Below are positions 1-64,000 of a stretch of 64,000 nucleotides of DNA, piece after piece. Source of the DNA: Escherichia phage iGC_PHA_EC001. Position 1 is the first letter of the stretch; each line of letters opens with the position of its first letter. A program made the position numbers and the translations under genes. The notes under the pieces are model-generated. The model made no database searches. It saw nothing but the letters and a program-made list of their open reading frames with translations, and was not told the origin of the DNA. The stretch lies in the sequence record OR437326.1. One strand, given 5' to 3'.

Positions 1-6684: not shown

Positions 6685-7077
6685 ATGAATCTAAAGACTA
6701 AAACTGTATTGAGTTTTGTTTTAATTGTTGTTCTTATTCTTGCCGGAATGTTTGCTTATAACAAGATACGTGAGTCTGGCTACAAAGATGGTGTTGCCTA
6801 TCAAACGCAAGTATATCAAACAGCCCAAGCAAAAGCAAAACAAGATTTTGATGTTCTTCAAAAAAGAGCAGATGAAGAAAGAGCATTATTAAATACTCAA
6901 ATAAACAACTTGTCTAAAAACAATGCACAATTAAAAGCAGATTTAGAGAAGAAGAAACAAACGATCAATGAGGATACAACGAATTATGCAAAAACTAATT
7001 CTGGCAGTATGTCTTGCTTTGCCCCTAATGATGACGGGTTGTTCATCATCAACAAAAGTTTCCCCAGTTCTTATTGA
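6685..7077 (+). CDS. i-spanin (Rz-like inner-membrane spanin subunit)
   Basis: N-terminal transmembrane helix (VLSFVLIVVLILAGMFAY) then long coiled-coil periplasmic domain; o-spanin gene overlaps its 3' end in another frame. Confidence 0.6.
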   Translation: MNLKTKTVLSFVLIVVLILAGMFAYNKIRESGYKDGVAYQTQVYQTAQAKAKQDFDVLQKRADEERALLNTQINNLSKNNAQLKADLEKKKQTINEDTTNYAKTNSGSMSCFAPNDDGLFIINKSFPSSY

Positions 7078-7312
7078 TGAGTGTAAGGCTGTAGCCATAG
7101 AAAAGGTTAAAGGTCCAGATTCGGACTTGATGGATAAAGTATCGACACCTGTGCCATACACTAAAAATCAAATTGCAAAAGGGGTTAGTAGATCTGAAGT
7201 TGTTAACAACCAAACTCAAAACAATGCTCTTTGGGAGCAAGATAGACGAAAGGTTCTAGGTTTACAAACATATATTAAAACACTGCAAGAAAAAGGTATT
7301 ATTGCTGAATAA
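6968..7312 (+). CDS. o-spanin (Rz1-like outer-membrane lipoprotein); start may be ATG at 6986
   Basis: Signal peptide plus lipobox (LALPLMMTG|C), Pro-containing mature part with a second Cys; begins inside i-spanin gene in a different frame. Confidence 0.55.
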   Translation: MRIQRIMQKLILAVCLALPLMMTGCSSSTKVSPVLIDECKAVAIEKVKGPDSDLMDKVSTPVPYTKNQIAKGVSRSEVVNNQTQNNALWEQDRRKVLGLQTYIKTLQEKGIIAE

Positions 7313-7321
7313 GGAGGGAAT

Positions 7322-9397
7322 GTGGCAAAGAAAAAGGCAGCAGGTAGTTTAGCTGGAGTAGATATTGAAGTAAAGGCTCAACCAGGTAAACAGACTCTTG
7401 CAATGGATTTAATGCCAGAAGTTATGATTTATGGTGGTGCCGCTGGATGTGTTTCTGCTGAAACGGAATATCTTACAAAAGATGGTTGGAGGCAGATTAG
7501 TGAATATTCGGGAGAGGATATTTACCAATACAATCCTAAGAATAAGCGTTTAGAATTGGTAACACCTTATTTTGTAGAATACGATTTAAATGGAGATAAC
7601 CTATACAGAATAACAAATGGTGTAGGATTATTCCAAGAACTTAGTATGGAACACCGTTTTGTATTCTATAAGAAAAAGAAATCAAAGAAACATTTCGAGA
7701 TTCTTGTAGGAGATCTTATTGCATTACAGCAAATAGGAAAACCCCTGCAAGGTTATGTAGAAAATCCATTCGGTAAACGTGTTCCTTTTAACATACCTGG
7801 TAAAAAGAGCACTTACTTAAAAATACACGAGGTTATTTCAACAGATGATAAGAAATATTGTTTTGAGACTCCAAGCAGCTATATTGTCTTTAGACGTGGC
7901 GATCACTGCTTCGTTACTGGGAATAGCGGCAAGTCTCGTCTGCTATTGCTGAAAGCTTTAAAATACGCCTACAAAGACCCTTTGTTTGGTGGAATACTTT
8001 TCCGTAAGAACACCACTGCTCACCGTAAACCAGGTGGTCTGTTTACAGAAGCAAAACGTTTGTATCTTCCTTTACAACCACACGTAAAAGAAAGTACAAT
8101 GGATATCATTTTTGAAGCCACTGGTGGTGGAACCCTCAAATTTGACCATTTGGAAAATGATAACGTAACAGCAGAAACAAACCATCAGGGTACACAGTAT
8201 TCAATGGTAGGTTTTGACGAGTTAACCCACTTCACACAATATGAAATGCTCTATCTTCTGGGACGTATGCGTTCAGAGTCAGAAACAAGTTTCATGTTGT
8301 GCACATGTAACCCTGACGCAGATAGTTGGGTTTTGAATTGGGTGTTACCTTATCTTGATGAGGGTGGTTATCCTAGAGAAGATATGTGTGGTAAACAAAA
8401 ATATTTCATCATTGTTAACGATGAACCTGTTTTTGCTGACACACCTGAAGAACTGAAAGAAAAATATCCAGAAAACTGTTTCATGGAAAACCCTAATACA
8501 GGGGAGACAGTTGTTATTGAACCACAAACTTTCGTATTTATTGGTGGGACAATATTTGATAACCCAGAACTCATTAGGCTTAACCCTAATTACTTAGCAC
8601 AGCTTAAATCACAAACAGCTATCAAAAGAGCACAGCTTCTGGACGGTTGTTGGTTTGCACGTATCCAGAAAGAATCTTTCTTTCAACGTGAATGGTTACA
8701 TAAAATATCTTATAAAGATGTTCCTAACAATCTTAAACTAATGCGAGCATGGGATAAAGCTGTTTCAGTTCCTACAGAAACTTACCGTTATCCAGACTAT
8801 ACAACATCTGTCAAAATGGGTAAAGATCAAGATGGTAATATCTACATCTTTGGCGACTATGATTATGATGCTGTGGATGAGAAAAGTAAAATTTTCGGAA
8901 GGTTTCGAAGACTACCTGGGGAAAGGGATAACCTGATTCTAAATCAATGTAAGATTGATGGACCAGAAGTTACAGTAGTGCTTCCTAAAGACCCATCTGG
9001 TGCTGGGACAATAGAATACACAGAGTCTGCAAAGAAACTTATTCTAGAAGGTTTTGTTGTTAAACCAGATGCTATGCCAGGTAACAAGAAAAAGCTTCAG
9101 CGTTTTATGCCTTTTAGTAGTGCGTGTCAAAACGGTTTTGTTTATATTGTTGAAGATTCTTTCCCTAATGTGGAAACTTTAACCCACTTTTATAAAGAAT
9201 TGGAATCTTTCAATGGTGAAAGATCTACAGCCACTATTAAAGATGACATTCCCGATGCTGCTGCCTCTTGTTTTAATACTCTGTCAAAAGAGAATACTTT
9301 CAAAGCAGTAGCTATCCCTACAACAACAAATGCTCCTACAGGATACAGTAGAATGAACAGCGGATTTCACCAACCGTATAGTGTCCGTAAAAGATAA
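7322..9397 (+). CDS. terminase large subunit, precursor containing an intein
   Basis: After removing residues 43-201 the junction reads GGAAG|SGKS, a Walker A P-loop; ATPase/nuclease-sized protein directly upstream of portal. Confidence 0.8.
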   Translation: MAKKKAAGSLAGVDIEVKAQPGKQTLAMDLMPEVMIYGGAAGCVSAETEYLTKDGWRQISEYSGEDIYQYNPKNKRLELVTPYFVEYDLNGDNLYRITNGVGLFQELSMEHRFVFYKKKKSKKHFEILVGDLIALQQIGKPLQGYVENPFGKRVPFNIPGKKSTYLKIHEVISTDDKKYCFETPSSYIVFRRGDHCFVTGNSGKSRLLLLKALKYAYKDPLFGGILFRKNTTAHRKPGGLFTEAKRLYLPLQPHVKESTMDIIFEATGGGTLKFDHLENDNVTAETNHQGTQYSMVGFDELTHFTQYEMLYLLGRMRSESETSFMLCTCNPDADSWVLNWVLPYLDEGGYPREDMCGKQKYFIIVNDEPVFADTPEELKEKYPENCFMENPNTGETVVIEPQTFVFIGGTIFDNPELIRLNPNYLAQLKSQTAIKRAQLLDGCWFARIQKESFFQREWLHKISYKDVPNNLKLMRAWDKAVSVPTETYRYPDYTTSVKMGKDQDGNIYIFGDYDYDAVDEKSKIFGRFRRLPGERDNLILNQCKIDGPEVTVVLPKDPSGAGTIEYTESAKKLILEGFVVKPDAMPGNKKKLQRFMPFSSACQNGFVYIVEDSFPNVETLTHFYKELESFNGERSTATIKDDIPDAAASCFNTLSKENTFKAVAIPTTTNAPTGYSRMNSGFHQPYSVRKR
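7448..7924 (+). mobile_element. mini-intein (159 aa) inserted in the terminase Walker A motif
   Basis: Starts Cys (CVSAETEYLTKDGW, Hint block A-like), ends ...HCFVTGN followed by Ser +1; splicing restores GGAAGSGKS; too short for an endonuclease domain. Confidence 0.7.
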
Positions 9398-9400
9398 TTG

Positions 9401-9429
9401 TTGACAAAAGTCACTTTAAAGTGTATTAT
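9401..9429 (+). promoter_or_regulatory. near-consensus sigma70 promoter (TTGACA-N17-TATTAT) with 12-bp palindrome in spacer
   Basis: TTGACA 9401-9406, TATTAT 9424-9429; palindrome CACTTTAAAGTG at 9412-9423. Confidence 0.55.
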
Positions 9430-9498
9430 AACTAGATAGGTGAGGTTGTATATAATACAGCCTTGCCTTAACGATTTTATACCTGACTGGAGGAACAA

Positions 9499-11064
9499 GT
9501 GTCAACAGGAAAAAGAACGTACACTAAAAAGTCAGAATACTGGGACAAAGGTGCTGCAAATAAAGCTGCTCTCTCTCCAACAAAAGAGGCAGAGAAAGAG
9601 AAAACGTTACTCCTGTCACCTGAAATAGGAACGATCGGATTAAACTCAATCAAAGCATTTACGAATTTCATGCAACCTTATGAGACTCGTTTCCCAGAAT
9701 GTATTCGCACTTTTAAAGAGATGGGTGAAGACCCTGATGTAGCTACTGCTCTTGACGCTACATATATCTTTGTAGATAGAGCATTCTTTGATTTCAAGAT
9801 AAAATACAATGTAAACTCGGCAAAGTCAAGAAAAGCTGCTAAGTTTATTGATTACATGTTACGCAATATGCAAGCCCCTCTACGTCAATATGTTAGATCA
9901 CTTTTGACATATAAGCAATATGGTTTTGCATTTGCAGAGAAAGTTTATGAGTTGGATGAAGATCCTAAAAGTCCTTACTTTGGGTATTGGCGATTAACCA
10001 AACTGGCTTTTAGACCACAAGACACTCTTCACATGGCTCAACCTTTTACATATTCGGCAGACGGACGTTCTATTCTATCTGTTAACCAGAATATCACCAA
10101 TACGATGTTAGCTCCAGGCAATACAACTTTAGAAACTGGTATTAAAGAAATTCCTTTCAGTAAAGTTTTATTTGTTGGTAGCAACATTACAGAGAATAAC
10201 CCACTAGGAGTTAGTCCGCTTTTAGCTGTATATCGTAGCTGGCGTGAAAAATCTCTTATTCAGGAATTTGAGGTTATTGGGGTATCTAAAGATTTAGGTG
10301 GTATGCCAGTTCTTAAGGTTCCAAGTGACATTCTAAACAGGGCATCTTTAGATCCTGCTGGGGATGAAGCACAATCTCTTCGAGTTCTCCAAGCCAACAT
10401 CGCTAACCTGCACTCTGGTGAGCAAGCCTACATGGTATTGCCTTCAGACGTTTATGAAGGCACAGTGATGCGTCAATACGATCTTGTATTCCAAGGTGTT
10501 GATGGCACGGGTAAACAGTTTGACACTCAAGCACTAATCAAACAACGCAAGCTAGATATTTATAACCGCTTTGGTGCGGGTGTGTTGATTATGGGTGATG
10601 GTGATGCAGGAAGTTTTGCGCTTTCTGACAACAAACAAACACTATTGTCTCATTTTATTGAGCGAGATGTAGATATTGTTGTAGAAGCTATAAACTCTCA
10701 ACTGATCCCTCAAACACTACGACTAAACAATATCTTCCTTTCTGATGAAGATATGCCTAAGTTTGTCAGTGGTGAAATGGGTGATCCTGATATTGAAGTA
10801 AATGCTAAAGCTATTCAGCAGTTGGTAGCCTCTGGTGCAATACCTTTAACCCCAGAAGTTATTAACGAGTTCCTTGAAAAAATTGGTTTTGAATATCGCA
10901 TCCCTGACGATATTGTTGCCAATAAAGAGAAATTCTTTGAATTCATGGATAACTATATGCCTGACAAAACTTCACGATCAGGAGATGGTTTAGCTACAGC
11001 GGGAACTGGAACATCTGATACTGTTTCTGCTTTAGATCCTTCAGCACAAAACCTGTCGAATTAA
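9499..11064 (+). CDS. portal protein
   Basis: 521 aa immediately downstream of terminase large subunit; GTG start with GGAGGA upstream; size and position typical. Confidence 0.65.
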   Translation: MSTGKRTYTKKSEYWDKGAANKAALSPTKEAEKEKTLLLSPEIGTIGLNSIKAFTNFMQPYETRFPECIRTFKEMGEDPDVATALDATYIFVDRAFFDFKIKYNVNSAKSRKAAKFIDYMLRNMQAPLRQYVRSLLTYKQYGFAFAEKVYELDEDPKSPYFGYWRLTKLAFRPQDTLHMAQPFTYSADGRSILSVNQNITNTMLAPGNTTLETGIKEIPFSKVLFVGSNITENNPLGVSPLLAVYRSWREKSLIQEFEVIGVSKDLGGMPVLKVPSDILNRASLDPAGDEAQSLRVLQANIANLHSGEQAYMVLPSDVYEGTVMRQYDLVFQGVDGTGKQFDTQALIKQRKLDIYNRFGAGVLIMGDGDAGSFALSDNKQTLLSHFIERDVDIVVEAINSQLIPQTLRLNNIFLSDEDMPKFVSGEMGDPDIEVNAKAIQQLVASGAIPLTPEVINEFLEKIGFEYRIPDDIVANKEKFFEFMDNYMPDKTSRSGDGLATAGTGTSDTVSALDPSAQNLSN

Positions 11065-11092
11065 AAATATTTAATATTTTTTAATTTTTCTA

Positions 11093-11121
11093 TTGACAAA
11101 ACAACAAATATCCTGTAGACT
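11093..11121 (+). promoter_or_regulatory. sigma70-like promoter (TTGACA-N17-TAGACT)
   Basis: Shares CTATTGACAA extended -35 with other promoters in window. Confidence 0.45.
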
Positions 11122-11157
11122 AAGATTTATGGGATATCTGTTTTTAAGAGGTTTCAA

Positions 11158-11637
11158 ATGGAACTCAATAAAGATACACTGTGGGAACTCTTCAAAACCT
11201 TCGCTGGTTTTAAAGAGAATTCTGAATCCCAACAAGATTCTATACCATCTCAAAAACCTGAAACTCTAGTCAAACAAAATAAATTTGATGAAGAAAAGAT
11301 GCAGGTTATTGAGGTCTTGTATTGTCCACCTGAAGAAGACGATCTCCACGGAGAGCGCATGTCTGATTTGGAAATCAGGAAGATGGTTGACAACTTCAAT
11401 GAGAATATTACCAACATTAGTGGTAATCTTGGTCACATGAAGAACACCGATAAGTTTTCTCCAATTAAAGCTTGGGTAAATGAAGTCGATTGTTACATTG
11501 GTGACGAACTCGTTGTGGAAGGAACTCCCCTCGTTAAAATCCAATTCAACGACCCTGAATTATATCAAGCTCGTAAAGACGGCGTTCTTAAAGGTTTGAG
11601 TATAGGCGCAATGGGCGTTAAAGTCAAGAAGGACTAA
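11158..11637 (+). CDS. head morphogenesis protein (possible prohead protease or assembly factor)
   Basis: Position between portal and scaffold/capsid; 159 aa; no catalytic motif recognised with certainty. Confidence 0.35.
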   Translation: MELNKDTLWELFKTFAGFKENSESQQDSIPSQKPETLVKQNKFDEEKMQVIEVLYCPPEEDDLHGERMSDLEIRKMVDNFNENITNISGNLGHMKNTDKFSPIKAWVNEVDCYIGDELVVEGTPLVKIQFNDPELYQARKDGVLKGLSIGAMGVKVKKD

Positions 11638-11639
11638 TC

Positions 11640-12755
11640 GTGGCAAATACATATTTAACTAATGTAGACTTTTCTGGAAAAGCTACGGAAGAGTCACTAG
11701 GTGCTCATATTGCTTACACTTTTGATTTTCAAGGTGGAGCGGCATCTGGTTATAATACCCCCCTTTTATTTAAGTCAGACGGATCTCCAGACATAACTTT
11801 TGAAAAGTTAGAAGCTCTCACTAAAATGGGAGAAGATGTTACAGAGTTACGTAAAAGCTATATTCAACAAGTGATGGATCGCATTTCTGAAAAAGTGCGT
11901 GAAAAATTTGAAGCTGGTTGGGATTGGGTTTACGTTATTGATGCTGACTTCGATGCGAACGTTGCAATTTTCTGTTCAGATAACGGTATGTTCTCTGTTG
12001 GCTTTAAAGTTGACGGACTGAATGTTGAAGTTGAAGAGGTTGCTAAACCTGTTGTTCGTGTTACTGATTATCAAGTTGTTGATGGTGATGTAATGATCTC
12101 CATTGATTTCTTTGAGGACGTTTTAGACGATGCTTTGAGTAATCTCGTTAAGAGTTCCTTGAAACAAAGTCAAGTTAAAGATTATTTAGTGAAAGCTCAC
12201 GCTAAAGCTAATACAAACTCTGTGGATGCAGAGGCTAACCCCGCAGGTGATAAATCTGCAAACACAACTGGAATCAATAAAGGAGAAACCCCTTTGGAAA
12301 ATATCAACAAAGAAGAATTCCTGAAATCTGCTGAATTCCAAGAACTGATGAAAGCACAGATCGCTGAAGCTGTAGAAAAAGCAGCCGCAGATGCACGTGC
12401 AGCCGCAGAACTTGAAGCACAGGAAAAAATCGCTAAGGCAGAACAGGAAGCAGAAGAACTTCGTAAAGCTGAACAAGCTCGTATCGAAGAAGAATATACA
12501 ACTGTTGTTAAATCCTATTCTTTCGTAGAAGAAGACAAAGTTGAAGCTCTCGTTAAATATCTGGTAGACAATAAAGATATCGCTGAAACTATCGTCAAAG
12601 CATTCGAAAAAGCACGTGCAGAAGTGGACGCAGTTAAGAAAGAATTTGGAACAGAACGTGGTGTTGACGTGATCAATACTCAACCTGTAGCTAAATCTTC
12701 TTCTGAACTGATTAGTCAGAAAGCTGCTGAACTTAAAAAAGCCCAGAAACAATAA
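11640..12755 (+). CDS. putative scaffolding protein
   Basis: GTG start; C-terminal half is Ala/Glu/Lys-rich coiled coil (AAADARAAAELEAQEKIAKAEQEAEELRKAEQ); located before decoration and capsid genes. Confidence 0.45.
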   Translation: MANTYLTNVDFSGKATEESLGAHIAYTFDFQGGAASGYNTPLLFKSDGSPDITFEKLEALTKMGEDVTELRKSYIQQVMDRISEKVREKFEAGWDWVYVIDADFDANVAIFCSDNGMFSVGFKVDGLNVEVEEVAKPVVRVTDYQVVDGDVMISIDFFEDVLDDALSNLVKSSLKQSQVKDYLVKAHAKANTNSVDAEANPAGDKSANTTGINKGETPLENINKEEFLKSAEFQELMKAQIAEAVEKAAADARAAAELEAQEKIAKAEQEAEELRKAEQARIEEEYTTVVKSYSFVEEDKVEALVKYLVDNKDIAETIVKAFEKARAEVDAVKKEFGTERGVDVINTQPVAKSSSELISQKAAELKKAQKQ

Positions 12756-12774
12756 TCTTAGGAGATTAAATTAA

Positions 12775-13173
12775 ATGGCTAAAGGAATTACTTTATCTAA
12801 CTCTCGCCAGGAATTCGGACACCTGGTTCTGGGTGGAGTGTTTAGCTCTGACCTTGGACACTGTGTACGTGAAGTTAACCTGGTTAAAACAGCAACCATG
12901 AAAATTGGTTCTATCCTGAAAGCTGACAACACTGAAGCTGCTAAAGCTGAAGCTGCCGATGCTGCTAAAGTTCTGATTTGGACTGATGCTCTGTTCGGTA
13001 TTGACGATGTAGCAGTAGGTGATACTTTCACCGCAGTTGTTGGCGTACGTGATCTTACTCTGAACCGCTTTGCAGTATACTACAAAGATGGCTCCCTGGT
13101 AGATGACGCTGGCGTAGCAGCACTGGAAACACATGATCTGAAACTGACCGAAAAAGTCGTTTTCACTTCTTAA
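12775..13173 (+). CDS. putative head decoration protein
   Basis: 132 aa directly upstream of the major capsid gene, as in lambda D-E arrangement; strong RBS. Confidence 0.4.
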   Translation: MAKGITLSNSRQEFGHLVLGGVFSSDLGHCVREVNLVKTATMKIGSILKADNTEAAKAEAADAAKVLIWTDALFGIDDVAVGDTFTAVVGVRDLTLNRFAVYYKDGSLVDDAGVAALETHDLKLTEKVVFTS

Positions 13174-13194
13174 TTTTAATAGGAGATTAATATA

Positions 13195-14196
13195 ATGCCA
13201 GCAGTAATTTTAGATCAGGTTGTAGATTTCAGCCCTATGATCGAACTTCAGGATTCCCCTGATACACTGATTGCCAGCCTGAATCTGTTCAGTGTTGACT
13301 ATCATTCAACTACCGCTATTGAAATCGGTAAAGAAAAAGCTGAAGATGCTCTGATCTCCGCTCGTGAGCGTGGTGGTGAGCGTAACTTCCTGACCATGAA
13401 AAATACAGAACTGAAAGCGTTCCGCATTCCGTTCTTCCCTCTGGATAAAAACATCAAAGCTCAAGATATTCAATCTTTCCGTAGCTTTGCAATGGCAGGA
13501 ATCAATGACTCTCTGCGCACAGACGCTGAAGTTGTTAACCGCTATATGTCCCAGATTCTGCGTGACGTAGCAAAAACCAAAGAGAAAATCTTTGCAGAAG
13601 CAGTTATGGGTCGTGCCTATAACGGCGTAGGTGGTGCAGCTAACTCTGCATACAACTGGTATACCGAATGGGGTGCTACCCAGAAATCTGTTGCTGTAGA
13701 CTTTGCTTCTACCACTGTTTCTCCAGCAGCCACTATCGAACAAGAAGCTCGTGCTTACATCATCGATACTAAACAAGATGGCTCTACCGCTACCCGTATC
13801 GTAGCTCTGTGTTCTCGTGAGTTTTTCGCATCTCTGGTTAACTCTCCATTTGTTCGCCAGGCATATCAGTATTTCCAGGGAACTCCTAACCTTCTGCGTG
13901 ACCGCCTTAGCGGTAACATGGATGTTCAGGTGTTCGAATGGAACGGTGTAACTTACATTGAAGATATCCACGGTAACATCCCTGCTGGTGAAGCATATGT
14001 TCTGCCTATGGGTATCGAAGGTATGTTCCAGGCGCACTACGCTCCTGCGGATACTCCAGAACTGGCTAACACCCAGGCTCGTGAACTGTATACCTTCATG
14101 ATCAGCCAGCACCGCACTATTCAGCTTCAGTCTGAATTCTCGCTGCTCGCAGTTAACACCCGTCCAGAACTGGTAGTTAAACTGACTACGGCTTAA
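13195..14196 (+). CDS. major capsid protein (lambda gpE-like family)
   Basis: 333 aa, size and C-terminal motif pattern (...ANTQARELYTFMI...) reminiscent of lambda E; followed by a strong terminator. Confidence 0.65.
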   Translation: MPAVILDQVVDFSPMIELQDSPDTLIASLNLFSVDYHSTTAIEIGKEKAEDALISARERGGERNFLTMKNTELKAFRIPFFPLDKNIKAQDIQSFRSFAMAGINDSLRTDAEVVNRYMSQILRDVAKTKEKIFAEAVMGRAYNGVGGAANSAYNWYTEWGATQKSVAVDFASTTVSPAATIEQEARAYIIDTKQDGSTATRIVALCSREFFASLVNSPFVRQAYQYFQGTPNLLRDRLSGNMDVQVFEWNGVTYIEDIHGNIPAGEAYVLPMGIEGMFQAHYAPADTPELANTQARELYTFMISQHRTIQLQSEFSLLAVNTRPELVVKLTTA

Positions 14197-14216
14197 TAGA
14201 ACTCTGTTAATATTAG

Positions 14217-14248
14217 AGGCTCGTCCGTGATGGGCGAGCCTTTTCTGT
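14217..14248 (+). terminator. intrinsic terminator after major capsid gene
   Basis: 9-bp GC-rich stem AGGCTCGTCC / GGGCGAGCC with 5-nt loop followed by TTTTCTGTTT. Confidence 0.65.
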
Positions 14249-14280
14249 TTACAATAAGAGTTTACAACGAGGAGATTGAT

Positions 14281-14625
14281 ATGTCAAACCCAGAATTGAA
14301 ACGTTACTTTAGTTATCACGAAATGATTCGTGATTTCGAATCGCTTTCACCACTGATCGATGCTGATAAAACATTAGTATCTGCGCCACCAATGTCTTTC
14401 TATCTGAAAGATGGTCGTATTGCATTAGGTGGAAACTTCATTCACTTCCTCACGCGTTTGAGAGAAGAAACAGGTATTCTTGTGCATCCTTTTGCAAGTG
14501 AAGAACACATGGGTTACTATCTTGTAAGTTACGAAGACTATTCACCTGTAAAAATCAAAGAAGAAGTTTTAAAAGTAGAAGCGGTAGACACTCCAGCTAA
14601 AAAACGTTCCCTTCGTAAAAAATAA
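14281..14625 (+). CDS. hypothetical head-tail joining region protein (114 aa)
   Basis: ATG at 14281 with GAGGAG upstream; track start 14227 lies inside the terminator hairpin. Confidence 0.4.
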   Translation: MSNPELKRYFSYHEMIRDFESLSPLIDADKTLVSAPPMSFYLKDGRIALGGNFIHFLTRLREETGILVHPFASEEHMGYYLVSYEDYSPVKIKEEVLKVEAVDTPAKKRSLRKK

Positions 14626-14634
14626 GGTGGGCTT

Positions 14635-15183
14635 ATGCTGAATGCGGTAGAGTTGGCACCACTGATCCGAATTCTTGTTTATAACCCTTCTCAAGAAGTA
14701 TTGCCAGATGCAATGCTGATTCAGATCATCCAAACTTGGATTGATATTATAGGGAATGAAGATAAGGATAAGTGTGCAGTATTGTGGAACAGCTTGATTT
14801 CTGTTTTAGAGTATCTATGGAACAACGATGTTCTTAACAACAGTACTCAAACAGGAGGAGCTATGTCCCGCAGAGAAAAGATGGGTGAAGTCGAAGTTGA
14901 AGTTAAATTTAACAACGGTCAAGTAACTTATAAGTCTCCGTGGGAAGATATTTATCATAACTATTTAAATGGTCTTATGGTCATTCCTGGGTGCACGGCA
15001 GGACGAGGAGCAACCAGTAAAGTTCTTATTGGCGGTGTGGATGCTCGTGAGATTGATCGAGTAAACAGCGATCCTAACTCTGTGAATGGTCTTGGTAATG
15101 TTGCAAGTGTTGATCGTAATACACGCAACGTTAATTATTTGCGAAATTACGGACCTGTTTCTTTTTATCGTAGGGACAAATAA
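14635..15183 (+). CDS. hypothetical structural protein (182 aa)
   Basis: ORF track; in head-tail connector region. Confidence 0.4.
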   Translation: MLNAVELAPLIRILVYNPSQEVLPDAMLIQIIQTWIDIIGNEDKDKCAVLWNSLISVLEYLWNNDVLNNSTQTGGAMSRREKMGEVEVEVKFNNGQVTYKSPWEDIYHNYLNGLMVIPGCTAGRGATSKVLIGGVDAREIDRVNSDPNSVNGLGNVASVDRNTRNVNYLRNYGPVSFYRRDK

Positions 15184-15671
15184 TGGAAAGTGAGATCTTA
15201 CCAGGTGATGATACAGATTGGGAAACCATTATCAAAAAGATGATGGACCTTGAACAAGTTCAAATCGAAGCTGGTTTTTTAACAAACAAAAGGCATCCTG
15301 AATCAGATCTCACTATTCCTGCAATAGCAGCTATTCAACAATATGGTAATGAAACAAATAACATACCTGCTCGCCCTTTTATAACAGATGGTGCTGTTAT
15401 CTCACAGAACAATATCGCTAAAAAGATGAAGCAGGTGTTTGCAAATTACTTACTGAATAATGTCGGGTTAGCTGTTTTTGAGCCTATAGCGAGAGCCTCT
15501 AGAGAAGGAATAGCTCAAGCGATTGCAATGCAACGTTATCGTCCTTTATCTCCTGTGACAATTAAGATACGACAAGATAAAGGCAACTATTCTAATCATA
15601 TCTTAATAGATACGGCACACATGATAAATGCAATCGAAACAAAAATCACAAAAAGCAAGTCTAAAAAATAA
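15183..15671 (+). CDS. hypothetical structural protein (162 aa)
   Basis: ORF track; ATGA overlap with previous gene. Confidence 0.4.
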   Translation: MESEILPGDDTDWETIIKKMMDLEQVQIEAGFLTNKRHPESDLTIPAIAAIQQYGNETNNIPARPFITDGAVISQNNIAKKMKQVFANYLLNNVGLAVFEPIARASREGIAQAIAMQRYRPLSPVTIKIRQDKGNYSNHILIDTAHMINAIETKITKSKSKK

Positions 15672-15716
15672 CTTGCATAAACTTTGTTTTTGATGTATAC
15701 TAAAAAGGAGATACAA

Positions 15717-16133
15717 GTGTTACTAGATCAATTTACTCTCCTTGATCTAACTGAATACCAAGGTCGTAGACGAGTCTACAAAGAGGCCGTTGGTTCAGTT
15801 ATTGCTAACTTAGAAAGTAGTGTAGAATATGAACCATTTACTATTGAAGCGGCAAGCTTACAACCGATATCTGGTAAAACACTGAATGCACTACCCGAAG
15901 GTTACAGATCTAAGGCTCAATATAGTTTCTGGACTAAAACAGAAATGAAGGGGTTACAACAAGGAACAGAACAGTTATCAGATCAAATATTGATAGATGG
16001 TAAATGGTATTCTGTTTATTCCCTTAAAGATTGGACCAGAACATCTTTCTTAGTCCATCATCACTGTGTTGCAATATTAGACGATCAAAACAACTCCTGG
16101 TCTTATGGAACAGAAGGAGGAAACTTTGGCTAA
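15717..16133 (+). CDS. hypothetical structural protein (GTG start)
   Basis: GTG at 15717 with AAGGAG 6 nt upstream; track start 15684 reads through this RBS. Confidence 0.4.
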   Translation: MLLDQFTLLDLTEYQGRRRVYKEAVGSVIANLESSVEYEPFTIEAASLQPISGKTLNALPEGYRSKAQYSFWTKTEMKGLQQGTEQLSDQILIDGKWYSVYSLKDWTRTSFLVHHHCVAILDDQNNSWSYGTEGGNFG

Positions 16134-16764
16134 TATTTACCAACAAATAGAAGCATACGAAAATGCCATCTACTTAAATATAGGTGGCTTCCTTCAAGAA
16201 TTAGTGGGGTTGCCAGTCTATGTTATGGATAAGCCATTCATTAAACCGGATACTCCTTACCTAGCACTACGTATTATCACTTCCAGCGATTCTGGAGGTT
16301 GGTCTTACCGAAGCTCTATTCAAAATGATATGTATTCCTACGAGATGGATAATACCTACGAGATTGAACTTGTAGCCTATCGTGGAAGACCTACCACTTT
16401 GATGAGCTATGTTCTGGCTGCTCTCCGTGGTGCAGAGGAATTAAAATACAAACATCTCTATTCTAAAGGTCTTGGTTTTTTAGGAGCCTCCAATATAGCT
16501 CAAGCCAATACAATTGTAGACGGAGATAAGACTGAATTAAGAGCGCGTATGGTTATGACGTTCAACACTCGTATGAGTATTGAAGATATTGCTACTACAC
16601 CAATAGAAGCAATCAACATGCACATCCGTTCATTCAGAGATAGTTACAATGATCCTATCCCTTTAGATTTAATTCTAAACAGGGTTTATGCAATTACTTT
16701 GGTTCCAGGCGAATACTCGTCAGTCAATCAAAATGGATCATTATTTAACAACCCTACCGAATAA
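16105..16764 (+). CDS. hypothetical neck / tail-completion-region protein (219 aa)
   Basis: ORF track; precedes sheath gene. Confidence 0.4.
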   Translation: MEQKEETLANIYQQIEAYENAIYLNIGGFLQELVGLPVYVMDKPFIKPDTPYLALRIITSSDSGGWSYRSSIQNDMYSYEMDNTYEIELVAYRGRPTTLMSYVLAALRGAEELKYKHLYSKGLGFLGASNIAQANTIVDGDKTELRARMVMTFNTRMSIEDIATTPIEAINMHIRSFRDSYNDPIPLDLILNRVYAITLVPGEYSSVNQNGSLFNNPTE

Positions 16765-16798
16765 ACTCATTGGAATTAAGTTTCTAACAGGAGCATAA

Positions 16799-18172
16799 AT
16801 GGCAACTTTTCGTGAAAAGGTAGCAACCGTAACTTTACTGTATGGTGCTACATCAATTCGTGAAACCCAGTTCGATATTCCCCTGATCCTTACAGGTCAG
16901 AACGTAACTGGCGAAGCGATTCAATATTACTCTTCTTCCGATGCACTTTTGGAAGCAGGTTATGGATTAAATGATCCAGCGTATATTATGGCAGTCAAAC
17001 TGTTTAACGGTTTGTTCCCACCAGATCAAGTCATGGTTGGTAAGCGTGAAGTTACAAACTTTACTCTAACTCCAATCGTAGAAGATAGTGCAACTTACAC
17101 AATTACCATCAAAAATGGTACCAAGAAAAAAGAATTTAAATTCATTGCTGATGACACTGCAACTGCACAAGAGATTGTAGTTGGTCTGACTGAAATGATC
17201 AATGCAGATCTTGTTTATGGCCCACTGTTTACAGTAGCTAACAACGGCGCTGCAATGACTTTCACTCCAGTAGAAGGTAAGTTTGGTTCTATTGACAGCA
17301 CAGGTTTCACTCAAGAAACTGTCTATGCTAATGCTATTACGGAAGATATCGCTGCTCTGCATGATATTGATAGTAGCTGGTTCTGGACCCTTTCAGATTC
17401 CCATGAAACAGAAGATGTTCTAGCTTTGGCTGCATGGGTAGAAGAGAATGATAAAGTTTACTTCTTCTCTAGCTCTGAACCTGGAATTAAAACGAAAGCA
17501 GAAGATAACGTTCTGGAACGACTGAATGACCTCGGTTATAATAACACTTGCTTTGCTTTGTGGATGACCGATGCAGATTCTGTATTCCCAGAAGCGGCAG
17601 TTGTTGGTGCAATCTGTTCTCGTCAACCTGGTTTAACTACTCTTCACGGTAAAACACTGGTAGGTGTAGAGATCGAGAAACTGGATCAGACTTCGGAAAA
17701 CAATATTGTTCAACAGAACGGTAACATCTATCGTAAAGAGCATGGAACTCTGTTCTATCGTGATGGATTGATGGTTAGCGGTTTCTTTGTTGACTATGTT
17801 GTTCATGCTTTGTGGTTTAAAGCTCGCACAGAAGAATCACTGTTTACACTGTTTAAACAACAGTCTATGCTGGGTGGCGGTGTTCGTGCTACTTCAAACG
17901 GTCTGGCTTTGATTCGACAAGCTGTTCTGGCTAACCCGATCCAAGTAGGTATCCTCAACGGTTCCATCGCTAATGAAGTTGTTACTTCTGAAGAGACTGG
18001 TTTGCGTGTCGATCTGAAACCTATTGTTTATATTCCTTCTCGTGCCGATATGACTGATGCGCAAATCAATGCTCGTCTGGTAGATGGGATGAAGATTGAA
18101 TATGTTTACGCTGGCTTCTTCCATTACGTTAAAGTTCAGGTCAACGTCCTGACTAACCGTACTGCAAACTAA
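16799..18172 (+). CDS. putative tail sheath protein
   Basis: 457 aa followed by a 159-aa tube-like gene, chaperone and tape measure (myovirus order sheath-tube-chaperone-TMP). Confidence 0.45.
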   Translation: MATFREKVATVTLLYGATSIRETQFDIPLILTGQNVTGEAIQYYSSSDALLEAGYGLNDPAYIMAVKLFNGLFPPDQVMVGKREVTNFTLTPIVEDSATYTITIKNGTKKKEFKFIADDTATAQEIVVGLTEMINADLVYGPLFTVANNGAAMTFTPVEGKFGSIDSTGFTQETVYANAITEDIAALHDIDSSWFWTLSDSHETEDVLALAAWVEENDKVYFFSSSEPGIKTKAEDNVLERLNDLGYNNTCFALWMTDADSVFPEAAVVGAICSRQPGLTTLHGKTLVGVEIEKLDQTSENNIVQQNGNIYRKEHGTLFYRDGLMVSGFFVDYVVHALWFKARTEESLFTLFKQQSMLGGGVRATSNGLALIRQAVLANPIQVGILNGSIANEVVTSEETGLRVDLKPIVYIPSRADMTDAQINARLVDGMKIEYVYAGFFHYVKVQVNVLTNRTAN

Positions 18173-18177
18173 TACGG

Positions 18178-18200
18178 CGGGGGTTAAGCCCCCGTTATCA
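18178..18200 (+). terminator. GC hairpin after sheath gene (weak U tract)
   Basis: CGGGGG-TTAAG-CCCCCG followed by TTATCAAAAT. Confidence 0.4.
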
Positions 18201-18218
18201 AAATAAAGAGGATCTATA

Positions 18219-18698
18219 ATGGATAAAATGCTTACTGGCGTAATGGCCTACGACCCATCTCAAGTTATCCTTTCATTAGGTGGTTGGGAACCGTGGGGTT
18301 TTGCGGCTGATACTAAAATCGTTATTGCTAAATCTAACGATATTATCAACCCTTATGCAGGGACTGATGGCGACGTTTCACTAGCTTTGAGTCGTAACCG
18401 TTTGGGAACACTCACAATGTCTTTGCAACGCACATCTCCAGCTAACGAAGTACTTGCAACATATGCACAAACAATGTATTCTACTCGTCAAGTAGCATTC
18501 AGCGTTTACTTGGAAGACCCACGTGGCTATTACATTAGCACGATTGGATGGATTCAAAGTCAGCCTGAAGATACTATTGGCGAAATGATTACAGAGAACC
18601 AATGGGTTATTGGTCTTAAAGATGCAAGCCTTCTGCGTAATGAAGTTGGTGTAGGTTTGAGCACCCTTAACTCAATCTCTGCTCTGACAATTCAATAA
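18219..18698 (+). CDS. putative tail tube protein
   Basis: 159 aa between sheath-like gene and chaperone/TMP. Confidence 0.45.
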   Translation: MDKMLTGVMAYDPSQVILSLGGWEPWGFAADTKIVIAKSNDIINPYAGTDGDVSLALSRNRLGTLTMSLQRTSPANEVLATYAQTMYSTRQVAFSVYLEDPRGYYISTIGWIQSQPEDTIGEMITENQWVIGLKDASLLRNEVGVGLSTLNSISALTIQ

Positions 18699-18703
18699 TA
18701 AAT

Positions 18704-18727
18704 AAAGGGCAGAAATGCCCTTTTTAT
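18704..18727 (+). terminator. intrinsic terminator after tube gene
   Basis: GGGCA-GAAA-TGCCC followed by TTTTT. Confidence 0.6.
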
Positions 18728-18743
18728 CATTAGAGAGGAAAAT

Positions 18744-19226
18744 ATGTCACAAGAACAAGATAACACAATTCAAAAATATGCTCGACCAGAAGAAGTAGTT
18801 GAGATTCCGTTAGATGGAAACAGATCTGTTACTTTCCGTATTATGAAGTGGAGTCCATCTAAAGTGTTTGACAGGATTCCAGAATTAGGTAGTGTTCTGG
18901 TTGTTCCTATGACTATGTATAGCACAGCAACAATGTCCGCAGACGAAGACCTTGAGTCGCGTATTGCTATGGCACTGATCCAACTTTTTGCAGGTTTGGA
19001 AGAAAAGAATTTAACTGTCTTTTTGCGTAAAATTTTAGATGAGGTTTATACTCAAGACGGTTATAACGTTGCAGAAAATTTTGATGAATTATTTATGGCT
19101 CACCCAGAACTAGTGTTAGATCTTACTGCTAAAGTTCTGGAGGTAAACTACGGCCCTTTTTTCAAACGAGGTTTCGGAAAACTGTTCACACAGCTTCAGG
19201 CGATGACGAGTTTAGCAGCAAATTAA
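18744..19226 (+). CDS. tail assembly chaperone (G-like, zero-frame product)
   Basis: 160 aa directly upstream of tape measure; contains slippery heptamer near its 3' end. Confidence 0.5.
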   Translation: MSQEQDNTIQKYARPEEVVEIPLDGNRSVTFRIMKWSPSKVFDRIPELGSVLVVPMTMYSTATMSADEDLESRIAMALIQLFAGLEEKNLTVFLRKILDEVYTQDGYNVAENFDELFMAHPELVLDLTAKVLEVNYGPFFKRGFGKLFTQLQAMTSLAAN

Positions 19227-19492
19227 CACCTGCGATTGAACATGCTATCGACATAGCAACGAAAACCCTTACTTTGAAGTGGTATGAGGTTATTCTTTGC
19301 AAAGTCGTTAAAGATACCTCGGAAACACTGAAAACATTGGATAACTACGGTGTAGATTATCTTTTAAAACTATATGAGTATTTAACATACGAAGAGTATG
19401 TTGAAGCCATGTATGTTAAAGACACTTCAATAAAGAGAAAACATCAAAACCAGACAAATAAAATGTCAGATTTGTTTAAGAAACTTGTTTAA
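18744..19492 (+). CDS. tail assembly chaperone, -1 frameshift fusion product (GT-like)
   Basis: -1 frame is open from 19133 to 19492 and is entered at T_TTT_TTC (19157-19163); downstream track ORF 19274..19492 starts at TTG without its own RBS. Confidence 0.45.
19157..19163 (+). promoter_or_regulatory. programmed -1 ribosomal frameshift slippery heptamer TTTTTTC
   Basis: X_XXY_YYZ in zero frame (CCT TTT TTC); conserved position between chaperone and tape measure. Confidence 0.5.
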
Positions 19493-19512
19493 TCCAACAC
19501 GAGGAACATACT

Positions 19513-21501
19513 TTGTTAGAAATTAACGCCTCCAGAATTAGTAACGTGGTTACGTTTAAGGTGGACAAGAACAGTCTCAAGGAAGCAAAAGATGCCGTGT
19601 TGAGTGTTCAGAAGTTTGCAAATAAAATGCAACCCACTATGAACATGACCAAGTTTAGACAACAAATGAAAGAGATTGAGCGTGAACTTAAGAAAGCTCA
19701 AACTCAAAGTCAAAAACCTATGCGAGCACCTACTCCCGCTGGAGCGGGTGCTCCTGTAGGCGGATCTGGTAGACCTAGAACTCCTAAAACCCCGCAAGGA
19801 AGAGAAGAAGAAAAAGCTCGTAAAGCTGCTGAACGCGAAGCTAAAGCAGCAGCACGTAGGGAAGATTTAGGTAATCTTCGTTTGCAGAACTTTAACTATC
19901 GAGCAAGAGCATTTAGTAAAGCTAGTCCTGGCGCTATGCAAGAAGCTAGAGACGTTATGGGTAAAGCTGTAGAGCAATACAAAAAGGGTGAAATAACTCT
20001 TCAACGTATGAACCAAGCTCTTGCTCACCAGTTGGATGCTTTACGCAGATCTCATCGTGAAAAGAATGCTGAAATAGAAGACGAGGTTCGCGGTCGTCGC
20101 CGTATTCGTAGAGAGCTAGAAGCAGAAGCTAAAATGCGTATACGTATGCGAAATCGTGAACTTAGAGATATAGAACGCAACCGTAAGCGTGAATTAGCTC
20201 AACAAAAACGTGATCGTGATCGTCGATATGGACAATTAAAAGAAGGTGCAGCAGGTCTTAATCCACGCATGATTGCATCCTCTTTGATCGGTGCTGGACT
20301 GTTTGCAGGTGGTTCTGTAGTTGGTAACACTTTGATGAATACTAACGAAAGAATTAAACTTGTAAGCCGTGGCGCTGAAAACGTTCAGACAAACGCCAAC
20401 TCTATTTTAACGATGACAGCTTGGGGTGAACAGAACGGTGTAGACTCTGCAAATATTATTAAGTCAATAGATAATATTAAAGACGTTCGTGAACGTCTTG
20501 GTAATACAGTTTTAGCCTCAAAATGGAATGAGAAAGAAGGGAAGTGGAAAGGCGGTGATAATGGCATAAATGACATTATGAACTTGTTTGGATGGAATCC
20601 AGAACAGCTTAAACCTTTACAGAACGATCCTTTAGCTTTTATTCAGGCTACTGTTAATGAGGGTGAGCGTCGAGGTATGAACTCTGCTCAAATCGGGCGA
20701 CTTCTTGAAAACCTTGGTGACGACCTTATGCACTACCAACGAATGTTTAGTAAAAACGGCGAAGGATACAATGAAACATTGAAAATGCTTCAAAGAACAG
20801 GTGCAACATTAACTCAAGAACAAATAGACGCTTCTAAAGAGTTTACTCGTTTTGCTGCAACAGTTCAACTTGTAGGTCAAGGTATGCAGAACCATTTCTT
20901 AGAAGGTTTTGTAAAAGCTTTACCTAAAGATGATTCTTGGTTGGATAACGTTAAAGTGCTAGATCAGTTTGCCAAAGATTTAGGTGAAGAACTCGGTAAG
21001 ACAACAGTTCAATTAGGAGGTTTTGCTAAAGAATTGGGAGATGGTTTCGGATCTTTTACCAATTGGCTTAAAGAAACATTCCCAGATACATTCGGAGACA
21101 ACACAGATCCTAATAAATCCCTGGCCCAAAAAGCATACGAGGCAACGCAAAGTGGAGACAGCAATCCTGTAGCAGATTGGTTGTACAATTTAACAGGTAT
21201 TGATACACAAGATATTGGTCGTATGTGGAGAGGAGAACAAACAAGGACACGTGCTTTTGGATTTGGTAATCCTCTTGAAGATTTACGTGAATCAGCCTAT
21301 ACACCTAACGTAAGTTTGGCTCGTAATCAACCTGTTGTTGAGAATACGGTAGCAATACCAAGTGATCTTATCAAAGTTACGATCAGCCCTTCTTCAGAGT
21401 TTGGAAATATTCTTGATGCAAGAATTCAAAATAGCGGAAATAGCATTTTCCAACGTTTATCTCTTTCAACTCTAAGTGGACAATCTAACACTGGTGGTTA
21501 A
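19513..21501 (+). CDS. tail tape measure protein
   Basis: 662 aa, highly charged helical N-terminal half, position after chaperone pair; TTG start with GAGGA upstream. Confidence 0.6.
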   Translation: MLEINASRISNVVTFKVDKNSLKEAKDAVLSVQKFANKMQPTMNMTKFRQQMKEIERELKKAQTQSQKPMRAPTPAGAGAPVGGSGRPRTPKTPQGREEEKARKAAEREAKAAARREDLGNLRLQNFNYRARAFSKASPGAMQEARDVMGKAVEQYKKGEITLQRMNQALAHQLDALRRSHREKNAEIEDEVRGRRRIRRELEAEAKMRIRMRNRELRDIERNRKRELAQQKRDRDRRYGQLKEGAAGLNPRMIASSLIGAGLFAGGSVVGNTLMNTNERIKLVSRGAENVQTNANSILTMTAWGEQNGVDSANIIKSIDNIKDVRERLGNTVLASKWNEKEGKWKGGDNGINDIMNLFGWNPEQLKPLQNDPLAFIQATVNEGERRGMNSAQIGRLLENLGDDLMHYQRMFSKNGEGYNETLKMLQRTGATLTQEQIDASKEFTRFAATVQLVGQGMQNHFLEGFVKALPKDDSWLDNVKVLDQFAKDLGEELGKTTVQLGGFAKELGDGFGSFTNWLKETFPDTFGDNTDPNKSLAQKAYEATQSGDSNPVADWLYNLTGIDTQDIGRMWRGEQTRTRAFGFGNPLEDLRESAYTPNVSLARNQPVVENTVAIPSDLIKVTISPSSEFGNILDARIQNSGNSIFQRLSLSTLSGQSNTGG

Positions 21502-21508
21502 TAAAATA

Positions 21509-21530
21509 CCTCGCTTCGGCGGGGTTTTTT
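21509..21530 (+). terminator. intrinsic terminator after tape measure gene (UUCG tetraloop)
   Basis: CCTCGC-TTCG-GCGGGG then TTTTTT. Confidence 0.65.
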
Positions 21531-21538
21531 CGTTTCCC

Positions 21539-21568
21539 TTGACACGAAGTTTCTATATGTGTTACAAT
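21539..21568 (+). promoter_or_regulatory. sigma70-like promoter (TTGACA-N18-TACAAT)
   Basis: Immediately after terminator; precedes baseplate genes. Confidence 0.5.
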
Positions 21569-21627
21569 AATCAATATGGGAAGATCTTGCATCTTCCTTT
21601 TGGCATTATCATTACTACGAGGTTATC

Positions 21628-22329
21628 ATGGCAGCAATGACTCCACAACAGTCGGTGAGAGCCGTCTATAAGGCAGAACAGGAAATCAACTCTACCGAGA
21701 ATAAAAATACCTCGGCATCTACTGTAAAGGGTGATAATGGTTTCTGCATTTTAGCAAGTGTTTATAATAGTTCAAGTGATCAATACATTCAAAACTTTAA
21801 AGCAATTACTTTCGATTCAGTCCCTGAAATAGGTGTAACTCGTGAGGCAGATGTTACAAGTTTTCCAGTAGAATCAGGATCGGATGTAAGTGACCACGTT
21901 CAAATAAAAAACAACAGATTTAAACTTTCAGGTATAATTACCGAAACACCAATTCGGCTTATGCGAGATCAATTATACAGTGCAGGTGTAAATGGTGCAA
22001 GGATTTCTCAAGCAATAGAATATCTAGATCAAATATTTGAGTCAAGACAACCAATAGTTCTTTTGACAGAACACAGAACTTTTGAAAATGTTATCCTCAA
22101 AGGTTATTCGTATGATTATAAATCTGAATTTGCTATGCAATTTGATTTAGAGTTTGAACAAATCCGCCTCGTTTCTAAGGCCACTACTAACGCTATTGCT
22201 GTAAAAACAGCACCAAATAAGTCAACTGGTGGTGATGTGAAAGGTCAAGTTTCTTCGGATGGTCCTAAGTCAGATATTACAGTAAGAACTGGCAAAGCTA
22301 CTAATACCCCAACAAACAACGGAGGTTAA
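21628..22329 (+). CDS. hypothetical baseplate/tail protein (233 aa)
   Basis: ORF track; position after TMP. Confidence 0.4.
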   Translation: MAAMTPQQSVRAVYKAEQEINSTENKNTSASTVKGDNGFCILASVYNSSSDQYIQNFKAITFDSVPEIGVTREADVTSFPVESGSDVSDHVQIKNNRFKLSGIITETPIRLMRDQLYSAGVNGARISQAIEYLDQIFESRQPIVLLTEHRTFENVILKGYSYDYKSEFAMQFDLEFEQIRLVSKATTNAIAVKTAPNKSTGGDVKGQVSSDGPKSDITVRTGKATNTPTNNGG

Positions 22330-22331
22330 TA

Positions 22332-22745
22332 GTGACAACTTATTCTAAAACAACAAGGTCTACAAGTAACACTGGCTACAGTGCAGTTTATCTGGAGGAC
22401 CATTCTACTTATTTTGCATGGTACCTGAAAACTGAAGAGTATCCTGATCAAACATATACAGTTACATTGGATGGAGTTGATTATGACATTCGTTTAAGGT
22501 GGAACACTAGGGACGAGTCTTGGCAATGTCAGATTGGATTATCTGGAGATGATCCAAGTATAAGTTTCAAAGTTACAAATGGTTTAGATCTTCTTAAACC
22601 TTATAAATATCTTGAAAGTGTGCCAGATGGTCAATTGTATATAGTAGATACAGTCAAGATTAATGGTCGTCCTGGGTATACAACTACAGGTCGAGATAAA
22701 CGTTTTGTATTGGTTTATATTGATAACAAACCTAATCAGGCGTAA
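22332..22745 (+). CDS. hypothetical baseplate/tail protein (137 aa)
   Basis: GTG start with GGAGG upstream. Confidence 0.4.
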   Translation: MTTYSKTTRSTSNTGYSAVYLEDHSTYFAWYLKTEEYPDQTYTVTLDGVDYDIRLRWNTRDESWQCQIGLSGDDPSISFKVTNGLDLLKPYKYLESVPDGQLYIVDTVKINGRPGYTTTGRDKRFVLVYIDNKPNQA

Positions 22746-22754
22746 GGAGATAAT

Positions 22755-23765
22755 ATGGCAGAAAGAGAGTATACAAAAGCTCCTGCCCCTAATTTAAACA
22801 GGGCATACAAATTATTAATTGGTTCTGCCACAAACACAATACAGAAGAGAACTAAGAACTCGGCATTTAAATCTACAGTAGATTTGGATACCAAGTTAGG
22901 GACAACAGAAAAATCCTCTTCTAATTTGTATTTGTTGCAAGACCATCAAATAACCTTCAGTATTAAGAAAGATAATAACAAAGATCCTAACCAAGCAGAG
23001 ATTGTAGTTTATAACCTTTCGGATGATACTGTTAACTATATAAACCGTGGTATCCGAAATAACTTGGCTGTTGCTTTAGCGGTAGGATACGAAGGTGAAG
23101 AGTTGGTTATGATCTTCAAAGGAACTATCCAGTGGGTTAGTGATACTTTTGACTCGGTAGACAGGAAAACCACTTTACACTGTTTGGATGGCGGTATTAA
23201 CATTGCAGAAGCAAGAACAAGCCGCAGTTATCCAAAAGGAACTAAAATCAAACGTGTTGTGACAGATTTGGTAAAGGATTTAGGAACTACAGAAGGTAAT
23301 ATACACGTAGATAATGATCAAACCTTATCTTCAGCAACAGCTATGTGTGGAAACACTTCACATTACCTAGAACATATTTGTAAAAGTATTGATCACAATG
23401 TGTCAATACAAGATGGGTCTGTTTATGTCACTCCTCGTTCACAAATGTCTAGTGCACGTAGCGCCTATATTAGCCCTGAAACTGGTCTGATAGGAAGTCC
23501 AGAACCATTCCACAACGATATAAAACCTACTAAAAAAGTTACCAAATCCTCTAAGAAGGCAAAGAAACCTACAGATGGTGTTAAATTCAAATGCCAAATG
23601 AATGGTGCAATATTACCAGAAAAAACAATCTGGTTAAAAAGCCGAGATTATGATGGTCCATTTAAAGTAGTTTCTGTTTCTCACAACGGAGATAAAGAAG
23701 GTAAAGAGTGGGTTACTGAAGTGGAATGTGTATCCGTGTCTGAAATAATGACTAAGGAGAAATAA
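22755..23765 (+). CDS. hypothetical baseplate protein (336 aa, possible hub/gpD-like)
   Basis: Position and size only. Confidence 0.35.
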   Translation: MAEREYTKAPAPNLNRAYKLLIGSATNTIQKRTKNSAFKSTVDLDTKLGTTEKSSSNLYLLQDHQITFSIKKDNNKDPNQAEIVVYNLSDDTVNYINRGIRNNLAVALAVGYEGEELVMIFKGTIQWVSDTFDSVDRKTTLHCLDGGINIAEARTSRSYPKGTKIKRVVTDLVKDLGTTEGNIHVDNDQTLSSATAMCGNTSHYLEHICKSIDHNVSIQDGSVYVTPRSQMSSARSAYISPETGLIGSPEPFHNDIKPTKKVTKSSKKAKKPTDGVKFKCQMNGAILPEKTIWLKSRDYDGPFKVVSVSHNGDKEGKEWVTEVECVSVSEIMTKEK

Positions 23766-24499
23766 TGGATGCATTGAATTTTGTCACAGCAATGCGTGGC
23801 TTAATGACAGAACAATTAGCAGAAGTCCATACAGCCTTGCCAGTCCGTGTGACTGGCGTTAATTATGGTGCTAAAACTGTCACCTTAGAATCTATTGTTA
23901 AAAACACACGATCTAGTGAAGATGAAATAGATTATCCTACTTTTGAAGATGTTCCTTTTATGGTTAATGGTGGTGGGACAGGAAGAATCTCATTCCCTAT
24001 TAAAGCTGGCGATTTAGGAACTGTTATATTTTCTGAAAGAGATCCTTCTAATGCACTGCAAACTAGTGGAGAAACCTCTTCATCATCCACTTTTATGCAG
24101 CCTTGTGGATTATACCCTATTTGTTTTATTCCCAAAATAGCTACAGGAACAGATTCAACAGAAGCTGTAGATTCTGAAAAGGTAGTTATTTCTAATAACA
24201 AAAACACGTACGCTTCTTTCGACCCTACAGGTAATATTTCAATATGGAATAGTCAAGGGATGAAAATAGATATTACTACCTCTGGTATTACTATTACAGA
24301 TGGCACAGGGACTTTGGATCTAAAAGGTGGTAATTTAACTTTCAAAGGCGGCGTGGCAGATATCAATGGTCTTAAAATAGATCAGAACGGTTTGATGACA
24401 GATGGTAATGGCATCGGATTCCATACTCACACGCACACGGTTCGTAACATTCAGAGCGGTAGCTCAAGTGCCGAGTCCTTAAAACCAACAGGAGCCTAA
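23765..24499 (+). CDS. putative baseplate central spike (gpV-like)
   Basis: 244 aa; position before a gp25/W-like gene; Gly/Thr-rich C-terminal region compatible with a spike. Confidence 0.4.
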   Translation: MDALNFVTAMRGLMTEQLAEVHTALPVRVTGVNYGAKTVTLESIVKNTRSSEDEIDYPTFEDVPFMVNGGGTGRISFPIKAGDLGTVIFSERDPSNALQTSGETSSSSTFMQPCGLYPICFIPKIATGTDSTEAVDSEKVVISNNKNTYASFDPTGNISIWNSQGMKIDITTSGITITDGTGTLDLKGGNLTFKGGVADINGLKIDQNGLMTDGNGIGFHTHTHTVRNIQSGSSSAESLKPTGA

Positions 24500-24500
24500 C

Positions 24501-25127
24501 ATGGGAATCCCTTTTGACTTAAAACTTGGACCAAACAACGACCTCATCATGGATGATGGGGATTTGGTCCTCACTACAACCAGAACAGAAATTGCAGCAC
24601 AAACTCTTGGGATAACTCTGAACACGTATCGTGGGGAGTGGTTTTTAAATACTAACTTCGGTGTTCCTTACTTACAAGAGATTATTGGTGTTGCCAGAAA
24701 GAAAGATATTGTAGACAGAATATTTTTAGCAGAGATTGCCAAAAACGTTTACATAGATACAATAAACAGTTATAAATCTGCTTATGACATGGACCAACGT
24801 TATTATTCAATGACAGTTATGGTCACAGTTGGAGCAGATACAGTAACATCTATATTCAATACTCAACCTTCTGAAGAGTTTATTTACCCTGAAGCTGGTG
24901 AAGACAATGCAGCGATCATTTGTGAAGCTTACAGTATTGTTGAGAATTCGAATAGACTTTATCGCTTTATCAACTTTGTTGGTTTGCCACGTGATACCTA
25001 CTCTACTTGGTGGAATGAATGGTCTACAGAGTCAGCAGTGGAAAGAATCATGGTTAACGAAAAAGGTGATGCATTAGCTACAAACAATGACTTCGGTATA
25101 ACAGCTATGACAGGAGTAGAAGAGTAA
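24501..25127 (+). CDS. putative baseplate wedge protein (gp25/W-like)
   Basis: N-terminal pattern ...AAQTLGITLNTYRGEWFLNTNFGVPYLQEI resembles the gp25/GPW signature. Confidence 0.4.
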   Translation: MGIPFDLKLGPNNDLIMDDGDLVLTTTRTEIAAQTLGITLNTYRGEWFLNTNFGVPYLQEIIGVARKKDIVDRIFLAEIAKNVYIDTINSYKSAYDMDQRYYSMTVMVTVGADTVTSIFNTQPSEEFIYPEAGEDNAAIICEAYSIVENSNRLYRFINFVGLPRDTYSTWWNEWSTESAVERIMVNEKGDALATNNDFGITAMTGVEE

Positions 25128-25600
25128 TGGCAGATTTAACTACGATCAAAATTTCTGATCTTACACAAACAACCTCTGTGTCTGATACAGATTTCTTTGT
25201 AACAGATCAGGCTGGAATAACAAAGAAAACTTCTTTGAAAGTGCTGTTGAGTGGTGCAGGGGTAACTAGAAACCGTCTGAATGCACGGGGAACAGTAACT
25301 AGCACCTTGGCATTAGATATTAGTTCAGCAGAATATTTTTCTGCAACTTTATCTTCTGCAACGTGCACAATTAGTTTTACTAATATTCCAGTAGCAACAA
25401 ATGCAGTTTTAAACTTTACTTTAGCTTTGCGTCAAGGAAGTGGTGCAAATAAAGTCGTATGGCCTTCTTCTGTAAAATGGAGTTTTGGTCGTTCCCCAGT
25501 TTTGAGTTATCGTCAAGGTGCAACAGACACTTTTGAGTTTATCAGTTATGATAATGGAGCAACTTGGACAGGTAGCTTAGTTTTAGCAGGAGTTATTTAA
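25127..25600 (+). CDS. hypothetical tail protein (157 aa)
   Basis: ORF track. Confidence 0.4.
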   Translation: MADLTTIKISDLTQTTSVSDTDFFVTDQAGITKKTSLKVLLSGAGVTRNRLNARGTVTSTLALDISSAEYFSATLSSATCTISFTNIPVATNAVLNFTLALRQGSGANKVVWPSSVKWSFGRSPVLSYRQGATDTFEFISYDNGATWTGSLVLAGVI

Positions 25601-28476
25601 TGTCAAGAGTTAAGCACAATATTGACAACACGTTTCAGTTGATTGAAGGGTTGGTTCAGTTTTTGGAAAGAAATACTGGGCTTACCATAGATCCTACGGT
25701 TCAGCATTACATTATCAACCCACAAAACGTATTGGCGAACAACAGACACTTTATTAACTGGACAGCGCAGGAAGGGCAACCAAACGGTGACGCTACTACC
25801 GAAGGTCAATCTGTGCTTATCACTGGTTTTGCTTATGCATATTTGGCTACAGGGGATAAAAAATATCTTGAATCTGCCGAGAAGTATTGGCAAGCCTATA
25901 TAGATCACTTCTTCGGGGGCCAACCTATTCCTGATCCTCCAGCTAAATATCGTCCCAACTGGATCATCAATGGTAAAGAACCACGTTTAGCACATTACCC
26001 TCTCACAGATGATGGGTATCCTACGCACGGCGGGTTCAAAGGTAGCATGATGACTTGGATTAACGGAAGGACTGTTATTCCTAAAGGTGCGCCACATTGG
26101 GGAGAATACTTAGATAAAGCTTGGTTTGCTTTCAATGGTAATCTTGGTTGGAACTCTGTTAACGCAACAGTGTATGCAACTAACCCAGATGGTTCAACCA
26201 ACTGGAAAGAATATGGAGATCAGTGGGACGTTGAATGGATTATAGATCGTCTAGGACGTAAAGTTGATTGGGATGGTAATATTTTATCCACTGGGCATAG
26301 CTTTGCAGAATATGGAACAGTGCAACTTAAAAACGCTTCTGTGAACGGTGACTATAAATTCAACTACGCTACATGCAACCCTGTAGAACACGGTGGATAT
26401 CTGCTTAAGCGTAATGAGATGTGGCATAACCGTCCTGTAAACGTTCCGGTAGAGTTAGGTTATCAAGACAATGCTTCCGATGCTGAAACGTGGTGGTGTG
26501 ATGCAAACTACTTGATGTATCAGATCACAGGAGAGAGAAAATACTGGCTTTGCTGGCAATCTTCTTTATTGTTGTGTCAAGACTACTCAAACATCGATAT
26601 GTTTGATAAATTCTTCCGTAGATCTACGACAGCAATAATTCCTTTTACAGATGGTATCTCGTATGATTACTCATACCCATCTACAGCAATACCTAAATAT
26701 TCTCGTGACGAATTAGGATACACAGTAATTCGCCAAGATGTTTCAGCACAAACAACTCTAGAACAACAGGCAGTTTGGTTCAGAGTAGATCAGAATTCAA
26801 AACTGCGTATTGAGTTTCAAGGTGTAGATGATGCAGGGGAAGGTGTTCTTTTCCGTCCAGAGCTAGAATTAAGCAAAACTAAGAGTGAAACAGACACAGT
26901 GACATATCGTTGTGGCTTACCTCTTGGTGCAGCTAATATGACTAAGATGGATATACCTTTATCTAGTTTTATGCGCACCGAACCTCCTGGAGGTGGTGTA
27001 TATATTATTGCTGAACCCAGAATTATTGTTGACTGGGGAAGCAATACTGTGATACAATATAAATATGCAACTGGTATTGCTGGGACAAATAGTGATCAGA
27101 TAGTTTCTGCTAATATGGATTCAGATGGTGGTTTTACTGTTGGGTTTTGGTTAACACCAACTAAAACAGCCAATTTAAAATCTATTACGTATCGTTCATA
27201 CGCAGATGATTTTAACATCACTATTACGGATTCCGCAGGTTGGAGATGGTGGGCCATGTTAGAAAAAACAAATTCTGCATGGGTTACTAAAGCTTTAAGT
27301 CCTGCCGATTTCAAATTAAGTACTTGGCAACCTAATCACGAAGACACAGAGGCAAAACCTTCGTCAATAAACCTGACTGCTGTTGATCAGATCAATATTG
27401 CATTGGATTCTGAACCTGCAAATGGCTTGACAGGGGCAATCGACTTTTATTGCGTTAACGATATCCCATCTTTGTATTCTTCAGCCGCTGGCGATGATTA
27501 CACAATGTATTTCAGGGTTACAGTTTCATCTGAAAATCCTTATACAGCAAAACTTGGAGATTGTACAATACTGGACTACAAACTTGACAGTTTGAATTAT
27601 ACTCCAGGAATCATTCCATTTTCCAATATTAGTGATCCTAACACAGCATTATATGACGGTTGGCGTGGTATTCCTTACCCAGGTTATCAATACCCATCCT
27701 TATATTGTTTTAAAGGGAGAGATATTGACTGGGTTCGTATGAACAACAGTATAGACTTTTTATATGATTCACAAATGTGGTTTTATAATAAGTTTGCCCC
27801 TGTAATGCCTGGGCCAATGGCACAAGCTTATGTTTGGGATCGTTGGGATGCTCATAAATATGGAAACAAAAATGAGTTCACAATGTATCATTGGAACGAT
27901 AAAGCTTGGGATGGTTATGAAGCACGAGCATTCTTCTGTGCGTGTCATACGGTATACGAACTAAAGCGACGAGGAGCCGAAGTTCCTGAAAAACTTTTAA
28001 CAGTTTGTAAAAACTGGATCAACTACCTGAAGTGGTTCCAAGATAACAACGAAGGAAGAACACCAACAATATTTTATCCCAACGGAGAAGTGGCTGCGCC
28101 TGTAGATGACTTTACAAGTCACATGTCTGCGCTCTTTATGGCGGGATGTGCTATAATGGGGATGGCTGGATATGATTCAGAAATTCCTAACATTAAAATA
28201 GTAGCAGACCGCTGTTTTGAACTTATTCAGGAAAACTATATTGTTCTTGGTCCTAATCACGTTATGAATGGTTGTTGGAGTGCTGCTCCTAGACCAGACA
28301 GTGATAACGGAGTCTTCTTTGGCTTCCACGCTGGAGAGTTGTTACGTGGTTTTGGGTTGTATGCTTTATACAAAAAACTTAATCCCCAAAATGCATTACC
28401 TGTTTTGGATTCGAGCAATATTCCTGCACTTACTGTTTTGACAATGGCAAACATTAGTGTGGACGTTACCGAGTAA
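25600..28476 (+). CDS. large Trp/Tyr-rich tail-associated protein (958 aa), possibly carbohydrate-active
   Basis: Composition and size only; lies between baseplate W-like and J-like genes; no motif assigned. Confidence 0.35.
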   Translation: MSRVKHNIDNTFQLIEGLVQFLERNTGLTIDPTVQHYIINPQNVLANNRHFINWTAQEGQPNGDATTEGQSVLITGFAYAYLATGDKKYLESAEKYWQAYIDHFFGGQPIPDPPAKYRPNWIINGKEPRLAHYPLTDDGYPTHGGFKGSMMTWINGRTVIPKGAPHWGEYLDKAWFAFNGNLGWNSVNATVYATNPDGSTNWKEYGDQWDVEWIIDRLGRKVDWDGNILSTGHSFAEYGTVQLKNASVNGDYKFNYATCNPVEHGGYLLKRNEMWHNRPVNVPVELGYQDNASDAETWWCDANYLMYQITGERKYWLCWQSSLLLCQDYSNIDMFDKFFRRSTTAIIPFTDGISYDYSYPSTAIPKYSRDELGYTVIRQDVSAQTTLEQQAVWFRVDQNSKLRIEFQGVDDAGEGVLFRPELELSKTKSETDTVTYRCGLPLGAANMTKMDIPLSSFMRTEPPGGGVYIIAEPRIIVDWGSNTVIQYKYATGIAGTNSDQIVSANMDSDGGFTVGFWLTPTKTANLKSITYRSYADDFNITITDSAGWRWWAMLEKTNSAWVTKALSPADFKLSTWQPNHEDTEAKPSSINLTAVDQINIALDSEPANGLTGAIDFYCVNDIPSLYSSAAGDDYTMYFRVTVSSENPYTAKLGDCTILDYKLDSLNYTPGIIPFSNISDPNTALYDGWRGIPYPGYQYPSLYCFKGRDIDWVRMNNSIDFLYDSQMWFYNKFAPVMPGPMAQAYVWDRWDAHKYGNKNEFTMYHWNDKAWDGYEARAFFCACHTVYELKRRGAEVPEKLLTVCKNWINYLKWFQDNNEGRTPTIFYPNGEVAAPVDDFTSHMSALFMAGCAIMGMAGYDSEIPNIKIVADRCFELIQENYIVLGPNHVMNGCWSAAPRPDSDNGVFFGFHAGELLRGFGLYALYKKLNPQNALPVLDSSNIPALTVLTMANISVDVTE

Positions 28477-28484
28477 GGGGTAAA

Positions 28485-30638
28485 ATGAAACAAGCTATAT
28501 TTACTGTCACGCGAGACAAGAGAGTAAATGCGAGTTCATTTAACTACACGACTGTTGACGGAACAGCAGTCGCTGGTAGAGATTATATTGCAAAATCGGG
28601 AACACTTGTGTTCCCTGATGATGCTGATTCTGCTACTATTGTGGTTGAAGTATTTGAACGACCAAAGAACTCAATAGATCTTAACTTCTCCCTCCAAGTT
28701 TCAGGGATTAGTCAAAATAACATGATGGTTGAAACAACCATCAATTGTATTATAACTACTATCCAAGAAAATACTACTCCAATAACTTGGACTACAAAAG
28801 ACGTTAAAATGTTCTCTCCTATGTATTGGACAATAGATTCTCAAGCAACGGAAAGTTGTTCTATTGTATCTCATGGAGGCTCTTTTACTGCAAGATTTGT
28901 AAACAGAACAACAGCAGGTTTGGCAGGGGTTATCTGGAGCACAGTTGACAAATATGACCATAAAGGTGTTGGGTATTTACCCCACACAGATTTAAGTTCA
29001 GAGAAACTTTGGTTTAAAATGGAAATTAGTCAAAACATGCCAGGTTTTAAAGAAGAACCTTTGGTGCCGACTTTGACTGTAACTCTCCTGGATAAAAGTG
29101 TTCATTATGTCAGTTTAGGATTCTATGCTTCAGATATTTCAGAAGATGGTAAAACAGCCACAATCAAGCTAGATTTTGGTAATATCTTTTCTGGCCCTAA
29201 TAATGATATTCCTTTGGATATGAGTGCCGTAGACAATATTTTCTTCTCTTTGATTACAGCAAGGTATGAAGAAATAGAGGAGATTGTACCTATTGATAGT
29301 CAAGAGGCTTGGTTTACTTTCACTCTTCTTGAACCTACTTCTGGTTACAGTATGATGAAAGTCAGCAACCTTGTCCAGCCTGAACATGATATTCGCATGT
29401 GCACATCTTATGATGATATGTATAACCTGACTCCAGAGAGAGTTATTTATAATACATATGCACTAGGTTATCGTGGGATGATTAACCATTATAACGGAAT
29501 GTCTCACTATTATGAGTTCTCATGGAATGGAACATCTTGGGCTTTAAATAAATCTGTTTTCCTGAATCCGGCTACAGAAGCTTGGCTTAACAGCTTCCAT
29601 TCTATAGCAAACGAGAAGGGCTACACAATAATGAACTCTTTAAGTTTTGAATTGATGAGCACAGTTTGTCCTGTAGAATGGGTCCAGCATGATTGGAACG
29701 ATGCTCTTGCAGCAACAGGGTATAAACCTCCTAGTTATGTGTTGTCTCCAACTATTGACGAAGGTATGGAATATTTGCAAAATGTTATTAATAAAATAGC
29801 ATCTATTTCGCAAGCTAATAATATTCCAGTTGTCATTCAAATTGGTGAGCCTTGGTGGTGGTATAATACAGCAAGTAAAATGCCTTGCATATATGATTAC
29901 ACTACCAAACTGGCATTCAACACAGAAACAGGTTTATTTGCACAAGATGCAGGAACAATAGATAATTATAAAACAGGAACGCCGTTTGACGAATACTATG
30001 CATTTTTGTCTCGTAAACTAGGATTAAGAGTTACAAAGTTTGCAACAGACACTAGAGCAACCTATCCAGGAGCTAAAGTAACATTGCTTCCGTTCTTACC
30101 GTCAATTATTGGCAACGGTTTGATGGAGAAAGTTAACTTTCCGTCTGATTACTACATTCCTGAAACTTTTGATTTTTACTGTTCAGAGTGTTACGACTGG
30201 CTTCTGGAAGGTAAAATGATGAAAGCATTCGATGCAATTACCATACCACATGAAAAATTAGGTTTTGAATATTCTGATATTCACTATCTTTCGGGTTTTG
30301 TTCCAGATGCTACTCTTGCACCTTTGTATGGCTTCGATCCTGAATCAAACTACCGCACGTATCTTTGGAAAATGATTATAGGTAATATAGTGTTGAACGC
30401 CAATAAGTTCAATGGGCTTACACAATATATATGGGCCTATCCTCAAATAATGCATGATTCCATCACGGTAGTTAATTCTCAATCCCAAGTTTTCTATATG
30501 GGTAATGTGCCTTTGAATTGTTATTTGCAAGATATCACTCTTAAACAAGCAAATGTTGAGATTGCTACCATAAGTGGAATTACATTAGCTACTAAATCTG
30601 GAGAAGATTTAGTAACAACACAAAAATTTTATATATAG
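28485..30638 (+). CDS. large tail-associated protein (717 aa), function unknown
   Basis: ORF track; strong RBS; same inserted block. Confidence 0.35.
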   Translation: MKQAIFTVTRDKRVNASSFNYTTVDGTAVAGRDYIAKSGTLVFPDDADSATIVVEVFERPKNSIDLNFSLQVSGISQNNMMVETTINCIITTIQENTTPITWTTKDVKMFSPMYWTIDSQATESCSIVSHGGSFTARFVNRTTAGLAGVIWSTVDKYDHKGVGYLPHTDLSSEKLWFKMEISQNMPGFKEEPLVPTLTVTLLDKSVHYVSLGFYASDISEDGKTATIKLDFGNIFSGPNNDIPLDMSAVDNIFFSLITARYEEIEEIVPIDSQEAWFTFTLLEPTSGYSMMKVSNLVQPEHDIRMCTSYDDMYNLTPERVIYNTYALGYRGMINHYNGMSHYYEFSWNGTSWALNKSVFLNPATEAWLNSFHSIANEKGYTIMNSLSFELMSTVCPVEWVQHDWNDALAATGYKPPSYVLSPTIDEGMEYLQNVINKIASISQANNIPVVIQIGEPWWWYNTASKMPCIYDYTTKLAFNTETGLFAQDAGTIDNYKTGTPFDEYYAFLSRKLGLRVTKFATDTRATYPGAKVTLLPFLPSIIGNGLMEKVNFPSDYYIPETFDFYCSECYDWLLEGKMMKAFDAITIPHEKLGFEYSDIHYLSGFVPDATLAPLYGFDPESNYRTYLWKMIIGNIVLNANKFNGLTQYIWAYPQIMHDSITVVNSQSQVFYMGNVPLNCYLQDITLKQANVEIATISGITLATKSGEDLVTTQKFYI

Positions 30639-30646
30639 GAGTAAAA

Positions 30647-32878
30647 ATGTCAACTACAATTACTAATTTACCCGAAACATCAAAAGTTAATGATTCTGAT
30701 TACCTGGTTTTAGACCAACCTGATAAGACTGTTAAAAGCACAGTTTCCAACTTTCTTACTGACACTGGGGTGGTTTTAGCCACCCAGTTGAAAGATACAG
30801 ATGGAGCAGATTTAATACAATCCTCAAATGGTAATACTGTTCAGGAAGAGTTGAATAACAATCTTCTTAATGATCGTGAACAGTGGCGTCGTAGTCTTGC
30901 CGAGGCTGGGTTAACTCTTGTTGATGGTAGTTTTGAAGAAGGGGCTACAGTGGGCAGTGTAACTGATGCTGTCTGGTACATAGCGGGTGCTCAGTGCTAC
31001 ACATGGGGGTCTGGTTTCCCTAAAGATGTACCACCTAAATCAACCCCGACATCAACCGGTGGAGTAGGTGTAGGGGCGTGGATATCAGTTGGGGATGCAT
31101 CGCTGCGCAGCCAGCTACACAGCCCATCGCTACCAGGAACATCGCTAATCAAACACTCTGACGGCAAGACTGTTCAGCAGGAACTCAACAGCATTCTTTC
31201 CGTCCATTCGCGCGTTTTCAGCGTTGATGACCCGCAGTTTGCTGGCGGTGCAAAAGGTGACAGCAACGGCACGGCAGGTAATGGTACAGACGATACGGCA
31301 GCTATTTATGCTTGCTTCCAGGCTGCAATTGCTGCTGGTGGTGGGAAGATTGTCTTCTCCCCTGGTAAGATATATCGGACGACATACACCGTCTTATACG
31401 GCAGCAACATGGTTATCGATATGCAGGGAGCGTCAATTTTCTTTGATGTCAAGCCGAATGACGGCTCTGTGTTCATGCCAGACTCCTTCCAGTCTTACAC
31501 CAAATTCACGACCGATGTGATTTTTATGAACGGCCAGATTAACGGCAGAACCGGTGCCGGTAACGGTATCGGTGCTAACCGTGCTCGCCGCCTCACATTG
31601 TTTAACATTGGTAGTAAATATCTACATTGGCACCTGTTTGACGGTGCTGGCGCACAGCAGGTTAAAATCATTAATTGCTGGTGTGAGGGGACTAACTCTA
31701 CTCCTTTCCAGGTTGATAACGCCACTTATGATAAGGCATCGTGGGGTATAGACGCATCGGGAAATGTACTTCCCATATCATTCGACGCAACAGGGGTCGG
31801 AGGATGGTCTAACTGTCGTGACGTGCTGATTATGGGATGCACTGTAAGGAATGCCCTTTATTCATGTGTGCATATTCATAATACCAATAACCAAAATATT
31901 CAGGTTATTAACTGTCATTTTGAAAATTCTAAGGCAGGTGTCTTTGCAGATAACAACGCAACATTTATAACCACTAATACATTAATTCAGGGGTGTACCT
32001 TCATAAGATGTACTAATCCTATCAGTTGGAGTGGTGGTTTTAATGTACTGCGTATTCTGGATAACAACTTCTACGGGGAAAACAATACTACCTGGTATTA
32101 CGGTATTCGCATCCTCTTAGCTGCTGCCGGTACTTTGAAAACACTAGCAATTAAAGGTAATACCTTCACTGGATTGTACCGACCTATCATCGTTAATGGT
32201 GTACTTGGGTTTGCGGTTGACGATAACGTATTTCAAACATGTGGCGGGACAACACCACCTTCGTCAGGCGGTGTCATTACCGCTGAAAACCCGTTGTCCA
32301 TAGTTCGTCTGTCCGGGTGCAAAAGTGGCACAGCAGCAAATAACGTGTTCCAGGATTGCAATGACCCAGTATGTATATCTGTGGCAAGGGACCAAGTAGA
32401 TTCGTCATACTCTTCGTCTGTAGAAGTTAATGGGAACATCTCCCGTGCTTCTGGATGCTTGTTGTCGCTACACTATGCGGACCGTTGCACGGCAAGAGAC
32501 AACAAATACATTGGCTTGGCAACAGACTTCTACGGCATCTACGTTGGTGAGACATCCTTAGCTTGTGTTATTGATGGGTTCTATTGCTCGCAGGGTAGCG
32601 GTCAGGCTGTGCATGTCAATGGTGGCCCCCGTCACGTAGTCCGAGATGTTGTGGCTTTCGGGACTGACACCACAAAGGCAGCAATTGTCTTCCACAACAC
32701 CAACACTGCAAGGTCTATGGACAATGTGGTAATGGGGGGTTACTTGTCTTCTGGATACATCTTGTTATCCGGTACTACCGTGAACTACGTTGGTGATGAA
32801 CCAAACATGACTATTGCCAAGCAAGATACGGCAACAGGCGTGAAGGTTGTCTACACGAAAGCGGCAGTGCAAAACTAA
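30647..32878 (+). CDS. tailspike / depolymerase with pectate-lyase-like beta-helix
   Basis: Motif GDSNGTAGNGTDDTAAIYACFQAAIAAGGGKIVFSPGKIY matches the pectate-lyase-3-type start of a right-handed beta-helix; N-terminal region shares a motif with fibre gene 40732. Confidence 0.55.
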   Translation: MSTTITNLPETSKVNDSDYLVLDQPDKTVKSTVSNFLTDTGVVLATQLKDTDGADLIQSSNGNTVQEELNNNLLNDREQWRRSLAEAGLTLVDGSFEEGATVGSVTDAVWYIAGAQCYTWGSGFPKDVPPKSTPTSTGGVGVGAWISVGDASLRSQLHSPSLPGTSLIKHSDGKTVQQELNSILSVHSRVFSVDDPQFAGGAKGDSNGTAGNGTDDTAAIYACFQAAIAAGGGKIVFSPGKIYRTTYTVLYGSNMVIDMQGASIFFDVKPNDGSVFMPDSFQSYTKFTTDVIFMNGQINGRTGAGNGIGANRARRLTLFNIGSKYLHWHLFDGAGAQQVKIINCWCEGTNSTPFQVDNATYDKASWGIDASGNVLPISFDATGVGGWSNCRDVLIMGCTVRNALYSCVHIHNTNNQNIQVINCHFENSKAGVFADNNATFITTNTLIQGCTFIRCTNPISWSGGFNVLRILDNNFYGENNTTWYYGIRILLAAAGTLKTLAIKGNTFTGLYRPIIVNGVLGFAVDDNVFQTCGGTTPPSSGGVITAENPLSIVRLSGCKSGTAANNVFQDCNDPVCISVARDQVDSSYSSSVEVNGNISRASGCLLSLHYADRCTARDNKYIGLATDFYGIYVGETSLACVIDGFYCSQGSGQAVHVNGGPRHVVRDVVAFGTDTTKAAIVFHNTNTARSMDNVVMGGYLSSGYILLSGTTVNYVGDEPNMTIAKQDTATGVKVVYTKAAVQN

Positions 32879-32938
32879 GGAGCACCCAGCCATTTACATT
32901 GATTGATGAAAGCGCCAACTGCTGTCACTATTGATAAG

Positions 32939-32963
32939 CACCCCGCTCCGGCGGGGTGTTTTA
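32939..32963 (+). terminator. intrinsic terminator after tailspike gene
   Basis: CACCCCGC-TCCG-GCGGGGTG followed by TTTTAAAA. Confidence 0.6.
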
Positions 32964-32987
32964 AAACTACAACATGAGGACTAACCC

Positions 32988-33293
32988 ATGAATAAGATGT
33001 TCACACAGCCCACTGGCCCAGTGGCTAAACAGGTTAATAAACAAGCCATTGCCCGTAAGTTTGGTGTTAAGCAGAATGAAGTAGTCTACTTTGCTGTAGG
33101 TGCTGTACTAAGTGGATATAAGATTATCTATGATAAGGAGACGCAAAGGGCGTATTCCCTACCTGCTGATATTGCCCCAGGTACTACTGCCATTAGTCTT
33201 AGTGCTACTGTACTTGTGCATTCAGCGGGTTCTGTAGACCTTGGGGAATTAGCTGTATATCGTGATTTAAAAAGTAATGAGAACGCACTATGA
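32988..33293 (+). CDS. small protein paralogous to an internal module of tailspike 37617..40670
   Basis: About 70 residues align with residues ~228-300 of the 1017-aa protein (IARKFG...SVDLGELAV vs IARKYG...SVDLSALAV). Confidence 0.45.
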   Translation: MNKMFTQPTGPVAKQVNKQAIARKFGVKQNEVVYFAVGAVLSGYKIIYDKETQRAYSLPADIAPGTTAISLSATVLVHSAGSVDLGELAVYRDLKSNENAL

Positions 33294-33532
33294 GAAAATT
33301 TTTAATAGGTATGTTCTGTACATATCCTGATAATAAAGTCAGTTCTACGAAAGTCTGGAACGCTGTAGGCATGTCGGTTATGACAGGCATGTTTATCTTT
33401 TTAGGAATAGAAAAAGAAATTCCTGAATGGATGGGTTGGGCTTTTGTTTTCATGATAACTCCTTCTCGCCTCATGAAAAATCTTATTGATTTACGCTGGG
33501 GCAGATCACAATCTACCAAAGAGGATGACTAA
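33290..33532 (+). CDS. putative holin (class II-like, two transmembrane segments)
   Basis: 80 aa with two hydrophobic stretches and a charged C-terminal tail (KNLIDLRWGRSQSTKEDD). Confidence 0.35.
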   Translation: MRKFLIGMFCTYPDNKVSSTKVWNAVGMSVMTGMFIFLGIEKEIPEWMGWAFVFMITPSRLMKNLIDLRWGRSQSTKEDD

Positions 33533-35019
33533 TGGACGAATATGGTTTGACAGATGCGGGATTTGTAATCCCGACTTTTGACGATGTTTTAAACAACTAC
33601 ATGACAGCAGTAAAAAACACATTTGGTGCAGATGCAGCCACTTCGGAAGATACTGTAATCGGACAACTGTTTAGAATAATTGCATACACAGATTACACAT
33701 TGTGGGAAGGTATGCAAGGTGTTTATAATACTCAAACACTAGATGGTGCAGAAGGTATTTATCTTGACGAAATCTTTTCTAAACGCGGTTTCTATCGAGC
33801 AGGGGCAGCAGCAAGTACAGGTTATGCCTATGTTAAGAGTAATAACAAAGCAGCTTGGACTTATGAGCTAGGCACGGATATTTACTTCAACTCTGATAGT
33901 GATATGAACTACTATGTTAGCACACCGACTATGTTGAATGCTAAGATTGCAGCTTATCAAATCTCTCGTGCTAATGCAACTGCTACAGGTGTTCCAAATA
34001 TTACTTTTTATGCACAAAGTGCGGTAGATGGAGGACTAAACAGTAAAACACTTGCACCTGGTTCTTCTACATTTATAACCGATCTTGAAACTTTTATCAA
34101 GGCAAATTTAACAGAAGCTGATCGTAGTCTTGTATTTTCTGATTCAGGTAACTTATCAATTGGTTTTACTTCTTTAACTAGTGATACTCCAGTGGGACTG
34201 GTAACTCCTATTAAATTTTATGCTAGTGTTCCGGTTGGAACCAAGTGGAGTGAGATTCCGGTAGTTGCAGCAGAGAAAGGATACAACCCTGTTGGCGTGG
34301 AGTCTATTACAGGGATATCTTCTACCTTTACAGGTTATCTTGACAGTGGTAACTTTTATTCATTTTCTCCTGGTCGGGATGTTGAGACAGACGCAGAATT
34401 CCGCTCTCGTTTCAATGACAACGTTGATGAAGCTAACGCAGGGACACGAGCAGCTATTGTGAAAGCTCTGCTACTTACAGATGGTGTTACTAAGGTGAAG
34501 ATTTATGATAACCCTACATTACATGATCAAGAACATGCTCCAGCTATGACTTTCCAGACTATAGTTTATGGTGGCAGTGCAGAAGAAATTGCAAATGTTA
34601 TCTATAAAACCAAACCAATCAACACTTTGACACATGGAACAACCAACATAACTGTTACAACAGAAGACGGAGGACAAGAAATTATTCGCTTCTCCCCTGG
34701 TGCTTCTGCTATGTATTCTGTAAAACTTGTTTATCAAACTGTCAACGGAACAACTTTAAGTGGAACAGAAAAACAAAACATCGTAGAAGCTTTACAAAAC
34801 CTGCAAGCTTACTTTGAATTAGGTTCTTCAGTAACGAACGATCAAATCAAAGGTGTTATTTATGCAGCACTTGCTTTTGGACGCTTGACTTCTCTTCGTG
34901 TTTATGTTAAACTTAATACTGAGGATGACAGTAAATATACAGAGAATAATATAGTTCCTGCTTATAATGTTGTCCCTTCTTTTGACCTTGATAACATTTC
35001 TTACGAGTATGGAGTGTAA
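33532..35019 (+). CDS. putative baseplate J-like protein
   Basis: 495 aa followed by a gpI-sized gene and tail fibre genes (P2-like J-I-H-G order). Confidence 0.4.
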   Translation: MDEYGLTDAGFVIPTFDDVLNNYMTAVKNTFGADAATSEDTVIGQLFRIIAYTDYTLWEGMQGVYNTQTLDGAEGIYLDEIFSKRGFYRAGAAASTGYAYVKSNNKAAWTYELGTDIYFNSDSDMNYYVSTPTMLNAKIAAYQISRANATATGVPNITFYAQSAVDGGLNSKTLAPGSSTFITDLETFIKANLTEADRSLVFSDSGNLSIGFTSLTSDTPVGLVTPIKFYASVPVGTKWSEIPVVAAEKGYNPVGVESITGISSTFTGYLDSGNFYSFSPGRDVETDAEFRSRFNDNVDEANAGTRAAIVKALLLTDGVTKVKIYDNPTLHDQEHAPAMTFQTIVYGGSAEEIANVIYKTKPINTLTHGTTNITVTTEDGGQEIIRFSPGASAMYSVKLVYQTVNGTTLSGTEKQNIVEALQNLQAYFELGSSVTNDQIKGVIYAALAFGRLTSLRVYVKLNTEDDSKYTENNIVPAYNVVPSFDLDNISYEYGV

Positions 35020-35021
35020 AA

Positions 35022-35651
35022 ATGGCAGTGAGTGTTGACCATGTAACAACTTGGGCCAGTATCAATGAAGACGTTAAAAACCTTCTGATTGAAGATTTTA
35101 AATCTTCTCCTAACATTGTCAAGCTCCTCTACATCGTATCCAGTGAAAAGCAAAAGATAGATCAGGCAATGATCTATCTTGCTAAACACCGCTTGATCTC
35201 TACAGCTACAGGCAAATACCTAGATATTCTAGGGGAAGAAATGGGGATCGAACGTAATGGCTCTGATGATGAAGAGTATAGAACAATATTAAAAATCAGG
35301 GCTTACCGCGTAGCCTCATCGGGGACTCGTGGTGACATAATTGATATCTTCGCCCGTTTCACAGGAACAGAACGTGAAACGCTTAATACTTACGTAGGTT
35401 TGAATAAAACCTTTGATGTGTTTTTCTACAACCTGTGTCTTCAATCTGATCAAGCTTTAGAGCAGTTGCTAAGTGTTTTCCCTATTATTAGTAGCTACCG
35501 TCTTGGAGCAAAAGCAGGATCAGCTTTTGGTTTTAGTTCTTATTATGCTACCAAACCGCCTCATGGTATTGGTGGTTTAGGTTCCCTGTACATGGAATCT
35601 ACTGGGGATGAAACAGGACGCATGTGTACGCTTCTCAAGCAAATAGATTAA
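35022..35651 (+). CDS. putative baseplate protein (gpI-like)
   Basis: 209 aa directly after J-like gene. Confidence 0.4.
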   Translation: MAVSVDHVTTWASINEDVKNLLIEDFKSSPNIVKLLYIVSSEKQKIDQAMIYLAKHRLISTATGKYLDILGEEMGIERNGSDDEEYRTILKIRAYRVASSGTRGDIIDIFARFTGTERETLNTYVGLNKTFDVFFYNLCLQSDQALEQLLSVFPIISSYRLGAKAGSAFGFSSYYATKPPHGIGGLGSLYMESTGDETGRMCTLLKQID

Positions 35652-35660
35652 GGAGTTTAA

Positions 35661-36722
35661 ATGGCGAAGCCAATATATTATCCTGACTGGGCTACACAAA
35701 CTGTAACGCTCCCAGGAACTTTAAACACAAACAAAATTAGACCTAAAGAAACCATCCGCACAATTGGTATGGATTATGGTCAAATCATGACTTGCGAAGA
35801 GATGAACTGGATTCTTAATAATATCGGTTTATGGATTCGCTATTTGGTGGATGATTTTCTTCCAACTTTACCTAATACCTACTTGCCTTTAGTGGGAACT
35901 AAGATTACAATGGCAGGTGATGCTACTGGTGAGGCCACTTGGAACGGTAACAAAGAAGTTACTTTATCTATCCAAGTTCAAGATAACAGTCATAATCACT
36001 TGTCAGCAAACATTACAGATGCTACTAGTTCAACAGTAACACCAAACGTGTTGGTAAAACGTGATGCGGGTGGTGCTATTTATGGTGGTGATGTTTATGT
36101 TAACGGTACTTCCACAACAGATCCTGCAACACTGTTCTTCAAAAACTTTGCAGGACAAACAAATGGTGAGATTTCTGCCGAATACCAAAGTGGAGGTCAG
36201 CTTTATATTTATCGTAGAAATCCTAGCACAGGTAGTGTATCAGCAGGTGTTCGTTTATATGATGCAGGTTATGTTCTAATAGACAGTCCAAGATCAAACA
36301 GTGGACAAGATACTTCTAACGGAAATGCTTTAGTTCGCTTAGATTATCTGAATTCTCGTTTGACTTCTCTTCAGAACACATTGCAGACGAATATTAACAC
36401 TGTTCAAAACAACCTGAATAGTGTTAACAGCAACCTCTCTTCCCGTATAAACAATGTAGAAAGTAATCATCAAAATCAGATTACAAATAACTACAATTAT
36501 GCTAACGGAACATTTGTAAGAGATATTCGTTATACTAGCCAAGGTGTGTATTATCCACCAGGGAACGAGGTTTCTTGGACTTATATCTGTTCTTCTGGTT
36601 ATGTTCTTTCTGGTATTATTGTACAGGAAACAGGACGTAGCTCTGCGGATAACATCGGTGGGGTTTACTTCAAACGCCTCCAGCGCAACGTTAACGGAAA
36701 CTGGTACGATATTGGAGGCTAA
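35661..36722 (+). CDS. putative tail fibre protein
   Basis: 353 aa with Asn/Ser/Thr-rich heptad-like segment (NSRLTSLQNTLQTNINTVQNNLNSVNSNLSSRINNVESN). Confidence 0.45.
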   Translation: MAKPIYYPDWATQTVTLPGTLNTNKIRPKETIRTIGMDYGQIMTCEEMNWILNNIGLWIRYLVDDFLPTLPNTYLPLVGTKITMAGDATGEATWNGNKEVTLSIQVQDNSHNHLSANITDATSSTVTPNVLVKRDAGGAIYGGDVYVNGTSTTDPATLFFKNFAGQTNGEISAEYQSGGQLYIYRRNPSTGSVSAGVRLYDAGYVLIDSPRSNSGQDTSNGNALVRLDYLNSRLTSLQNTLQTNINTVQNNLNSVNSNLSSRINNVESNHQNQITNNYNYANGTFVRDIRYTSQGVYYPPGNEVSWTYICSSGYVLSGIIVQETGRSSADNIGGVYFKRLQRNVNGNWYDIGG

Positions 36723-37268
36723 ATGATATTTACAAACTTTAAAAAATATATTCCTGAAGATCCTGAACTAAAAGAATTGGTAGAAGCAAAGAACATTCTT
36801 TTTCTTCGTTGCGATCAAGGTTACGATTGGTATGATTTACGTAGCACAGAATTCAATAACGATAAAATGAAAGTCGTTTTTGATGATCAAAATCGTATTG
36901 TGTTTTGGAATACTGATCCTACACTACTTTGCCCTGAAGATCTTTCTATAGCACAAGTAGACTTTAATATAGATACTTTTGAGGATATTAGGAATAAGGT
37001 TCTGGATTTAGAAACCTTAACTCTTAAGGATAAAGAGTATTCCCGTGAAGAGTTGATGACACAAGCTAGTGCAAAAATTCGCTCTTTACAAGAAACAGCG
37101 GTAGCACTTATAACACCTTTACAGTATGCTAAAGATTTAGAAATGGCTACTGAAGACGAATTAGCTTATCTTAAAAATCTTCAAGTTTATGTGGTTAAAC
37201 TAAATCGTGTTCCGCTTCAAAAAGATTATCCTTACACTATAGATTGGCCTACATTACCGACGGAATAA
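36723..37268 (+). CDS. putative tail fibre assembly protein
   Basis: 181 aa directly downstream of fibre gene (ATGA overlap). Confidence 0.35.
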   Translation: MIFTNFKKYIPEDPELKELVEAKNILFLRCDQGYDWYDLRSTEFNNDKMKVVFDDQNRIVFWNTDPTLLCPEDLSIAQVDFNIDTFEDIRNKVLDLETLTLKDKEYSREELMTQASAKIRSLQETAVALITPLQYAKDLEMATEDELAYLKNLQVYVVKLNRVPLQKDYPYTIDWPTLPTE

Positions 37269-37277
37269 GGGATCACT

Positions 37278-37613
37278 ATGGAATTTCAAGAAGCATGGGG
37301 ACTTGCAAAGGATGCAATAATCCCTTTAATCGGAGTCATCTGGTTCTTTTTCAAACAAAAAATGGATAAATTCGGCTCTGATCTTGAGGAAATGGAGGAG
37401 AAAAGTCGAGAGCTAGAGAAGAAGTTGGTCTTTGTTGAATCAACTTATGCAACTAAAGCCGAACTTACCCAGATGCTAAATCAAATTAACTCTACATTAA
37501 TGGCAAATAATAACACCCTTGAGCAAAAAATTGAAAAGATTATGGACCTCAAGAATGCGACTATCCAAATGATGCTAGATGACATAGTTAAACGTACACA
37601 GAATAAGGGGTAA
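37278..37613 (+). CDS. small membrane-anchored coiled-coil protein (111 aa)
   Basis: N-terminal hydrophobic helix AIIPLIGVIWFFF followed by charged helical region. Confidence 0.4.
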   Translation: MEFQEAWGLAKDAIIPLIGVIWFFFKQKMDKFGSDLEEMEEKSRELEKKLVFVESTYATKAELTQMLNQINSTLMANNNTLEQKIEKIMDLKNATIQMMLDDIVKRTQNKG

Positions 37614-37616
37614 TTA

Positions 37617-40600
37617 ATGGCAACATTCCCAACATATCCAGCAACGTCTCTCGAACAGGGCGTAGATCTGGTTATTTTCTCATCTAACCAACTCCATGAT
37701 GTTATTAATGGAAGTGCTACAGAGAGTATTGAAACAGAATCAGGGTTGATACCAACCCTGAGAAAAGCCCTTGTTGACAACTTTTTCTTTAAAAGCCCAT
37801 TAGATTGGGCGCAAGGCACAAACGAAACAGTTTTTAACCAACTTCGTTATTTCCAGAATGGAGTATTGAGCGGTTATTACTATGCTCCTAACGCTACATT
37901 GGTTAACCCAATCCCTATGCAAGGGACTCCAGTAGGAGATAACAACTGGGTATTGTGGGGACTGAAAACAGAACAATTAGCAACAGAAGTCACCCCGTGG
38001 GTATACTCTGGTGCAACTGGTTATGAAACAGTAATTAGTCCTCCTTACATCTTTGATAGTGCTATTGTTACGATCAATGGTGTTATTCAGGTTCTGGGGG
38101 AAGCTTTCCGTATAGAAGACAGTAAGATCATCTTATCTGAACCTTTGGGACACGATCCTGCAACAGGACTGCCAAACAAGCTTTTTGCTTATATTGGTAA
38201 AATCGTAGCTTCAGCAGATACAGATCCTAATCTAGAGAACCGTCTTGTTAGTTTAGAAACAAAAACGGAAGAACTAACAGAAAGCATGGATAAAGTCCCT
38301 CTGCAAACTATTGCTCGTAAGTATGGTTTGTTAGATGATGAGGTGGCTTACGCAACAGCAGGTCAATCGTTAACAGGGATTAAAGCTCTGTATGATCCGG
38401 TAGCACAGTCTTCCTACACATTACCTCCTAACATCACAGGAACTTTAACATCCTTATCTGTTTCTGGAGTAATGACTTATTCTGGAGGATCTGTAGACCT
38501 TTCTGCACTGGCTGTTGAGCGTGGACAGTTTGTTCATTTGCCTACAAGCTTTGGTAATAACGTAACTCTGACAGCTAAAAATCAGACGATTGGACGTGGT
38601 GCTGGTCGTTATCGTTGGGCTGGAAGTTTACCAAAAAGTATTTTGGCCTCTGATACATTGGAGACAAGCGGAGGATTAGGTCCAAATGCATGGGTTCTGA
38701 CTAATACAGAAGGACTGTTAACCCCTCGTGGTGGAACATACAACGATCTATTCGATGTTGTCTACTTGTCAGAATTTGCTAACAATACAACTACCTATAC
38801 CACACCAGAAGCAGCTTTCCAGGCGGCACTGTTAGCAGCAAAAGCTTCGAAAAGCAAGATTCTCGATGCTTACGGTTGCGACATGACTTTCACGACAAGC
38901 TCTTTTGATATTCAAGATATCACTTTGCGTGGTGGTGTGTTCCGTGGTCAACGCGATTATCGTGTGCAGAATGCTACAATAGAAGGCACAACTTTCCGTA
39001 ACTCTCGTGTTATGTATTGGGGTGGTGCTGTGCGCATGTTCGATTGTTTGTGGGACGGTGCTCCTCGCGCAGGTCAAGTTGGTAGCTTGGTATTCCAAGG
39101 CAACCCAATATCAGGTACTTTTGAAATTGATAACTGTACTTTTAAAAACGGGTTGTATGGCATCCTTCAACAAGGAACAGGGGAACCAGTAACACGTGGT
39201 GTCTTCCGTAACCTTACCTTCATGGACATGCAAGGTGATGCAATAGAACTGAACGTCATCAATAAACATTATGACGATGGTTGTGTGATTGAGAATATTT
39301 ACCTGTCTAATATCGATGGGACTAACGCTCCTATTCCTCTGTCCAACTGGGGTATCGGTATCGGTATAGCTGGTAAAGGACCATATGGTTACGGAATCCC
39401 TGATGATCAATATTGCAAGAATATTACAATTCGTAACGTTTTTGCAAAACGTTGTCGTCAGATTGTCCACGTAGAAGTTGGTCGTAATATCTCTATCGAA
39501 AACATTCATGGCGATCCAGACCAGACCGTATCTGTTGGGACAGGTTTGGCAACTGGCGCAGTTGTAATGTATGGAAGTAAAGATTTTACGATTGACGGTG
39601 TTTACGGAGAGCCTAAAACAGACGGTAGCACACTTGCAAGTAATATCCGTATGATTTATTTGGAGTGGGGAACTAACGCAGTTCTGGACGAAGAGGGTAA
39701 TCCGGTAGTTCCGGCACAGGGTAGACCTTCAAACCCATGCTTTAACTATTCTGTTCGTAACATTCACACCAAAACTGGGCGTGTTTTTGCGGGAGTTTCC
39801 GCTGGGCCAGGTTATGAAAACAGAGTTAGCTTTGAAAATATTCGTTGCGCTGCATTGCAGTTGTTCGGTATAGCTTCTTGGCTTTCAATGTCTAACATCA
39901 CCTGTAATATCTTCGACTGTGTTGGTCAACCTGAATCTGGTCCAGGGACATTTTATGATGGATTCTTCCGTAGAGAAAAATCTGTTCTTGAAATGGTTAA
40001 CGTAAACTGTTACCCAGATGGCAAGACGATGGTTACTGGTCGTCCACAGTGGAGCCGTTGCCGTTACTCGGATATTCATCGTGTCAACTGTAATGTTGAA
40101 GCTAATATGTATACCAATATCGCAGGTGGTATTGGAGCTATTGTAGGGACAACGGGCAAAGTTTATTACTTAGAGCCTAATCCTAGTCGAAACATTGATG
40201 GAATGCATTTCCCAACAGGGAAAGAGTTTGACAAAGGTGATATGATAGTCAAGGCGGATAATACGTTCTTCCTTGTAACAACAAGTGGGGCATATATTCC
40301 AGATATCCCAGCTTTCGGTATTCGAGCTACACAGGCAGGAGATACCTTCCTGACACAGAACTTGACTCCTAACGGGACAGCAACAAATGCTTCTTGGTTG
40401 TATCATTACCCTCTGTCAGCAGGGACACGTATCCGTATTCCTGGTGCTGGCGTAGGTGGAGCAGATTTGGACACAGTTATTACTCGTGCACCTTATCAAG
40501 ATAATGATACGTGGACTAACCCAGTTAAAATAGACATTGCAGATCCAATTGTAACGCCTACAAGTGCTGGAGTTAGAATTAAAACCATACCTAATGATTC

Positions 40601-40670
40601 CAGTAATGTTTCTGTAGGTAATACTGCGGTTATTCGCCCAACGCCAGTAGTAGATGTGCCAACAACCTAA
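37617..40670 (+). CDS. large tailspike / receptor-binding protein with probable beta-helix (1017 aa)
   Basis: Repetitive beta-strand-rich central region (N/G/T/V-rich); contains the module shared with ORF 32988; terminator follows. Confidence 0.5.
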   Translation: MATFPTYPATSLEQGVDLVIFSSNQLHDVINGSATESIETESGLIPTLRKALVDNFFFKSPLDWAQGTNETVFNQLRYFQNGVLSGYYYAPNATLVNPIPMQGTPVGDNNWVLWGLKTEQLATEVTPWVYSGATGYETVISPPYIFDSAIVTINGVIQVLGEAFRIEDSKIILSEPLGHDPATGLPNKLFAYIGKIVASADTDPNLENRLVSLETKTEELTESMDKVPLQTIARKYGLLDDEVAYATAGQSLTGIKALYDPVAQSSYTLPPNITGTLTSLSVSGVMTYSGGSVDLSALAVERGQFVHLPTSFGNNVTLTAKNQTIGRGAGRYRWAGSLPKSILASDTLETSGGLGPNAWVLTNTEGLLTPRGGTYNDLFDVVYLSEFANNTTTYTTPEAAFQAALLAAKASKSKILDAYGCDMTFTTSSFDIQDITLRGGVFRGQRDYRVQNATIEGTTFRNSRVMYWGGAVRMFDCLWDGAPRAGQVGSLVFQGNPISGTFEIDNCTFKNGLYGILQQGTGEPVTRGVFRNLTFMDMQGDAIELNVINKHYDDGCVIENIYLSNIDGTNAPIPLSNWGIGIGIAGKGPYGYGIPDDQYCKNITIRNVFAKRCRQIVHVEVGRNISIENIHGDPDQTVSVGTGLATGAVVMYGSKDFTIDGVYGEPKTDGSTLASNIRMIYLEWGTNAVLDEEGNPVVPAQGRPSNPCFNYSVRNIHTKTGRVFAGVSAGPGYENRVSFENIRCAALQLFGIASWLSMSNITCNIFDCVGQPESGPGTFYDGFFRREKSVLEMVNVNCYPDGKTMVTGRPQWSRCRYSDIHRVNCNVEANMYTNIAGGIGAIVGTTGKVYYLEPNPSRNIDGMHFPTGKEFDKGDMIVKADNTFFLVTTSGAYIPDIPAFGIRATQAGDTFLTQNLTPNGTATNASWLYHYPLSAGTRIRIPGAGVGGADLDTVITRAPYQDNDTWTNPVKIDIADPIVTPTSAGVRIKTIPNDSSNVSVGNTAVIRPTPVVDVPTT

Positions 40671-40677
40671 TGGAATA

Positions 40678-40700
40678 GAGGGGGAATCCCCCTCTTCTTC
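40678..40700 (+). terminator. hairpin terminator after tailspike gene
   Basis: GAGGGGG-AAT-CCCCCTC followed by TTCTTCC. Confidence 0.5.
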
Positions 40701-40731
40701 CAATAGAATGGTCTAACGATAGGAGAGATAA

Positions 40732-42738
40732 ATGAATTTAACAAGACCTAATAGTGCGATAGCCGATCTGGTAGAAGCTACTTATCGAAAACGTCGCAGC
40801 TTTGAGGCAGGTTTTACATTACGTAATTCCCGTGAAGTGTTGCTGTTAGCAGCAGAAGGGAATTATTACCAATGGAAAGGAACTTTTCCTAAAGTAGTTC
40901 CAGCAAACTCTACGCCAGCCGCCACAGGTGGTATTTCTTCCCTTGCATGGCAAAGTGTTGGGACCGCTGATGATATAGCAATTATCAATGCCAAGTTTAC
41001 GGCAATGCAGCAACAAATTGATGATCTGTCGGAAACAATACCTGAAGCTGGTAAATCGGCTTATCAGATCGCACTTGATAATGGTTTTGTTGGAACAGAA
41101 GCACAATGGCTTGCCTCTTTGAAAGGGGATACTGGTGCTCAACTTAATATTAAAGGATCATTAGCAAGCACTAGTGAACTACCATCCACAGGTAACGTTG
41201 CAGGGGACGGTTATATCGTAGGCGATGTAATCTACGCTTGGGATGGTTCTGTTTGGAAACTTATTTCTTCTCTTGGGCCAGAAGGTAAATCAGCTTACGA
41301 GGTATGGTTGGCAGATGGTAATACAGGATCTGTTTATGATTTTCTTACCTCTATAAAAGGTGATAAAGGTGATGTTGGTCCTACAGGGCCACAGGGAGCA
41401 CCTGGTGTTAACGCCAACGGTTTTGATTATCGTGGGGATTTGCCTTCTACAAGTAACTTACCACAACCTAACTCGGAAAACGTAAGCCAAGCTTATTCTA
41501 TCAATGGTAATCTTTATGTCTCTAACGGGACAGCTTGGGTCAACATGGGTAATATTGTTGGTCCTCAAGGTCCACAAGGTGAGGCAGGTAAAGACGGTCT
41601 TGATGGAACAGATGGAGATGAAGGGAAATCTGCATATCAAAGTTGGCTGGATGCTGGTAATGAAGGGACAGAAGTAGATTTTATTGCCTCACTTAAAGGT
41701 CCAAAAGGAGACAAGGGTGATCAAGGAGAGCGAGGTCCACAAGGTGAACTAGGTCCACAAGGACCAGTGGGTGCAACAGGATCAGGCTTAGAGATTATCG
41801 GGGTTCTGAACAGTGAAGCTGAACTTCCTCCTACTGGAGAAGTAGGCGATGCATATAAAATTAATAATGATTTGTATGTTTGGGTTCAAGATGCTACGGA
41901 ATGGATGAATGTTGGCAGTCTTGGAGGAATATCAATTACAGCTAAAGGTCATGTTCCGAACAGTGAAGCTCTCCCTGTTTACAATAACTATGGTGATGCT
42001 TACTTAACTGAAGACACTAGTAATCTTTACATCTATACTTACGATCAAGACACCAATTCCGCATCTTTTGTTGACATGGGAAGTATTAAAGGTGACAAAG
42101 GTGAGAAGGGTGATCCTGGAACAAACGGAACCAACGGTACTGATGGGACCAACGGTAAGGACGGCGCACAGTGGTTTGTAGCAACAACTAATCCAGTCGC
42201 AGGAGACGGTGTTATCAATGATTACGCCTTCAATACTAACACTGGAGCAGTGTTTAAGAAAACAGATTCTTCTACGTGGACACTTATAGGAACTCTTCCT
42301 AGTATACCAGAAGCCCCTCAAGATGGCTTGACGTATGGTCGTTCTGATGGAAACTGGATCGAAATATCAGGATCAGACCCTACAGAAGCTATAACACCGA
42401 CTAGAGTTACAGCAGGTTTCATGGAACTTGAAACAACTACTGCCAACTCTGGAGCATCTTGGACTCCTTCTGGAACTTCCAATATGTATGTTGTTACAGT
42501 AACTGACGCTCTGACAGTTGGAGCATGGCCTGGTGTCACTGGCTCTACAAAACCTAAAGCGTTTTCAGCAATGATTTATTTGATTCAAGATACAACGGGA
42601 CACACGGTTACACTAGATGCGTCTTATGGAGCACTAAATGATACAGAAATAGCAACTACTGCTAACGCAGTAACAATTTTGCAATTAACGTATCCTGGTG
42701 TGGGTGATATCGTGGACATGGTTGTTGTAACACGATAG
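40732..42738 (+). CDS. tail fibre protein with phage-fibre repeats and collagen-like Gly-X-Y tracts
   Basis: Three copies of GKSAY..L..G..G....F..S.KG repeat, each followed by Gly-X-Y runs (KGDKGDVGPTGPQGAPG; GPQGPQGEAGKDG; KGPKGDKGDQGERGPQGELGPQGPVG; KGDKGEKGDPGTNGTNGTDGTNGKDG). Confidence 0.6.
   Translation: MNLTRPNSAIADLVEATYRKRRSFEAGFTLRNSREVLLLAAEGNYYQWKGTFPKVVPANSTPAATGGISSLAWQSVGTADDIAIINAKFTAMQQQIDDLSETIPEAGKSAYQIALDNGFVGTEAQWLASLKGDTGAQLNIKGSLASTSELPSTGNVAGDGYIVGDVIYAWDGSVWKLISSLGPEGKSAYEVWLADGNTGSVYDFLTSIKGDKGDVGPTGPQGAPGVNANGFDYRGDLPSTSNLPQPNSENVSQAYSINGNLYVSNGTAWVNMGNIVGPQGPQGEAGKDGLDGTDGDEGKSAYQSWLDAGNEGTEVDFIASLKGPKGDKGDQGERGPQGELGPQGPVGATGSGLEIIGVLNSEAELPPTGEVGDAYKINNDLYVWVQDATEWMNVGSLGGISITAKGHVPNSEALPVYNNYGDAYLTEDTSNLYIYTYDQDTNSASFVDMGSIKGDKGEKGDPGTNGTNGTDGTNGKDGAQWFVATTNPVAGDGVINDYAFNTNTGAVFKKTDSSTWTLIGTLPSIPEAPQDGLTYGRSDGNWIEISGSDPTEAITPTRVTAGFMELETTTANSGASWTPSGTSNMYVVTVTDALTVGAWPGVTGSTKPKAFSAMIYLIQDTTGHTVTLDASYGALNDTEIATTANAVTILQLTYPGVGDIVDMVVVTR
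41355..42165 (+). repeat. collagen-like Gly-X-Y coding repeats within fibre gene
   Basis: Four separate Gly-X-Y tracts seen directly in translation. Confidence 0.6.
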
Positions 42739-42741
42739 CAG

Positions 42742-42766
42742 AAGCCCCGAAAGGGGCTTTCTTTTT
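42742..42766 (+). terminator. intrinsic terminator after fibre gene
   Basis: AAGCCCC-GAAA-GGGGCTT followed by TCTTTTTAT. Confidence 0.65.
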
Positions 42767-42779
42767 ATGGAGGGTTTAA

Positions 42780-43814
42780 ATGTTTCCAATTCCAATATTT
42801 ACTATTATGACCAGCACTGGTGTCGTTCCTCTGCCAGCAGGTATTGTTAAAAAAGTAATCACTTTAGATTACCCAGATAATGCTGGTAATTCTAACAGCA
42901 GTTTAGCAATTTTGCTTAATGATGGTAGATTGTTCACTCAAGGCGCAAACCTTTTTGGTGAGATTGCAGATGGAACTCGTAGTGCACGATTCAATAATTT
43001 CCACTTGGCTTCTACTGTAGCAGCGGATGTGTTTACCGCAGATCGTTGTTTTGTTATTAAAACTAACAGTGGGGGATGGCAATATTCAGGATTGACAGCA
43101 GGGTTGGTAGGATCTATAGCAGCAGGTGGTACGGACGCATGTGTAACTACTTGGACCAGCTTTCCATCTGTAATAACAGGGACTATCTCTTTAGCCAATC
43201 TTAAAGAGGTTAAGGGAGGATATAACAACACTCTCTGGTTAATGAATAGTGGTGTTCTTTACGGATCTGGTCAAAACACAGTAGGCAGTTTAGGTGCAAG
43301 TAATACTAACGAAGTTTCTACTCCTCGTCAGATAACAAGTGCAGCAGTTGCTTTTGATGCAGGTTACAACCAATGCTCTTATGTCAACAATGTGGGAACC
43401 TTGCGTGTTTGTGGAGCTAGTAAAGGCTTAGCAGGTAATAATAACACAACAACAGCTTTTGTCAATGCCAAGATATCCGCTACTGAAACAGTGTATGTCA
43501 AAGATTACATCAATACGGTTTCCCAGACAATAGTTGTAGGAGATACCTCCGGTGGCACGGGTACAGTAAACTACTTATATGTTAGATCTAATACAGAAAC
43601 AACCTACACTAAACTGGATACCTTTGCAGCAGGTTTCTCAACATGGAAGTTTCCACCAAGCCGCCACTCTTTTTTCGTTGGGATCAATAATTCCTTGTGG
43701 GCTATTGGTAAGAACTACACTGCAAACTTAGGTTTGGGGTATGATTCTGCGAGCGGAGATCCACTCCAAGTGGAAAACCAGTTAAACCTGAAGGAGTGGG
43801 TTCCTGGGATATAA
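42780..43814 (+). CDS. RCC1-repeat-like beta-propeller protein (putative receptor-binding protein)
   Basis: Several repeats resembling RCC1 blades (LLNDGRLFTQGANLFGEIADGT; LWLMNSGVLYGSGQNTVGSLGASNT; NNVGTLRVCGASKGLAGNNNTT). Confidence 0.4.
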   Translation: MFPIPIFTIMTSTGVVPLPAGIVKKVITLDYPDNAGNSNSSLAILLNDGRLFTQGANLFGEIADGTRSARFNNFHLASTVAADVFTADRCFVIKTNSGGWQYSGLTAGLVGSIAAGGTDACVTTWTSFPSVITGTISLANLKEVKGGYNNTLWLMNSGVLYGSGQNTVGSLGASNTNEVSTPRQITSAAVAFDAGYNQCSYVNNVGTLRVCGASKGLAGNNNTTTAFVNAKISATETVYVKDYINTVSQTIVVGDTSGGTGTVNYLYVRSNTETTYTKLDTFAAGFSTWKFPPSRHSFFVGINNSLWAIGKNYTANLGLGYDSASGDPLQVENQLNLKEWVPGI

Positions 43815-45451
43815 ACAAGCTCACAAGCGTTCATACGCTGAATATGGATGTTACTAACCAATTAGGTTATCAAGGAACCTTTTTCGTTTATAATGGAGAT
43901 ATGTATTATTCCGGTATTTGGAAAGATGGGAAAGCCTCGTATCTGTTCAATAGTGGTCTAAACTATAATAAATTCACACCAATAGCAAGCTCCGTGATTA
44001 CGGGTGATATTCTGGCAACTGGTTTAACTACAGATTCTTTAGGAATTTGTATTGTAGGTGGAACTAAACAGTTGACACATTCTGTTAGCCCAGAAGGAGG
44101 TAAACTTTTCAATATTAAATACACTTCTTCTGCCCCTGCAAACATGACAATATCATCTACTGGTTTAATGACTTTCCATGCAGAAGGTGGTTTTGATGCA
44201 GGTATGACAGCCTTAAACGCTGAAGGAACAACTTTATCAGATACCTCTGGAGGATATGCTTCAACATTGAGTGTTTACACCCCTAGCTTATCTGCGATGG
44301 ATGTAGGAACAACACAAACAATGGTAGCAGAAATAACGCCAACAGGAGCAGCAAGCTTACCTGGTATGGTTGTTGAGTATACAACTACAGATCCTAATGT
44401 TGCTACAGTAGATCCTACAACTGGTGTAATAACTGGTGTTGGTGATGGTGGTTGTAGAATTGGTTGCACAGCTACGTATCAAGGTGTTGTTACCGCTTCT
44501 GATAGTTCTTATTTAACGGTGAACGCTGTTGCGGGAAAGGAGTTAGCTCCATCTCCGAGTAGTAGTTTAACGGTTCTAAACGGATATTTCAACCACTCGG
44601 CAGATGGGGCAATCACGTTCCCAATTTTATCGGGTACTGTCACACCAGCTAACTTTGTAGTTAAGGTGGATGACGTTGTAATACCTTCAAATAAAGTAAT
44701 ATTTAGAAATAAAGCTTTCTCTACAGTGGATAGTTATCCAGCAGGAGAATATAGACTGGCTATTGAATTTGCAAGTGCTTCGGTAGTGAATAGTGTTGAT
44801 GTGTCTATGGAAGCAAATCCAGATCTTTTAGAATTATGGGGCGGCAACAGAATTGGTTATTCTACAAGCCCAGCCTCACAATTCTTAAAAGGTTGTGCTA
44901 ACTTAAGACGAATAACTTCTGATTGTTTTAGTAACACATCTTACACCGGAACATCTATAAGTGGTATCTTCTCTGGCTGTACAAGTTTGACAGCTATCCC
45001 TGAAGGATTATTCAGTGATGCTTTATTTCCTTCAATGACAACAATGTCAAGCACGTTTGAAGGTTGTACATCTTTAACATCTATTCCTTCAGATTTATTT
45101 AAGAATCTATCAAAAGTTACAAGATATTCTTACACCTTTAAAGATTGCACCTCTCTTGCAGAAGTTCCAGCAGGAATGTTTGATAATATTCCAACGAAAG
45201 TGACCTCCTTAACAGCTACATTCCAAGGTTGTTTAGCACTTACAGATTTTAATAAAATCTTTAATGACAATCCAGGGTTAACTGTTTGTGGTAAACGTGG
45301 AGCATTATCTTCTTTCTTTAGTGGATGCACAAATCTTACAGGAACAGGAACAACATTAACAAATACATTAGGCGGAGTAGCTAATAGTTACCTATTCAGG
45401 TATTGCACAAAACTTTCTGATTATAATAATATTCCTTCGGGTTATAAATAA
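43796..45451 (+). CDS. Ig-like (Big_2-type) plus BspA-type leucine-rich-repeat protein; start uncertain
   Basis: Segment TTDPNVATVDPTTGVITGVGDGG is Big_2-like; C-terminal repeats of F.GCTSLT.IP..LF type; track start is a GTG embedded in AAGGAG, so the true start may be downstream or the gene may be frameshift-coupled to 42780. Confidence 0.4.
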   Translation: MGSWDINKLTSVHTLNMDVTNQLGYQGTFFVYNGDMYYSGIWKDGKASYLFNSGLNYNKFTPIASSVITGDILATGLTTDSLGICIVGGTKQLTHSVSPEGGKLFNIKYTSSAPANMTISSTGLMTFHAEGGFDAGMTALNAEGTTLSDTSGGYASTLSVYTPSLSAMDVGTTQTMVAEITPTGAASLPGMVVEYTTTDPNVATVDPTTGVITGVGDGGCRIGCTATYQGVVTASDSSYLTVNAVAGKELAPSPSSSLTVLNGYFNHSADGAITFPILSGTVTPANFVVKVDDVVIPSNKVIFRNKAFSTVDSYPAGEYRLAIEFASASVVNSVDVSMEANPDLLELWGGNRIGYSTSPASQFLKGCANLRRITSDCFSNTSYTGTSISGIFSGCTSLTAIPEGLFSDALFPSMTTMSSTFEGCTSLTSIPSDLFKNLSKVTRYSYTFKDCTSLAEVPAGMFDNIPTKVTSLTATFQGCLALTDFNKIFNDNPGLTVCGKRGALSSFFSGCTNLTGTGTTLTNTLGGVANSYLFRYCTKLSDYNNIPSGYK

Positions 45452-45485
45452 GAAAAGGAGCCATTTGGCTCCTTTCTTTTATAAA
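45451..45485. terminator. bidirectional intrinsic terminator between convergent modules
   Basis: AAAGGAGCC-ATTT-GGCTCCTTT flanked by A-run upstream and T-run downstream. Confidence 0.7.
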
Positions 45486-45507
45486 AACTCTTTATAAATC
45501 AATAAGA

Positions 45508-46395
45508 TCAGAACGGAATATCATCGTCGAAGTCCATTGGAGGTTCTTCTTGATTACTTGGAGTTGGTTCTGGTTGTGGTTCAGGCTTCTTAACTTCTTT
45601 CTTCTCTTCTTTCTTAGGTTGTTCTACGGAACCACGAATGGCAGCAGCAACTTTATCAGACAGAGCCAGAACTTTACGAGCAGAGTCAATCAGATCTTCT
45701 ACAGATACAGTTTTAATGGTATGGTCTTTACAAGCATTGAGAATAGCGTGACCAACAGATGCCCCAAGATCATAATCATTAATATCAACGCCACGAGATT
45801 CAGCAATTTCAGATTTCAGCGTGACAGTTGCAGATTGAACAACCCCAGCGATATCGAAAGCATCGCCTTTAACACCATTACGAATCAGTTCCAGTGCACC
45901 ATTTACTGCGTGACCAGTTTCCAGACCTACAGTATCACGTTTTTTATAGGACTGCTTAGGAGCAGCATCGTTGGAACCTTTATTGCCAGAAGATTTGTTA
46001 GACTTCTGAACACCATCGGTAGACAATACTGTAATACGAGATTTTTTAGTATTGTAGTAAGTCTTACCGCCTTTATTATCAACGCGATCAATATCAATAC
46101 TTACTTCTACACCTTTTTCAATAGTGATCCAATTATCACCTTCTTTGACTTGCAGGTTTTCATAACCTTCTTTCAGTTCAATGTCACCAAGAGAAATCCA
46201 AACACCTTTCTCATCTGGTTTAGCACCTTTCTCTTTCAGAACAAGAGAAGCTCGGTGAGTTGAAACAATCGTTTTTCCTTCCCAATGAAAAGTTTTAGGT
46301 TCAGCGAATTTATCCAGTTTAACGTAGTCTACGATACCAGTTGCATAAGTTACGGTTTTGCCTTTACGATCAGTTTCAGTATTAATTACGGACAT
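45508..46395 (-). CDS. single-stranded DNA-binding protein with E. coli SSB-type C-terminal tip
   Basis: C-terminus ...PSNQEEPPMDFDDDIPF is almost identical to the E. coli SSB tail; N-terminal beta-rich region consistent with an OB fold. Confidence 0.6.
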   Translation of the reverse strand: MSVINTETDRKGKTVTYATGIVDYVKLDKFAEPKTFHWEGKTIVSTHRASLVLKEKGAKPDEKGVWISLGDIELKEGYENLQVKEGDNWITIEKGVEVSIDIDRVDNKGGKTYYNTKKSRITVLSTDGVQKSNKSSGNKGSNDAAPKQSYKKRDTVGLETGHAVNGALELIRNGVKGDAFDIAGVVQSATVTLKSEIAESRGVDINDYDLGASVGHAILNACKDHTIKTVSVEDLIDSARKVLALSDKVAAAIRGSVEQPKKEEKKEVKKPEPQPEPTPSNQEEPPMDFDDDIPF

Positions 46396-46411
46396 TATTA
46401 TCTCCTCTATA

Positions 46412-46804
46412 TTACATTAATTTTGCACAGAAAGAGCGGAGTCTTTCCATATCATCTTGCTCTAACAGGTATTTACCTTTACCTATTCCAACTCCAATTT
46501 CACCATTAGGAAAATGAACTATTTGCACTGGGAAACCTCCGAGTTTAATTGTGGCAGCTTTGCCTTCTTCGTCTATAACGTTTCGGATTGTATCTTGCAG
46601 TGAAATGAATTCTTTGTTTGTAACAGTGGTTTCAATTATTTCAGATGTTCCAACACGAGCGGTTAGCTTCTTGTCGCCACCTTGAATAACCAAAATTTGA
46701 AAATAAAAAGAGTTGTCAAGACCTACAACATTTTTCTCAACTAGTGTCAAACTGGTGTAGTTTCCATAAACAGTTTCAACAGCTATCTTAGAACGTTCAG
46801 TCAT
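46412..46804 (-). CDS. hypothetical protein (130 aa)
   Basis: ORF track; TTGACA-like -35 upstream on minus strand. Confidence 0.4.
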   Translation of the reverse strand: MTERSKIAVETVYGNYTSLTLVEKNVVGLDNSFYFQILVIQGGDKKLTARVGTSEIIETTVTNKEFISLQDTIRNVIDEEGKAATIKLGGFPVQIVHFPNGEIGVGIGKGKYLLEQDDMERLRSFCAKLM

Positions 46805-46849
46805 TGAATGCTATCCTATCATAAAATGTTTAATATTGTCAAGCTTTAA

Positions 46850-47443
46850 TTACCAAGGAATATCATCTTCTTCCAATCGGGTATCTACTTGAGGTGGACG
46901 TGGAACCTTAACCTCTTTCACAAAACGAAGATACGGGAAACGTGTAGCAATTTTAATAACGTGTTTGGCATCTTCTCTAACATCTTTGTGCAAGAAGCAG
47001 ATCCCTGTTTCCAAAGTTGTTTCAAAATCTTTAGAGTAATAACAATCCTTTCCATCAAATGCAGCCTGGCAGATGGACAGATCAAACTCATTTAGAAAGG
47101 TTGTCATTACGCTTGGTTCCATAATCATAAGGTTGCAAAGCTGACCATCACGTTCAAACTCAAAAACGTGTTTAAGACCAGTAACACCTTCATAATTGTC
47201 AGAAGCCTCTTTGTTTCCTAGTTTACGAATATTGGTTCCCATTAAAGCAGATGCAATTAATCCTTGTATTTGTTCTTCAGTCCGATGTGCAGGAAGGGAC
47301 GTATAGAAATCCAGATCACGTCCAGCAATATCAAGAATACGCCAATCACGAACAGCACCGCCAGCCAAGACAGAATTAGGATCAGCGATCTTTAATACGG
47401 TAAGAATTTCTTTGGCAATATTGATTTGTTTTGATTTAGTCAT
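46850..47443 (-). CDS. Pol-beta-superfamily nucleotidyltransferase (CCA-adding-enzyme head-domain-like) with acidic ...EEDDIPW tip
   Basis: Motif VLAGGAVRDWRILDIAGRDLDFYT matches GGxVRD...DxD of tRNA nucleotidyltransferase/poly(A) polymerase heads; only 197 aa. Confidence 0.45.
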   Translation of the reverse strand: MTKSKQINIAKEILTVLKIADPNSVLAGGAVRDWRILDIAGRDLDFYTSLPAHRTEEQIQGLIASALMGTNIRKLGNKEASDNYEGVTGLKHVFEFERDGQLCNLMIMEPSVMTTFLNEFDLSICQAAFDGKDCYYSKDFETTLETGICFLHKDVREDAKHVIKIATRFPYLRFVKEVKVPRPPQVDTRLEEDDIPW

Positions 47444-47654
47444 TGATACGCTCCACAGTTACTTTTACAACATCGTCCATATTAATCTCATCCCCCAAGA
47501 CCTCAATAACACCTTCCTCATAAAGTCGAGCACATTCTTCCCACACTTCAGCTTCCGTCATTCCACCTGCAATCTTATTTGCAAGACCTTTAATAACATC
47601 TTCATTTTGTTCATCAACAAGAATTGAAACATTAAAGCTCACTAATTTACGCAT
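47436..47654 (-). CDS. hypothetical acidic protein (72 aa)
   Basis: ORF track; AAGGAG upstream. Confidence 0.35.
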   Translation of the reverse strand: MRKLVSFNVSILVDEQNEDVIKGLANKIAGGMTEAEVWEECARLYEEGVIEVLGDEINMDDVVKVTVERIND

Positions 47655-47661
47655 TGTTTTC

Positions 47662-47832
47662 TCCTTATACTTCTAAACGGAAAGTTTCTTTAGATACAAA
47701 ATCGTATCCACCTTTTTCAAGCCAGTCATTGTAAACCTCATCGGCTTGAGACTCTATCATAAAATACCGAGTGGTAACTTCGTCTCCGACAATACGCACA
47801 ATTTTATAGCAAATCATGATACCATTTCCCAT
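47662..47832 (-). CDS. small hypothetical protein (56 aa), not in ORF track
   Basis: ATG overlaps stop of upstream gene (TAATG); fills an otherwise empty 170-nt gap; stop is followed by RBS of next gene. Confidence 0.3.
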
Positions 47833-48044
47833 TAATCTTCCTCCAGATCAATTTCATTATAACAATGTATACAGAAACCATCATTGTGCATATGTTGTTC
47901 ATAAGACATATCTTTACCACAAGACCAACAACGGATATCCCCATCGTCCCATTCACGTTCTTCTTCGCCTTCAAATTCATCTGGTAGGTAAGGCATACCA
48001 AAATAATCTAAATCGTAACTCATATCTTCTCCTACCGAGTCCAC
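47832..48044 (-). CDS. small zinc-ribbon protein (70 aa)
   Basis: CWSC ... CIHC Cys4 pattern; acidic. Confidence 0.35.
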   Translation of the reverse strand: MDSVGEDMSYDLDYFGMPYLPDEFEGEEEREWDDGDIRCWSCGKDMSYEQHMHNDGFCIHCYNEIDLEED

Positions 48045-48622
48045 TCCTTACGTTGTTCAATATGTTCAAGCATATCGTTATACAATGTTTTAAGATGTGG
48101 AACAACTCTTTGATCTTCTGTTTCAAAAAACTTTGTAAGCTGTTCTGCTTTAGCTTTCAACCAACAAAGATGTGCCTCAAGTTCAGTATCAAAACGTCCG
48201 AGCGTTATAATACGACCATCTACTTTTATATGGGCTTTATATTTCTTACGATCTTTTTCGTAATAGAAGCCTACCATAGTGCCATGAGATCTTTTACTTA
48301 CCCTGTAAGCTAAAAACTTGTTAAGATCCCCTGTTACTAAAAGGCAGGTGGCGGGAGAGTAAACTCTCCCTCCTATGATATCTTTATCGAGTTCTAAGTT
48401 TTCCCAGTTATCCCAAGTTTTCAACCAAGTATAGAAGTTGGAAAACAGTTTCCATTCTTCACAGACCGTCACTCCATGATAACAAGGATCACGTTCTTGT
48501 TGGCAAGGGGAGTAACATCTCCCCAACATAGCCATCCATTTCATATAAGCAGGATGAGTTCCATGTTTATCCTTCACCACAATATGTCCATCGAAAACAC
48601 CAACACCATATACTGTTCGCAT
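48032..48622 (-). CDS. AP2-domain DNA-binding protein, homing-endonuclease-like
   Basis: C-terminal segment GFYYEKDRKKYKAHIKVDGRIITLGRFDTELEAHLCW fits the AP2 fold signature; N-terminal W..M..RC...Y.GV.VC..W motif common in phage HNH/AP2 proteins; lies next to the intein-containing polymerase. Confidence 0.45.
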   Translation of the reverse strand: MRTVYGVGVFDGHIVVKDKHGTHPAYMKWMAMLGRCYSPCQQERDPCYHGVTVCEEWKLFSNFYTWLKTWDNWENLELDKDIIGGRVYSPATCLLVTGDLNKFLAYRVSKRSHGTMVGFYYEKDRKKYKAHIKVDGRIITLGRFDTELEAHLCWLKAKAEQLTKFFETEDQRVVPHLKTLYNDMLEHIEQRKEWTR

Positions 48623-48648
48623 AAAACTCCTTTAAAATCAAGTAGATA

Positions 48649-51600
48649 TCAATGACATGTGGCCCAAGAGTTACCCACATCATATCCGGCAGTAAGCTGA
48701 ACGTTAAGATTGTAAAATTCTCCAGCCTTAGTAACAGCTAAAGCAGCAAGTTCTCCTGCCCGACTATAAGCTGTAAACCATCCACCTTTGGGAGATTCAT
48801 GAATGTTAGCCCAAATTTGTCCCGTTTCTTTTTCCTTATTATGCTTCCATTCTTCAACTTTAGCAAGGCATTCTTTATCAATTTTCTTTTGTTCTTCGGG
48901 ATCGTCTACTTTCTTCCAACCTAATGATTCAGGTGAAAACCATTTAAATTCTACAAGGTTACGAGAAACTTCAAGCTGGGCTTCATCGTGATATGCAATC
49001 ATTTGTTGCACGAAATCTTTATTCTTCCAGTCATCTTTAAAGAAGTCAACACTTAGTCCTTCTTCTTCGATCATGTCGTCATAAATAACCATTGCACGTT
49101 TAGCACAGATAACCCCACCACTTTGGAACAGAGAGTTAAGAATCGCGTGAGCAGAACGAGTAGGAACCTTACGACCGTCAATACCCAAAACATATTGTTT
49201 ACCAGTCTTAACCCAAAAATCGTTTAAACGTTCTTTAAGACGCGCCAATGGGAATGCAGCTTCCCAGAAAGCATCAAACACCAATTGACCTGTAAACTTA
49301 TCGCTACCAATTGTTTTAGCAACCTTGTCGGCTTGTGCACCATAGGTAATACCATACTTAACAGATTTAGCAGGACTACGTTCAAATTTACGTCCAATAG
49401 TTTCAGTAATACGTTTTGCCATCATTGTGTGAACATCATTAGGTTTCTCTAACAACAGAGCGTTACAATACTCGTGTGGCTCCGGCTCGTACCGCCAACA
49501 GTTTCCTGTGATGGTAATGCAGTCTTTCTGACGCATGACCCACGTACCAAGTTCTGTTTGTGGACACCAAACATCCTCTACACCCCACTCTTCAATAGTC
49601 AAACTTTGAACAGGAATGTGAGAGCGGTTAGTCAATGTTGCCACTTTTACTTTCTGCTCTTTTGTATTGAAAGCTACAGAGATATTGCCTCCATGCACCA
49701 GGTACGAGGCAGTTAAAGCTGCTTCAAAAAGTTCACCTGGGTTCTGCGCCCAACGCCAAACAGGTTTTTGTTTATGTTCGTGCCAGTAACCATCTGCAAT
49801 CAAGAAACCTTCCAAGAAAGCTACACGCTCGGCATGAGACATATTAACTACACGTTCTACCCACGGAACATCCCATTTACCTTGTTGAACAGAAGTTAAA
49901 CTATTTACCTGATCTTGTTCCATGTTAAATGGAGCATTACAAATAATGTTATCTCCTGTGCAAAGCTCGGCAGTTGTTCTGACTTTAGGCACATAAGTAT
50001 TCCCTTTACTACGGGTATTAACATACCAACGGTGATCTGCTGTTGCACGGTAAGTGTGTGATTTCCCTTTAATCTCAAACGTCTTACTATTTTTATAGAA
50101 GACCTTACCTTTTACTTTAGTCCATTCTTTCAGACCTGTTTCAGCATTGTACCCTAAAATCTCATCCCCTTCCTTCAGGTCGTGATATCCTACCCAACCT
50201 TTACGAGTCAAAGCTTGAGCATCCATCGGCACACAGTAGTGTGATTCAATTTTTGCTTCCAAAGAGTCGAAGTCGTAGCCGATCTGGAAGTATTTAGGAA
50301 CCTCTACACCAAACAAGTTACGCATCTCCCACCCAAACAAAGATGTGACACGAGGAATATTAGCTACAGATCTATGCTTCATACGAGAGGTTGCAGCATC
50401 ACATGTAGCGGCTGGGGTAGGAATACGCCCATCCGCCCTTACTGCGGCTAAGAAACCTTTATCGTATTCTTGATCTTCTTCATCTTCTTCCCAATCAGCA
50501 CCGCCACCTAAAATAGAGTTCCTACGATGCTTATACGTTAAGTATTCTACAATCTGTGTAGCATAAGGAAACTTCTCACTCAAAGCTTGCAGGTTAGGAC
50601 AAATTTCTTTTTCCTGACCTTTGGTAAAACACGGGTTAGTCAATACTTTAAGACCGCGACCTTTACCTTTTGCTATACGCTCTTGAATCTTCCTTTCCAG
50701 GGTTTCCGGTGTGCACTCCAGATGATCACAACGATCCTGACAAAAATTAGAAGATAGAGTTTGCTCAACGTAAGCTCGGATACCTTTCTGAAGTTCTTCC
50801 TCGCTCTTTTTAATCTTGGTGCCAGATTTAAGAGTCAAGTCTTTATCTTTATATTCAGACGGTACCCAACCTAATCCTACAAGCCAGTTTTTAATATGGG
50901 TTGTATCGTTTAATGTTGCAGGAATGTTAGGATCACATAGAGGTTCATCTGCTGCAACTGGCAGTTTCCACTCTTTCCCCAACATAACTAACCACCAATC
51001 GCCATCCCTCTCTTCCAAATGACCATCATGTTTCTTAGCAAAATTGATCATATGGTTAGTTGGCTCTAAGTTCTTTTTAATTTGCAACTTAGGTGGAATA
51101 AAAGCCTTAAGATAACCTTTTGTTGCTGGTTTAGGTGGCAAAATAGGCTCAACGAGTAAACGAAGACGCTCCATTTCTGCATCCAAAAAAGCAAGGTTCT
51201 CTTCTGCTTGTTTCATGTTAAAAGCAAACCCACGGTGTTCCTGGCGTGTAATAATGTCTGCTACACGTTGTTCAAGTTCAAATGGACCTTCCCATTTATC
51301 ATAATCACCCCATTCTTCCATAAGGTAATTATATACACTTGTATTGGCTTTGTTGTCATAGATACAGTAATAAAGCATATCCGCAGCAAAAGTCTTAAAT
51401 CGATCTTCTTCTGGAATCTCTTTACGGAAATCTATTTTTACATCACCACCTGCTTTTCGAGAAAGTGCTGCCAAACTATGTCCTGATTTGCCCTCAATCT
51501 TTCGATCTGGGTTTAACACTTTACTCAAAATCAAGGAGTCAATAAGTTTTACCTTATTTTTGCCCCACGTATTATATTTAACACTGTAATCTAATCCATA

Positions 51601-51981
51601 AAACAGTTTTGTAGCCAACCAGTCGTAGTTGATACCGTTGTGAGCCACAGCCATTTCAACCAGATATTCAGGCTTGTCTTTAAAATAACCTTCATGATTA
51701 ATAAAATCTGGGAAATCTTTTAGTTGAAAATGTGTGTAATCTTGCGCCACATACTCTTTAAGAACATATGTGTATTTACCATCTGACTCTTCATAAGGAC
51801 GCCCATCAAAGATGTATTTAGGGCCATCGTGGAAAGCTACTATTTCTCCTGTTTCATGGTTCTCTAAGACAATACAGTGCATTTGAAATGTGTCTTTGAG
51901 ACGATAAGGACTAGCTAAATAATCAATAGTGTCATTATTCAACAATCCGTTTGCTTCAATATCCCATGTAAACTTACTCAC
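48649..51981 (-). CDS. family A (T7-like) DNA polymerase with 3'-5' exonuclease domain, precursor containing an intein
   Basis: N-terminal DIEANGL (Exo I); motif A DFDSLEAKI; after the insert KSVKYGITYGAQADKVAKTIG (motif B region); C-terminal GIDGRKVPTRSAHAILNSLFQSGG and ...GNSWATCH match T7 gene 5 polymerase pattern; GTG start. Confidence 0.85.
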   Translation of the reverse strand: MSKFTWDIEANGLLNNDTIDYLASPYRLKDTFQMHCIVLENHETGEIVAFHDGPKYIFDGRPYEESDGKYTYVLKEYVAQDYTHFQLKDFPDFINHEGYFKDKPEYLVEMAVAHNGINYDWLATKLFYGLDYSVKYNTWGKNKVKLIDSLILSKVLNPDRKIEGKSGHSLAALSRKAGGDVKIDFRKEIPEEDRFKTFAADMLYYCIYDNKANTSVYNYLMEEWGDYDKWEGPFELEQRVADIITRQEHRGFAFNMKQAEENLAFLDAEMERLRLLVEPILPPKPATKGYLKAFIPPKLQIKKNLEPTNHMINFAKKHDGHLEERDGDWWLVMLGKEWKLPVAADEPLCDPNIPATLNDTTHIKNWLVGLGWVPSEYKDKDLTLKSGTKIKKSEEELQKGIRAYVEQTLSSNFCQDRCDHLECTPETLERKIQERIAKGKGRGLKVLTNPCFTKGQEKEICPNLQALSEKFPYATQIVEYLTYKHRRNSILGGGADWEEDEEDQEYDKGFLAAVRADGRIPTPAATCDAATSRMKHRSVANIPRVTSLFGWEMRNLFGVEVPKYFQIGYDFDSLEAKIESHYCVPMDAQALTRKGWVGYHDLKEGDEILGYNAETGLKEWTKVKGKVFYKNSKTFEIKGKSHTYRATADHRWYVNTRSKGNTYVPKVRTTAELCTGDNIICNAPFNMEQDQVNSLTSVQQGKWDVPWVERVVNMSHAERVAFLEGFLIADGYWHEHKQKPVWRWAQNPGELFEAALTASYLVHGGNISVAFNTKEQKVKVATLTNRSHIPVQSLTIEEWGVEDVWCPQTELGTWVMRQKDCITITGNCWRYEPEPHEYCNALLLEKPNDVHTMMAKRITETIGRKFERSPAKSVKYGITYGAQADKVAKTIGSDKFTGQLVFDAFWEAAFPLARLKERLNDFWVKTGKQYVLGIDGRKVPTRSAHAILNSLFQSGGVICAKRAMVIYDDMIEEEGLSVDFFKDDWKNKDFVQQMIAYHDEAQLEVSRNLVEFKWFSPESLGWKKVDDPEEQKKIDKECLAKVEEWKHNKEKETGQIWANIHESPKGGWFTAYSRAGELAALAVTKAGEFYNLNVQLTAGYDVGNSWATCH
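49501..50235 (-). mobile_element. intein (245 aa) after polymerase motif A, with LAGLIDADG-like motif
   Basis: Begins Cys (CVPMDAQALT), block-B-like TADH, LAGLIDADG-like LEGFLIADGY, ends ...ITITGN followed by Cys +1; excision brings motif A next to the conserved downstream palm sequence. Confidence 0.65.
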
Positions 51982-52775
51982 TATTCCTCCTTTCTAATGT
52001 TCTCCAGAACCCACTGAAGTTCTTTTAAACTTAAACTTCTTACTCCCGCAGTTTTACTAGCTTCAGCTTTAAGTAACGGGTAAGCCTCAATGATACGCGT
52101 TTTAAGATCAGAAGTCAAGGCTTTTAAAAAGTAGGTAGATGCTTCAGATAAAGAATCTTCTTCTGATAACACTTTACCTGCACTTGCTCCCGCTCTCCTA
52201 ACGGCTATATCGTAGTCTTTACTGTTACCTAATACGAACAGTTGATTCTCTCCTAAAACAACGGGAGAACGCTTCTCGTTGCGTTTAATCCATATCTGGA
52301 ATACACAAGGAACATCCCAAGGTTCTCCATGAAGAATAAAAGATCCTTTTGGACATTCTTCTTCGTAAAGAAGATGCATGTGGGGATTTAGTTTGTGTGC
52401 AAAAAAGATTTTTTGAAATGTGCGAGGCAAGATAAAACAAATACCACCTTCGTTATCCAACATTTCAGCACAATGGTTAAAGAACTTAATGGCAAGACTA
52501 GCATTTTTTCCAAACGGAGGATTACCGACAAAAGCAGTTACACTACCAACAGACTCAACAGATTGAGCTAAAAAATCTGCCTCAATACAATCTTCAAACT
52601 TAGGGTCAATATCAAAAGAAGTTATGTTTTTAAAACAAGAAGAGAAAGCCCCTTCTCCCGCAGATGGTTCTACGTAGTTAGCTTCCTCTCCAAAAATTTC
52701 TTTGATCTTATCACATAAGAACCCCGCATAAGCGGGGTTAGTGTAATATTGATCAAGTGTGTTCAACTTGCTCAA
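51981..52775 (-). CDS. N6-adenine DNA methyltransferase (gamma-class-like)
   Basis: SAM-binding EPSAGEGAF followed by catalytic GNPPFG (NPPF); stop overlaps polymerase start codon. Confidence 0.6.
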   Translation of the reverse strand: MSKLNTLDQYYTNPAYAGFLCDKIKEIFGEEANYVEPSAGEGAFSSCFKNITSFDIDPKFEDCIEADFLAQSVESVGSVTAFVGNPPFGKNASLAIKFFNHCAEMLDNEGGICFILPRTFQKIFFAHKLNPHMHLLYEEECPKGSFILHGEPWDVPCVFQIWIKRNEKRSPVVLGENQLFVLGNSKDYDIAVRRAGASAGKVLSEEDSLSEASTYFLKALTSDLKTRIIEAYPLLKAEASKTAGVRSLSLKELQWVLENIRKEE

Positions 52776-52784
52776 TAGTCCTCC

Positions 52785-53216
52785 TTAGTTGTTAGCGAAC
52801 TCAATAGTGAGGTCAACTTTACCATCGTCAGAAATAACCATGTTTTTGGTATTTTTAAAGATGATATCTACTTTACCTTCACTTACACGACAGAATGCAA
52901 CACCATCTGCAACTTTATCGATATAATATTTGTAAGAAAGAATACCCACTTTACTACGACCAGCACCTTTTGTGAAAGAAGGGTTTACATCGAAACGGAA
53001 ACCTTTAGAAGAAACAACACGGTAAGAACGTCCAGTTGGAAGATGTTCAATAACAGAGACATTATTCTCAACAACTTTTACAGCAAACTCTTCAGGATGA
53101 TCCTCAACAATCACATGTGGGATGGCAAATGCCAACGCTTGTTTGTGTTTAATAACACCAGCACCCAGAGCACCAGCAGCTTTAACTTTTGCATTCAGAT
53201 CGATTGTCATACGCAT
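52785..53216 (-). CDS. hypothetical protein (143 aa)
   Basis: ORF track; own promoter and RBS upstream. Confidence 0.4.
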   Translation of the reverse strand: MRMTIDLNAKVKAAGALGAGVIKHKQALAFAIPHVIVEDHPEEFAVKVVENNVSVIEHLPTGRSYRVVSSKGFRFDVNPSFTKGAGRSKVGILSYKYYIDKVADGVAFCRVSEGKVDIIFKNTKNMVISDDGKVDLTIEFANN

Positions 53217-53249
53217 TTTTACTTCTCCTCTTGTTTGGTTGATGAGACA

Positions 53250-53278
53250 AGTATAAGTCCCTTCCGTAAAGTTGTCAA
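53250..53278 (-). promoter_or_regulatory. near-consensus sigma70 promoter on minus strand (TTGACA-N17-TATACT)
   Basis: Reverse complement of 53273-53278 is TTGACA, of 53250-53255 is TATACT; followed by AGGAG and ATG of gene 52785..53216. Confidence 0.5.
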
Positions 53279-53308
53279 CAGGTATTTTTAATAAAAGGGC
53301 CGAAGCCC

Positions 53309-55087
53309 TTAATAGTTGCTATCCGTAGGCAAATTAGCAGGATTGTTGAAATACTGCTCTTTGTCATGCAGAGTTGCAGTTCTAATGTCATAGTAAAACT
53401 GCCCTGCCGGACCAGTTTCCGAGAACTCACGGTTTTTTAGGATAAAGCAATGAGTCGTATTGCGTTCTACAGGGTCTTCAGCGGCTTTATCTCGTTCCAA
53501 AGCTAAGGTAATACCAGCACCTTTAGCCAAGAAACTACTACCCATTGCATCGTCCTCTGTTAAGTGTTCATTGCCACCATTAGCCGATTTCTTAACGTGC
53601 GAGATGACGATAATAGTTATAGCATACTCTTTCATGATGCGCTTCAACCATGTTGCTAACTCTTCCTGGGCTTGAACATCCATACCAGAAAGCAAATCAG
53701 AATAAGGGTCGATAACAAGAATTGTTACTCCAAAATAGATGATCATCTCCAAAACTTTTTCTTTGATAGACTCCACATCTGCTCCACGATCATCACACAC
53801 ATAAAAACGTGGTGATCCATCTTCTCTTTCGTAAAAATCTAGGATTTTTTCTTTATTCTCTTCCAAGATTTGAAATTTCTCTTCCGGTGTTTTCCTGTGT
53901 AGAGGAATATGCAGGAACGAGGACAACAGGTTACGAGAATATTTCTTATAAGTTGCTTCCAAGGACAGAATACCTAGGGTATGTTCTGGGTGCGCAACAA
54001 TAATATGTTTGGTGATCTCGTTCACCATCAAAGTTTTACCGATACTGGTCTTTGCCAGGATGACTGTAATCTCTTCCTCTACTAAACCACCACCCAGCAT
54101 ATTTGCAGCAACACGCATAAAAGGAGGCAAGGTAATCATCTTGGATTCCAAGCATTCTAATGCAGCTTCATACAAGACATTAGAAGCATAAACACCTGCT
54201 GGGGTGTATAGACGAGCACTCCAAAAAGCTTTTACGAAATCTTTTGCACGACCTTCTTCCAGATACTGATTGGCATCCTTAAGATCCATCTGCATACGGT
54301 AGACTTTGTTACGAGGTAGCACCTTAACAATATTTTCAAATGCCTCATTACCTGCTTTGTCATTATCCATGCAAACAATAATCTTCTTAAATTTTTCAAA
54401 GAAAGGATATTGTGCCTGAACTTGTTTATACATACTGGTTTCACCAGTTGTGCCACTAACTACTGCTGGAAGTTCATATTTGTTGTCCAAGTTTTCAGAC
54501 AGCATTTGATAAGCTGCCAGAGCATCGTGTTCACCACCTGTAATTACCACAGTATGAGAACGGTCTGCAAAACGAATTTGTCCAAAAAGATCTACATCTT
54601 TACCTACTTGACCAATAGGTTTACTGAAATCTTTAGGATGAATACGACGCTTAAAACCAACCAATTCTTTACCGATGGTAGTTGGATATAAACAACTTTC
54701 TACTACCATCTGATCCCCTTCCTGACGGTATTCATAACGCACACCATAGAAAGATGAAACTTTTTCTTTAATGCCTCGATAACCACGTGGGTTGGTTGAT
54801 GTTTCTTGAACAATTTTACGATGAATCTGTTTATTAAATTCCGAACCCACAATCTCCTCCTCTTCTTCTAAAACTTCACCATTTTCTCGTAACCATTCTA
54901 CGCTAGGAATAGTGTATTCACACGCAAAGCACTTAGCACCTTTATGCTCTCCATTAGAATCTAATCCATAAACCATCAGGTTATTACGAGAGCGATCCTT
55001 GCCATTTTTCATGCAGCGCGGACAACCTGTATGCCCTTCCTTGCTAAGATCAACATCAAATCCATATTTAGTTATAATGTGCGACAC
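53309..55087 (-). CDS. primase-helicase (T7 gp4-like: zinc-binding domain, TOPRIM primase, DnaB-family helicase)
   Basis: N-terminal CPRC...CFAC zinc motif; TOPRIM acidic motifs (VVITGGEHDA; CMDNDKAGNEA); Walker A AKTSIGKT and Walker B VLVIDPYSD; GTG start with AGGAGA upstream. Confidence 0.8.
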   Translation of the reverse strand: MSHIITKYGFDVDLSKEGHTGCPRCMKNGKDRSRNNLMVYGLDSNGEHKGAKCFACEYTIPSVEWLRENGEVLEEEEEIVGSEFNKQIHRKIVQETSTNPRGYRGIKEKVSSFYGVRYEYRQEGDQMVVESCLYPTTIGKELVGFKRRIHPKDFSKPIGQVGKDVDLFGQIRFADRSHTVVITGGEHDALAAYQMLSENLDNKYELPAVVSGTTGETSMYKQVQAQYPFFEKFKKIIVCMDNDKAGNEAFENIVKVLPRNKVYRMQMDLKDANQYLEEGRAKDFVKAFWSARLYTPAGVYASNVLYEAALECLESKMITLPPFMRVAANMLGGGLVEEEITVILAKTSIGKTLMVNEITKHIIVAHPEHTLGILSLEATYKKYSRNLLSSFLHIPLHRKTPEEKFQILEENKEKILDFYEREDGSPRFYVCDDRGADVESIKEKVLEMIIYFGVTILVIDPYSDLLSGMDVQAQEELATWLKRIMKEYAITIIVISHVKKSANGGNEHLTEDDAMGSSFLAKGAGITLALERDKAAEDPVERNTTHCFILKNREFSETGPAGQFYYDIRTATLHDKEQYFNNPANLPTDSNY

Positions 55088-55099
55088 TTTGTTCTCCTG

Positions 55100-55378
55100 T
55101 TAAAATGGTTCGTTAGTCTCCATCATATATTCTGCTTCTAGTTCTTCCATATGCTTTCTAAATTGGAAAGCAATTTCTGCTACAGTTACATTTAAATCTT
55201 TTTCAAAAACTTCTGTAGAGCCTTCATAAAAACGAATACCGTCAATTAAAAGCCCTCCGTGGTAATCCCAATCACTTTCACGAGAAAGCGGGTTAGGCTC
55301 TTCATAATAGTAATCCACCTCCACAACTAAGGCTTTCCCGTTACGAGTGGTGTATTCAAAATCAAAAGTGTTAATCAT
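55100..55378 (-). CDS. hypothetical acidic protein (92 aa)
   Basis: ORF track; ATGA-type overlap with upstream gene. Confidence 0.4.
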   Translation of the reverse strand: MINTFDFEYTTRNGKALVVEVDYYYEEPNPLSRESDWDYHGGLLIDGIRFYEGSTEVFEKDLNVTVAEIAFQFRKHMEELEAEYMMETNEPF

Positions 55379-56322
55379 TATAGCTCCTCAAATAAAAGTC
55401 TACGACGCTCATTCAACACATCAATGTGATAATGAGTCCTGACATACTTAGCTAATGCTAATCCTTTCTCCATGCAAACATCGGGAGCACTTAATAAGTA
55501 TTCCGTAATATCTTTCCACTCGGAAGGTGTTTCAGCAAAGAATAACAAATCTTTAAACTCTTGTGGATGATAATTCTCACGAGGAGAACAGATCAAAGGT
55601 AAACCCTTAGCACCTGCCTCAAGAATTTTAAGATTGCTTTTTGCATTATTAAACACGTTATCAATCAATGGCGCAAGACTGATTTGATGACCATCGTAAG
55701 ATTCCATGTAGTTGGCATATGGTCTTACACCTTCATAAACACAAGTTGGTGCTACATTTTCTCTGATCACAGACCATTCACGACTACTTAAAACTTCAGA
55801 ATCCCTACGAAAACCACATATTGTAAGATCTTTACCAAAATCGGGCAAGATAGCCAAATCTTGTTTATGTGTTTCACTTCCAGCCCAGACTAATGGAGTT
55901 TTGGAGTAGCGATCACGGGTCAACACAAATTGACCTTCATCGTAAGGAAGTCCATTAGGGATTATGTGCACATTATCATTGTATTGTGAAAGTTCAACTT
56001 GCAAAGCAGGTGTCGTAGTTGTAACAAGATCGCTGTGCTCTAAAAACCATTTTAAATGTTCACGAATACCTGATTCAAAAATACCTTCTAGCATGTGTCC
56101 TTTTGGAATAACTAAAGAGTCATCCAAATCCATAACCATTTTAAAACCTAGGTTTTTAAGGGCTAAAAAGCCCTCTTTACCTTTTGTTGGCACCCCGTTA
56201 AAAACGAAAACGTTGTGTTTAGGTTGTGAAGAGAACTGCCTTGAGTAAGGCAGCACTACCCTATGGAAATCGCAGACACTATAATTGATTCCGTTACGAT
56301 TGTCAAGAATTATTTGTCCCAT
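55378..56322 (-). CDS. glycosyltransferase-like protein (GT-B-like), paralogue of 56330..57277
   Basis: C-terminal NAKSNLKILEAGAKGLPLICS resembles the GT-B nucleotide-sugar-binding motif; clear paralogy with the next gene. Confidence 0.45.
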   Translation of the reverse strand: MGQIILDNRNGINYSVCDFHRVVLPYSRQFSSQPKHNVFVFNGVPTKGKEGFLALKNLGFKMVMDLDDSLVIPKGHMLEGIFESGIREHLKWFLEHSDLVTTTTPALQVELSQYNDNVHIIPNGLPYDEGQFVLTRDRYSKTPLVWAGSETHKQDLAILPDFGKDLTICGFRRDSEVLSSREWSVIRENVAPTCVYEGVRPYANYMESYDGHQISLAPLIDNVFNNAKSNLKILEAGAKGLPLICSPRENYHPQEFKDLLFFAETPSEWKDITEYLLSAPDVCMEKGLALAKYVRTHYHIDVLNERRRLLFEEL

Positions 56323-56329
56323 ACTTCAC

Positions 56330-57277
56330 CTACAAACTTTCAATAACCTGGCGTCGCAACTCGTTTGCATCTGCCAGATTATAATGTGTTCGAACATGTT
56401 CAGCCAAGAACAAGCCACGATCTTCCCGATAGTTTGGATTGCGAAGAAGCTTAACAATTTCGTAATGCCATTCTGCTTTATTCTCTGCGTAAGCAACAGC
56501 GCGAGCATCTACAGGGTTAAAATAAGGTAATACCTTAGAACAAACAATTGGAATACCTTTTGCTCCAGCTTCCAGGATTTTGAGATTACTTTTACAATTA
56601 TTAAAATCGTTATCTACCAAAGGAGCTATAGCAATAGCATGACTTTCGTAAACACTCATGTAATTATCTAAATCTTTTACAGCGGCTTTATATTTGGCAT
56701 TTGGTAAATTTCTGCGAATCTTAATCCACTCTTGTCCCGTGATGCTTTGTGATGCTTCATATCCCGCAATAGTAAGAAGTTCATCATCGAAAGTATTAGA
56801 GACTAATCGTAAATCTGGTTCGTGACTAGCACCGCCAGCCCATACAACAGGGGTACCGGATGAACGATCATTTGACAAAGTGAATTGTCCGCTATCAAAA
56901 GGAAGTGCATTTCGGATCACAACGACATTTCTATTTAAGTGACGGATCTTATATGCCAAATATTCTGTAGTCACAATAACCACATCAGCAAGCTTAACCA
57001 TAGCTACAATAGCATGAGTGTTTGACTCGTATAGACTTGCTAAATAATGCTCTGGATTAAGTTGGTAAAAATCATCTAAATCTACAACAACCTTAACACC
57101 TTGACGTTTCAAAGATAAAACGTATTCTGCACCTTTAGAGTGGATACGGTTAAACACAACAATATCTTTCTTAGGTTGAAAATTATTGTTGTTAAATGGC
57201 ATAACAATACGATGATAGTCACAACCGCTATGAGGTTTTGCATCAATTTTTAGTTTAGACCATTTTTTATTTGACAT
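56330..57277 (-). CDS. glycosyltransferase-like protein (GT-B-like), paralogue of 55378..56322
   Basis: Shares blocks VWAGG..H..DL, NCKSNLKILEAGAKGIPIVCS, HVRTHYN with the neighbour; start trimmed to ATG 57277 which has AGGAGG 9 nt upstream. Confidence 0.45.
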   Translation of the reverse strand: MSNKKWSKLKIDAKPHSGCDYHRIVMPFNNNNFQPKKDIVVFNRIHSKGAEYVLSLKRQGVKVVVDLDDFYQLNPEHYLASLYESNTHAIVAMVKLADVVIVTTEYLAYKIRHLNRNVVVIRNALPFDSGQFTLSNDRSSGTPVVWAGGASHEPDLRLVSNTFDDELLTIAGYEASQSITGQEWIKIRRNLPNAKYKAAVKDLDNYMSVYESHAIAIAPLVDNDFNNCKSNLKILEAGAKGIPIVCSKVLPYFNPVDARAVAYAENKAEWHYEIVKLLRNPNYREDRGLFLAEHVRTHYNLADANELRRQVIESL

Positions 57278-57950
57278 GTGCCAGTGCCTCCTCATAGGAA
57301 ATTCGGATTTTCCCATTTTTAATATCCTCTAAAGATGCTTTATATTCTTCCCAGTTAATCCCGATAGCAGCTTCTTTCTCTTCTTTTGTCAGATTAGCAA
57401 AAGGCATAGGGTTGTTTCCAAAAACATCGTCTGGGTGGATATAAGCCATGATACGAAGTGGACAAGGTGTTGCCTGAATACCATGATTCAAACCAGCAGC
57501 TTGCAAACGGTGTCCCCATTCAGCATCTTCAAAACCATAGCCGTGAGTGTAAGGACGGAAATAACCCATCTTCTCAACAACGGCACGAGAATACATTGCA
57601 AATTGACACATTGCAAGTTCCCAGAGAATAACTTCTCCTTTGCTTCCAACAACTTTATCTTTGAAATACTCCGGCATACCAAAGAAATCCCATCCTCCAG
57701 AGACAGCTTGATCTACAAAGTATGTTTCCCATCCCTCCATGACTGGGTAGCAATCGTCGTCAAAAATAAACCAATAATCATAACCTTCTTCATAAAACTG
57801 GTGCATAAGTTCATTCCTGGCATAAGCTACACCTTTACGATCTGGATCGTTGAATACTCGAAAATCTGCACGTGGATCTGTTACAAGGTAGTCTTTAAGT
57901 GGACGGACACCTACAGTGATAACACCCACTCCAATTTTAATATTTTCCAT
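57267..57950 (-). CDS. glycosyltransferase-like protein (GT-A fold, DxD type)
   Basis: DxD-type motif in YDYWFIFDDDCYP and downstream YGFEDAEWGHRL typical of GT-A enzymes. Confidence 0.45.
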   Translation of the reverse strand: MENIKIGVGVITVGVRPLKDYLVTDPRADFRVFNDPDRKGVAYARNELMHQFYEEGYDYWFIFDDDCYPVMEGWETYFVDQAVSGGWDFFGMPEYFKDKVVGSKGEVILWELAMCQFAMYSRAVVEKMGYFRPYTHGYGFEDAEWGHRLQAAGLNHGIQATPCPLRIMAYIHPDDVFGNNPMPFANLTKEEKEAAIGINWEEYKASLEDIKNGKIRISYEEALAHVK

Positions 57951-57958
57951 TTTCTCTC

Positions 57959-58522
57959 CTAAATAGTTTTACTGTGATCATGACAGTGTAATAAATGATG
58001 TATAGACCGTTGAGGATTTGTTTGACCTAATCTGTAAATGTGAAACAGATACATTCCCCGCATCAATCCTAACCTCTTTCCTTTTTCATGTAAAGTGCGA
58101 GAGAAAATTAAGTCGAATTGGATAGATTTTTCTTCGAAAGGAATTTCATTCCACAATGATTTTCTAAAAAGCAAGAAGAAACCTGCCAGAGGTGTTCCGA
58201 AAGGAACTTCTTCAACACTCACTTTATGATATTCTCTTGCAATCTTAGCATATTCTATATGGTTTAGAATATCTGGATCATCATTAATTTGGTTAGAGAA
58301 AAGCTGATAACCACTGCCTAACCTGTTACAAGTTGCACCTATTACATCAAAAGGCGGGTTTGACATAACAAGCTCTTCAAGCATAGATGGTTGATCAGGT
58401 AGGAGGAACATTGTATCGGTATCTCTTAAACACACCCAACTATCATCTGGAAGAACGGCAATGGCTTCATTGATAGCCTTGCCGATATTTCCTGTCAGAT
58501 AGGGAGTAATATAATAAATCAT
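57959..58522 (-). CDS. possible glycosyltransferase-like protein (187 aa)
   Basis: DxD-like CLRDTDTMF; weaker than neighbours. Confidence 0.3.
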   Translation of the reverse strand: MIYYITPYLTGNIGKAINEAIAVLPDDSWVCLRDTDTMFLLPDQPSMLEELVMSNPPFDVIGATCNRLGSGYQLFSNQINDDPDILNHIEYAKIAREYHKVSVEEVPFGTPLAGFFLLFRKSLWNEIPFEEKSIQFDLIFSRTLHEKGKRLGLMRGMYLFHIYRLGQTNPQRSIHHLLHCHDHSKTI

Positions 58523-58539
58523 TCTCCCCCTCCGTTATA

Positions 58540-58731
58540 TTAACTGTCAGCTACAATCCCACGTTTAATCATTTCTTGTTGAATCTGGATCACACGATCT
58601 CGTGCTTCCATATATTCTTTAAAAGATTCTTGGAGATGGTCACGGGCTACGTCCCGTAGTTTAATCAGTTTGTCGTTTGTCACTTCTTGAAGAGAGATCT
58701 CGCCAGTTTCATTGGTCCCAAGCGTTTTCAT
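58540..58731 (-). CDS. hypothetical protein (63 aa)
   Basis: ORF track. Confidence 0.35.
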   Translation of the reverse strand: MKTLGTNETGEISLQEVTNDKLIKLRDVARDHLQESFKEYMEARDRVIQIQQEMIKRGIVADS

Positions 58732-58987
58732 TTACAACCTCCTTAATAGCTACTGCACAGTTCTTACAAATACATTGACCTTTGTTCTTAGAAATTTCAA
58801 TGTAAGGTTCATTTTCGTTTTCTCCGCGTCGTGAGTCGTATATTACTGTATTGAAGCAGACAACGCAAATGTTTTTAATAACGACATATTTTTGCACTTT
58901 CTGTTTAGTGCGAAAATTGACTTCAATGACTTCTCCCATCAATGAATCTCCCCTAAAATGTTGTTTTGAGACATTACTGCGGAGCAT
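58709..58987 (-). CDS. small Cys-rich zinc-ribbon protein (92 aa)
   Basis: CVVC ... CICKNC pattern. Confidence 0.35.
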   Translation of the reverse strand: MLRSNVSKQHFRGDSLMGEVIEVNFRTKQKVQKYVVIKNICVVCFNTVIYDSRRGENENEPYIEISKNKGQCICKNCAVAIKEVVNENAWDQ

Positions 58988-59223
58988 TCTACAGCATCAT
59001 GAGTCCTTGCAAAACGCTCCCACAACACAGCATCTACTTTAAGAACCATACAAGGATAAATACTGTCGTTGATCATATCAATGCTATATTTATCTACATC
59101 CTTTTCATCTTCCATAAACAAAGTAGCGTATGCTTCTAAATGCTTACGGGTGTAGTATACATCCTCTTCAGTAAGACCGACAACCAGGTAACTTGCTACA
59201 ACAACAGTATTATCTTCTTGCAT
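58939..59223 (-). CDS. hypothetical protein (94 aa, start trimmed)
   Basis: ATG at 59223 with GGAG upstream, immediately after stop of upstream gene; track start 59286 lies inside that gene. Confidence 0.35.
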   Translation of the reverse strand: MQEDNTVVVASYLVVGLTEEDVYYTRKHLEAYATLFMEDEKDVDKYSIDMINDSIYPCMVLKVDAVLWERFARTHDAVECSAVMSQNNILGEIH

Positions 59224-59224
59224 T

Positions 59225-59746
59225 TTAACTCCCCTTTGGTAGATAGAAACCATGCACTTTATCTCGATAAACAAGACGCATATCACGTTCCCAGTGTGTC
59301 CTTATATTCCGTTTCTTGAAGTATAGAGCACCTTTAGTAACATCTAAAACAGACCGCAATTCAGGAAAATGTTTCTCTAAATAAAGTAAACGCTCCGCTA
59401 TTGCTTTTGCTTCCTGCCACTTATCTTTCTCTGTTACGTTAAAAGTTTTCGCATATGAGAATTGTCCTTTCTGGAACAAGACTCCTCTGACTGTGTTAGG
59501 GAAGTAGGTATCATTTCTTCTGTTGATTACCACATTCCCAACGGCATTCATTCCTTTTTTACCCAGACCGCGACCTTCTGCGTAAATTGCACAAGCTAAT
59601 AGAATTTTATCATTATATTGCTTTGTACATTTGTGAACTACTTTAGCGGTTTTTACGTTTGCAGCTTCGGCTTTCGCCACAACAGGTGTAAATGTAAAAG
59701 CAGTTAAGGATAGTAACGCAACTGTTACAAAGTTTTTTATCAGCAA
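59225..59746 (-). CDS. secreted cell-wall hydrolase (SleB / Hydrolase_2-like), candidate signal-peptide endolysin
   Basis: N-terminal signal peptide ending AKAEA; core ILLACAIYAEGRG...GMNAVGNVVINRRND..FPNTVRGVLFQKGQFS matches the SleB-type hydrolase signature. Confidence 0.55.
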   Translation of the reverse strand: MLIKNFVTVALLSLTAFTFTPVVAKAEAANVKTAKVVHKCTKQYNDKILLACAIYAEGRGLGKKGMNAVGNVVINRRNDTYFPNTVRGVLFQKGQFSYAKTFNVTEKDKWQEAKAIAERLLYLEKHFPELRSVLDVTKGALYFKKRNIRTHWERDMRLVYRDKVHGFYLPKGS

Positions 59747-59807
59747 ATTTTGCCTCCTTTTTAAGTTAACGAATTTCTAGTATAACACGATAGAGGCTTT
59801 ATTGCAA

Positions 59808-59827
59808 GAGGGGGATTTCTCCCCCTC
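59808..59827 (-). terminator. 8-bp GC-rich hairpin between TerD-like and hydrolase genes (weak U tract)
   Basis: GAGGGGGA-TTTC-TCCCCCTC; flanks not strongly U-rich on the transcribed strand. Confidence 0.35.
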
Positions 59828-59845
59828 AAAATCATTTGTTAATTA

Positions 59846-60448
59846 TTATGGACATTCATACCATTCTTTTTTACCACCGAAGGCCATCACCACATCACAA
59901 ATATCCAGACCAGCTTTACCTACACCATATGCTTTCAGCTTCCATTCCCCATCTTCACGAACCAAGGAAGCCACGTGGCAGATTGTGTTGCCAGCTACTT
60001 CAGGAGCCAGGAAGTCAAAATCCAGAATTTCCACATTGCGCTCGGAGTCGAAGATTTTAAGCATACCTTCAGAAGCATGACCAAAACGTTTCAGACCTGT
60101 ATCATCATCAATGGTCAGAACAAAGGCAATCTCTTGTGCATCAGGAGAGATTTTAGCCAGAGTAATATCAATCTGCTCCATGCTGCCAGTTCCATCACGA
60201 ACATCGTCACCAGCGAAGGTAGAACGTTCAGGATCAAACTTGTTAGCATAGCAAACCAGATGACGTGCAGACAGCATTTCAGGATTACCAGCGGCATTGT
60301 GACGACAAACCAGTGCACTTACATCCAGATCCAGTTTAGAATCAGATTTCCAAGAGAATTCCAGGCGCAGTTCTTTCAGAGCCGGAGCAACTTTCTTCAG
60401 GGAAATTTTTTCGCTAGAGCCTTTTTTCAGGGAAATTTTATCAGTCAT
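59846..60448 (-). CDS. TerD-family protein
   Basis: Tandem ISLKKG...ISLKK N-terminal repeats, DLDVSALV, GDDVRDGTG acidic metal-binding-like loop, IAFVLTI, EDGEWKLKAYGVG all parallel E. coli TerD. Confidence 0.7.
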   Translation of the reverse strand: MTDKISLKKGSSEKISLKKVAPALKELRLEFSWKSDSKLDLDVSALVCRHNAAGNPEMLSARHLVCYANKFDPERSTFAGDDVRDGTGSMEQIDITLAKISPDAQEIAFVLTIDDDTGLKRFGHASEGMLKIFDSERNVEILDFDFLAPEVAGNTICHVASLVREDGEWKLKAYGVGKAGLDICDVVMAFGGKKEWYECP

Positions 60449-60463
60449 CTTTTGTCTCCTCTA

Positions 60464-60733
60464 TTATTTAAGTGTAATACCAGTTACAGTCAATTCTACT
60501 TCCAAAAGCTTAGATGTGTTTTGGATTGATACTAATTGTGCATGATGGTTTAGTTCTACAGCAGAATAATCATTTTCCCCATCATCTACTTTTAAATAAA
60601 CAATGATTTCACTAAGGTCTAAACCATTTTCGTCAAATGCATTTTCATAGACGAAAGTATCTCCTACATCCAAATCTTTAATGGTAAGGCATCGTTTATT
60701 TACTTTTTGCTCATCAATTTCGAAGTTTAACAC
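60464..60733 (-). CDS. hypothetical small protein, paralogue of 61755..62033
   Basis: Shares DLDVGDTFVYENAFDENGLD ... EVELTVTGITLK blocks with the other copy. Confidence 0.4.
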   Translation of the reverse strand: MLNFEIDEQKVNKRCLTIKDLDVGDTFVYENAFDENGLDLSEIIVYLKVDDGENDYSAVELNHHAQLVSIQNTSKLLEVELTVTGITLK

Positions 60734-60962
60734 TTCTTCCTCCTAATGTTATCTCCGGTTTGTATATACGAAGAATTATAGCATTTTCATTTTCTTTGTC
60801 AACCCATTCTTCATAATCGGGCCATACATGAATCTCTACTCTACTTACAATATCTTCCATTCGCACAGTCCCAATGAAATACTCTTTGAGACTGCGCATA
60901 ATGAAAGCTTCTCTCTCGCGCCAATAATTTTCTATGACTTGAGAGGCAAGCTCGTCGATCAT
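60714..60962 (-). CDS. hypothetical protein (82 aa)
   Basis: ORF track. Confidence 0.35.
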   Translation of the reverse strand: MIDELASQVIENYWREREAFIMRSLKEYFIGTVRMEDIVSRVEIHVWPDYEEWVDKENENAIILRIYKPEITLGGRSVKLRN

Positions 60963-61753
60963 TTTTTAGCACCCACTTTAACAACCCACTCTCCGAACTC
61001 TTCAGATAAGAGTTTGTCATAAAGCTCTGAATCTGTCAAGTCTAAATCTTTAATGCCAATAAAACCAACATTATCATAAGCATTTGCCAGTTCTTTCAGG
61101 AAGCCAAACTTCTCATTACCAACGCCAACCATGAACCAATAAATAGGTTTATTCTTATTCTCTTCGATAAGACGACGAACAGCACTAGGATCACCATTCT
61201 CACCATCCGTCTGGAAGAATACAACACTAGGGGTAACGTCAGCACCTGGTTCAGATACAGCTACAACTTTTTCACGCTCTACAGACACTGTTTCAGTTTT
61301 ACCAAGCAGACGATTAAAGAAGCCTTTCTTTGGAGCCTCCTCTTGTACCACTTGTTTAGTGGTAATATATTTAGTAACAGTGCCAAAATACTCATCGTAG
61401 ATATCCGCCATTACAGGGGCGTAATTTGTTCCACCTCCGATACGAACATTACGCATACATTTACCAACATAGTCATCGTAAACATCTGCTGTTGCTGGAG
61501 TAAGCTCTTGGGAACTCGTATTGAAGGCCCACATATCAATTTGTTGATTATCGTCGAACAGCATACCAAAAGGAAGCAGTTTACCTACAAAATCACTCAC
61601 TACCCCACTAGAATATAGACCATGCATACTACCAGAAATATCTAGAGCACATGCTACACGAAGAACAATCTTACCTTCATTCAGGTTCTTATTCTTTTTC
61701 AGAGAGAAAGCAAGGTTTTCTTGACGTTTTTTCAGGCTGATTTTCTCGGACAT
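60959..61753 (-). CDS. von Willebrand factor A domain protein (TerY-like) with TerD-type N-terminal repeat
   Basis: MIDAS motif in ACALDISGSMHG (DxSxS); N-terminus MSEKISLKK echoes the TerD N-terminus. Confidence 0.55.
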   Translation of the reverse strand: MSEKISLKKRQENLAFSLKKNKNLNEGKIVLRVACALDISGSMHGLYSSGVVSDFVGKLLPFGMLFDDNQQIDMWAFNTSSQELTPATADVYDDYVGKCMRNVRIGGGTNYAPVMADIYDEYFGTVTKYITTKQVVQEEAPKKGFFNRLLGKTETVSVEREKVVAVSEPGADVTPSVVFFQTDGENGDPSAVRRLIEENKNKPIYWFMVGVGNEKFGFLKELANAYDNVGFIGIKDLDLTDSELYDKLLSEEFGEWVVKVGAKK

Positions 61754-61754
61754 A

Positions 61755-62033
61755 TTATTTCTCCTTTTTAAGTGTAATATTGGTAACTTCTAAATCTACT
61801 TCCACCATATTTGTATCTGGTGGGATGCAATGAGTATAGCCTCGTTGTGCTAGTGATCCATTAATACAAATCGCACTGTTTGTGGAATTTTTAATGAACA
61901 CCAAGTTACGGTAGGTATCCAACCCTGCGTCTTCATAGGCATCATAATACATGAATGTTGCCCCTACGTCAAGATCTTCGAAAGCAATAGGTAAATCTTG
62001 ACTTTTTTCTTCTTGAATATTGAATCTAAACAC
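61755..62033 (-). CDS. hypothetical small protein, paralogue of 60464..60733 (GTG start)
   Basis: GTG at 62033 with GAGGAGG 5 nt upstream aligns with the start of the paralogue; track start 62099 overlaps upstream gene by 74 nt. Confidence 0.4.
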   Translation of the reverse strand: MFRFNIQEEKSQDLPIAFEDLDVGATFMYYDAYEDAGLDTYRNLVFIKNSTNSAICINGSLAQRGYTHCIPPDTNMVEVDLEVTNITLKKEK

Positions 62034-62589
62034 GCATACCTCCTCTACCAATTTTGAAGCCCAAATCGTAAGCTTCCTTAGTGATCTTTTGTAACTCACT
62101 TATAGGAAGTGTTACAAGAGGATCATCTTCTTCAATTTCCATCTTGTCATCTTCTGTTTCAATGAGAGTATTATGCACTTTGTGATAAGGGTTGTCAACA
62201 CGTTTAAACTTATTCTTTTCTGTGCTGAAAAAACAATCTGGATCTTCTTCACCATCACCCCAACCTTGGTTAGGATCTCCGTCAGATTGTTCTGTAGGGA
62301 TTTCACCTGTAAAGTACTCTTCCAGCACCATAGCGATACCGTCCCTTGGATTTGAGGAATGCATCAAATCACAAACCTTACTCCAATCCATAGCCCATTC
62401 AAATCGTTCACGAACGCCGTTTTCATCCTCCTTTCCAGAGAAAACACAACCATAACTATCATAGTTGCCATACATCTCTTCAATAACAACACCGTCCTTC
62501 AAAAGAAAAAGATAACAAGGTGATCCGTCGAAAGAAGTAGAAAGGGCAGCTTTGCCCGATTCTTTGCACAAAAAGCTAAAACAACCCAT
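62026..62589 (-). CDS. hypothetical acidic protein (187 aa)
   Basis: ORF track. Confidence 0.4.
   Translation of the reverse strand: MGCFSFLCKESGKAALSTSFDGSPCYLFLLKDGVVIEEMYGNYDSYGCVFSGKEDENGVRERFEWAMDWSKVCDLMHSSNPRDGIAMVLEEYFTGEIPTEQSDGDPNQGWGDGEEDPDCFFSTEKNKFKRVDNPYHKVHNTLIETEDDKMEIEEDDPLVTLPISELQKITKEAYDLGFKIGRGGMRV

Positions 62590-64000: not shown

Follow-up and report, generated by a model that had tools for sequence, protein, structure and literature searches.

The sequence analysed here, a window of 64,000 nt read on one strand, comes from Escherichia phage iGC_PHA_EC001 (record OR437326.1) and belongs to Phapecoctavirus (Stephanstirmvirinae; rV5/phi92/phAPEC8-like E. coli myoviruses). 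On its plus strand lies an ORF of 101 aa (32988..33293, ATG to TGA), referred to below as the stub, in a region that is 94-99% identical to Phapecoctavirus genomes. The ATG is preceded at a distance of 7 nt by a Shine-Dalgarno (SD) sequence, GAGGA, read from the sequence at 32976..32980 (+), and the stop codon overlaps the ATG of the next gene (ATGA, 33290-33293). This gene (33290..33532, +) encodes an 80-aa membrane protein homologous to phi92 gp144 (ORF list, phrog_1322), and in the window only a GAG-type SD precedes its start codon. Given the good SD and the ATGA overlap with the next gene, the stub is probably still translated.

Upstream of the stub is a tailspike gene (30647..32878, +; 743 aa), which Pfam matches and alignments of relatives identify as the occupant of a variable slot; in phi92 the same slot holds the endosialidase gp143. 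The left arm of the slot (30647-~31101, +) is conserved and comprises an N-terminal anchor (aa 1-57) and a D2 domain (PF18668, aa 93-150). Among the variable-slot proteins of 10 relatives, residues 1-57 are common to all and the similarity often extends to residue 157, including D2, but the bodies are unrelated. A DNA search with 30647-33293 returned matches only for query nt 1-~455 and for the stub, and the receptor-binding body (31100-32878) had no DNA relative in 50,697 phage records; the body of the 743-aa tailspike may carry a specificity that is not yet in the collection. The cassette is closed by a GC-rich, terminator-like hairpin (32936..32961, +) with an 11-bp stem and a short U run, for which RNA folding gave -25.3 kcal/mol (z = -5.0; none of 200 shuffled sequences was equally stable). 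This hairpin was not listed by a consensus terminator scan, and its T run consists of 4 T only; an analogous hairpin is found 3' of gp143 in phi92. The stub, where present, always lies between the variable-slot tailspike and the membrane-protein and baseplate-wedge genes. Based on the conserved left arm, the unmatched body and the matched stub, the locus can be described as left arm, exchangeable body, hairpin and stub. On the 5' side of the slot, a gene at 28485-30638 encodes a 717-aa protein with a Calx-beta domain and the N-terminal and TIM-barrel domains of "non-contractile tail sheath protein" (PF23844, PF23845). It is a homologue of phi92 gp142, which the 2026 phi92 structure does not yet place within the fibre complex.

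Within the stub three parts can be distinguished: an N-terminal peptide (codons 1-13, +), whose counterpart is disordered in TSP1; a D1 (TD1) tailspike head domain (codons ~14-93, 33027-33266, +), assigned by phmmer against the PDB and by AlphaFold with Foldseek; and a junction tail, LKSNENAL (codons 94-101, 33267-33290, +), which in alignments has no counterpart in full-length tailspikes. The phmmer search aligned stub residues 1-93 with chain residues 1-95 of G7C gp63.1 (4QNL, E 3.8e-34), followed by CBA120 TSP1 (4OJ5, E 9.7e-34), CBA120 TSP3 (6NW9/5W6F, E 2.7e-31) and Gp48 of Shigella phage B2 (9D84, E 1.1e-30); residues 8-81 of the TSP4 fragment 5W6H were also matched. Identity to D1 of TSP1/TSP3, gp63.1 and Gp48 is about 65-80%. 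The AlphaFold2 monomer model of the stub reaches a pLDDT of 63, a moderate value that is not surprising for a single chain taken from an intertwined trimer, and Foldseek comparison of this model with 9D84, 4OJ5, 5W6F and 4QNL gave E 5e-12 to 1e-10, TM scores (query) of 0.66-0.71 and rmsd values of 2.3-2.7 A. At ~70% sequence identity the D1 fold follows from homology as well. By sequence and by modelled fold, the stub is a D1/TD1 head domain. Pfam assigned no family to it (PF18668 represents D2 and does not extend to D1), and its matches to PHROG tail-spike families are confined to profile positions 1-92 or 328-420.

The likeness to CBA120 TSP1 and TSP3 amounts to about 65-76% identity over stub residues 1-93 and extends to the leader peptide and to the fold, in which a small beta domain comes after an N-terminal helix; in some stub alleles the first 59 residues are those of TSP1. 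D1 leads into D2, an alpha-helical neck and a beta-helix body of ~600 aa in TSP1 and TSP3, which dock on XD3 of TSP4 or TSP2, whereas the stub has D1 alone and an unrelated 8-residue tail. The closest match by sequence is to gp63.1 and Gp48, the esterase tailspikes that G7C-like podophages carry on gp66 and Gp49, respectively, with 80% identity in structural alignment. The genetic context in G7C is also parallel, since the D1 start of gp63.1 lies directly 3' of the gp66 body, as the stub follows the variable tailspike. However, gp63.1 and Gp48 are complete enzymes and are present in virions (PMC11654681), whereas the stub lacks an enzymatic part: it ends 8 codons past D1, without the neck and the beta-helix/enzymatic body of a functional tailspike.

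The second D1 domain of the window is internal to a 1017-aa protein (37617-40670), which is a colanidase tailspike (phrog_6117, E 9e-283; crystal structure of phi92 gp150, 6E0V, E 1e-78). Here, a baseplate anchor (aa 11-127, match to 9CUY_g) and an XD-type domain are followed by the internal D1 (aa 226-302, 38292..38522, +; BLASTP, and PDB hits to TSP1/TSP3/gp63.1 across D1 and D2), by D2 (PF18668, Tail_spike_N; aa 302-361, 38520..38699, +; Pfam E 2.2e-9), which normally follows D1 and is missing from the stub, and, according to sequence matches, by a beta-helix body. The original prediction had taken the stub for a free-standing copy of this internal module (residues ~228-300, nt ~38298-38516). 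The alignment is real and the coordinates are right to within a few residues: BLASTP aligns stub residues 15-92 with residues 226-302 of the colanidase (35/78 identical, 45%; E = 1e-17), and the Smith-Waterman score is 155, whereas 1000 shuffled stub sequences reach 33.9 +/- 4.8 (maximum 63), so that the similarity is significant (z = 25). The ORF is also free-standing, but it is not a copy of the colanidase module, to which it is less similar than to the D1 domains of other tailspikes (45% versus about 65-80%). Codon-aligned nucleotide identity between the two is only 54%, which indicates an old relationship at the protein level and no recent duplication. No third copy of the domain was detected by tblastn in the whole window, and BLASTP of the 743-aa tailspike against the stub found no D1 copy there (E 0.098).

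The stub opens with MNKMFTQP..., a leader of the gene-start type MNxMF(T/S)Q. Since identity is 45% to the colanidase and about 65-80% to other tailspike N-termini, and since this gene-start leader is present, the stub must be traced to the 5' end of another tailspike gene; judged from these comparisons, it is the orphaned 5' end of a different gene, of the TSP1/gp63.1 type. D2, by contrast with D1, occurs in three receptor-binding proteins of this phage, one of which is a 668-aa tail fibre with collagen repeats (40732-42738) that opens with D2 (PF18668, aa 12-77, E 3e-19); D1 is present only in the colanidase and the stub. The phi92 homologue of the colanidase, gp150 (804 aa; phi92 record 16864-19278), appears to lack D1-D2, its crystallised fragment aligning to colanidase residues 180-201 and then 426-1000. 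With an XD-like domain and a D1-D2 head in one protein and apparently no D1-D2 in the other, the same enzyme seems to be placed on different attachment modules in the two genera.

In full-length tailspikes, D1 continues as ...LAVSREEYVTLPGSF... (D2), with REEYVTLPGSF at the junction, whereas the stub instead ends in ...LAVYRDLKSNENAL and its stop codon (RDLKSNENAL); by alignment, D2, neck and body of the ancestral tailspike have been lost. The junction RDLKSNENAL, or a variant ending in ...NAP, was seen in every stub inspected, both in Phapecoctavirus (anhysbys, nieznany, tuntematon, ukendt, KKP 3954, ECML-183-2, Ro121c4YLVW) and in Justusliebigvirus (PD06, PaulScherrer). A common junction points to one old truncation that subsequently spread. 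A full-length ancestor at the stub locus was not found among the 38 candidates of a homologous-protein search that returned short proteins only and served to count stubs. IMG/VR loci contained mostly full-length tailspikes of Kuttervirus and G7C-like phages and few Stephanstirmvirinae; relatives were taken from GenBank phage records. The tail LKSNENAL itself might go back to an out-of-frame reading of the additional 5' stretch that phi92 gp144 has and that the membrane-protein gene would have had ancestrally; the resemblance is one of A-rich sequence.

A comparable small ORF with D1 only is found at the tailspike locus of Gamaleyavirus U1G, where gp80 is a "tail spike protein" of 107 aa. Its truncation point and its C-terminal tail (GKSRGSILPYLARSPPVP) differ from those of the stub, which argues for an independent truncation event; the Stephanstirmvirinae stub, unlike that of U1G, has one common junction spread over two genera. 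In U1G the D1-only ORF (4186-4509) is followed by short "tail fiber" ORFs, and a sequencing frameshift, or fragmentation of a gp63.1 homologue, could also account for the arrangement. Ackermannviridae records repeatedly contain D1-headed tailspike genes that are split or truncated, whether in reality or through errors of assembly. For example, a TSP1 homologue on a Kuttervirus-like IMG/VR contig (3501-3640) is broken by a frameshift after 45 codons, and Salmonella phage S115 carries a feature annotated "tail spike 1 hypothetical N-terminal".

The distribution of the stub is patchy. It is absent from phi92, as judged by tblastn, and phAPEC8_ev052 has neither the variable tailspike nor the stub. 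In phi92, which is a structurally characterised type phage (PMC13450770), the order is gp143 stop, hairpin (ATACCGCTTCGGCGGTAT), a dedicated SD and gp144, which carries 8 extra N-terminal residues (MVKEKNGF...; phi92 record 12522-12570). Megablast with the 3' half of the stub retrieved 63 records, ~52 of them at >=90% identity (Stephanstirmvirinae), and 44 covered >=80% of the query; by comparison, the adjacent membrane-protein and wedge genes were found in about 132-141 records. The stub is present in only ~1/3 of the subfamily genomes and missing in roughly 60%. It is not a core gene of the Stephanstirmvirinae, being absent from the two phages named above and 5'-truncated in several others.

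All of the 5' truncations are anchored at the 3' end. They range from ORFs of 64 aa (SD2) and 49 aa (UAB_1) through an unannotated remnant (ESCO9) to the shortest remnants, the last 65 nt of the stub in cardinal and the last 34 nt in AV126. SKA64 (3838-4182) encodes a 114-aa in-frame chimera, in which an unrelated hydrophobic N-terminal segment of ~50 aa is joined to stub codons ~38-101. This N-terminal segment is annotated as similar to CKV1F_gp37 of a K1F-like phage, which suggests that a former cassette of the endosialidase type left its downstream small ORF behind. Full-length copies of the stub, by contrast with these eroded ones, are open: no frameshift or internal stop was present in any of the 10 examined, among which two in-frame 3-nt indels occur, and the ORF is intact in about 140 member sequences of protein clusters of 101-103 aa.

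The genealogy of the stub contradicts that of the neighbouring genes. Between different genera, the stub is nearly identical at synonymous sites and the wedge gene is not (window versus PaulScherrer, dS 0.03 for the stub and 1.4 for the wedge; nieznany versus PD06, 0.014 and 1.44), whereas within Phapecoctavirus the relation is reversed (window versus nieznany, 0.5 for the stub and 0.09 for the wedge). Sliding-window identity to the Justusliebigvirus phages PaulScherrer and PD06 is 93-100% at ~33117-~33330 and 72-85% in the membrane-protein and wedge genes. The homogenised segment (33117..33330, +) spans the 3' half of the stub and runs ~40 nt into the next gene. Several alleles exist of the 5' half (codons 1-50), among them that with 59 residues identical to CBA120 TSP1.

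At the nucleotide level the stub is 77-88% identical to Kuttervirus TSP1; recent exchange of the stub with Kuttervirus was rejected on account of this low identity. Possible donor architectures, in which the D1 start of one gene comes immediately after the body of another tailspike, are found in Kuttervirus (order TSP4-TSP3-TSP2-TSP1) and in G7C (gp66, then gp63.1). U1G and Ro121c4YLVW are 90.8% identical over ~185 nt upstream and the first ~150 nt of the D1 ORF or stub. At the protein level, similarity of a Phapecoctavirus tailspike body to Agtrevirus TSP4 has been reported (PMC11414711). The DNA search of phage records yielded no donor for the 743-aa body of the window, and no donor-recipient pair spanning both body and stub.

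Constraint on the stub is clearly relaxed, yet some remains. The pooled pN/pS of the resident 3' half is 0.44, compared with 0.01-0.11 for the membrane-protein and wedge genes, and the closest pairs of stubs differ by 4 non-synonymous versus 2 synonymous changes and by 4 versus 1. Nei-Gojobori dN/dS between divergent alleles is 0.1-0.35, although much of this divergence may predate the truncation and have arisen in full-length genes. With D2, neck and body lost, a patchy and eroded distribution and relaxed constraint, the stub has the properties of a gene remnant, albeit one with an ORF that has stayed open and a pN/pS below 1.

The reading that we favour, and hold to be rather probable, is that the stub is what remains of a TSP1/gp63.1-type tailspike gene: a dispensable sequence, not needed for the virion, that serves tailspike cassette exchange as its right-hand homology arm or persists as its scar. 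According to this, a TSP1/gp63.1-type gene would have lost D2, neck and enzymatic body once, in the common ancestor of Phapecoctavirus and Justusliebigvirus, and the loss would have joined D1 to the start of the membrane-protein gene. Subsequent exchange of cassettes in the slot may have used the stub as its right-hand arm, with crossovers falling inside it; such crossovers would give a mosaic 5' half, a homogenised 3' half and a variable loss of 5' sequence. The protein itself would then have no structural role. Translation of the stub may nevertheless help ribosomes to start on the overlapping membrane-protein gene, which might be why eroded versions stay in frame. A recombination remnant was among the possibilities raised by the original prediction, and it is borne out by the truncation junction common to the stubs inspected, their patchy occurrence, the stepwise loss of 5' sequence and the relaxed constraint. 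A role as template for module exchange, which it had also raised, appears plausible for a homology arm at the edge of the variable slot, but not for an exchange partner of the colanidase.

Several observations do not sit easily with a mere remnant. The ORF is intact in all 10 full-length copies and in the cluster members, its SD is good, and pN/pS remains below 1. The truncation falls exactly at the domain boundary, as would be the case for a stand-alone domain under selection. Moreover, the eroded and chimeric versions keep the frame to the ATGA overlap, suggesting that translation matters, for example by coupling to the membrane-protein gene. A literature search yielded neither expression nor virion proteomics data on any phage that carries the stub, and no virion proteomics on any Phapecoctavirus.

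A different explanation is that the stub is kept only as a translational leader: its amino acid sequence would be irrelevant, and ribosomes on the stub would allow coupled initiation at the membrane-protein ATG. The ATGA overlap fits, as does the fact that the membrane-protein gene's own SD is weak (GAG-type) in stub-bearing phages and that stub-less phi92 has a dedicated SD and a different 5' end of gp144. The variants in SKA64 (114 aa), SD2 (64 aa) and UAB_1 (49 aa) all open into the same overlap. In PD06, however, the stub and the next gene are 17 nt apart and do not overlap, and the ESCO9 remnant carries no annotated ORF. Coupling also does not account for a full D1 of 93 residues as the predominant form. 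As the sole explanation we regard it as unlikely, but it is compatible with, and does not exclude, the remnant explanation.

A further possibility is that the domain still functions in docking. D1 of the TSP1 head binds the XD3 (T4 gp10-like) domain of TSP4 (PMC8825819), G7C gp63.1 requires XD3 of gp66 (PMC8825819; PMC11414711), and B2 Gp48 occurs in complex with its adaptor Gp49 (PMC11654681). An isolated D1-D2-neck fragment of TSP1 (residues 14-166) binds TSP4-N, its trimerisation requiring Zn2+ (PMC8825819). In the window, a candidate docking surface is the gp10-like XD-type domain of the colanidase (aa ~121-178, 37977..38150, +), for which phmmer gave weak hits to 7Y22_e (E 3.5e-4), 9K4A (E 0.008) and 23SH_r (E 0.022) and still weaker ones to CBA120 TSP2 residues 18-71 (E 0.06) and HRP29 Gp44 (E 0.17); from its sequence, this domain may serve as a docking site for a D1-headed partner. 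The 101-aa protein might therefore be made, trimerise and occupy such an XD surface as a cap or plug, thereby sealing or stabilising a fibre-complex branch point that formerly bore a full tailspike, or it might compete with a D1-headed tailspike. That D1 is a docking domain whose isolated TSP1 head binds TSP4-N via XD3, that the colanidase carries an XD-like domain, that most carriers have an intact ORF with a strong SD, that the truncation lies exactly at the D1/D2 boundary and that pN/pS is below 1 are all consistent with such a role.

We nevertheless consider a functional cap unlikely. Phi92 assembles its multivalent apparatus normally without a stub, which roughly 60% of subfamily genomes also lack, and this absence from phi92 and most relatives also makes the competing adaptor envisaged by the original prediction improbable. 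Half-domain versions, which could not adopt the D1 fold, have nevertheless persisted in SD2, UAB_1 and SKA64. In vitro, trimerisation of TSP1 depended on Zn2+ even for a fragment comprising D1, D2 and neck; the stub has neither D2 nor neck, which contribute to trimerisation, and in its N-terminal helix the window allele has Lys where TSP1 has His (ARKFGV versus ARHFGV). The monomer model is of moderate confidence only (pLDDT 63), and the XD assignment relies on weak hits (E 3e-4 to 0.17). Similarly unlikely is the more elaborate proposal that the D1-only protein is expressed and incorporated as a minimal "blank" on an XD site of the branched fibre complex, plausibly that of the colanidase, while its DNA doubles as a landing pad for tailspike bodies captured from tandem arrays of the Ackermannviridae/G7C type. 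If true, the stub would be a naturally occurring "empty socket filler" in a modular receptor-binding apparatus that lost its tailspike.

The original prediction implies that the internal colanidase module was recently duplicated in this genome. This reading could draw on the significant alignment and on the fact that these are the sole two D1 copies of the window, but it is refuted by the hierarchy of identities (45% aa and 54% nt to the colanidase module, versus about 65-80% aa to tailspike N-termini of other families and 77-88% nt to Kuttervirus TSP1) and by the MNxMF(T/S)Q leader, typical of gene starts, which the stub has and the internal module lacks.

The locus resembles other cassette systems. 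In the tsp clusters of Ackermannviridae and the anchor-branch receptor-binding protein systems of Klebsiella phages, a conserved 5' module is likewise combined with bodies that can be swapped, and recombination occurs at domain borders (PMC11414711). The stub locus differs from these in that its conserved right flank is formed by a relic of another tailspike gene in place of a functional neighbouring gene. Truncated fragments of receptor-binding proteins at exchange hot spots are already known, and the stub is a well-documented further example.

In GenBank the stub ORF is annotated by best BLAST hit as "tail protein", "tailspike" or "tail spike protein 3", and the BME3 paper counts it as one half of a tail spike "consisting of two CDSs of 102 and 552 aa" (PMC12210895). 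In our literature search, no paper treated the ORF as an orphan D1 domain or considered what it does at the cassette boundary. The annotation can now be corrected to that of a docking-domain stub without a receptor-binding part, and for this reason the stub should be left out of receptor-binding-protein counts in host-range prediction. It also marks the right boundary of the exchangeable cassette in phi92/phAPEC8-like phages, the left arm being 30647-~31101 and the right arm the stub, and these boundaries are of practical use for host-range engineering by cassette swapping. Finally, homology of D1 and D2 links the receptor-binding loci of three unrelated groups of phages, the Stephanstirmvirinae, the Ackermannviridae and the G7C-like Schitoviridae.

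Follow-up and report, generated by a model that had tools for sequence, protein, structure and literature searches.

Collagen-like tracts in the tail fibers of coliphages and prophages were already characterized in 2012, when the EPclA-D proteins, tail-fiber proteins of E. coli O157:H7 prophages, were found to differ in the lengths of their Col domains in multiples of three, and trimerization was demonstrated separately for the Col, coiled-coil and C-terminal domains (Ghosh et al. 2012, PMC3368898). The described orthologs of the fiber analyzed here are gp179 of phage phAPEC8 (phAPEC8_00179, AFU62750.1) and gp151 of phage phi92 (gene 151, YP_009012483.1); GenBank already contains the gene with its collagen-like domain under several names, orthologs being labelled 'collagen triple helix repeat protein' or, elsewhere, 'lateral tail fiber protein with type I collagen domain'. 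In the phi92 cryo-EM study, the predicted structure of gp151 fitted no fiber density and its function was called uncharacterized (PMC13450770), and the BASEL authors describe the assignment of genes to individual lateral fibers as unclear (PMC8594841). The capsid spike of phage Pa223, gp52, which enters the structural comparison below, is a homotrimer that has a triple beta-helix as well as a knob of the TNF fold (bioRxiv 10.1101/2025.06.11.659172).

Identity and setting of the tail-fiber gene

The window is a stretch of 64,000 nucleotides from Escherichia phage iGC_PHA_EC001 (genus Phapecoctavirus; OR437326.1), and it was compared with a GenBank phage collection and a protein database, with about 60 orthologs in all. 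An intact open reading frame encodes 668 amino acids followed by a stop codon, and its product is exactly identical to WMI32686.1, annotated as "tail fiber protein" in this phage. The gene and the signals around it are the following.

40677-40695 (+): G+C-rich hairpin AGAGGGGGAATCCCCCTCT followed by TCTT, 3' of the stop codon of the colanidase tailspike gene, a putative terminator between the two genes (read from the sequence)
40721-40727 (+): ribosome-binding site AGGAGAG, 4 nt before the ATG (read from the sequence)
40732-42738 (+): tail-fiber gene (open reading frame call, phrog_15437, WMI32686.1, locus order)
42741-42768 (+): intrinsic-terminator-like hairpin GAAGCCCCGAAAGGGGCTTT (42741-42760) followed by CTTTTTAT (terminator scan and sequence)

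The product matches phrog_15437, 'tail fiber protein' (E = 0), with residues 1-668 aligned to profile positions 1-655 of 656, and among the best 40 of 70 matching phage records the nucleotide identity to the tail-fiber gene is 96.5-98.6%. The locus order, namely the colanidase tailspike gene, the tail-fiber gene and a gene for an RCC1/Ig-domain tail protein, is kept in phAPEC8, ASO2A, ukendt, phiWec190, phi92 and PHB05, which, together with the full-length match, places the gene in the Stephanstirmvirinae lateral tail-fiber ortholog group. An earlier note on this DNA had proposed a tail fiber, and the proposal is borne out by the PHROG match, an N-terminal Tail_spike_N domain, the GenBank identity and the tail-gene neighborhood: the region is an already-annotated lateral tail-fiber gene of a phAPEC8-like E. 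coli phage.

The flanking signals have annotated counterparts in relatives. AGGAG is annotated ahead of the gp151 ortholog in the phi92 record, a rho-independent terminator is annotated in the ASO2A record at the position equivalent to the upstream hairpin, and terminators are annotated in phAPEC8 and ASO2A at the place matching the downstream hairpin. The terminator scan made no call on the upstream hairpin because its T tract is short. An Rfam scan of both strands from 37000 to 46000 gave no match, and a scan of IMG/VR for related loci returned one truncated locus. Antisense open reading frames of 60-105 aa within the gene were set aside for want of support.

Modular organization of the fiber

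The protein resolves into the modules listed below, with structural assignments taken from AF2 models of the monomer.

40765-40962 (+): Tail_spike_N domain, aa 12-77, N-terminal anchor (Pfam PF18668, PDB phmmer, Foldseek, pLDDT ~90)
40975-41037 (+): one long helix, aa 82-102 (AF2 secondary structure H82-102)
41050-41127 (+): GKSAY repeat 1, aa 107-132, helix-turn-helix (sequence; AF2 H110-116, H123-130)
41143-41283 (+): beta module 1, aa 138-184, four strands (pattern; AF2 pLDDT 82-91)
41284-41358 (+): GKSAY repeat 2, aa 185-209 (sequence; AF2)
41359-41412 (+): collagen-like tract 1, 6 triplets, aa 210-227 (sequence)
41413-41559 (+): beta module 2, aa 228-276 (pattern; AF2)
41560-41622 (+): collagen-like tract 2, 7 triplets, aa 277-297 (sequence)
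41623-41697 (+): GKSAY repeat 3, aa 298-322 (sequence; AF2)
41698-41787 (+): collagen-like tract 3, 10 triplets, aa 323-352 (sequence)
41788-42090 (+): beta modules 3 (aa 353-399) and 4 (aa 400-453) (pattern; AF2 pLDDT ~90)
42091-42171 (+): collagen-like tract 4, 9 triplets, aa 454-480 (sequence)
42172-42300 (+): beta module 5, aa 481-523, divergent copy (pattern; AF2)
42301-42369 (+): foldon-like beta hairpin IPEAPQDGLTYGRSDGNWIEIS, aa 524-546 (phmmer, Foldseek)
42421-42735 (+): C-terminal beta-sandwich knob, aa 564-668, presumed receptor-binding tip (AF2 pLDDT ~90, Foldseek, phmmer)

The N-terminal domain belongs to the Tail_spike_N family (PF18668; E = 2.8e-19, 69.4 bits against a cut-off of 25), with sequence matches in the PDB to 9vvr, 5w6h, 4oj5 and 4qnl by phmmer and Foldseek matches to 4qnl, 6nw9 and 4oj5, all at probability 1.0. 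The helix that follows is probably a short trimeric coiled coil.

The three GKSAY...KG repeats start at aa 107, 185 and 298 (nt 41050, 41284 and 41623), have 13 columns invariant across the copies and span 26 aa each from G to KG (~30 aa in the earlier note). The note also held that each repeat leads into a Gly-X-Y run, which is true of repeats 2 and 3; after repeat 1 come just two triplets (GDTGAQ), tract 2 lies ahead of repeat 3, and tract 4 comes after a beta module rather than a GKSAY repeat. The "phage-fibre repeats" of the note do not belong to the Pfam families of that kind. Neither PF03406 (Phage_fiber_2) nor PF03335 (Phage_fiber) matched the whole protein at E <= 0.1 or the isolated repeats at E <= 10, and a Pfam search with the isolated GKSAY repeats and beta modules matched no family. 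In lambda Stf, which served as the positive control, the segment assigned to PF03406 is the motif KGIVQLSSATNSTSETLAATPKAVK, unrelated to GKSAY; the repeat described by PF03335 is 14 aa long. On these profile searches and the lambda Stf control, we rejected the assignment of GKSAY to a Pfam 'Phage tail fibre repeat' family; the unit is a fiber-associated repeat without a family in the Pfam library searched.

Several modules had escaped the earlier note, namely the five beta modules, the foldon-like hairpin, the Tail_spike_N anchor and the C-terminal knob. The beta modules, of ~45 aa each, share the pattern L.s..eLP..G..GDaY…lYvW…W..vG.

The collagen-like tracts were placed essentially correctly in the first reading (41355-42165, runs of 5 to 10 triplets): there are four, of 6, 8, 10 and 9 triplets, where the 8 of tract 2 includes the GKS of GKSAY repeat 3 (aa 277-300, nt 41560-41631). 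Pfam Collagen (PF01391) matches three stretches (E = 8e-11, 42 bits against a cut-off of 27.2), and an NCBIfam search gave only sub-threshold matches to collagen adhesins, driven by Gly-X-Y. Of 5000 composition-preserving shuffles, 105 contained a run of at least 5 triplets; a maximum of 8 was attained once, and 10 never. With four runs of at least 5 triplets in the real protein, the Gly-X-Y pattern is beyond chance. Position X is occupied by P, D, T and E and position Y by Q, K, D and N, a composition that fits the viral collagen profile (PMC3368898). In the AF2 monomer, which is uninformative on folding that occurs only in the trimer, pLDDT is ~90 in the globular modules and falls below 50 in exactly the four Gly-X-Y tracts, in line with segments that would fold only as a trimer. 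The sequence of the tracts suggests that they form trimeric triple helices. Runs of 6-10 triplets are a less probable basis of trimerization than the foldon-like hairpin, the knob, the beta modules and the coiled coil.

The hairpin carries the motif ..PEAP.DG..Y.R.DG.W.. and shares 14 of 22 residues with the T4 fibritin foldon, and its key residues are invariant across orthologs. With phmmer, 420 PDB sequences match it at E <= 1, and the 60 listed are all fibritin or foldon-tagged chains except 9cuy_g; individual E-values are modest (8e-5 to 0.08) because the motif has only 22 aa. The fold agrees as well: Foldseek aligns the hairpin with 3j2o/2bsg over 25 columns at an rmsd of 1.2 A and with the foldon-tagged chain 8t1g_F over 21 columns at 0.4 A (probability 0.89-0.96). 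A Pfam search of the last 192 aa, run up to E <= 10, gave no match to Fibritin_C (PF07921), and relatives (P0017 and others) do match this family.

In sequence, the knob is homologous to the C-terminal end of the tail fiber of phiTE (9cuy_g, E = 4e-11) and to rV5-like lateral tail fibers, and it is 100% identical in phAPEC8 and ukendt. The phiTE chain was rejected as a template: its sequence matches, but the publication of 9cuy modelled only N-terminal residues of the fibers, which leaves the knob domain without a solved structure. The Foldseek match of the knob is the Pa223 capsid spike (9ny6_C, E = 2.9e-4), with ~15% sequence identity between gp52 and the window protein and low TM-scores. 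Counting against the fiber model, the closest structural match of both shaft and knob is a capsid spike, not a tail fiber.

These observations bear on where the protein sits in the virion. A head or neck appendage, such as a capsid spike or a fibritin-like whisker used for reversible adhesion or sensing, would account for the origin of the foldon motif in the neck whisker protein of T4, for the failure of predicted gp151 to fit the phi92 fiber density (PMC13450770) and for the mention of an N-terminal 'potential capsid binding domain' in the phi92 annotation. However, all solved Tail_spike_N homologs are tailspike or tail-fiber proteins (TSP1, TSP3 and TSP4 of CBA120; gp63.1 of G7C), the gene lies within a tail-fiber cluster with a tailspike on one side and a tail protein on the other, and the knob is common to phiTE and rV5-like tail fibers. 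We consider an appendage of this kind improbable and the protein much better described as a homotrimeric, segmented lateral tail fiber, in which a Tail_spike_N anchor, collagen spacers subject to occasional triplet change, a foldon-like hairpin and a knob follow one another; this description is very probably correct.

Length variation in the collagen-like tracts

The repeat architecture is not identical across all related isolates: tract lengths differ, and all full-length orthologs have the same number of GKSAY repeats, tracts and beta modules in the same order. Tract 1 has 6 triplets in every ortholog examined, tract 2 has 5 to 11, tract 3 has 8 to 10 and tract 4, the main length-variable segment, has 4 to 13, with one ortholog lacking any run of at least 4 triplets there. 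In the alignments, internal indels are multiples of 3 aa within tracts 2, 3 and 4, except for a deletion in EP57 and two single-residue C-terminal gaps. By a rough count in a 12-sequence alignment, at least 7 of ~9 internal indel events fall in the tracts, which make up 14% of the protein (binomial p ~3e-5). No long DNA repeats were found between modules, the best being 14 nt at 93% between GKSAY units, so that repeat copies offer almost no DNA identity for unequal crossing-over, which fits the fixed module number. In ukendt and WPEC4, the segment made up of tract 3 and beta module 3 is recombinant. The fiber gene of EP57 carries a 486-nt deletion with no obvious microhomology at its junction; it was not counted as module loss because the adjoining genes are also truncated and the genome is ~20 kb short.

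The window itself carries a length variant. Compared with the 674-aa form, it lacks KGDKGD through an 18-nt deletion in tract 4, leaving 9 triplets versus 11 in phAPEC8. Among 58 database relatives more than 90% identical in this segment, 57 have 11 triplets, one has 10 and none has the 9 of the window. In the two clusters sampled, the modal length is shared by 12 of the 13 full-length members listed in one and by 13 of the 15 listed in the other, and nearly all members have 674 aa or 653 aa. An independent gain of one triplet (KGE) is seen in phi92-like phages, with 656 aa versus 653 aa and 7 versus 6 triplets in tract 4, and single-triplet changes occur in the independent genomes ASO2A, PHB05 and P0138 (13 contigs).

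42088-42137 (+): imperfect 9-nt tandem arrays, (AAAGGTGAC)x2.9 at 42088-42113 and (GGAACAAAC)x2.2 at 42118-42137 (TRF)

Both the 18-nt deletion of the window and a 9-nt deletion in ASO2A fall in such 9-nt arrays and remove exact 9-nt units, the outcome that slippage would give. The suggestion of slippage-type length change therefore agrees with these two recent events, and from their repeat context the arrays are likely substrates of triplet gain and loss. The array copies are few and imperfect (2-3 in the window, about 5 in phAPEC8), and a single length is found in 57 of 58 close relatives; therefore, the locus is not hypermutable in the manner of contingency loci. The anticipated hotspot of length variation is real in that indels concentrate in tracts 2, 3 and 4 and overdrawn as to rate: tract length varies but rarely, as an ordinary polymorphism.

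Should the two-triplet deletion be a sequencing or assembly artifact, no real length polymorphism would stand behind it. The allele is indeed known from one named isolate only and from none of the 58 close relatives in the phage collection; a 1-nt homopolymer frameshift, a deletion in a G run at ~43772, splits the next gene in the window, which hints at imperfect consensus quality; and other records contain suspicious repeat-associated changes (the 76-nt duplication of SKA64, the deletions of EP57). Nevertheless, the deletion is in frame and comprises exactly two 9-nt units, assembly collapse is unlikely because reads are long enough to span an 18-nt change in a 45-nt array, the identical 668-aa sequence was also obtained from a Logan assembly, and the changes in ASO2A, PHB05 and P0138 are analogous. 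There is, in our judgment, only a very slim chance that the deletion is artifactual.

The earlier note also expected host-range variation from this region, and nothing was found that ties tract length to host range. In its strongest form, the tracts would be a fast-mutating switch of host range or fiber length, with the number of triplets selected to change the hosts that can be reached. The presence of 9, 10 and 11 triplets of tract 4 within a cluster of more than 90% identity, the difference of 6 versus 7 in phi92-like phages, the spread across the subfamily (5-11 triplets in tract 2, fewer than 4 to 13 in tract 4) and the 9-nt tandem repeat in the tract DNA all speak for such a switch. Yet nearly all close relatives are of one length and the modal lengths dominate the listed cluster members, the imperfect copies are far from classical contingency repeats, and the change amounts to ~1.7 nm on a fiber tens of nm long. 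Moreover, the putative receptor-binding knob is identical across the variants, including phAPEC8, the recorded hosts are very diverse for alleles of the same length, and clear allelic exchange is found instead in the C-terminal third of the adjoining gene. We therefore regard a selected switch as highly unlikely. A milder form, to which we also give little credence, is that the triplet number of tract 4, or of tract 2 in other lineages, is an adaptive 'reach' setting for capsule or O-antigen thickness, adjusted by slippage, with the 9-triplet allele adapted to its host. If so, slippage would tune the distance between knob and baseplate, and the window allele would not be neutral drift. Relatedly, the family would represent natural foldon-nucleated mini-collagens of the kind that protein engineers have built artificially.

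Proposed assembly and comparison with known systems

Taken as a segmented lateral tail fiber, the protein can be placed in a simple model. Tail_spike_N would dock the fiber onto the multi-fiber adsorption apparatus of the phage; after a probable short coiled coil, the shaft comprises three helix-turn-helix GKSAY repeats, four Gly-X-Y tracts and five beta modules, and the fiber ends in the fibritin-foldon-like hairpin and the beta-sandwich knob, which presumably contacts the host surface. Globular trimerizing units, chiefly the hairpin and the knob, may keep the three chains in register, and this register would let the short, Pro-poor, charge-rich tracts zip into triple helices that serve as thin spacers, ~28 nm in total. 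Replication slippage or short-repeat recombination in the 9-nt arrays might occasionally add or remove whole triplets, a change that would preserve the Gly register and alter fiber length by ~0.9 nm per triplet. The allele in the window is a rare one, with tract 4 two triplets shorter than in the common 674-aa form.

The analysis has little significance past annotation. It provides a residue-level module map, including the internal foldon-like hairpin and the Pa223-like knob, for a fiber lacking an assignment in the phi92 cryo-EM and BASEL papers. For phage-genome mining, it indicates that tract length changes rarely in this family, with no tie to host range found here, that the C-terminal domain of the adjoining gene is a better host-range candidate, and that caution is due because 'GKSAY' repeats differ from Pfam phage-fiber repeats.

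Among known systems, phAPEC8 gp179 and phi92 gp151 share the locus and the module order, with 99% and 62% identity, respectively; phi92 gp151 differs in having 6 triplets in tract 4 versus 9 in the window, and its tracts 2 and 3 are also shorter. In Bacillus BclA, the C1q-family collagens and PRD1 P5, a short collagen-like stalk is registered by a C-terminal trimeric jelly-roll knob; their likeness to the window fiber is architectural only, and none of them matched among the sequence or Foldseek results for the window protein. CBA120 TSP1, TSP3 and TSP4 and G7C gp63.1 (4qnl) have the Tail_spike_N anchor in common with the window protein but continue into enzymatic beta-helix tailspike bodies, whereas the window protein continues into a non-enzymatic segmented fiber. 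Pa223 gp52 (PDB 9ny6) is the best structural match for both the beta-module shaft (E = 1.6e-4) and the knob; unlike the window protein, it is located on the capsid, is devoid of collagen tracts and GKSAY repeats and has another N-terminal attachment domain.

A foldon fused to collagen sequences by design sets the register of the triple helix and nucleates it. The T4 fibritin foldon and such collagen-foldon fusions (PDB 1nay, 9gfr) share with the window fiber a 22-residue IPEAP.DG..Y.R.DG.W hairpin, C-terminal to Gly-X-Y tracts in the fusions as in the window fiber. Unlike in T4 fibritin, the motif is internal here and is followed by a 120-aa knob, the match falls below the Fibritin_C threshold and the long fibritin coiled coil is absent. 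With EPclA-D, the fiber shares the alternation of Gly-X-Y tracts with non-collagenous fiber domains and a charge-rich, Pro-poor composition, the trimer being established for EPcl and presumed for the window protein. The PfN, Pf2 (PF03406), PCoil and PfC domains of EPclA-D match nothing in the window protein; their Col domains, one or two per protein, are long (100-320 aa), and the fiber described here has four short tracts instead.

The fibre gene and its locus

The earlier note's assignment of 40732-42738 to a tail fibre proved correct. GenBank WMI32686.1, 'tail fiber protein [Escherichia phage iGC_PHA_EC001]', equals the predicted product at every residue, and phrog_15437 'tail fiber protein' aligns with it over its full length. 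The gene's DNA matches 70 phage records; the best 40 of these, at 96.5-98.6% identity, are nearly all Phapecoctavirus (phAPEC8-like, Stephanstirmvirinae), with ASO2A the nearest at 98.6%. The gene's position corresponds to that of phAPEC8_00179 and phi92 gene 151 (product gp151), between a colanic-acid-degrading tailspike upstream and a large RCC1/Ig-domain tail protein downstream.

Features of the fibre gene
40732-42738, +: intact fibre ORF of 668 codons (ORF call)
4 nt upstream of the fibre gene, +: ribosome-binding site AGGAGAG (read from the sequence)
Between the upstream gene and the fibre gene: G+C-rich hairpin (read from the sequence)
42741-42768, just past the stop: clean terminator-like hairpin with a T tract

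Neither the gene nor its collagen-like character is new to the record, and the collagens of coliphage fibres are already known to differ in length in triplet steps. Orthologs are labelled 'collagen triple helix repeat protein' (P3322) or 'lateral tail fiber protein with type I collagen domain' (EmilieFrey, BME3), and one member of the protein cluster is named 'collagen-like protein'. Close copies also occur in records labelled as Campylobacter, Acinetobacter, Pseudomonas (PsgM04F) and Klebsiella (ZCKP1) phages and 'Dompiswa phage', mostly at 91-97% identity in the fibre gene (about 71-81% in PsgM04F); coliphage contamination or an unusually wide host range may explain these labels. In the upstream tailspike (37617-40670, 1017 aa), a Tail_spike_N domain lies internally at aa 302-361 and the ~300 aa before it match other fibre families, an arrangement that suggests a branched or adaptor-type spike with a docking site that other fibres might use.

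A segmented fibre with collagen-like tracts

The three GKSAY...KG repeats described earlier are confirmed, with starts at aa 107, 185 and 298, a length of 26 aa apiece and 13 invariant columns in common. Uninterrupted Gly-X-Y runs number four. Because shuffled sequences contained a run of at least five triplets in 105 of 5000 cases and a run of ten in 0 of 5000, these runs are far above chance; the Pfam Collagen family also matches (E = 8e-11). The claim that each repeat leads into a Gly-X-Y run is only partly right, given that only two triplets come after repeat 1, tract 2 precedes and enters repeat 3 rather than emerging from a repeat, and a beta module stands before tract 4. As a whole, the earlier observation was essentially sound and incomplete.

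Segments of the fibre protein, with tract lengths from about 55 orthologs (representatives of metagenomic clusters and cluster members among them)
aa 12-77: Tail_spike_N (Pfam, E = 2.8e-19)
aa 82-102: long helix (AF2 monomer model)
aa 210-227 (41359-41412, +): tract 1, 6 triplets; orthologs always 6
aa 277-300 (41560-41631, +): tract 2, 8 triplets, the last being GKS of repeat 3; orthologs 5-11
aa 323-352 (41698-41787, +): tract 3, 10 triplets; orthologs 8-10
aa 454-480 (42091-42171, +): tract 4, 9 triplets; orthologs 4-13, one without any run of at least 4
aa 524-546: foldon-like hairpin, IPEAPQDGLTYGRSDGNWIEIS, with 14/22 residues identical to the T4 fibritin foldon
Last ~105 residues: beta-sandwich knob (pLDDT about 90)

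A Pfam search found no family for the GKSAY unit. Its identity with the Pfam 'phage tail fibre repeat' was ruled out, as the positive control, lambda Stf, shows PF03406 on another motif, KGIVQLSSATNSTSETLAATPKAVK.

The AF2 monomer model places two short helices in each GKSAY repeat and predicts five four-stranded beta modules (pLDDT about 90) with the common pattern L.s..eLP..G..GDaY…lYvW…W..vG. Its pLDDT falls below 50 in exactly the four Gly-X-Y tracts, as expected for segments that can fold solely in a trimer. Searched with phmmer, PDB sequences yielded 420 matches at E <= 1; the 60 listed, save 9cuy_g, are all fibritin or foldon-tagged chains that align at aa 524-546. Foldseek superimposed the predicted hairpin on T4 fibritin and foldon-tagged haemagglutinin at 0.4-1.2 A rmsd. 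The foldon-motif residues are unchanged across the 11 aligned orthologs; Pfam Fibritin_C gave no significant match on the fibre protein and a significant one on relatives.

By sequence, the knob is a homolog of the C-terminus of the phiTE tail fibre (E = 4e-11) and of the C-termini of lateral tail fibres in rV5-like phages; its predicted fold is similar to the knob on the trimeric Pa223 capsid spike (E = 2.9e-4), a likeness also reported for gp151 (PMC13450770). This resemblance, together with that to fibritin and the failure to place gp151 in the density of phi92 in the same 2026 cryo-EM study, would fit a capsid or neck appendage instead of a baseplate fibre. However, the protein carries a Tail_spike_N domain, a domain for which every solved relative is a tailspike or tail-fibre protein (CBA120 TSP1, TSP3 and TSP4; G7C gp63.1), and the gene's position in the locus also argues against such an appendage, which we consider unlikely. 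The BASEL study found the lateral-fibre locus mostly conserved, and its authors leave the assignment of genes to fibres unsettled (PMC8594841).

Tract length, recombination and host range

The repeat architecture is not identical among relatives, as it would have had to be to refute the earlier note's idea. Every full-length ortholog has three GKSAY-type repeats, four tracts and five beta modules in unchanged order; tract lengths differ. GKSAY copies share almost no DNA identity with one another, nor do beta-module copies, which fits the frozen module number. When the window protein was aligned with 11 orthologs from phage genomes, internal indels were multiples of three residues within tracts 2-4, except for a deletion in vB_EcoM_EP57 and two single-residue gaps in the C-terminal region; by a rough count, 14% of the protein length holds at least 7 of about 9 internal indel events (p about 3e-5).

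Almost every member of the >90% identity cluster carries 11 triplets in tract 4; ASO2A has 10 and the window 9. The phAPEC8 DNA reads AAAGGTGAA-AAAGGGGAT-AAAGGGGAT-AAGGGTGAT, from which the window lacks the middle two 9-nt units, and ASO2A is short by one GGAACNAAC unit; TRF independently flags these tandem arrays (42088-42113 and 42118-42137). In phi92-like phages, the 656-aa form differs from the 653-aa form by an independent additional KGE triplet. Gain or loss of whole units is the best explanation of these differences. The proposed variation by triplets thus holds in a weak form, changes being infrequent: of 58 close relatives in the phage collection, 57 have a tract 4 of one and the same length, and the window's length occurs in none of the 58. 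That the window's deletion is an artefact is nonetheless highly improbable in our view. The tract-4 arrays are short and imperfect.

At longer evolutionary distances, the building blocks are freely recombined. The 120 best homologs have 0 to 16 SAY-type repeats and 2 to 14 tracts, with single tracts of up to 55 triplets, and tail proteins of crAss-like phages and of phages of Actinobacteria and Firmicutes contain homologous segments. Closer by, ukendt and WPEC4 are only 57-63% identical to the window over tract 3 and beta module 3 (aa 323-399), with the remaining segments at 92-100%, apart from tract 4 (82%, owing to a two-triplet gap); the sequences indicate recombination with a divergent allele, with probable breakpoints at module boundaries.

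In SKA64 (OM362897.1; positions 695-770 of its ortholog locus), 76 nt of the DNA that encodes GKSAY repeat 1 are duplicated exactly in tandem, which shifts the gene's reading frame, and the truncated CDS alone is annotated; the gene may have been inactivated by mutation, or the duplication may be an artefact of assembly. In EP57 (OR544956.1; locus 1548-3086), a 486-nt in-frame deletion from the end of repeat 3 to the end of tract 4, with no clear microhomology at the junction, leaves a 512-aa product; this genome measures only 130.7 kb, and the colanidase and tail-protein genes on either side are likewise far shorter.

The suggestion that the collagen tracts influence host range found no support. 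The knob is the same across length variants: knob, foldon and linker are 100% identical in the window, phAPEC8 and ukendt. Since a collagen helix rises about 0.29 nm with each residue, two triplets fewer shorten the fibre by a computed 1.7 nm or so. Equal-length alleles occur in phages from very different E. coli strains, and no link of tract length to host range emerged from knob identity, isolation strains, the neighbouring gene or the literature. An adaptive length or host-range switch is very unlikely.

The neighbouring tail-protein gene is, judging from sequence comparison, the better host-range candidate, through an allelic C-terminal domain swap. The first 245 aa of its second ORF are 96% identical to the phAPEC8 ortholog and the C-terminal ~305 aa (about 44535-45451) are unrelated to it, with only weak Pfam hints of BspA-type LRR / DUF285; the population holds two unrelated C-terminal thirds, the window's form in 35 phage records and another in phAPEC8. 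In the window this gene is split (42780..43814, 344 aa; 43796..45451, 551 aa); phAPEC8 has it as one CDS of 891 aa, and its length is similar in ASO2A and ukendt. The split, near 43772, is caused by a 1-nt G-run deletion (phAPEC8 AAGTGGGAAAACC versus window AAGTGGAAAACC), a frameshift that may be genuine or may stem from an error in sequencing.

A model of the fibre

Our favoured reading of these results is a segmented homotrimer anchored by Tail_spike_N, in which chain register would be set mainly by the foldon-like hairpin and knob at the C-terminal end, with the coiled coil and the beta modules contributing. The four short, charge-rich, Pro-poor tracts would then zip into triple helices that serve as thin spacers, and the knob would form the host-contact tip; we infer the trimer state, triple-helix formation and slippage alike. 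Such a fibre would resemble the collagen-like fibre proteins of E. coli prophages, whose properties are known from experiment: the Col domain, the coiled coil and the C-terminal domain each form trimers, and Col domains vary in length by multiples of three (PMC3368898).

Follow-up and report, generated by a model that had tools for sequence, protein, structure and literature searches.

The locus at positions 42780–45451 of the 64-kb window from Escherichia phage iGC_PHA_EC001 (OR437326), the window being the whole stretch of DNA that was analysed, raises the question of whether it holds two tail genes, one gene whose halves are joined by a shift of reading frame, or one gene that has been broken. 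Two open reading frames are present, ORF1 (42780–43814, 344 aa) and ORF2 (43796–45451, 551 aa), with a mutual overlap of 19 nt; this layout had been described in the initial annotation and both frames were confirmed in the sequence. The suggestion that they represent a single split gene among the distal tail genes was also borne out. Both ORFs align to one PHROG profile, phrog_11922 (870 positions), ORF1 over positions 1–320 (E 3e-189) and ORF2 over positions 328–867 (E 1.9e-206), they correspond to a single CDS in intact relatives, and synteny places the gene last in the tail-fibre cluster (Table 1).

By homology, the locus is one known tail protein gene of Phapecoctavirus, gp086 of phAPEC8, the product of which has been named TfpM1 and is 890 or 891 aa long (PMC12695924). 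Every intact relative examined has a single CDS of 890/891 aa, and in eight annotated relatives one CDS of 2673–2676 nt occupies the syntenic place, against a span of 2672 nt in iGC_PHA_EC001. Re-insertion of the missing G gives an ORF of 890 aa, with 887 of the 890 residues identical to phage EF1-1. This repaired product is colinear over its full length with the copies of 536P1, EF1-1, tuntematon and Mt1B1_P17 (97–99.7% identity), and such full-length colinear homology places it in the phrog_11922/TfpM1 family. As in the phAPEC8 gp086 type, the gene lies between a 668-aa collagen-like fibre gene and the SSB gene with the same flanking terminators, the upstream one being annotated in phAPEC8 at the place equivalent to the hairpin at 42741–42760. 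The same neighbours (a 668/674-aa collagen-like fibre and a convergent SSB gene) are found in EF1-1, SF1-1, phAPEC8, AV126, tuntematon, ESCO5 and others. What sets the iGC_PHA_EC001 copy apart from the phAPEC8 gp086 family is one missing G and two ORFs in place of a single frame of 890–891 codons; it is a disrupted allele of the family. The two also differ after residue 584, where comparison of related copies places the boundary of the C-terminal cassette, which is of the leucine-rich repeat (LRR) type in iGC_PHA_EC001 (33 records) and of an alternative type in phAPEC8. The label ‘tail protein’ is a prediction from position and homology; no virion proteomic support for the family was found in the literature consulted, where the rV5 proteomics paper gave no identifiable orthologue.

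Table 1. Features of the disrupted tail protein gene and its surroundings (window positions).
Feature	Position	Strand	Remarks
Terminator-like hairpin	42741–42760	+	8-bp stem with 5 GC pairs and a T-run; follows the 668-aa collagen-like fibre gene upstream and directly precedes the gene start
Shine-Dalgarno (SD) GGAGGG	42769–42774	+	5-nt spacing to the gene's ATG; −9.8 kcal/mol vs anti-SD, like other true starts of the locus
Codons 1–331 in the native frame, encoding the conserved N-terminal part and blades 1–6 of the RCC1-like β-propeller	42780–43772	+	phrog_11922 positions 1–320
1-nt deletion site, GG vs GGG in all intact relatives (GTGGGAAAACC to GTGGAAAACC)	43772–43773	+	Comparison with relatives
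End of ORF1 in the wrong frame, 13 aberrant codons (ENQLNLKEWVPGI)	43773–43814	+	Premature TAA at 43812–43814
Codons 333 to ~405, −1 frame: propeller blade 7 and closing strand	43775–43993	+	Strands 348–355, 365–371, 374–379, 396–401
Ig-like (Big_2) region, intact residues ~410–583	44006–44527	+	Big_2 E 3.3e-11, two stretches
β-sandwich linker domain, intact residues ~598–690	44570–44848	+	Opens the exchangeable C-terminal cassette; strand pattern, pLDDT >90
BspA/TpLRR-type LRR solenoid, intact residues ~700–890	44876–45448	+	Six F..C..L repeats, spacing 27–32 aa
Native TAA stop of the gene	45449–45451	+	
Bidirectional terminator-like hairpin	45453–45476	.	Between the tail module and the convergent SSB/replication genes; terminator annotated in phAPEC8

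The intact protein of 890 aa consists of a seven-bladed RCC1-like propeller (residues ~7–405), two Big_2 domains (~410–583), a β-sandwich (~598–690) and a BspA-type LRR region (~700–890). The domains first assigned from the sequence, namely an RCC1-like propeller, an Ig-like domain and BspA-type LRRs, hold in searches of Pfam and the PDB and in structure comparison. The RCC1 family PF00415 scores 28.6 bits, above its cut-off of 21.7; PF25390 gives E 4.6e-12, yet falls under its 150-bit cut-off, and phmmer against the PDB matches UVR8, RPGR and HERC1 at E ~1e-5. The fold was tested on an AF2 model (pLDDT 82) of P0013, an intact orthologue with 99% identity. Foldseek superimposes this model on UVR8 (E 4e-15, target TM 0.71), with ~400 columns aligned to complete seven-bladed propellers. 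The model forms a closed seven-bladed propeller, the last blade of which is encoded in another frame in iGC_PHA_EC001. The RCC1-like propellers of UVR8, the HERC1/HERC2 RLDs, RPGR and RCC1 have this seven-bladed fold in common with the phage protein (Foldseek E 4e-15 to 1e-9, target TM 0.6–0.71), but identity is just 12–17% and the phage copy is the N-terminal part of a fibre, with no GTPase or ubiquitin link.

The Ig-like region scores 43.4 bits for Big_2 (PF02368) in two stretches, against a cut-off of 22.8, and is common to phi92 gp152 and rV5-like Ig proteins. For the LRR region, a Pfam search with its own sequence leaves LRR_5 (13.6 bits vs 27.7) and DUF285 (13.8 vs 25) under their cut-offs, and Pfam has no match at E <= 1e-3 for the C-terminal module taken by itself. 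Homologues of this module are found at E 1e-60 to 1e-14, and among 44 aligned homologues LRR_5 is present in 20 (best E 4.5e-12) and DUF285 in 14 (best E 3.3e-46). Membership of the BspA-type LRRs is indicated by homology to bona fide members and by a solenoid fold with a regular repeat, its own Pfam scores lying below threshold. BspA/TpLRR repeats (LRR_5, DUF285) belong to surface proteins of Bacteroidales and spirochaetes, whereas the phage solenoid forms the distal end of a fibre on a coliphage. The view that these domains are uncommon in phage tails was overstated, as this architecture is a conserved trait of the genus Phapecoctavirus and of ‘Wecvirus’. The N-terminal part of the protein also occurs in PVP-SE1, GAP31 and rV5-like phages, and RCC1 repeats are found in several other PHROG families; a literature search on RCC1 propellers in phage tail fibres gave nothing specific.

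The two ORFs are separated by the deletion of one G from a GGG run at codon 331/332 (window 43772–43773), which is carried by none of the 64 related phage records. Such uniqueness would also be expected of a consensus error, in which the phage itself would have GGG and an unbroken 890-aa frame, the G having been lost in sequencing, assembly or Pilon polishing. The site lies within short homopolymers (GGGAAAACC), where indel errors are most common, and among the other broken public copies there is at least one low-quality-looking record, BI-EHEC (two identical +A insertions, sparse annotation). Against this, Illumina indel error is very low in 3-nt runs, and the genome was sequenced by Illumina MiSeq at 367x coverage and polished with Pilon (PMC10793346). 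An independent Logan assembly of SRR24776555, produced from the raw reads by a different assembler, although from one and the same read set as the published assembly, is identical to the window sequence over 8,538 bases, deletion included. In a 64-kb alignment with EF1-1 the deletion is the sole isolated 1-nt indel inside a long ORF, the others being intergenic or a compensated pair in a diverged stretch, and the long genes of the window have no further frame-breaking single-base indel. Since the deletion recurs when the same reads are assembled independently, it is most likely genuine and not produced by assembly, and a consensus error is considered unlikely; a systematic error, or a stock in which GG and GGG genomes are mixed, is conceivable. 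Repeats were rejected as a cause of the split, the internal and inverted repeats being only short, chance-level matches.

If the deletion is real, the two-frame layout could still be functional, either by fusion of the two frames or by their separate use. A programmed −1 ribosomal frameshift or transcriptional slippage would fuse ORF1 and ORF2 into a full-length protein, as might be read from the position of ORF2 in the −1 frame, its 19-nt overlap with ORF1 and an A4 run at the junction. Efficient polymerase slippage needs a longer run than A4. The 70 nt in which both frames are open (43745–43814) contain no slippery heptamer of the form X XXY YYZ, the RNA downstream folds no better than shuffled sequence (MFE −21.5 kcal/mol vs shuffle mean −18.8, z −0.84), and no Rfam frameshift element matches at the locus. 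The layout is also not conserved, since the relatives examined read through in one frame. As the deletion is in none of the 64 records the shift is not programmed, and with heptamer, stimulatory structure and Rfam element all absent this explanation is effectively refuted. Functional gene fission, with the propeller and Ig-LRR fragments both produced and working as two proteins, is highly improbable. GenBank and the Logan gene caller do list a pair of ‘tail proteins’ (344 and 535 aa), the distant phage L017 has a separate protein of 494 aa with Ig-LRR but no propeller, and the modules are separable in nature, P0004/P0005 having lost Ig by an in-frame deletion and P0020 carrying LRR fused to Tail_spike_N. 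However, the break is off the domain boundary and costs the protein blade 7 and propeller closure, whereas the stand-alone form of L017 starts at the propeller/Ig boundary (residue ~400–412) and not at 340 or 356; moreover, the layout is confined to one isolate, one base apart from its relatives. Nor does ORF2 have a start with a usable SD. When GTG 43796, ATG 43844 and ATG 43901 were compared for SD strength and spacing with five true starts of the locus (−7.3 to −9.8 kcal/mol, 3–5 nt spacing), none was convincing; ATG 43844 has no SD, and the AAGGAG in which the GTG had been noted to be buried is no ribosome-binding site but codes for protein (P-E-G-V when the gene is intact), with zero spacing to the GTG. 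An independent start was rejected for want of a candidate with adequate SD and spacing, and on these comparisons ORF2 is not an independent gene and has no usable ribosome-binding site. At the ORF1/ORF2 junction no internal promoter or terminator was found, promoter-like matches being at shuffle level (9 vs 7.5 ± 2.8). Because L017 encodes a separate Ig-LRR protein, a free Ig-LRR fragment may not necessarily be useless if it were translated, as could happen through re-initiation at ATG 43844, 30 nt past the premature stop. Of the three causes put forward in the initial annotation, recent pseudogenisation is therefore favoured, while a programmed frameshift is discarded and a sequencing or assembly error is unlikely. 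The gene is already known and its split is an ordinary strain-specific mutation, neither a recoding signal nor a new kind of gene.

The preferred reading, that a real 1-nt deletion has broken the tail-fibre gene and left a truncated product in a phage that lacks the fibre yet is viable, is quite probable. Translation from the normal start yields 331 native and 13 aberrant residues before the stop, and the remaining 558 codons lie in the −1 frame without a properly spaced ribosome-binding site. Because the AF2 model of the orthologue aligns along its propeller with complete seven-bladed structures, the break at residue 331 is placed inside the propeller, before blade 7, with the Ig and LRR modules disconnected. 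Loss of the G thus leaves a propeller that lacks its seventh blade and closing strand and is presumably non-functional. The Ig and LRR modules, the putative receptor-binding part, would either not be usefully produced or not be mountable on the virion, giving a phage without this one fibre. Viability would be kept by the several other fibres and spikes that are carried, on an isolation host, ARCH-BD-0001, that does not need the TfpM1 fibre. The gene is intact in close relatives and carries a single-base indel in one isolate, and the phage is viable, having been plaque-purified and propagated (PMC10793346). The broken copy is thus probably a null allele, in the gene for an accessory receptor-binding protein that is not needed on the isolation host.

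The split has a counterpart in the classic frameshift of stf, the side-tail-fibre gene of laboratory phage lambda. The stf gene of lambda PaPa was reportedly found by Hendrix and Duda in 1992 to be frameshifted and read as orf401 and orf314. Both cases concern an accessory fibre gene that is intact in relatives and split by a single-base frameshift in one propagated stock, with the phage fully viable. The lambda gene belongs to an unrelated protein family and phage type, and its thin side fibres and the faster adsorption on repair are reported to have been shown experimentally.

The gene is also broken elsewhere, with independent lesions in SF1-1, BI-EHEC, Ro121lw, a sewage metagenome and several SRA assemblies, while the neighbouring 1017-aa tailspike is unbroken in all 60 listed records. 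The comparison of deposited copies (4 of ~65 broken, against 0 of 60 for the tailspike) is in the expected direction, with small numbers and without statistical significance. Repeated independent breakage suggests that the fibre is dispensable on many laboratory hosts. The 9-nt tract GGGAAAACC, which includes the deletion, has suffered two independent indels, the loss of G in iGC_PHA_EC001 and a +C insertion in the sewage-metagenome phage, and at least three indels are found at GGTGGTACGG near codon 117. It is conceivable, though very unlikely, that this is a contingency-like locus, at which an accessory receptor-binding fibre of multivalent Phapecoctavirus phages is recurrently switched off, and possibly on again, by short-homopolymer indels. 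Were this true, particles with and without the fibre would persist side by side in phage populations, and fluctuating selection would act on the RCC1-Ig-LRR fibre, with its Bacteroidales-like LRR tips, as an exchangeable adhesin cassette.

For OR437326 the result means that the ‘tail proteins’ WMI32687.1 and WMI32688.1 are fragments of one disrupted gene and ought to carry a pseudogene or frameshifted-CDS flag; beyond such annotation hygiene the result is of little importance. With regard to therapeutic use against resistant E. coli, the isolate is probably without one receptor-binding fibre of its genus, and its host range could therefore be narrower than that of near-identical relatives.

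The two overlapping ORFs described in the initial annotation are present (overlap of 19 nt, with ORF2 in the -1 frame relative to ORF1), and both match one and the same PHROG family, the 870-position phrog_11922 ('tail protein'), ORF1 at positions 1-320 and ORF2 at 328-867. The window belongs to a Phapecoctavirus (phAPEC8-like, Stephanstirmvirinae) with phage EF1-1 as top DNA match (99.1%). A single CDS of 2673-2676 nt occupies the syntenic locus in EF1-1, phAPEC8 (gp086), AV126, tuntematon, vB_EcoM_01, ESCO5, Mt1B1_P17 and phiWec188, and the gene spans 2672 nt in the window. By multiple alignment exactly one base is absent, GTGGGAAAACC in the relatives reading GTGGAAAACC in the window, with the GG at 43772-43773. 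Putting the G back gives an 890-aa ORF identical to EF1-1 at 887 of 890 residues. The earlier suspicion of one split gene was thus right. The most probable cause of the split is a single-base loss specific to this strain, in a tail-fibre gene that is already known and annotated and whose phage genome is published. This protein, of 890 or 891 aa, has been named TfpM1, and occurs in Phapecoctavirus and 'Wecvirus' but is absent from phi92-like phages (PMC12695924). The family is already known and annotated, and a new system is unsupported by the evidence. ORF1 follows a strong Shine–Dalgarno (SD) sequence (GGAGGG, 5-nt spacing); at the ORF junction there is no terminator-like site and no promoter-like site above background.

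Features of the split fibre gene in the window, and lesions of the same gene in other records
Feature or record	Position	Strand	Description
Terminator-like hairpin	42741-42760		Upstream of ORF pair
ORF1	42780-43814	+	ATG start, 344 aa
ORF2	43796-45451	+	GTG start, 551 aa
Bidirectional hairpin	45453-45476		Downstream of ORF pair
Shigella phage SF1-1	Equivalent of 43071		G5 to G4
Phage BI-EHEC	Codons 117 (about 43127) and 259		Two +A insertions
vB_EcoM-Ro121lw (L018, MH160766.1)	2548-2802 (own record)		128-nt tandem duplication in fibre gene
Sewage-metagenome Phapecoctavirus (L013, L014; ERZ28614897 / ERR2241737)	7 nt downstream of the window's G deletion		CC to CCC
Several SRA assemblies			Various frameshifts in fibre gene

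The domains proposed initially were borne out by domain searches. Pfam gives RCC1 (28.6 bits, cut-off 21.7), the RCC1-like domain PF25390 (E 4.6e-12) and Big_2 in two stretches (E 3.3e-11), with LRR_5 (E 0.062) and DUF285 (E 0.048) each under its own cut-off. In phmmer searches of PDB sequences, residues 137-214 match the RCC1-like proteins UVR8, RPGR and HERC1 (E about 1e-5), and residues 735-811 match LRR proteins, namely a designed LRR (E 7e-6) and variable lymphocyte receptors. For the intact orthologue P0013, which is 99% identical over ORF2, AlphaFold2 predicts unbroken β structure between residue 7 and about residue 401 (mean pLDDT 82). In Foldseek, about 400 columns of this model align with complete seven-bladed RCC1-like propellers, UVR8 (E 4e-15, target TM 0.71) as well as HERC2, RPGR and RCC1. 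The C-terminal LRR module contains six F..C..L repeats spaced 27-32 residues apart; its homologues (E 1e-60 to 1e-14) are mostly Bacteroidales-type proteins with LRR_5, DUF285, BACON or fimbrillin domains. The nearest non-phage homologues of the LRR cassette (window 44876-45448) are Bacteroidales-type surface proteins at 30-40% identity, bearing BACON, viral-BACON, fimbrillin-like and DUF285 domains, a hint that coliphage fibres and gut Bacteroidales, or phages of the latter, may have exchanged adhesin modules.

The initial annotation had also offered programmed recoding or a sequencing error as causes of the split. Programmed frameshifting is excluded within the limits of sequence analysis. 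No X XXY YYZ heptamer occurs in the 70 nt with both frames open (43745-43814), folding of the 100 nt downstream of the junction is no better than that of shuffles (z -0.84), and Rfam finds no match there. Of the 64 phage records matched by an 81-nt query over the junction, none is 100% identical and none has the deletion; among the matches listed, 60 of 60 span 82 nt. A consensus error, in which the missing G arises in the consensus only, is unlikely. The genome was assembled with SPAdes from Illumina MiSeq reads at 367x coverage and polished with Pilon (reads SRR24776555, genome OR437326; PMC10793346). Logan's independent assembly of those reads equals the window over 8,538 bases in one contig, with the identical split (344 + 535 aa), and alignment of the 64-kb window to EF1-1 reveals no other isolated single-base indel within a long ORF. 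The deposited proteins are WMI32687.1, exactly ORF1, and WMI32688.1, ORF2 from ATG 43844, both labelled 'tail protein [Escherichia phage iGC_PHA_EC001]'. The deletion is most probably a genuine mutation that is either fixed or predominant in the stock used for sequencing.

Residues 1-584 are conserved genus-wide and recognisable in PVP-SE1 gp40 and GAP31 (38-44% identity); similarity to rV5-like phages extends over the first ~185 residues. The C-terminal ~300 residues exist in at least two exchangeable versions, with the boundary at residue 584 (window about 44528 onward). The DNA match spans the whole query in 33 records and ends at about query position 1830 in phAPEC8-type records, whose C-terminus differs from that of the window. 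This pattern fits an N-terminal end that would attach to the virion and a C-terminal end that would bind the receptor.

Rearranged relatives were also seen. Locus L015 (SRR10359460) has a 3.5-kb deletion (equivalent to window 40976-44479), and in its 396-aa product, P0020, the Tail_spike_N anchor (first ~73 residues) of the 668-aa fibre encoded upstream is followed by the C-terminal LRR cassette of the split gene. The junction sites have in common an imperfect 27-nt patch (CAARGTGTTGnnACCGCTnnTGATA; WQSVGTADD vs YQGVVTASD), which may be a recombination linker for cassette exchange. Proteins P0004 and P0005 (727 aa) and locus L016 carry a natural in-frame 489-nt deletion (equivalent to window 44023-44511) that removes the Ig-like (Big_2) region and joins the propeller straight to the C-terminal cassette. 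In a more distant relative (L017; SRR17660019, 127-kb contig, 2838-4985) the Ig and LRR regions (residues about 400-890) form a separate 494-aa protein, preceded by an unrelated 216-aa ORF in place of the RCC1 propeller.

Elsewhere in the window, the upstream fibre gene has an 18-nt length polymorphism in collagen-like G-X-Y repeats (42093-42106; 668 aa here vs 674 aa in EF1-1 and others). A densely gapped, diverged stretch against EF1-1 (4487-4690), amid a 98%-identical region, is probably a variable part of a non-coding or tRNA region. At the fibre locus, records labelled Campylobacter phage B15, Acinetobacter phage vB_AbaM_ABPW7, Klebsiella phage ZCKP1 and Dompiswa phage TSP7_1 share 96-98% identity with E. 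coli Phapecoctavirus, and Pseudomonas phage PsgM04F shares about 79%; the hosts named seem questionable, or else point to contamination or a broad host range.

The fibre gene is broken independently in other records (see table), and the neighbouring 1017-aa tailspike is unbroken in 60 of the 60 matches listed, SF1-1 and BI-EHEC among them. Repeated breakage beside a tailspike in one piece suggests relaxed constraint on the fibre, from small numbers and with some broken records perhaps of low quality. The sewage frameshift lies in the same short homopolymer tract as the window's deletion (43770-43779, GGGAAAACC) and gives two products, of 335 and 570 aa; ENA's and Logan's assemblies of the sample are concordant. 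The Ro121lw gene is annotated as two 'hypothetical proteins' of 478 and 428 aa. At one site, equivalent to about window 43127 (GGTGGTACGG, codon 117), at least three different indels occur in other genomes (loci L016 and L019, proteins P0009 and P0012): a 1-nt deletion (SRR22355933 contig), the BI-EHEC +A, identical to that at codon 259 (GGTG/G to GGTGAG), and, as inferred from P0012, a +1 insertion. A mutational hot spot could explain these repeated hits, as could a platform-specific error motif.

The break falls after codon 331, within the propeller, and translation past it adds 13 aberrant residues before a stop at 43812-43814. In the P0013 model blade 7 (four strands, 348-379) and then the closing strand (396-401) lie beyond the break; codons 333-890, in the other frame, specify this blade together with the Ig-like region, β-sandwich and LRR. 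No usable SD was found at any candidate ORF2 start checked: AAGGAG (43791-43796) has zero spacing to GTG 43796, its last G being the first of the GTG, ATG 43844 has no SD and ATG 43901 has GGAGA at 1 nt, compared with -7.3 to -9.8 kcal/mol at 3-5 nt spacing for true starts in the locus. The AAGGAG, singled out initially, is in fact coding sequence (P-E-G-V) kept in intact relatives. An isolate lacking this fibre would be the likeliest outcome. The stf frameshift of laboratory lambda is the classic parallel to such a split fibre gene. The fibre appears unnecessary on the clinical E. coli ST2089 host, because the phage was plaque-purified and propagated there (PMC10793346), and its probable loss fits the view of these multi-fibre phages as effectively monovalent on any one host (PMC8594841). 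The two CDSs should be re-annotated as a pseudogene or frameshifted CDS, and caution is due, as this candidate therapeutic phage is probably without one receptor-binding fibre.

What the first reader, a model, noticed from the sequence alone, without database searches (positions are those of the whole stretch)
45508..45560. SSB with a host-identical C-terminal tip, and a second protein ending in a similar acidic-aromatic tail
The SSB-like protein ends PPMDFDDDIPF, essentially the E. coli SSB interaction tail, attached to a non-E. coli-like body. This could recruit host SSB-interacting proteins or compete with host SSB. The neighbouring nucleotidyltransferase (46850-47443) ends ...LEEDDIPW. Two proteins carrying SSB-tail-like tips recall T7, where acidic Phe-ending tails of gp2.5 and gp4 bind the polymerase.
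Basis: partly seen in the sequence, partly recalled or inferred. Interest (0 to 1): 0.5.

Follow-up and report, generated by a model that had tools for sequence, protein, structure and literature searches.

The report
Phage SSB and enzyme share host-like tails
A coliphage's unusual single-stranded-DNA-binding protein ends in the same 12 amino acids that E. coli SSB uses to dock its partner proteins, and a small enzyme encoded two genes away carries a conserved look-alike tail, so both probably plug into the same docking sites.

Summary
ORF 45508-46395(-) ends EPPMDFDDDIPF, 12 residues identical to E. coli SSB. ORF 46850-47443(-) ends LEEDDIPW. These are the only two such tails among 180 ORFs in the window and 609 ORFs in a sister genome.

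The window comes from a Phapecoctavirus, an E. coli myophage. Apart from the tip, the SSB is not a canonical SSB. It has a predicted OB fold, a four-helix domain and a disordered linker, and it belongs to PHROG 4477, "unknown function". All 120 homologue clusters keep the final Pro-Phe while the linker varies freely.

The second protein is a minimal Pol-beta-fold nucleotidyltransferase. Its family is homologous to the N-terminal domain of the anti-Gabija protein Gad2. The DDIPW tip is kept in all ten close homologues. Acidic-aromatic tails recur wherever this enzyme sits in the PolA-NTase-130aa-SSB module.

My best reading is that both tails are SSB-Ct-type docking motifs. The partner, host or phage, is not established.

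One unexpected result: 17 of the 120 clusters, including phage phi92, add a selected 14-17-residue peptide after DDDIPF. An HNH homing-endonuclease gene usually follows it.

This is a new variant of a known kind, of moderate interest.

The parts
45508..46395 (-). SSB-like gene (295 aa), last gene of the minus-strand replication operon
   Evidence: ORF. AGGAG lies 7 nt before the ATG. PHROG 4477 E=4e-97. 120 homologue clusters. A few GenBank records annotate it as SSB; most call it hypothetical.
45511..45546 (-). SSB-Ct tip EPPMDFDDDIPF (residues 284-295), identical to the last 12 residues of E. coli SSB
   Evidence: P and F are 100% conserved, and I/D/D/D 77-90%, across 120 clusters. The coding DNA is 37/39 identical to ssb of P1-like phage-plasmids, with no similarity upstream.
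45547..45636 (-). Disordered K/E/P-rich linker (residues 254-283)
   Evidence: pLDDT 43-68. Column entropy above 3 bits in homologues.
45637..45930 (-). Four-helix domain (residues 156-253), the most conserved part of the family's body
46006..46395 (-). N-terminal beta-barrel domain (residues 1-130), predicted OB fold
45453..45476 (.). Bidirectional terminator hairpin between the SSB gene and the convergent tail gene
   Evidence: Conserved in relatives.
46412..46804 (-). 130-aa protein of unknown function (PHROG 16560), always between the NTase and the SSB
   Evidence: The same position in L004, L009, L014, L016 and L018.
46850..47443 (-). Minimal Pol-beta-fold nucleotidyltransferase (197 aa), Gad2-N-domain-like
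47309..47362 (-). Catalytic signature G28-G29-A-V-R-D...D43-L-D45
   Evidence: Invariant in the alignments. Aligns to the start of the PolyA_pol head model, below threshold.
46853..46876 (-). NTase tail LEEDDIPW (residues 190-197) on a disordered linker
   Evidence: pLDDT below 50 for residues 172-197. DD[IF]PW is kept in all 10 homologues of 59-98% identity despite linker indels. Relatives read NDFEDDIPW and EDFQDDIPW, that is the SSB-Ct pattern xDFxDDIP[FW].
46813..46842 (-). Promoter-like site (TTGACA-18-TAGGAT with TG) in the gap before the 130-aa gene and the SSB gene
   Evidence: A consensus match only.

Best explanation
The 295-aa protein is the phage's replication SSB, from a non-canonical and largely unannotated family. 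Its architecture is OB fold, four-helix domain, disordered K/E/P linker, then a genuine bacterial SSB C-terminal tip (SSB-Ct). The tip is a short linear docking motif. Established knowledge says that the acidic run plus Ile-Pro-Phe and the free carboxylate insert into a hydrophobic pocket with a basic rim on partner proteins. Carrying the host's exact tip would let ssDNA coated by phage SSB keep recruiting proteins that dock on SSB-Ct. These could be host genome-maintenance enzymes, the phage's own PolA or primase-helicase, or both. The neighbouring 197-aa Pol-beta-fold nucleotidyltransferase, whose family is homologous to the catalytic N-domain of the anti-Gabija protein Gad2, carries a second tip of the same type (DDIPW) on a disordered linker. 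It most likely docks in the same class of pocket, which would bring the enzyme to SSB-partner sites at the fork or make it compete there. Shown here: both tails are present, statistically unusual and conserved; the folds; the synteny. Inferred: the binding, the identity of the partners and the enzyme's substrate.
For: The tip is identical to E. coli SSB over 12 residues, and only the tip aligns. In 120 homologue clusters down to about 30% identity, Pro-Phe is invariant. The last six positions have entropy below 1.3 bits, against more than 3 bits in the linker. Twenty-eight clusters share at least 11 terminal residues with E. coli SSB, and up to 16. OB fold and domain layout. Replication-operon context with gp4-type primase-helicase and PolA. 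The NTase tip is conserved across 59-98% identity with variable linkers, and some relatives reproduce xDFxDDIP[FW]. The tail region is predicted to be disordered. Only these two proteins in a whole sister genome carry the motif. In four other lineages with the module PolA-NTase-~130aa-SSB, the NTase ends FPDDIPW, PAPWDEEF, EASFDF or NNEEFKI. An NTase outside the module (L010) has no such tail. Another NTase ending NDIPW sits in a phage whose exonuclease ends DDFDDF, which suggests such tips are a recurrent device on phage replication-associated enzymes. Catalytic residues are invariant. Gad2 homology: plus precomputed PF26128 hits in relatives.
Against: No interaction was or could be tested here. 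Seventeen of the 120 SSB clusters, including phi92, carry a conserved 14-17-residue peptide after DDDIPF. In them the canonical free-carboxylate mode cannot operate unless the peptide is removed, yet DDDIPF stays conserved. That argues for at least one function not requiring a free end. The NTase tip ends in Trp, not Phe, which is untested for SSB-Ct pockets. The phi92-like NTase lacks the tip. The NTase model is of low confidence. ssDNA binding by the body rests on fold similarity of only moderate Z.
Confidence: 0.6

Rival explanations
1. Phage-internal wiring only (the T7 model). Both tails dock on the phage's own PolA or primase-helicase, as the gp2.5 and gp4 tails dock on T7 gp5/thioredoxin. 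Identity with the host tip would then reflect capture of a tail module from an ssb gene, not use of host partners.
For: The replisome is T7-like: gp4-type Toprim plus DnaB_C primase-helicase and PolA. NTase tails in sister lineages are acidic-aromatic but not host-like (PWDEEF, SFDF). Extension-bearing SSBs keep DDDIPF internally, which is compatible with a partner that does not need the free carboxylate. The tail-coding DNA is 37/39 identical to ssb of P1-like plasmids, which hints at modular exchange of tails.
Against: If only a phage partner mattered, the tip could co-evolve away from the host sequence, as in T7 and T4. Instead 69 of 120 clusters keep exactly DDDIPF, and many keep 11-16 host-identical residues. 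The primase-helicase itself has no such tail; it ends ...PTDSNY.
Confidence: 0.3
2. The SSB tail acts mainly in cis. It occupies the protein's own ssDNA-binding groove to tune affinity, cooperativity or ssDNA/dsDNA discrimination, as described for T7 gp2.5, T4 gp32, Enc34 ORF6 and E. coli SSB. Partner recruitment would be secondary.
For: This is established behaviour of acidic SSB tails (Enc34 paper PMC5686142). pLDDT rises slightly at the tip (52-61) compared with the linker (43).
Against: Charge-based self-interaction does not explain invariant Pro-Phe, or host-identical stretches of 11-16 residues. It also does not explain a look-alike tip on a separate enzyme. This reading is not exclusive of the best explanation.
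Confidence: 0.15
3. The NTase is a tRNA 3'-end repair or tailing enzyme (CCA/A-adding, or MenT-like) serving the phage's tRNA set. Its DDIPW end would be unrelated to SSB biology.
Against: All family matches fall below their curated thresholds. At 197 aa the protein lacks the neck, body and tail domains that bind tRNA. The gene sits in the replication module, not with tRNA genes. The tip is conserved on a variable linker and matches the SSB-Ct pattern over up to 9 residues in relatives. The motif occurs nowhere else in the genome.
Confidence: 0.12

Closest known systems
E. coli SSB C-terminal tip (SSB-Ct, ...MDFDDDIPF) and canonical SSBs of P1-like phages and plasmids that carry it
   Same: The last 12 residues are identical. 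The tip sits on a disordered linker after an OB fold. The penultimate Pro and terminal Phe are invariant.
   Different: The body is not the PF00436 SSB domain; only the tail aligns. There is an extra four-helix domain. The linker is K/E/P-rich, not G/Q/P-rich. Oligomeric state is unknown.
T7 gp2.5 and gp4 acidic, Phe-terminated tails that dock on T7 DNA polymerase
   Same: Two proteins of one replication module carry similar acidic-aromatic C-termini. The replisome is of T7 type, with PolA and a gp4-like primase-helicase.
   Different: The second tail is on a nucleotidyltransferase, not on the helicase. The helicase here ends ...DSNY. The tip sequence is the host's, not a phage-specific one. 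The body gave no gp2.5/DUF2815 match.
Gad2, Gabija anti-defence protein 2 of Bacillus phage SPbetaL7 (bioRxiv 10.1101/2023.05.01.538930)
   Same: The NTase domains are homologous: hhalign 92%, E 5e-7, 121 columns, including the GG...DxD motif and the FDxSxC motif. Relatives carry precomputed Pfam PF26128 'Gad2' hits.
   Different: Gad2 is 400 aa, and the C-terminal ~260 residues are absent here. Gad2 has no SSB-like tip. Anti-Gabija activity is untested here. Gad2's mechanism was still unknown in February 2026 (PMC12904381).
Minimal Pol-beta-fold NTases (MenT toxins, ANT/Lnu resistance enzymes) and class II CCA-adding or poly(A) polymerase heads
   Same: The fold and the catalytic carboxylate motif, and a size of about 195 aa like MenT1.
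   Different: No sequence-level membership. The C-terminal docking tail has no counterpart in these families.
Free-standing HNH homing endonuclease genes of phages (relevant to the side finding)
   Same: A phrog_2340 HNH gene lies immediately after, or overlapping, the 3' end of extended ssb alleles in unrelated lineages. Intact, degenerate and empty sites occur among near-identical phages.
   Different: The insertion goes with a conserved peptide fused to the target protein's functional C-terminal tip, which is not a described feature of such elements.

Membership tests
Canonical bacterial SSB (Pfam PF00436 / NCBIfam PRK09010) | Sequence match of the OB domain to the SSB family model | tested here: not met
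   No Pfam SSB hit. NCBIfam PRK09010 scores 22.6 bits against a cut-off of 260, and over the tail only. hhalign aligns only the last 15 residues.
Canonical bacterial SSB (Pfam PF00436 / NCBIfam PRK09010) | Disordered linker ending in the acidic tip D-D-D-I-P-F | tested here: met
SSB-Ct docking motif (short linear motif) | Consensus DDDIPF at the extreme C-terminus with a free carboxylate | tested here: met
   TGA follows the Phe codon in the window. Not met in 17 of 120 related clusters, which carry an extension.
SSB-Ct docking motif (short linear motif) | The motif is conserved while the flanking disordered linker is not | tested here: met
   Entropy profile; pLDDT.
SSB-Ct docking motif (short linear motif) | Binds the hydrophobic pocket and basic rim of partner proteins (ExoI, chi, PriA, RecQ and others) | not testable with these tools
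   No complex prediction or binding assay is available.
SSB-Ct docking motif: the NTase tail DDIPW | Acidic run plus I-P-aromatic at the free C-terminus on a disordered linker, conserved | tested here: met
   The terminal residue is Trp instead of Phe, and its fit to SSB-Ct pockets is untested.
Functional ssDNA-binding protein | OB fold | tested here: met
Functional ssDNA-binding protein | Preferential ssDNA binding | not testable with these tools
   Needs EMSA or fluorescence titration.
T7 gp2.5-type SSB (DUF2815) | Family model or fold match to gp2.5 or Enc34 ORF6 | tested here: not met
PHROG 4477 (unknown function) | Profile match | tested here: met
   E=3.8e-97. The phi92-like homologue scores E=4e-101.
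Pol-beta superfamily nucleotidyltransferase | hG[GS]-x(9-13)-Dh[DE]h motif and the alpha-beta NTase fold | tested here: met
Class II CCA-adding enzyme / poly(A) polymerase (PF01743) | Score above the gathering threshold, plus neck, body and tail domains | tested here: not met
   13.9 bits against 23. Best among relatives is 19.1 bits. The protein is only 197 aa.
Gad2 (PF26128) | Homology to the Gad2 NTase domain | tested here: met
   hhalign 92.4%, E 5.2e-7. Precomputed PF26128 hits on relatives. The model is absent from the local Pfam copy, and the window protein's own cluster has no hit on record.
Gad2 (PF26128) | Full-length architecture (~400 aa) and inhibition of Gabija | tested here: not met
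   The architecture is not met, because the ~260 C-terminal residues of Gad2 are lacking. Anti-Gabija activity is not testable here.

The most novel reading that the evidence does not exclude
The DDIPW tip is molecular mimicry of the host SSB tail by a non-SSB phage enzyme. It would deliver a Gad2-like nucleotidyltransferase to SSB-Ct docking pockets on host genome-maintenance or defence proteins, or to SSB-coated ssDNA at the fork. There the enzyme would nucleotidylate or block a target and protect phage replication. In parallel, a homing-endonuclease cassette that targets the ultra-conserved tail-coding end of ssb appends a selected 15-residue cap, which switches the SSB tip between free and masked states in natural phage populations.
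Probability: 0.2. Interest if true: 0.75.

Novelty: new variant of a known kind. Interest (0 to 1): 0.52.

Why it matters
SSB-Ct is the central hub of bacterial genome maintenance, and phage SSBs are sensed by several defence systems (Retron-Eco8, Hachiman, Nhi, AbpAB, DARNA).

This is a large and almost unannotated SSB family, usually labelled 'hypothetical' (for example phi92 gp156). It joins a foreign body to the exact host tip. That gives a natural system for asking which host partners a lytic phage needs.

An enzyme related to Gad2 that carries an SSB-Ct-like tip would be the first hint of how such nucleotidyltransferases find their target. It would also extend SSB-tail mimicry beyond SSBs.

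Near-identical phages carry three alleles: free tip, tip plus 15-residue cap, and cap plus homing endonuclease. This is a ready-made genetic experiment on whether the terminal carboxylate matters in vivo.

Tried and rejected
- **PDB sequence searches.** Searches with both proteins and with the NTase profile gave only the SSB tail match or noise.
- **Pfam and NCBIfam.** Nothing rose above threshold for either protein. The local Pfam copy lacks PF26128, so I tested the Gad2 link with the Gad2 sequence taken from the paper's supplement. A narrow alignment gave only a weak motif hit. A broad 86-sequence alignment gave 92% probability.
- **Recent transfer of the tail from the host chromosome: rejected.** Chromosomal hits are about 80% identical, which is what identical peptides with random synonymous codons would give, and there is no similarity upstream. 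The 37/39 identity to ssb of P1-like plasmids is suggestive of exchange among mobile elements but too short to prove it.
- **Group I intron as the source of the post-tip extension: rejected.** phi92-like phages and L006 have the extension followed directly by a terminator. DIJ07P2 retains only ~83 nt. The 15 codons differ at 7 synonymous and 0 non-synonymous sites between genera.
- **The extension peptide elsewhere.** There is no copy in the window and no PDB match.
- **BFVD fold search.** It returned only uncharacterised phage proteins.
- **Literature.** Searches found nothing on DDIPW, on Phapecoctavirus SSB, or on SSB-Ct mimicry by non-SSB proteins.

Full report
**What the window is.** The 2.4 kb around the finding is 95-99% identical to about 65 Escherichia phages of the genus Phapecoctavirus (Stephanstirmvirinae), including ECML-183-2, anhysbys and tuntematon. 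A well-annotated relative shows the gene order. A long minus-strand operon runs primase/helicase, small ORF, DNA methyltransferase, PolA, HNH, three small ORFs, nucleotidyltransferase, a 130-aa protein, then SSB. It ends at a hairpin shared with the convergent tail-fibre operon. Pfam confirms a gp4-type primase-helicase (Toprim_2 plus DnaB_C) and a family-A polymerase.

**Check of the observation.** ORF 45508-46395(-) encodes 295 aa ending ...PSNQEEPPMDFDDDIPF, followed by a stop. The last 12 residues equal the E. coli SSB C-terminus (PDB 1eqq/4mz9 alignment; suffix count). ORF 46850-47443(-) encodes 197 aa ending ...RLEEDDIPW.

Among 180 ORFs of at least 60 aa in the window, only these two end acidic-plus-aromatic or in [ILV]P[FWY]. 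Among 609 ORFs of at least 50 aa in the complete genome of the near-identical phage DIJ07P2, only these two carry D-I-P-[FW].

**The SSB-like protein.**
- No Pfam family matches it, and PHROG 4477, which it matches at E=4e-97, is labelled 'unknown function'.
- Only the tail matches solved SSBs. A profile of 55 homologues aligned to E. coli SSB only over the last 15 residues.
- An AlphaFold2 model (mean pLDDT 82) has four parts. These are a beta-barrel domain (residues 1-130), a disordered stretch (133-149), a four-helix domain (156-253) and a disordered tail (254-295).
- BFVD returns only uncharacterised phage proteins.
- Most GenBank entries, including phi92 gp156, call it hypothetical.
- Calling it the phage SSB therefore rests on the OB fold, its position in the replication operon and the tail. 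ssDNA binding is untested.

**Conservation of the tip.** I obtained 120 homologue clusters, down to about 30% identity.
- All contain ...xPF. Pro and Phe are 100% conserved and the four preceding positions 77-90%.
- Entropy is below 1.3 bits in the last six positions, against more than 3 bits per position in the preceding 30.
- Sixty-nine clusters read exactly DDDIPF. Twenty-eight share at least 11 terminal residues with E. coli SSB, and one shares 16 (APSNEPPMDFDDDIPF).
- At the DNA level the tail resembles an E. coli chromosomal ssb copy only at about 80%. I estimate that level is expected for the same peptide with random synonymous codons. The tail-coding DNA is 37/39 identical to the ssb of P1-like phage-plasmids, with no similarity upstream. 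This is compatible with occasional tail swapping among mobile elements but too short to prove it.

**The nucleotidyltransferase.**
- G28-G29...D43-x-D45 are invariant in both the close and the broad alignments.
- PHROGs 10174 and 1614 are nucleotidyltransferase families.
- Pfam PolyA_pol-head and NCBIfam CCA-enzyme matches stay below threshold.
- An exhaustive HMMER search found 1034 representatives at E of 0.001 or better; most of the 150 best listed are proteins of 170-240 aa.
- Relatives carry precomputed Pfam PF26128 'Gad2' hits. The local Pfam copy lacks that model, so I took the Gad2 sequence (SPbetaL7 ORF_159) from the supplement of bioRxiv 10.1101/2023.05.01.538930. I compared it with an 86-sequence family alignment. 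The result was 92.4% probability, E 5e-7, over 121 columns, with NTase residues 10-151 aligned to Gad2 residues 15-138.
- The protein family is therefore homologous to the catalytic N-domain of an experimentally verified anti-Gabija protein. That protein's mechanism was still unknown in February 2026 (PMC12904381). The window protein lacks Gad2's C-terminal ~260 residues.

**The NTase tail.** All ten homologues of 59-98% identity end DD[IF]PW, despite indels and substitutions in the 10-20 residues before it. Several read NDFEDDIPW or EDFQDDIPW, which is the nine-residue SSB-Ct pattern xDFxDDIP[F/W].

In the broad family the tip is rare: P0136 ends FPDDIPW, P0238 ends SSNDIPW and P0279 ends DDGIPF.

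Gene context explains part of this pattern. The NTase tails found in each context were:

| Locus | Context | NTase C-terminus |
|---|---|---|
| L009 | PolA-NTase-~130aa-SSB module | FPDDIPW |
| L014 | same module | PAPWDEEF |
| L016 | same module | EASFDF |
| L004 (phi92-like) | same module | NNEEFKI |
| L010 | outside the module | no such tail |
| L015 | beside a ligase, and an exonuclease that itself ends DALDDFDDF | SSNDIPW |

An acidic-aromatic C-terminus therefore looks like a recurrent attribute of this enzyme when it sits in a replication module. The Phapecoctavirus version is the most SSB-Ct-like.

**Mechanism.** Established knowledge has three parts. E. coli SSB-Ct docks through its Ile-Pro-Phe and terminal carboxylate in a hydrophobic pocket with a basic rim on many partners. 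The ssb-113 mutation (P176S) shows that the penultimate Pro matters. T7 gp2.5 and gp4 use Phe-terminated acidic tails to bind the T7 polymerase.

My best reading, at about 0.6 confidence, is that both tails in the window are functional docking motifs of this kind. Host-identical stretches of 11-16 residues across a divergent family favour the use of host partners. The T7-like replisome and the non-host-like NTase tails in sister lineages favour phage partners. The two are not exclusive, and I cannot separate them computationally. The enzyme's substrate is unknown. Gad2 homology suggests an anti-defence role, and placement in the replication operon suggests action at the fork.

**Unexpected side finding.** Seventeen of the 120 SSB clusters do not stop after DDDIPF. 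They continue with [AS]P[ILV]GLQY, then 2-3 variable residues, then a hydrophobic end. Examples are APIGLQYGRNFLHCF, APVGLQYARHAISALYA and APIGLQYRELLYAM.

- **Distribution.** The extended form is found in the phi92 cluster (Justusliebigvirus) and in about 13 Phapecoctavirus records. The window has the short allele.
- **Selection.** Between DIJ07P2 and a phi92-like contig the 15 codons differ at 7 synonymous and 0 non-synonymous sites. The peptide is therefore under selection and is not read-through junk.
- **Link to a homing endonuclease.** In Mt1B1_P17, L016 and L017 an HNH endonuclease of PHROG 2340 (E about 1e-39) follows immediately or overlaps the extended allele. In L018 a degenerate copy follows, and DIJ07P2 keeps a six-codon remnant. 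phi92-like phages and L006 have none.
- **Interpretation.** This looks like the life cycle of a homing-endonuclease cassette that targets the ultra-conserved tail-coding end of ssb and brings a C-terminal cap with it.
- **Consequence.** The canonical pocket needs the free carboxylate. Capped SSBs must therefore be processed, use DDDIPF internally, or be deliberately masked. I could not decide which.

**Verdict.** The SSB is a new architectural variant, a non-canonical body joined to the canonical host tip. The Gad2-like enzyme with an SSB-Ct-like tip is a new variant of tail-mediated recruitment. Neither is categorically new, and no binding has been shown. Interest is moderate at 0.52. It would be higher if the enzyme's tip proves to be host-tail mimicry used for counter-defence.

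Noticed in passing
L001 (DIJ07P2) and L002:946-1878 (Mt1B1_P17); L004:4001-4948 (phi92-like); L006, L016, L017, L018. The window has the short allele at 45508-45513.: Seventeen of the 120 SSB homologue clusters, including phi92 gp156, carry a conserved 14-17-residue peptide ([AS]P[ILV]GLQY...) after DDDIPF, so the Phe is not terminal. Between genera the 15 codons differ at 7 synonymous and 0 non-synonymous sites. Its function is unknown; it could be a cap, a degron, a second motif, or a cleaved propeptide.
   Followed up: partly
L002:480-887(-), L016:4468-4896, L017:4671-5213, L018:4414-4761; remnant in L001: A PHROG 2340 HNH endonuclease gene sits immediately after, or overlapping, the extended ssb alleles in several unrelated lineages. 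Near-identical phages show intact, degenerate, six-codon-remnant and empty states. This suggests a homing element that targets the conserved tail-coding end of ssb.
   Followed up: partly
window 55100-55378 (-): A 92-aa very acidic protein (PHROG 4240, unknown function) just upstream of the primase-helicase ends ...EAEYMMETNEPF. The terminal Phe is invariant and ME[TS]NE.F is conserved in 11 homologues. It may be a third acidic-aromatic tail in the replication operon.
   Followed up: partly
window 49501-50235 (-), inside PolA 48649-51981: Relative to an insertion-free homologue, PolA carries a 245-residue insertion (residues 583-827). It begins with Cys, contains LEGFLIADG and ends ...TGN followed by Cys. 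It looks like an intein with a LAGLIDADG endonuclease. Pfam gave no intein hit at E of 0.001 or better.
   Followed up: partly
window 48032-48622 (-): A free-standing HNH endonuclease (PHROG 953, E=8e-75) lies directly downstream of PolA. The same family sits between PolA and SSB in L017. The replication module is dense with mobile endonucleases.
   Followed up: no
window 46412-46804 (-): A 130-aa protein (PHROG 16560, unknown function) is invariably wedged between the NTase and the SSB in every lineage examined. It has a conserved C-terminal half (...GEIGVGIGKGKYLLE...). It is a candidate partner of one or both neighbours.
   Followed up: no
window 45508-45546 compared with L007:1501-1539 (P1-like plasmid ssb): The tail-coding 39 nt are 37/39 identical to the ssb of ~95-kb P1-like phage-plasmids of E. 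coli, with no similarity upstream. An E. coli chromosomal ssb copy is only about 80% identical. This may reflect exchange of tail modules among mobile elements, or codon-bias coincidence.
   Followed up: partly
L015:65-796 and L015:6001-6918: In an unrelated phage contig, a PHROG 107 exonuclease ends ...DALDDFDDF and a 305-aa NTase homologue ends ...SSNDIPW, next to a DNA ligase. Acidic-aromatic tips on replication-associated enzymes may be widespread.
   Followed up: no
and one search hit lists: Several GenBank records named 'Campylobacter phage' (B15, A150, A145, C3, A110a) are 97-98% identical to E. coli Stephanstirmvirinae in this region. The host labels look doubtful.
   Followed up: no
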